Sequence record: NZ_CP087668.1 | DNA length: 5,596 nucleotides | From: a plasmid | Reading direction: 5' to 3' (one strand) | Shown here: in pieces, positions 1-5,596 of the stretch | How the letters are laid out: the number at the start of each line of letters is the position of its first letter | Position numbering within the stretch: the first letter of the stretch is position 1 | Notes under the pieces: model-generated | Told to the model about the DNA's origin: nothing | The model's input: only the letters and a program-made list of their open reading frames with translations | Databases searched by the model: none | Made by a program: the position numbers and the translations under genes

Positions 1-225
1 ATGCTTGCTATCCGGTTATCTGATGAGATTGAGTCCCGTCTGGACTCGCTGGCGAAGCAAACCGGCAGAACAAAGACGTTTTATGCGCGGGAAGCAATAC
101 TGGCGCATCTGGAAGACCTGGAGGATTATTATCTTTCAGCAGAAACTGCTGCACGCGTTCGCCGTGGTGATGAAGCAGTGCATTCGTCTGAAGACGTGAG
201 GAAGTCACTTGGTCTGGACGATTAA
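1..225 (+). CDS. Ribbon-helix-helix antitoxin, ParD/RelB-like (74 aa). It may be complete, since the ATG is at position 1, but the window edge could truncate the true 5' end.
   Basis: Open frame 1-225 with a TAA stop at 223-225. The N-terminus MLAIRLSDEIESRLDSLAKQTGRTKTFYAREAILAHL fits an RHH fold: a beta strand of alternating hydrophobic residues followed by two helices. The acidic C-terminal tail is typical of a toxin-binding domain. It sits immediately upstream of, and overlaps, a RelE/ParE-like ORF, which is the classic type II TA arrangement. Confidence 0.7.
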   Translation: MLAIRLSDEIESRLDSLAKQTGRTKTFYAREAILAHLEDLEDYYLSAETAARVRRGDEAVHSSEDVRKSLGLDD

Positions 226-475
226 CTATTCCGATCGGGCGCTCAAATCGTTACGCAAGATGGACAAACAGAACGCACGACGGATTGTGGATTTTATGAG
301 TTTACGCATTGCAGTTGCTGCCGATCCTCGCCAGTCAGGGAAGCCGCTCAAAGGTGAGCTGGGCGAGTTCTGGCGCTATCGGGTGGGAGATTATCGCGTT
401 CTGTGTGAGATCCGAGATGACGAGCTTGTTATCCTTGCCGCCACGATTGGACATCGCCGCGAAGTTTACGACTGA
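209..475 (+). CDS. RelE/ParE-family type II toxin (88 aa), probably started at TTG 209
   Basis: The protein VWTINYSDRALKSLRKMDKQNARRIVDFM...LKGELGEFWRYRVGDYRVLCEIRDDELVILAATIGHRREVY has the RelE/ParE N-terminal pattern (W-x-I-x-Y-S-x-x-A-x-K-x-L-x-K-x-D) and the C-terminal YR(V/I)xY...I(L)xIxHR motif. The only start that keeps the conserved N-terminus is TTG at 209-211. It is preceded by a GAGGA Shine-Dalgarno at 198-202 with a 6-nt spacer, and it overlaps the antitoxin stop by 17 nt. The stop is TGA at 473-475. Confidence 0.72.
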   Translation: MVWTINYSDRALKSLRKMDKQNARRIVDFMSLRIAVAADPRQSGKPLKGELGEFWRYRVGDYRVLCEIRDDELVILAATIGHRREVYD

Positions 476-498
476 AGCCCGCTATGCGGGCTTTTTTG
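476..498 (+). terminator. Rho-independent terminator of the TA operon
   Basis: AGCCCGC (476-482), loop TAT, GCGGGCT (486-492), then a T6 run at 492-497, directly after the toxin stop. On the - strand there is no U-run after the hairpin, so it is unidirectional. Confidence 0.6.
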
Positions 499-525
499 AT
501 GCCGACAACAGGTATTATGGTAAAT
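498..525 (+). other. Candidate XerC/XerD recombination core (cer/psi-like) with a 6-bp central region
   Basis: TTATGGTAAAT at 515-525 is an 11/11 match to the XerD-binding arm of ColE1 cer. The central region is CAGGTA (509-514). The left arm GATGCCGACAA (498-508) matches the XerC-arm consensus GGTGCGTACAA at 8 of 11 positions. No ArgR-box-like accessory sequence was seen in the roughly 180 bp on the XerC side, which is occupied by the toxin gene. Confidence 0.45.
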
Positions 526-544
526 ACTCGACTAACTACGTGTT

Positions 545-940
545 CTACTGTTTGTCGGTTTTAGTTAACCAGCAGGTTGTCTTAACGATAATGTAGCCGT
601 TATTTTTAACTAATAAGGTCATATTGTTAACGTCAGGCATAATAAAAGACATTATGGCCTCAGAGTTATCATCAGAAGCAGCTCTCTGCATTACTACTTC
701 GATTCCCTTTTCTTTGAATCTATAAGTATCCAGTTGCCTATTAAACTTAGAAAGACCTACAACCATACTTAGTTTGTTATCTTTAACAGTAAGAGATGCT
801 TCCTGAGTACCATTACATCGGTAGTAAGCGGTGTAACCGTCAGCAAAAGATCGACCGGGGAATATAAATGCTAGGAACGCAATTAACCAATACATAGTTG
901 AGAATCTTGGTATTACACATTTCACTATCCTCTCTTTCAT
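545..940 (-). CDS. Exported small protein (131 aa) with a cleavable signal peptide and two Cys in the mature part. It is possibly an MliC/PliC-like periplasmic beta-barrel; that assignment is speculative.
   Basis: The ATG is at 938-940 on the - strand with a weak GGTGA Shine-Dalgarno upstream. The N-terminus MKERIVKCVIPRFST-MYWLIAFLAFIF-PGRSFA|DGY is a positively charged n-region, a hydrophobic core and an A-x-A-like cleavage site, with no lipobox Cys. The mature protein has Cys in YYRC near its N-terminus and in TTCWL near its C-terminus, consistent with one disulfide. It lies 20 nt downstream of the previous gene within the AT-rich operon. Confidence 0.6.
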   Translation of the reverse strand: MKERIVKCVIPRFSTMYWLIAFLAFIFPGRSFADGYTAYYRCNGTQEASLTVKDNKLSMVVGLSKFNRQLDTYRFKEKGIEVVMQRAASDDNSEAIMSFIMPDVNNMTLLVKNNGYIIVKTTCWLTKTDKQ

Positions 941-960
941 TTTTCGTTCACCATACTTTG

Positions 961-1506
961 TTATCTGATTTTTAATTTTTCTATTTTATAAACCAAGTCT
1001 CTACCAAAAAGGCGAAAATTATCCTCAAATAATAATAATTGTTTAAGAACATCCATGAAAGCAGCTGCTTCACCCTCAGTTATGGGAGCTACTCTATATA
1101 ACATATAACCTGAGTTAAGGGTTTCTTTTATACTTTCTTCAATGCTCATTATAAATATTAGTGGATTATCATTTTTCTTCCCCCATGGGTTTCTAATTAA
1201 TCCTTCGATGTACTCAGGTCCTTTGCGTCCTATTGCCTGCGCAATATTTTTTATTTCATCTGCGTGAGGGCTTTGTTGTACAGCTTTGTTTATGCCTGCT
1301 TGAGTGATTTTCAGAGACTCTACACCGTGTATGTTGTATGAGATAAAATGTAATAAATTAAGATGCAATGCAATTAATCCATTTTTGTTTACATCTGAGT
1401 ATTTGGATAAAAAACGTAATGAAGTGTTAACTCTCCCTTGAAGCCTAACAATTGGGAGTGCTGCCTTGTATATTTCCTTCTCCGTTAAATACCGTTTAAA
1501 AAACAT
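961..1506 (-). CDS. Hypothetical cytoplasmic protein (181 aa), the central gene of the AT-rich cargo operon. It is a candidate toxin or effector partner of the upstream RHH protein.
   Basis: Complete ORF with its ATG at 1504-1506 on the - strand and a GGAGGCGGAG Shine-Dalgarno about 5 nt upstream. The stop is TAA at 961-963. There is no transmembrane segment or signal peptide. I see no Walker A, HEPN Rx4-6H, Fic or nucleotidyltransferase motif. The A+T-rich codon usage matches its two neighbours. Confidence 0.65.
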   Translation of the reverse strand: MFFKRYLTEKEIYKAALPIVRLQGRVNTSLRFLSKYSDVNKNGLIALHLNLLHFISYNIHGVESLKITQAGINKAVQQSPHADEIKNIAQAIGRKGPEYIEGLIRNPWGKKNDNPLIFIMSIEESIKETLNSGYMLYRVAPITEGEAAAFMDVLKQLLLFEDNFRLFGRDLVYKIEKLKIR

Positions 1507-1531
1507 AATTCTCCGCCTCCGTATAGCGTGC

Positions 1532-1858
1532 CTATTTTATTTCGTCGTAAAACTTAGCTCTGAAATATTCCTTTAGAACCATCATGTCATTAATAATTGA
1601 ATCTATCTCATCCATTTTTTCTTGGTATTCTTTTAATGGTGAAGGGAGCGGTAACTCAATATTTGAAAAGTGATTGGCGAGATAGGGATCAAGGTTTCTC
1701 ATCCATTCAGGCTTTTCGCCAATGCGTTCTTCAACTGAAAGTGAACCTGATAATCTCTGGTTAATAAGATCACTTAGACTCATTTTGGTTTTATTCGAAA
1801 GCCGTTGTAAGGATTGCTTTAATCCTATATCTAGCATGATATTTGTTCTTTCTCTCAT
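1532..1858 (-). CDS. Ribbon-helix-helix (ParD/CopG-like) DNA-binding protein (108 aa), the first gene of the AT-rich operon. It is a candidate antitoxin or autoregulator.
   Basis: The N-terminus MLDIGLKQSLQRLSNKTKMSLSDLINQRL closely parallels the RK2 ParD RHH pattern LTIDMTDQQHQSLKALAALQGKTIKQYALERL. The ATG is at 1856-1858 on the - strand with AAGGGGGGG just upstream. An alternative ATG lies 7 codons in. The gene ends 25 nt before the next one. The C-terminal half is acidic and helical, as expected for a partner-binding domain. Confidence 0.65.
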   Translation of the reverse strand: MRERTNIMLDIGLKQSLQRLSNKTKMSLSDLINQRLSGSLSVEERIGEKPEWMRNLDPYLANHFSNIELPLPSPLKEYQEKMDEIDSIINDMMVLKEYFRAKFYDEIK

Positions 1859-1935
1859 TACCCCCCCTTGCTATTGCGTTTTTTGTTGCGCACAAAGCTA
1901 CCATTGCGCATTAAGAAACGCAATAAAAAAGGAGG
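1859..1935 (-). promoter_or_regulatory. Putative sigma70 promoter plus operator repeats for the AT-rich operon
   Basis: Read on the - strand: TTGCGT, 17 nt, TAGCTT, about 35 nt, then ATG. The region carries ATTGCG at 1874-1879, CGCAAT at 1919-1924 as an inverted pair, and two copies of the palindrome TGCGCA at 1888-1893 and 1906-1911. These overlap the -35/-10 and are typical of RHH-repressor operators. Confidence 0.4.
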
Positions 1936-2052
1936 GAGGGAGTGGTTTGTACATGATGTGCAGTGCGCTGAGGGCATCAGTGGCGGGTGTTTTTCCGTGG
2001 GATGGATGGAGCTCCGGGGATAACAGAACTGACGATCATTTAAAGGATCTTC

Positions 2053-2079
2053 TTGAGATCCTTTTTTTCTGCGCGTAAT
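2053..2079 (+). promoter_or_regulatory. RNAII (preprimer) promoter of the ColE1-type origin
   Basis: TTGAGA at 2053-2058 and CGTAAT at 2074-2079. The context gatcttcttgagatcctttttttctgcgcgtaatct is nearly identical to the pMB1/ColE1 RNAII promoter. Confidence 0.65.
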
Positions 2080-2091
2080 CTCTTGCACTGT

Positions 2092-2197
2092 AAACGAAAA
2101 AACCGCCTGGGGAGGCGGTTTGATCGAAGGTTAAGTCAGTTGGGGAACTGCTTAACCGGGTAACTGGGTATACGAGACCGCAGATACCAAAACTGTT
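2092..2197 (-). ncRNA. RNAI, the antisense copy-number-control RNA (about 105 nt)
   Basis: The - strand start acagttttggtatctgcg parallels pMB1 RNAI acagtatttggtatctgcg. The 3' end is a hairpin CCGCCT-CCCC-AGGCGG (2103-2118 on the + strand) followed by a U6 run. The whole RNA is complementary to the 5' end of RNAII. Confidence 0.75.
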
Positions 2198-2202
2198 CTT
2201 TC

Positions 2203-2232
2203 AGTGTAGCCGCAGTTAGGCACCCACTTCAA
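2203..2232 (-). promoter_or_regulatory. RNAI promoter
   Basis: On the - strand: TTGAAG (+ strand 2227-2232), an 18-nt spacer, TACACT (+ strand 2203-2208), and the start about 7 nt further on at 2197. The layout matches the pMB1 RNAI promoter. Confidence 0.6.
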
Positions 2233-2799
2233 GACCTCTCAATATCTCTCTCGTATATATCCAGTTACCAATGGCTGCTGCCAGTGGCGTTTTTGCGTGT
2301 CCGTCCGGGTTGGACTCAAGATGATAGTTACCGGAAAGGGCGCAGCAGTCGGGCTGAACGGGGGGTTCGTGCATACAGCCCAGCTTGGAGCGAACGACCT
2401 AAACCGAGCCGAGATACCAGCAGCGTGAGCTATGAGAAAGCGCCACGCTTCCCGAAAGGGAAAAAGGCGGAACAGGTATCCGGTAAACGGCAGGGTCGGA
2501 ACAGGAGAGCGCACGAGGGAGCCGCCGGAGAGAAATCACCGGCATCTTTAAGTCCTGTCGGGTTTCGTCCTCCTCTGACTTGAGCGTCCATTTCTGTGAT
2601 GCTCGTCAGGGGAGGCGGAGCCTATGGAAAAACGGCAACGCCGCATCCTTTTCTCCGGCCCTTTCTGATTTGAGCGCCTTTGCTTTATCCCGTTATCCGT
2701 GAGTCGGTCACGCCCGCCGCAGCCGAACGGCAGGAGCGCAGCTACCGAGTGAGCGAGGAGGCGTCATTTCATCTGTCCGTGCATGGTATTGCGGACGCT

Positions 2800-2960
2800 C
2801 CTGAGCCACATATCACACCTGCCACATGAGGCACTTTCATGAATCGTGCTCTCATGCCAACATAGTAAGCCAGTATACACAGCGTAAACGCTGTGACTGG
2901 TTCAGGGCTGCGCCCCGAAACCCGCTAACACCACTGACGCGCTGGCGCTTGTCCAACGCC
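2800..2960 (-). other. oriT / bom with the nic region (the - strand is nicked)
   Basis: The - strand reads CCAGTCACAGCGTTTACGCTGTGTATACTGGCTTACTATGTTGGCA. The stretch GTATACTGGCTTACTATGTTGGCA (+ strand coordinates 2855-2878) is identical to the ColE1/p15A nic-site sequence. A perfect 18-bp palindrome, CACAGCGTAAACGCTGTG at 2878-2895, sits next to it. The region lies immediately upstream of the mob operon, as in ColE1. Confidence 0.7.
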
Positions 2961-3013
2961 GGAGCGACCCGGAAAACTTTTCCGTGCCGTCCGGCGTTTG
3001 CGAAGGAGGGATA

Positions 3014-3190
3014 ATGCAGAAGCCGAAGAAGAAGCCGCTCGTCGTAAAAAAAAGATCCTGGCATCCGGCAGTGATGGCAAATCTGATGCGTCAGGCACAG
3101 GAGGAAGATTACCGCCGGGAGCAGATGGCAGAGCTTGAGCGTTCAGCCCGGTCACATTTTGCGGATATCGGAGGAGAGGATGGCGGTTAA
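3014..3190 (+). CDS. Small basic ORF (58 aa) upstream of mbeC and translationally coupled to it. It is hypothetical.
   Basis: An AAGGAGGG Shine-Dalgarno lies 5 nt before the ATG at 3014. The protein MQKPKKKPLVVKKRSW... has a Lys-rich N-terminus and an acidic C-terminus. Its TAA stop at 3188-3190 overlaps the mbeC ATG at 3180. Confidence 0.4.
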   Translation: MQKPKKKPLVVKKRSWHPAVMANLMRQAQEEDYRREQMAELERSARSHFADIGGEDGG

Positions 3191-3524
3191 GCGTACCCGT
3201 TTTTTAGGTATCCGGGTGACCGATGGGGAGTACCAGCAGCTGCTGGAGCGCTGCAATGGAAGGCAACTGGCGGTGTGGATGCGGGAAACCTGTCTCGATA
3301 CGCGCCCGGCGCGGTCGTTGCGGCTGCCGTCCATCGATCCGGTTTTGCTGCGCCAGCTTGCCGGGATGGGGAACAACCTCAACCAGATCGCCCGGAAAAT
3401 TAACGGCGGCCAGTGGTCAGGCGCTGACCGGGTTCAGGTGGTGGCCGCGCTGATGGCCATTGATGCCGAACTCGAGCGGCTGCGGCATGCCGTGCTGGAA
3501 AAGGGGGCAGACGATGATCGTTAA
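3180..3524 (+). CDS. mbeC: MobC/MbeC-family relaxosome accessory protein (114 aa)
   Basis: The ATG at 3180 is directly preceded by GGAGGAGAGG. It carries the hallmark MobC-family motif LRQLAGMGNNLNQIARKIN and an N-terminal RHH-like segment KRTRFLGIRVTDGEYQQLLERC. The length matches ColE1 MbeC at about 115 aa. The stop at 3522-3524 overlaps the mbeA start. Confidence 0.85.
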   Translation: MAVKRTRFLGIRVTDGEYQQLLERCNGRQLAVWMRETCLDTRPARSLRLPSIDPVLLRQLAGMGNNLNQIARKINGGQWSGADRVQVVAALMAIDAELERLRHAVLEKGADDDR

Positions 3525-5049
3525 GTTTCATCCGCGAGGGCGAGGCGGCGGTGCCGGGCCGGTGGATTATCTGCTGGGGAAAGACCGCCAGCGCGACGGG
3601 GCCATCGTCCTGCAGGGAAAGCCGGAGGAGGTCCGGGAGCTTATCGACGCCTCGCCCTACGCCAAAAAGTACACCTCCGGCGTCCTGTCTTTTGCTGAAC
3701 AGGATTTACCGCCCGGCCAGCGTGAAAAGCTGATGGCGAGCTTCGAGCGGGTTCTGATGCCCGGACTCGATAAAGACCAGTACAGCGTGCTGTGGGTTGA
3801 ACACCGGGACAAGGGGCGGCTGGAACTGAATTTTCTGGTACCGAACACGGAACTGCTGACCGGCAGGCGTCTCCAGCCGTACTACGACCGGGCAGACCGT
3901 CCGCGCATCGATGCGTGGCAGACCGTGGTGAACGGGCGACTGGGGCTGCACGACCCGAACGCACCGGAGAACCGGCGCGCGCTGGTGACGCCATCTTCGT
4001 TACCCAAAACGAAGCAGGAAGCCGCAGAGGCTATTACGCGGGGCTTACTGGCCCTCGCCTCGTCAGGGGAGCTTAAAACGCGTCAGGACGTCACTGAGGC
4101 GCTGGAAAGCGCAGGTTTTGAGGTCGTGCGCACCACAAAGAGCAGCATCAGCATTGCCGACCCGGACGGAGGGCGAAACATCCGACTTAAGGGAGCCATC
4201 TATGAACAGTCTTTTAACGCTGGCGAAGGACTTAGAGCAGAAATCGAAAGCGCAGCAGCAGAGTACCGGCGAAATGCTGAAAGCCGCATTCAGCGAGCAC
4301 GAGAAGTCTGTCAGAGCGGAACTGAGCGAAAGCGGGAAGAGAATCAGCGCCGCCATCCGCGCCCACGAGCAGGGTATGAGCGCGGCCATGCAGTCGAACC
4401 GCCTGAGCGTGATGCGTATGGTCGGGCGGACATGGCTGACCATCACGATGGTGTCAGGACTGCTGTTCGCCAGCCTGAGCGGGGTGTTGTGGTATCAGGG
4501 GAGCTTGATAGCGTCAAATCTGGCCGAAATCGACCGGCAGAACGCAGCGCTGTCGAAGCTGAACGCGAAGACCTGGGGCGTGACGTACCTGGAAGACAGC
4601 AACGGACGTTTTCTGGTGCTGCCGAAGGGGACGGCCGTAGACAGGACGCAGAGCTGGACGGTCGGGAACGGGCGGTCGAAGCAGAACGCGCTGAGACTGG
4701 TGAAGGAGTAAGTGCCGATGACCGAGCTGGAAAAACAGTTGCTGAGCGCATTAGAGCAGCTACAGCAGGACTACTCGAAAAGGCTGGACGAGTGGGAGAG
4801 CGCCTTCGGGGAATGGCGGAAAATGTCAGGGCTTATGCAACGGGAGAACGCGGCGCTGAGCGAGCGCGTGACGCGCTTGAGTCAGCAGGTGGAACGCTTG
4901 AGCGGGCAACTGCAGCGTTTGAGCCGGTAGTGCAGCGTCATGAGATGGCCGTGGCCGCAGAACGGGCGCACGAGCAACGGCAGCACGAAAAGGAACTGAC
5001 GGAAGCGCGTTCCCGGCAGCGAAGCTATGACGGTCCGTCGCTGGGCTGA
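3514..5049 (+). CDS. mbeA: MOB-HEN family relaxase MbeA (511 aa)
   Basis: The ATG at 3514 is preceded by AAGGGGG. The N-terminus MIVKFHPRGRGGGAGPVDYLLG places the catalytic Tyr at residue 19 (codon 3568-3570). WVEHRDKGRLELNF gives His97, Glu104 and Asn106, the ColE1 MbeA HEN metal-binding motif. The C-terminal half is low-complexity and rich in Arg, Glu and Ala, as in ColE1 MbeA. The stop is TGA at 5047-5049. Confidence 0.9.
   Translation: MIVKFHPRGRGGGAGPVDYLLGKDRQRDGAIVLQGKPEEVRELIDASPYAKKYTSGVLSFAEQDLPPGQREKLMASFERVLMPGLDKDQYSVLWVEHRDKGRLELNFLVPNTELLTGRRLQPYYDRADRPRIDAWQTVVNGRLGLHDPNAPENRRALVTPSSLPKTKQEAAEAITRGLLALASSGELKTRQDVTEALESAGFEVVRTTKSSISIADPDGGRNIRLKGAIYEQSFNAGEGLRAEIESAAAEYRRNAESRIQRAREVCQSGTERKREENQRRHPRPRAGYERGHAVEPPERDAYGRADMADHHDGVRTAVRQPERGVVVSGELDSVKSGRNRPAERSAVEAEREDLGRDVPGRQQRTFSGAAEGDGRRQDAELDGRERAVEAERAETGEGVSADDRAGKTVAERIRAATAGLLEKAGRVGERLRGMAENVRAYATGERGAERARDALESAGGTLERATAAFEPVVQRHEMAVAAERAHEQRQHEKELTEARSRQRSYDGPSLG
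4202..4711 (+). CDS. mbeB: MbeB-like mobilization protein (169 aa), nested within mbeA in a different frame. It is predicted to be membrane-associated.
   Basis: The ATG at 4202 follows an AAGGGAG Shine-Dalgarno at 4189-4195. It is a long open frame in a 62% GC region. A hydrophobic segment TWLTITMVSGLLFASLSGVLWY is present. The size matches ColE1 MbeB at about 172 aa, as does the nested position. Confidence 0.7.
   Translation: MNSLLTLAKDLEQKSKAQQQSTGEMLKAAFSEHEKSVRAELSESGKRISAAIRAHEQGMSAAMQSNRLSVMRMVGRTWLTITMVSGLLFASLSGVLWYQGSLIASNLAEIDRQNAALSKLNAKTWGVTYLEDSNGRFLVLPKGTAVDRTQSWTVGNGRSKQNALRLVKE
4718..4930 (+). CDS. mbeD: MbeD-like small coiled-coil protein (70 aa), nested within mbeA. In ColE1 this gene is associated with entry exclusion.
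   Basis: The ATG at 4718 follows a GAAGGAG Shine-Dalgarno at 4702-4708, straight after the mbeB stop. It is in the same frame as mbeB and separated from it by a single stop. The heptad-rich sequence LEKQLLSALEQLQQ...LSQQVERLSGQLQRL suggests a coiled coil. Confidence 0.6.
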   Translation: MTELEKQLLSALEQLQQDYSKRLDEWESAFGEWRKMSGLMQRENAALSERVTRLSQQVERLSGQLQRLSR

Positions 5050-5105
5050 AATGCAGGAAAACAGGGTTCTCATCGGGCATTTACGCTGAAACCGGATGTC
5101 ATTCA

Positions 5106-5131
5106 CCTGGCTGCATGGCTATGCAGCCAGG
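5106..5131 (+). other. Perfect 11-bp-stem hairpin downstream of mbeA. It may be a weak terminator or a protein-binding site.
   Basis: CCTGGCTGCAT, loop GGCT, ATGCAGCCAGG. Only a short, interrupted T tract follows (TAAAATTTATCT). Confidence 0.3.
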
Positions 5132-5273
5132 TAAAATTTATCTGTCGCGAACGGGGCGGTTTATCGGGTGGTTTGTTGCCGGTTTTACCTGACTGCCACC
5201 CCGTTCGCGGCGAACCCGTCCGGGGCGGTGCGGGCAACGGGTGTTATGTTTAATCAGCGTGAACGGCAGATAC

Positions 5274-5297
5274 AAAAAAGCCCCGGAGGGCTTTTAA
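5274..5297. terminator. Bidirectional rho-independent terminator
   Basis: A6-GCCC-CGGA-GGGC-T4. On the + strand the stem is followed by TTTT, and on the - strand by TTTTTT. It closes mob-region transcription on one side and the small - strand unit (5306-5506) on the other. Confidence 0.6.
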
Positions 5298-5305
5298 CTA
5301 CTGAC

Positions 5306-5434
5306 TTATTTTTTTGAAGATTTGCTGGGTTTCAATTTGTCAGTATTTCCCGGCGTTTTTTTATTGTCACGCTGGCGTTTATCAGGTTCCCCTGTTGAAT
5401 CGGCAATTCGTTTCGGACCCGGCTTAAGACCCAT
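5306..5434 (-). CDS. Possible 42-codon highly basic small ORF (MGLKPGPKRIADSTGEPDKRQRDNKKTPGNTDKLKPSKSSKK). It may instead be a noncoding transcript, and confidence is low.
   Basis: The ATG at 5432-5434 on the - strand has AAGGA 8 nt upstream. A - strand promoter-like TTGATA (+ strand 5501-5506), 17 nt, TATATC (+ strand 5478-5483) lies upstream. The bidirectional terminator sits directly downstream. The sequence is low-complexity, so it may be spurious. Confidence 0.2.
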   Translation of the reverse strand: MGLKPGPKRIADSTGEPDKRQRDNKKTPGNTDKLKPSKSSKK

Positions 5435-5596
5435 AATCGTTATCCTTTCAATAGTTAAGAGGAAAGCCCTCAAGCTAGATATATTGACCGCGTTACGGAT
5501 TATCAAGAGGGGCTAACAAGATTATTTTTTGTTCTTTTAGGTTGATTGTGGTACTGTTGATATACATGTATAGCAAATGGTGTTCGGGAGGTTTAT

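Follow-up and report, generated by a model that had tools for sequence, protein, structure and literature searches.

A relBE cassette bounded by XerC/XerD cores and probably inserted in the cer-like resolution site of a ColE1-type plasmid

IMEX elements encode no recombinase of their own and lie inserted at a host Xer site, where they are flanked by two directly repeated hybrid cores. In the pdif modules of Rep_3 Acinetobacter plasmids, the cores are inverted (C/D then D/C). The excerpts of PMC7399989 describe these Acinetobacter modules as short units, often toxin–antitoxin (TA) pairs, bounded by 28-bp XerC/XerD cores that lack accessory DNA, and IMEX elements are mentioned in an excerpt of PMC6764390. 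At ColE1 cer and pJHCMW1 mwr, XerC starts the recombination reaction, which halts at a Holliday junction that other processes resolve (PMC2699498). A 2024 survey of Enterobacteriaceae found accessory sequences at all small-plasmid Xer sites (bioRxiv 10.1101/2024.04.05.588136). Moreover, mosaics of ColE-type plasmids formed through Xer and oriT recombination have been reported by Tran et al. 2012 (qnrB19 plasmids) and Zakharova et al. 2002 (pECL18/pKPN2), as recounted in excerpts of PMC6764390, PMC10454011, and PMC8683028.

The locus described here resembles each of these systems in part. We propose that a 28-bp sequence at positions 498 to 525 (site A) is probably the right junction core of an 867-bp relBE cassette (5238 to 5596 plus 1 to 508), which was inserted by XerCD into the cer-like resolution site of a ColE1-type plasmid. 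Like the pdif modules portrayed in the excerpts of PMC7399989, this cassette is found in many plasmid contexts with its boundaries at cores. Unlike those modules, its cores are direct repeats, both reading from XerC to XerD on the plus strand, a full cer-type site, accessory DNA included, forms one of its flanks, and its hosts are ColE1-type plasmids of Enterobacterales. The similarity to IMEX elements lies in the absence of an own recombinase and in the apparent insertion at a host Xer site between two direct hybrid cores. However, the target of IMEX elements is chromosomal dif, whereas the cassette is associated with the cer-type sites of plasmids and carries relBE and a small open reading frame (ORF) only. 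Judged from sequence comparisons, site A departs from the cer definition and the cassette from the pdif and IMEX definitions, and the cassette nevertheless appears to work like all three.

The window, meaning the whole 5,596-nt stretch of DNA that was analyzed, is a circular ColE1-type plasmid in its entirety. It is matched from end to end, at 99.5 to 99.9% identity, by circular records of 5,598 to 5,601 bp, including the Citrobacter koseri ATCC BAA-895 record NC_009794.1 and many Klebsiella pneumoniae plasmids, and the cassette region is 100% identical in an E. coli plasmid that is exactly 5,596 bp long. Contigs L019, L021, and L023 continue straight from window position 5596 into position 1. 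The record was opened at the relB start codon, and the halves of one locus consequently sit at opposite ends of the window (Table 1). An Rfam scan of the window returned RNAI alone and detected nothing at the resolution site or in its vicinity. Two records considered as deletion variants, L001 (NZ_CP129774.1) and L002 (NZ_CP083510.1), were rejected because both are linear partial contigs.

Table 1. Features of the plasmid, given in window coordinates.
Feature	Position	Strand	Basis
relB-type antitoxin gene (RHH, DUF6290/TraY)	1–225	+	NCBIfam antitoxin_RelB_like, E 3e-31; Pfam TraY, DUF6290
RelE/ParE-family toxin gene	209–475	+	Pfam ParE_toxin, E 3e-15; NCBIfam RelE_StbE
relE terminator hairpin and T-run, adjoining the site A XerC arm	474–497	+	dG -15.5 kcal/mol, z -5.1
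Site A XerC arm GATGCCGACAA, linked to the cassette	498–508	+	arm type follows the relE terminator in cassette copies
Site A central region CAGGTA (509–514) and XerD arm TTATGGTAAAT (515–525)	509–525	+	linked to downstream DNA
AT-rich variable-region genes (ORFs 545–940, 961–1506, 1532–1858)	526–1858	-	GC 0.33–0.38
RNAI	2094–2195		Rfam
mob genes	~3000–5050		
cer-like accessory sequences of site B, XerC side	5098–5226	+	alignment to ColE1 cer
ARG-box-like palindrome TGCATGGCTATGCA	5112–5125	.	motif match
Site B core GGTGCGGGCAA CGGGTG TTATGTTTAAT	5227–5254	+	top Xer score in the window
Left part of relBE cassette: site B central region and XerD arm, bidirectional terminator, small ORF, relBE upstream region	5238–5596	+	co-travels with 1–508 in other backbones
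Terminator-like hairpin, left cassette end	5276–5295	-	dG -13.2 kcal/mol, z -3.3
Small basic ORF in cassette, 41–42 aa	5306–5431	-	annotated WP_000523570.1 in pB1021, pSYM11

Site A has the same core architecture as cer and mwr, with an 11-bp XerC arm and an 11-bp XerD arm separated by a central region within the expected 6 to 8 bp. A first-pass annotation made from the DNA sequence had called it a cer-like Xer core on the grounds of an exact copy of the ColE1 cer XerD arm, a 6-bp spacer, and an XerC arm matching at 8 of 11 positions. We read the ColE1 cer core from NC_001371.1 (3909 to 3938) as GGTGCGTACAA TTAAGGGA TTATGGTAAAT, and all three details agree with it: the XerD arm, an 11-mer that occurs once in the window, is identical, the XerC arm shares 8 of its 11 positions with cer, and the spacer has 6 bp where cer has 8 bp. 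A degenerate pattern for the whole core, allowing up to three mismatches, was found at exactly two sites in the window and at none in 200 shuffles. Under a two-arm weight matrix derived from other Xer sites, site A scored 26.1 bits and the second site, site B, scored 32.4 bits, whereas the best of 200 shuffles reached 20.2 bits and the third-best real match in the window, at 14.6 bits, is noise. These scores bear out the annotation and indicate that site A is a genuine XerC/XerD recombination core. Its XerC arm (GATGCC...) is atypical, differing at position 2 from every reference arm, and 3 of its 11 positions vary among cassette copies that are ~95% identical; strong constraint on this arm is not evident from these comparisons.

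Site A differs from cer and mwr in that the accessory DNA expected on the XerC side, which in cer amounts to ~180 bp and includes an ARG box ~110 bp away from the core, is missing. The DNA upstream of site A is occupied by relE, whose stop codon ends at 475, and by the relE terminator, a hairpin that is conserved in all cassette copies examined. A simple consensus scan for terminators missed this hairpin, which folding confirmed. No ARG-box-like motif is present upstream of 498, and the sole TGCAT-N4-ATKCA match outside the AT-rich genes is the palindrome near site B. Because accessory DNA and an ARG box are missing, site A alone does not constitute a cer-type site. On its other side, the first AT-rich ORF past site A ends at 545, and the GC content falls to the range given in Table 1. 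The annotated absence of accessory sequences thus holds for the DNA upstream of 498, whereas such sequences do exist 867 bp to the left, beside the second core.

Indeed, site B and site A form direct repeats 867 bp apart across the record junction, flanking relB and relE, and site B is the stronger core of the two. The ~130 bp to the left of site B align over their full length with the accessory region of ColE1 cer, wherein the window and ColE1 agree in 84 of the 115 columns (73%) that extend from the ARG box up to the XerC arm. The palindrome TGCATGGCTATGCA is the only perfect ARG-box match in the window, and it is located 115 bp upstream of the site B XerC arm compared with 113 bp in ColE1. 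In seven other plasmids, TGCAT-N4-ATGCA is found at exactly 115 bp, within accessory DNA that is otherwise ~45 to 50% identical to that of the window. This retention of spacing across divergent accessory DNA argues that the palindrome is a working ArgR site. Thousands of ColE1-like plasmids in PLSDB match the accessory region and the core, and these matches stop at the XerD arm. With a core, accessory DNA, and a correctly spaced ARG box, site B together with its left flank is a full homologue of cer, and the joints deduced here coincide with the position that XerC cleaves, as XerC-only exchange would predict (PMC2699498). The cer-homologous accessory DNA and the conserved spacing of the ARG box indicate that site B is the present cer-type dimer-resolution site of the plasmid. 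Two features set it apart from cer, namely that both cores in the window have a 6-bp rather than an 8-bp central region and that the resolution site of this plasmid appears to be split by an insertion.

To delimit the presumed insert, PLSDB was queried with a segment that began in the accessory DNA, crossed the record junction, and ended shortly beyond site A. In ~20 plasmids with different backbones, the match (~95% identity) is limited to the stretch that starts with the first base of core B and stops at the last base of core A. Among these are 3.2-kb E. coli plasmids (e.g., pSYM11), the 3.7-kb K. pneumoniae plasmid pB1021, a 3.45-kb Enterobacter plasmid, and plasmids of 13 to 45 kb. The same boundaries are seen when the two junctions are aligned. 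In a sample of 13 loci picked from BLAST lists, the unit of 865 to 869 bp between Xer cores is present in at least seven plasmid contexts besides the window, and a script recovered this core-to-core spacing for 11 of 12 cassette copies. Thus, the same genes with a core at each boundary reside in different replicons, as represented by the window, L005/L007, L006, L008, L010/L011/L030, L012, and L029. In all contexts examined, cer-type accessory DNA lies to the left of the cassette. The cassette contains the RelB/RelE pair, the conserved ORF of 41 to 42 amino acids, and two terminators, and searches against Pfam and NCBIfam found no recombinase gene within it. The genes for the RHH antitoxin and the RelE/ParE-fold toxin are adjacent and overlap by 17 nt, as is typical of type II TA systems.

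The cassette copies reveal where the two sites exchange partners. In 11 copies, the relE terminator is followed by arms of the type GATGYYGAYAA, whatever DNA is located downstream. Eight of these copies belong to the commoner cassette subtype (L005, L006, L007, L008, L010, L011, L029, and L030). Among the eight, site B exhibits four XerC arms, GGTGCGGGCAA, GGTGCACGCAA, GGTGCGGCCAA, and GGTGCCGATAA, each going with its own type of accessory DNA, and the right half of site B (CAGATG TTATGTTCAAT) is constant, as is the cassette. At site A of the same copies, the arm directly after the relE terminator is always GATGYTGAYAA, followed by CGGATG TTATGGTAAAT, CGGATG TTATGTTTAAT, CGCCTT TTATGTTCAAG, or CGGGTT TTATGGTAAAT, and each of these four combinations of central region and XerD arm tracks its own downstream DNA. 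Sequences to the left of the cassette (accessory DNA and XerC arm) therefore go with the backbone, and those to the right (central region, XerD arm, and downstream DNA) go with the neighbor. This partition places the joints at the boundary between XerC arm and central region, which suggests that ancestry switches in both sites at the position cut by XerC. Joints at precisely this point are expected if XerC alone conducts the exchange and the junction is processed independently of Xer (PMC2699498).

Plasmids with an unoccupied site were identified among relatives of several carriers. In two contigs from gut metagenomes (L014 and L018), accessory DNA, GGTGCACGCAA, CAGGTA TTATGGTAAAT, and the same AT-rich genes as in the window follow one another, with relBE absent, and L003 has a similar arrangement. 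Since these contigs share the right half of site A and differ only in the XerC arm and in all that precedes it, the central region, XerD arm, and right flank seen in the window must once have been the right half of a complete site. Site A would then be a hybrid in which the XerD half and the central region survive from the original resolution site of the plasmid. An early suggestion that a dimer-resolution site was remodelled by insertion of the TA module essentially fits these right halves. A second comparison involves L004 (pFF1043_1), in which accessory DNA of the window type is followed by one core and a downstream segment X, and L008 (pVA569-7), in which the same accessory type is followed by core B, 869 bp with relBE, core A, and segment X. 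The two plasmids are ~89% identical in each flank, and a 25-bp stretch of core that L004 has as a single copy is duplicated in L008. Homology between L004 and the window itself breaks inside site B.

For pB1021, the predicted unoccupied target consists of its accessory DNA, GGTGCGGGCAA, and CGGATG TTATGGTAAAT. This sequence is matched at 100% through the XerD arm in several 2.2-kb plasmids of Salmonella and Enterobacter and at 98.8 to 100% in several 2.1- to 3.1-kb plasmids of other genera. Inspection by eye confirmed that L025 carries the predicted target, and L026 combines related accessory DNA and a single core with the downstream genes of pB1021. A pre-existing Xer site that becomes two direct hybrid cores, as seen with IMEX elements, is thus represented in both states by L004 versus L008, by L025 and L026 versus pB1021, and, for the right junction, by L014 and L018 versus the window. 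When we simulated the unoccupied site of the window's own backbone by joining its accessory DNA to the AT-rich genes, no PLSDB record covered at least 80% of it.

Exchange at site B is captured in two further contigs. In L015, the whole plasmid is opened at site B, such that a foreign arm is joined to CGGGTG TTATGTTTAAT on one side and GGTGCGGGCAA is joined to CAGATG TTATGGTAAAT and foreign DNA on the other. This arrangement is indicative of a reciprocal exchange at site B, with both joints at the boundary of XerC arm and central region. L016 looks like a cointegrate formed at site B with a second ColE1-like plasmid, although the 150-bp accessory repeat may instead have given rise to a chimeric assembly there.

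These observations are consistent with a mechanism in which a non-replicating circle with a single hybrid core, made up of a central region between the XerC and XerD arms of the cassette, recombined with the site of the plasmid. XerC would have exchanged one pair of strands, and the resulting Holliday junction would have been completed by replication or another host process. One product, site B, would consist of host accessory DNA and XerC arm followed by the cassette central region and XerD arm, and the other, site A, of the cassette XerC arm followed by the host central region and XerD arm. Dimers would presently be resolved through site B, wherein the accessory DNA and XerC arm of the host act with the XerD arm of the cassette. 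Lacking accessory DNA on the XerC side, site A probably serves poorly or not at all as a substrate, and this low activity would keep the cassette in place. Rare exchange between A and B would free the cassette for transfer to the cer site of another plasmid. The deletion product predicted for such an event is GGTGCGGGCAA/CAGGTA-TTATGGTAAAT-ACTCGAC, and the predicted circle junction is GGGCTTTTTT-GATGCCGACAA/CGGGTG-TTATGTTTAAT-CAGCGTG, where the slash denotes the joint.

Several observations fit poorly with insertion in one step. The window and L012 carry one cassette subtype but differ in the central region of site B, which reads CGGGTG in the former and CGGATG in the latter; CGGGTG is also found in L004, as in the backbone of the window. 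The 79%-divergent relative L013 has relBE after the cer site, without the right-hand core, and the right site of L027 carries a different, ColE1-like XerC arm. In addition, cer-type recombination normally requires accessory DNA on both partners (PMC7399989; PMC2699498), and the model leaves unexplained how a circle that lacks accessory DNA would integrate into a cer-type site.

Some of the same observations would suit a different history, which we regard as unlikely. Fusion of two ColE1-like plasmids at cer might have been followed by deletions that left, of the second plasmid, only relBE and a core as an inert remnant that spread by ordinary descent and by single-site exchange at B, never excising or integrating. 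Exchange at B alone is what L010, L011, and L030 display, given that they share the cassette and downstream DNA and differ in accessory DNA and XerC arms, and L015 and L016 have the appearance of cointegrates formed at this site. L013, with relBE beside a cer site and no right core, could represent the precursor state, and the left cassette end resembles the DNA that usually follows cer in L025. However, within one cassette subtype the downstream partner at site A changes at least four times, always at the boundary of XerC arm and central region, and the empty and occupied pairs differ by exactly the cassette and one duplicated core. The repeated changes of partner and the existence of these pairs require that site A itself has been a crossover point more than once.

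Quite improbable is the pdif-like scheme offered in the first-pass annotation, wherein the AT-rich genes are the module captured by Xer recombination and site A is their point of entry. The AT-rich block does begin right after the XerD arm, and its left boundary is always an Xer core, joined to relBE in the window and to three accessory or backbone contexts in L003, L014, and L018. Its recurrence with several left partners suggests that exchange at the core re-linked the block. Nevertheless, the weight matrix detected no third Xer-like core in the window, including at the origin-side end of these genes, and the block from ~498 to ~2930, comprising the AT-rich genes and the same origin, is continuous in L003, L014, and NZ_CP093857.1. 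In PLSDB, the genes occur in two arrangements only, those of this plasmid family and of L003-type plasmids, to which the metagenome contigs L014 and L018 add two contexts. The lack of a core at the other end and the continuity with the same origin argue that the AT-rich genes are not an Xer-bounded cassette. The core-bounded unit is instead relBE. One XerC-arm-like sequence, GTTGCGCACAA (~1888 to 1898), was rejected, as it is without an XerD partner and lies inside an inverted repeat upstream of the cargo operon.

The AT-rich genes fill the usual variable slot, which lies between the cer XerD arm and the origin and holds a colicin operon in L008 and the exc genes in ColE1. Their block ends next to a bom/oriT-like sequence, and in this respect 498 to 2930 resembles the segments exchanged in the Xer/oriT mosaics, at least as these are portrayed in the excerpts of the citing papers. 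According to the same excerpts, one Xer site and oriT delimit a block in those mosaics, whereas here two Xer cores lie inside the resolution site. None of the three AT-rich ORFs matches a Pfam or NCBIfam model, and a PADLOC match to an LmuA fragment was dismissed as weak (E 0.005, 29 residues).

Far less credible is the notion that site A is an independent, dif-like resolution site that depends on FtsK. Its length of 28 bp, 6-bp central region, and lack of accessory DNA are features of sites that recombine with FtsK, but such sites are almost confined to large replicons, and the Xer sites of small plasmids all have accessory DNA (bioRxiv 10.1101/2024.04.05.588136). Moreover, a complete cer-type site is already available 867 bp away, and the hybrid ancestry of site A accounts for it without assigning it a function. 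If the bare core on this 5.6-kb plasmid is an insertion junction rather than a stand-alone site, the apparent exception to the rule derived from the 2024 survey would be explained. That the sequence resembles an Xer core by chance, for which the short length of the match is the one argument, can be dismissed, since none of 200 shuffles attains the score of site A and the comparative data (the L014 and L018 joints and the cassette copies) reveal a recombination joint.

If Xer-mediated insertion of the cassette is correct, the dimer-resolution site of a ColE1-type plasmid can serve as an entry point for a selfish TA cassette, and the same route of entry has been proposed for resistance genes on small clinical plasmids. 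The sequencing paper for pB1021 lists a TA system in the variable region, and flanking Xer cores are not mentioned around any of the three Xer mentions in the excerpts of that article (PMC5864857). Within our incomplete coverage of the literature, no published description of the relBE cassette was found; the mechanism belongs to an established type of gene shuffling, and the cassette itself is without a description that we could find. One small cassette in many backbones, with joints at the XerC cleavage position, constitutes a natural data set for positions of Xer exchange. Paired Xer cores could also be flagged as cassette boundaries by annotation pipelines and plasmid-typing schemes.

A more speculative extension, which we consider possible and rather doubtful, is that the relBE unit is a still-active, self-contained mobile cassette specialized in the cer-type sites of multicopy Enterobacterales plasmids. 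Such a plasmid-targeting counterpart of IMEX elements would move as a non-replicating circle through XerC-first recombination, supply a working XerD arm so that dimer resolution persists, and carry an addiction module that makes its loss costly. The conserved 42-amino-acid basic ORF might help recombination at a site that lacks accessory DNA. This ORF has no Pfam or NCBIfam match, and between the window and the other cassette subtype it differs by two synonymous and no non-synonymous codon changes. Among 5,426 complete E. coli genomes, no copy of the cassette is chromosomal, at dif or elsewhere, and all 27 copies that were found reside on plasmids. In one further carrier, L012, the cassette keeps GATGCCGACAA CAGGTA, and the XerD arm is interrupted by a Tn3-family inverted repeat.

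Homology of the window to L003 (a plasmid carrying the same AT-rich genes), to L014 (a gut-metagenome contig with these genes) and to NZ_CP093857.1 stops at 2928–2930. Because this end lies beside a bom/oriT-like sequence, the segment 498–2930 behaves as a block extending from the bare Xer core to the oriT region, with the same limits as in the published Xer/oriT model.

Features of the window plasmid
Feature	Window position	Strand	Remarks
bom/oriT-like sequence GTGTATACTGGCTTACTATG	2861–2930 region	minus	adjoins homology end
Small ORF, 41–42 aa	5306–5431	minus	inside the relBE cassette; conserved, rich in lysine and proline
Three AT-rich ORFs (131, 181 and 108 aa)	545–1858	minus	
Inverted repeat ATTGCGTTT ... 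AAACGCAAT	1868–1925		just upstream of the AT-rich operon start (ORF 1532–1858, minus strand)

Two gut-metagenome contigs, L015 (9440–9632, 3700–4060) and L016 (3500–3760, 9120–9420), contain the entire window plasmid, opened at the core with cer-like accessory DNA (5227–5254) and fused to other sequences. The two joints of L015 are reciprocal, and both fall at the boundary between the XerC arm and the central region. Both contigs look like Xer-mediated cointegrates; for L016, a possible alternative is an assembly chimera spanning the accessory region, which is repeated there.

In 2.2-kb plasmids with a single cer-type core, the DNA downstream of this core, CCAGCTGATTGGCAGGTATAAAAAAAGCCCCGCAGGGC (L025, 480–540), is similar to the left end of the relBE cassette (window 5255–5300). 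This resemblance suggests that the cassette derives from a plasmid that simply carried relBE on the downstream side of its cer site, the arrangement seen in the divergent relative L013. Between the two cassette subtypes, the small ORF within the cassette differs by two synonymous and no nonsynonymous codon changes, and large Klebsiella and Salmonella plasmids carry stretches with ~76% DNA identity to it. In another cassette carrier, the 92-kb IncFII plasmid pJBIWA005_2 (1480–1540), a Tn3-family terminal inverted repeat, GGGGTTTGAGGGCCAATGGAACGAAAACGTACGTTAAGG, lies in the right core, inserted directly after the TTA of the XerD arm, which is reminiscent of published transposon insertions in Xer loci.

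The products of the three AT-rich ORFs had no match in Pfam or NCBIfam and no credible match in PADLOC. The N-terminal hydrophobic segment of the 131-aa protein ends in SFA|DG, which suggests that this protein is exported. The inverted repeat upstream of the operon encloses TTGCGCA/TGCGCA motifs, is kept in L003 and may serve as an operator for the product of the operon's first gene.

A search of genome-assembly contigs also returned short contigs (L019–L024) with 98.6–100% identity to this enterobacterial plasmid in assemblies of Streptomyces luteosporeus, Streptacidiphilus monticola, Flammeovirga aprica, Vibrio agarilyticus, Shewanella intestini and Limoniibacter endophyticus, where they most likely represent contamination.

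Follow-up and report, generated by a model that had tools for sequence, protein, structure and literature searches.

A putative mosaic accessory cassette headed by an Arc/Mnt-like gene in a small ColE1-type plasmid

Introduction

Small plasmids often carry compact defence or immunity modules, and a block of three genes (A, B, and C) in a 5.6-kb ColE1-type mobilizable plasmid of the pCKO2/Klebsiella lineage raises the question of whether it is one of them. The window analysed here is the whole of this plasmid (5,596 nucleotides; NZ_CP087668.1). From the sequence alone, the three genes had been predicted to form a single uncharacterised system, with A and B as an antitoxin/toxin or regulator/effector pair joined to a small exported protein, C. 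Neither their protein accessions nor pCKO2 are mentioned in the literature, and the three genes are also missing from a review of small Klebsiella plasmids. On balance, though with only modest assurance, we favour the view that A-B-C is a mosaic accessory cassette, made up of a repressor (A) and two orphan passengers (B and C), in a replaceable slot of a ColE1 plasmid.

Organization and composition of the cassette

The cassette is flanked on one side by the RNAI/RNAII replication-control region and on the other by a RelE/ParE toxin-antitoxin module in convergent orientation (Table 1). Its GC content is 35.0% over positions 545–1858, with a lowest 200-nt window of 31%, against 56.1% in the remaining plasmid. 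This agrees with the original prediction that a small mobilizable plasmid had acquired the block horizontally as cargo; the distinct composition is confirmed, although the 25–30% GC estimated at the time was too low. The end proposed for the block, position 1935, coincides with that of an inverted repeat with operator-like features. The three open reading frames are, as had been claimed, co-oriented (on the minus strand, which the original prediction left unstated), separated by 25 nt (A-B) and 20 nt (B-C), and each preceded by its own purine-rich RBS-like motif (AAGGGGGGGTA-ATG for A, GGAGG-N9-ATG for B, and GGTGA-N7-ATG for C), with no terminator between the stop codon of A and the start codon of B. 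The dN/dS ratios were 0.11–0.25 for A, 0.08–0.20 for B, and 0.42 for C, and all three are real coding genes under purifying selection. One plasmid of 2.8 kb consists of the origin and A-B-C alone.

Table 1 Features of the window, in order of position
Feature	Coordinates	Strand	Description
RelE/ParE toxin-antitoxin module	1..475		DUF6290/TraY-RelE/ParE pair, convergent to A-B-C
GC-rich hairpin	477..491		GCCCGC-TAT-GCGGGC, read from sequence
T-tract after hairpin	492..497	plus	T6, read from sequence
Gene C	940..545	minus	ORF, 131 aa
Signal peptide of C	842..940	minus	Codons 1–33, predicted
Gene B	1506..961	minus	ORF, 181 aa, basic (pI 9.5), no transmembrane segment
Gene A	1858..1532	minus	ORF, 108 aa, acidic (pI 5.5)
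Promoter/operator-like region	1861..1936	minus	Inverted and direct repeats; putative roles
G-tract/SD	1861..1867		Variable, directly precedes the ATG of A
Arms of 32-nt imperfect inverted repeat	1861..1892 and 1905..1936		Within the promoter/operator-like region
RNAI	2094..2195

Downstream of C, the GC-rich hairpin with its T-tract has the form of a canonical terminator, predicted to serve the convergent RelE/ParE gene. It probably also ends the A-B-C transcript, since it is the sole hairpin between the two convergent units; in the minus direction it is followed by just two T residues and is absent from the list produced by the terminator scan. The homology of the B-C module to that of another lineage (L008) ends at position 513, just short of this hairpin.

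Distribution of the three genes

A survey of other replicons for the three-gene neighbourhood, as the original prediction had proposed, showed that A, B, and C are not co-conserved: the complete trio is confined to the present plasmid lineage. Four other lineages have homologues of A (36–70% identity) but neither B nor C; there A is solitary or stands ahead of unrelated genes, and in L014–L017 and L029 it lies on the RNAI strand, 200–300 nt downstream of RNAI. A tblastn search with two divergent A homologues revealed no further plasmid lineages. Homologues of B (31–73% identity) that have neither A nor C beside them are known from six further lineages (L002/3, L004, L007, L010, L032, and L033), in phage-plasmid-like contigs, beside a phage tail gene, or at the end of a fimbrial operon. 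In these solitary loci the homology begins only at the RBS of B, with no conserved partner upstream, and wherever B occurs it is richer in AT than the flanking DNA. C has been seen only immediately downstream of B, its family being restricted to the present lineage and L008/L009; the latter contain the sole other B-C pair, which retains a 40-nt remnant of the 3' end of A and therefore derives from the same A-B-C arrangement. In total, A accompanies B in one of the five A lineages and B accompanies A in one of the eight B lineages (plus the one with the A remnant), counts in which distant partners could be missed as many of the contigs with a solitary A or B are short. Because the three genes are not co-conserved elsewhere, an outcome that the original prediction had itself named as counting against it, neither a toxin-antitoxin nor a three-component system is supported, nor is the claim that they constitute one uncharacterised system. 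A 4.56-kb record (NZ_CP129774.1), considered as a natural B-C deletion, was dropped as evidence because it is linear and incomplete, broken within A and C.

Gene A, a probable Arc/Mnt-like autorepressor

The N-terminal domain of A (residues ~1–47) is a probable Arc/Mnt-like ribbon-helix-helix (RHH) domain, followed by a conserved C-terminal region that closes with an amphipathic helix (~73–106). When compared with PDB sequences, the A-family profile matched variants of the P22 Arc repressor (1u9p_A, E = 0.0017; 1nla_A, E = 0.57; 9pio_G, E = 0.79). The strand-helix-helix segment aligned over Arc helices A and B, both sequences ending in ...ERIG. A itself matched the Pfam family RHH_3 (E = 0.022; 15.2 bits, below the cut-off of 21.6) and a PHROG Arc-like repressor (E = 0.009), and other members of the family showed weak matches to RHH_1, RHH_5, DUF6290, DUF6364, and CopG_antitoxin; these matches agree with one another, but every individual RHH match of A falls below the curated thresholds. 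At this sub-threshold level the RHH assignment of the original prediction stands, but its ParD-like label does not, the nearest match being Arc/Mnt. Mnt has an additional C-terminal amphipathic helix, and that of A could likewise mediate higher-order assembly. Nevertheless, A differs from Arc and Mnt in its plasmid location beside a ColE1 origin, its sub-threshold RHH matches, and its 108-aa length with a distinct conserved C-terminal region of ~60 residues that matches nothing. The invariant residues of this region are kept whichever gene, if any, lies downstream.

The region upstream of A contains a −35-like TTGCGT separated by 17 nt from an extended −10-like TGgTAGCTT, together with four TTGCG[C/T]/[A/G]CGCAA subsites, which are four of the nine copies of this motif in the entire window. 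In A homologues of 70% and 41% identity the first subsite is found equally far upstream (~−66), a Proteus homologue has two TTGCGC copies upstream, and TTGCGTT is invariant in the upstream alignment of A homologues. We consider promoter and operator roles of the region putative. Since the four subsites overlap its promoter, A is probably an Arc/Mnt-like RHH autorepressor of the operon; short repeated subsites overlapping the gene's own promoter are also a feature of Arc and Mnt.

Gene B, a rare orphan family

The B family is extremely small: a word-indexed search among 5.8 billion proteins recovered nine clusters, and a full HMMER profile search among 1.84 billion representatives recovered 13 matches. 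A and C, also searched by word index among the 5.8 billion proteins, yielded tiny families only, and none of these deep searches linked A, B, or C to any named family. The original prediction had found no known motif in B, and indeed it has zero matches in Pfam (even at E ≤ 10), NCBIfam, PADLOC, and PHROG; its profile matched no PDB sequence, including no TetR chain at E ≤ 10. Among 72,556 plasmids, B is present in just 23, all of one lineage, and scans of genome, viral, and metagenome loci added nothing beyond copies of this plasmid and loci found before. The proposed profile searches and AF2 models gave no family match for B or C and models of low confidence: pLDDT 44 with seven helices for B (6-sequence alignment), and pLDDT 41 with ~7 strands for C (three sequences). 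With these low-confidence models, Foldseek found nothing in the PDB at E ≤ 0.001, the TM-score being at most 0.28; both models were judged unusable, and the fold results were discarded as uninformative.

As one AT-rich gene that brings its own RBS and sits among toxin-antitoxin, partition, and other accessory genes of mobile elements, B resembles the moron genes of temperate phages and phage-plasmids, a class that is descriptive and not a mechanistic family. Its product is a predicted all-helical cytoplasmic orphan that may be a nucleic-acid-binding regulator.

Gene C, a predicted exported protein

The signal peptide and two mature Cys residues ascribed to C in the original prediction are both readable in its sequence. 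The signal peptide, of Sec type, has a basic n-region (MKERIVKCVIPRFST, net charge +3), a 12-residue hydrophobic core (MYWLIAFLAFIF) with a Kyte-Doolittle peak of 1.69 at residue 18, and a cleavage motif with SFA before and DG after the cut. The mature part (98 aa, pI 8.6) carries Cys42 and Cys123 near its two ends. A homologue with 76% identity (P0012) keeps the signal peptide, both Cys, and the cleavage site, with SFA followed by SG. C is thus predicted to be Sec-exported, and a Cys42-Cys123 disulfide is probable. A lipobox is absent, as the residues before Cys do not fit L-x-x-C, and C has no match in Pfam, NCBIfam, PADLOC, or PHROG, nor to any PDB chain.

Its signal peptide, ~100-aa mature size, beta-rich prediction, and Cys near each end recall the MliC/PliC lysozyme inhibitors, the colicin M immunity protein Cmi, and YebF. 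However, the MliC and YebF ideas were dropped, homology of C to both being undetectable: hhalign gave a probability of 0.3% for MliC and below 1% for YebF (with approximate reference sequences), there is no Pfam MliC match, and C lacks both the MliC motif SxSGAxY and, as noted, a lipobox.

Alternative explanations

The operon layout invites a toxin-antitoxin reading, in which an RHH antitoxin (A) and a novel toxin (B) would make up a type II pair, with C as an unrelated or auxiliary passenger. As in ParD/ParE and RelB/RelE, a plasmid-borne RHH gene leads and a larger gene follows closely (25 nt) in one operon; A has an antitoxin-like arrangement of an N-terminal DNA-binding domain and a C-terminal extension, one homologue has the weak CopG_antitoxin match, and antitoxin families can pair with different toxins. 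But A occurs without B in four lineages, and B without A in six to seven, where it is under strong purifying selection. Moreover, the C-terminal region of A is conserved whatever follows, which is not expected of a toxin-binding tail, B resembles no toxin family or PADLOC model, and the plasmid already has a canonical RelE/ParE module. We therefore regard a toxin-antitoxin pair as distinctly unlikely; "regulator plus cargo" fits the evidence better than antitoxin plus toxin. Still less can be said for a novel compact system, serving defence, immunity, or exclusion, in which a regulator would work with an effector or sensor in the cytoplasm and a third component in the periplasm. Such modules are frequent on small plasmids, the cassette is kept in the minimal 2.8-kb plasmid, and in phage-plasmid-like contigs B homologues are found in accessory regions, close to toxin-antitoxin modules, to one gene resembling colicin M, and to another resembling Acb2/Tad1. 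The lack of co-conservation and the restriction of B to a single lineage among the plasmids speak against it, as do the defence and phage resources: neither B nor C matched PADLOC-DB 2.0 or PHROG, a phage collection gave no match, and A had only a spurious 14-bit PADLOC match to the C-terminus of LmuA. Colicin, pyocin, and immunity Pfam domains matched nothing on the plasmid and C has no lipobox, which does not fit a colicin-type cluster of bacteriocin, immunity, and lysis genes. Such a system is highly improbable. A bolder variant would have B and C as a new two-part module for exclusion, anti-phage, or anti-bacteriocin functions, composed of a cytoplasmic DNA- or nucleic-acid-sensing B and an exported effector or immunity protein C, and carried in exchangeable, A-headed, AT-rich, origin-proximal ColE1 cassettes; in that case, B on its own would represent a novel kind of mobile-element regulator, one that reprograms host surface or motility genes. 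This, too, we hold to be distinctly improbable.

Other readings concern single genes. B could be a highly divergent TetR-like or other helix-turn-helix (HTH) transcription factor, controlling C or host genes such as those for motility or adhesion, an idea that draws on a purely positional analogy with fimbrial operons, whose ends can encode regulators: a distant relative of B (P0042) comes directly after a fimbrial adhesin gene. At ~180 aa, basic, and predicted all-helical, with HTH-like spacing at residues 9–47 and an N-terminal hydrophobic/Gly pattern in HTH register, B would suit the TetR family, and two sub-threshold matches are collinear with the TetR layout (TetR_N on residues 15–44 of P0042, E = 0.09; TetR_C_39 on residues 135–181 of P0008, E = 0.079). 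We compared B with QacR, TetR(B), AcrR, and a TetR N-domain profile built from 12 sequences, using approximate reference sequences. Although hhalign placed B in register over the HTH of AcrR, its probability for TetR proteins was at most 4.8%, and the score against the N-domain profile (16.7) was not significant against shuffled controls (11.6 ± 2.4), as 2 of 60 shuffles reached it. Furthermore, TetR_N matched only one of eight B-family members (13 bits versus a cut-off of 24) and not the B of the window at E ≤ 10, and B lacks the Y-x-x-F-x-x-K signature. The TetR lead was accordingly set aside, and an HTH factor of this or another kind seems unlikely, though not far-fetched. C, in turn, could be the selected cargo, an orphan periplasmic immunity or inhibitor protein whose target would be a bacteriocin, T6SS effector, or lysozyme-type enzyme, with B as an unrelated hitch-hiker. 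Its Sec signal, ~98-aa mature size, and beta-rich prediction would suit this, as would the one Cys pair that links its N-terminal to its C-terminal end, an arrangement known from several small periplasmic inhibitors, and its dN/dS, higher than that of A or B, is compatible with an arms-race protein. Against it, C has no sequence similarity to MliC, YebF, PDB chains, or the family libraries, a cognate toxin gene is absent from the plasmid, and C is never found without B, which itself often occurs without C. Such a role for C is very unlikely.

A proposed repressor-controlled cargo slot

Returning to the mosaic cassette that we favour, A would bind the four TTGCGY/RCGCAA subsites as a higher-order oligomer assembled through its C-terminal amphipathic helix. 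Its binding would repress A's own promoter and limit the expression of the AT-rich genes downstream, with B and C as passengers transcribed from that promoter. B would be a self-sufficient, moron-type accessory unit carried by plasmids and phage-plasmid-like elements and, in one case, by a fimbrial operon; as a best guess, it would act on nucleic acid or gene expression rather than as a toxin. C, joined to B only in the present lineage, would act in the periplasm or beyond.

If this explanation holds, A-B-C is mostly ordinary, a repressor-controlled accessory operon of orphan genes on a small plasmid, and neither the B family nor the cargo slot currently bears on a long-standing open question. 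B nevertheless belongs to an extremely rare family under clear selection. It travels by itself, as one gene, among plasmids, phage-plasmid-like elements, and a fimbrial operon, and a phenotype for B would annotate a real "dark matter" family. An Arc-like gene sits beside the ColE1 origin and, in related plasmids, leads AT-rich cassettes of differing content. This suggests that the cargo slot is a recurrent one and would offer a simple way to control foreign AT-rich genes on high-copy plasmids; the pattern of conserved head and variable cargo rests on few cases because the A family is small (five lineages).

The 180-aa protein ("MFF...") encoded after the A homologue in L029 shares the size and N-terminus of B, without detectable homology (hhalign probability 0.7%). 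As with the cargo slots of ColE1-like plasmids, the slot is filled by a different cassette in a related plasmid: in L029/L031 it lies between an 85%-identical replicon and a 90%-identical toxin-antitoxin module and houses an A homologue and two unrelated genes at 31% GC.

Architecture of the operon

The window is a complete small plasmid of 5,596 bases. It matched end to end, with identities of 99.5–99.9%, the Citrobacter koseri ATCC BAA-895 plasmid pCKO2 (NC_009794.1) and ~20 Klebsiella pneumoniae and Escherichia coli plasmids of 5.6 kb; typing places these plasmids among the mobilizable ones, with a relaxase of the MOBP class. The Rfam match to RNAI identifies the replicon as ColE1-type. As originally predicted, the three AT-rich genes A, B and C, annotated as 'hypothetical protein' in all annotated records, are co-oriented, with intergenic gaps of exactly 25 nt (A-B) and 20 nt (B-C), and each has its own purine-rich motif resembling a ribosome-binding site (RBS; A, AAGGGGGGGTA-ATG; B, GGAGG-N9-ATG; C, GGTGA-N7-ATG). 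Their composition is indeed distinct, although less extreme than the 25–30% GC first estimated: 35.0% in 545–1858 versus 56.1% elsewhere, with 31% in the lowest 200-nt segment. With dN/dS values of 0.11–0.25 (A), 0.08–0.20 (B) and 0.42 (C), all three are genuine genes under purifying selection.

Features of the plasmid and of the alternative cassette (window positions unless a locus is named)
Feature	Position	Strand	Details
RHH antitoxin	1–225	+	DUF6290/TraY-like, 74 aa; canonical type II TA module
RelE/ParE toxin	209–475	+	88 aa; overlaps antitoxin gene
Hairpin + T6 run	477–491 + 492–497		terminator of convergent RelE gene, read from sequence
C	940..545	-	ORF, 131 aa
B	1506..961	-	ORF, 181 aa
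A	1858..1532	-	ORF, 108 aa
Imperfect inverted repeat	arms 1861–1892 + 1905–1936		32 nt; directly upstream of A
RNAI	2094–2195	-	Rfam, 74.7 bits
MobC/MobA/MbeB/MbeD genes	from ~3135 on	+	
Alternative cassette	L029 3001–4118; L031 1190–2307		106-aa A homologue, 79-aa ORF, 180-aa protein

Distribution of the three genes and the cargo slot

We retrieved the genomic contexts of every divergent homologue and re-screened all loci by tblastn for A, B and C; many of these contigs are short, and both families, A and B, have few members. The complete trio is confined to one plasmid lineage, so that the proposal of a single three-gene system did not survive the check for co-conservation that had been put forward with it. 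Loci L008/L009 carry a B-C pair (B, 87%; C, 76% identity) with the same 20-nt gap, by Tn3-type transposase and resolvase genes. Their DNA homology to window 513–1572 includes ~40 nt of the 3' end of A, which indicates that this pair derives from an earlier A-B-C arrangement by loss of A. B occurs alone in L007 (73%; flanked by sopAB and a HigBA module, its contig also bearing phage tail genes), L010 (66%), L004 (55%) and a 110-kb contig of Klebsiella aerogenes (L002/L003, 65%) that also encodes a DNA ligase, colicin M-like, Acb2/Tad1-like, integrase, CobT/AAA_5 and Pol III alpha proteins. More distant relatives lie directly 3' of a fimbrial subunit and an MrkD-like adhesin gene (L032, 34%) or adjoin a phage tail tube gene (L033, 31%). 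At the solitary B loci, homology starts only at the RBS of B, and C was seen only adjacent to B. A, in turn, stands alone in L014–L016 (70%), 200–300 nt downstream of RNAI and on the same strand, as in the window (L014 carries Rop too), in Proteus mirabilis (L011–L013, 55%) and in Enterobacter IncFII plasmids (L030, 36%). In L017/L029/L031 (41–42%), a membrane-like ORF of 79 aa and a gene for a 180-aa protein come after it.

Comparison of the window with the E. coli plasmids L029/L031 revealed a common replicon (window 2042–2652, 85% identity) and a common convergent RelE/ParE module (1–495, ~90%), between which they share no DNA. This slot holds A-B-C (35% GC) in the window and the alternative cassette (31% GC) in L029, both AT-rich and with an A-family gene first; the 79-aa ORF of the latter has a hydrophobic, membrane-like segment. 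The 2.8-kb circular plasmid pRHBSTW-00515_7 consists solely of the replicon and A-B-C. The 180-aa protein of the alternative cassette starts with MFF, as does B, but hhalign detected no homology between them (probability 0.7%).

Interpretation of the operon

These comparisons establish the architecture and distribution of the three genes; what A, B and C may do is inferred. The A-B arrangement is like that of a type II TA module, but the pair fails the co-inheritance and toxin-family tests. B is a single-gene unit in most contexts, which argues that it is neither an A-dependent toxin nor a C-dependent partner. We class A-B-C as an accessory operon that has a putative repressor gene at its head and sits in a plasmid cargo slot. 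In the likeliest mechanism, an Arc/Mnt-like A would bind repeated subsites over its own promoter, repressing itself and thereby determining how strongly the AT-rich genes that follow are expressed. B and C would be cargo transcribed from the promoter of A, with transcription probably terminating at the hairpin of the convergent RelE gene. Judging from our searches, B and C appear to belong to none of the described families; the residual reading in which B-C, or B alone, forms a novel functional module carried by mobile elements seems very improbable.

Gene A, a putative autorepressor

A gave matches to RHH_3 in Pfam (E=0.022, below cut-off) and to an Arc-like repressor in PHROGs (E=0.009). A profile of four family members matched P22 Arc variants among PDB sequences (1u9p_A, E=0.0017; 1nla_A, 0.57; 9pio_G, an 'Arc family DNA-binding protein', 0.79), with the alignment spanning Arc helices A and B up to a common ...ERIG. 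Other members gave weak matches to RHH_1, RHH_5, DUF6290, DUF6364 and CopG_antitoxin. None of these matches exceeds a curated threshold by itself, but all agree with the RHH protein originally predicted: residues ~1–47 probably form an RHH domain of the Arc/MetJ type. A would then be a new addition to the RHH class of repressors, at sub-threshold level. Invariant positions (G47, P50, P72, L75, Y78, D83, I89, N90, L95, K96, Y98, F99) mark the other 60 residues, whose end is a helix with 3–4 hydrophobic spacing. This helix is reminiscent of the C-terminal one through which Mnt oligomerises. The C-terminal region of A is kept whether B, another gene or nothing comes next, which argues against a partner-specific toxin-binding tail.

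The inverted repeat upstream of A contains four TTGCG[C/T] / [A/G]CGCAA subsites, four of the nine copies plasmid-wide. The first subsite lies at about -66 in the window and equally far upstream of the 70%- and the 41%-identical A homologues. At the 41% homologue it forms TTGCGT-16 nt-TATAAT, and TTGCGC occurs twice at the Proteus homologue. This region is a putative operon promoter with an overlapping operator and would be autorepressed by A.

The G-rich tract between the Shine-Dalgarno (SD) sequence and the ATG of A (1861–1867, minus strand) varies among otherwise near-identical plasmid copies: G7 in the window, G6AG4 in L001/L026/L027, G8TG in L019 and G8AG in L023/L024. With it the SD-to-ATG spacing shifts, and the longer, 121-aa PGAP call of A in pCKO2 is accounted for by the same difference. 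The variation could tune translation of A or be a homopolymer sequencing error.

Genes B and C

The original prediction saw in B no known catalytic or NTP-binding motif. Likewise, none of the models in Pfam, NCBIfam, PADLOC and PHROGs matched it, even at E≤10, nor did its profile match PDB sequences. The family is very small, with nine clusters in 5.8 billion proteins and 13 matches when 1.84 billion representatives were searched in full with HMMER; B is present in 23 of 72,556 plasmids, all of one lineage, and was not found in phage records. The protein is basic (pI 9.5) and lacks a transmembrane segment. AlphaFold2 predicted seven helices from a six-sequence alignment with a pLDDT of only 44, and Foldseek with this low-confidence model returned nothing meaningful. 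Two B-family members gave sub-threshold Pfam matches, one to TetR_N (residues 15–44, E=0.09) and the other to TetR_C_39 (135–181, E=0.079), collinear with the TetR layout. Residues 10–42 aligned in register with the AcrR HTH at hhalign probabilities ≤4.8%, and B scored 16.7 against a small TetR N-domain profile versus 11.6 ± 2.4 for column-shuffled controls (2/60 shuffles reached 16.7), the TetR reference sequences, like those of MliC and YebF, having been entered by hand. A TetR-like nature is thus an unproven lead. Our best guess for B, held with low confidence, is a regulator that targets nucleic acid or gene expression, given its charge, its predicted helices, its 'moron'-type settings in mobile elements and the place of one relative in a fimbrial operon. 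In L002 (5491–7820), the neighbours of B include genes for colicin M-like, Acb2/Tad1-hairpin (anti-defence-like) and glutaredoxin proteins and a DUF8209–DUF1493 pair, in what looks like an accessory island.

C carries the anticipated signal peptide (basic n-region, 12-residue hydrophobic core, SFA|DG cleavage motif) and two mature cysteines (Cys42 and Cys123). Its only divergent homologue (P0012, 76% identity) keeps these features and the MKERI start, favouring the 131-aa reading over the 116-aa PGAP call. C is predicted to be an exported add-on. It had no match in Pfam, NCBIfam, PADLOC, PHROGs or PDB; its AlphaFold2 model (~seven strands after the signal helix, pLDDT 41) gave only noise with Foldseek. 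Suspected resemblances to MliC-type inhibitors and YebF were rejected (hhalign probabilities 0.3% and 0.04%). Between window 545–1506 and L008 6475–7436, dS was 0.95 in B and 0.30 in C, and the C protein was less conserved (dN/dS 0.42 versus 0.08), suggesting that the B-C module has recombined internally and that C is under relaxed or diversifying selection.

Observations on the plasmid backbone

In related records, window 2216–2374 (minus strand) bears a PGAP call for a 'replication initiation protein' of 52 aa; as it lies inside the RNAII region by RNAI, in a replicon needing no Rep protein, it is probably an annotation artefact. The same plasmid appears on small contigs (L020–L022, 96–100% identity) of assemblies that bear the names Limoniibacter endophyticus, Shewanella intestini and Microbacterium barkeri, and the source of P0014, an incomplete copy of protein C, gives Pseudomonas aeruginosa as its label; most likely these labels stem from contamination in the laboratory or during sequencing and do not show the true host range. 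Large plasmids contain all or most of the 5.6-kb plasmid: CP128744.1 (222 kb) its entire sequence, NZ_MF168404.1 (151 kb) 86% of it, NZ_MW191860.1 (141 kb) 76%, and NZ_CP093857.1 (316 kb) likewise all or most, which suggests cointegrate formation. Downstream of the mob genes lies a hairpin with a perfect 11-bp stem, CCTGGCTGCAT-GGCT-ATGCAGCCAGG (5106–5131). A 35-nt element (5155–5189) is 91% common to L014/L016, where it follows the solitary A by ~125 nt, and may be a conserved backbone site that delimits the cargo slot on the opposite side.
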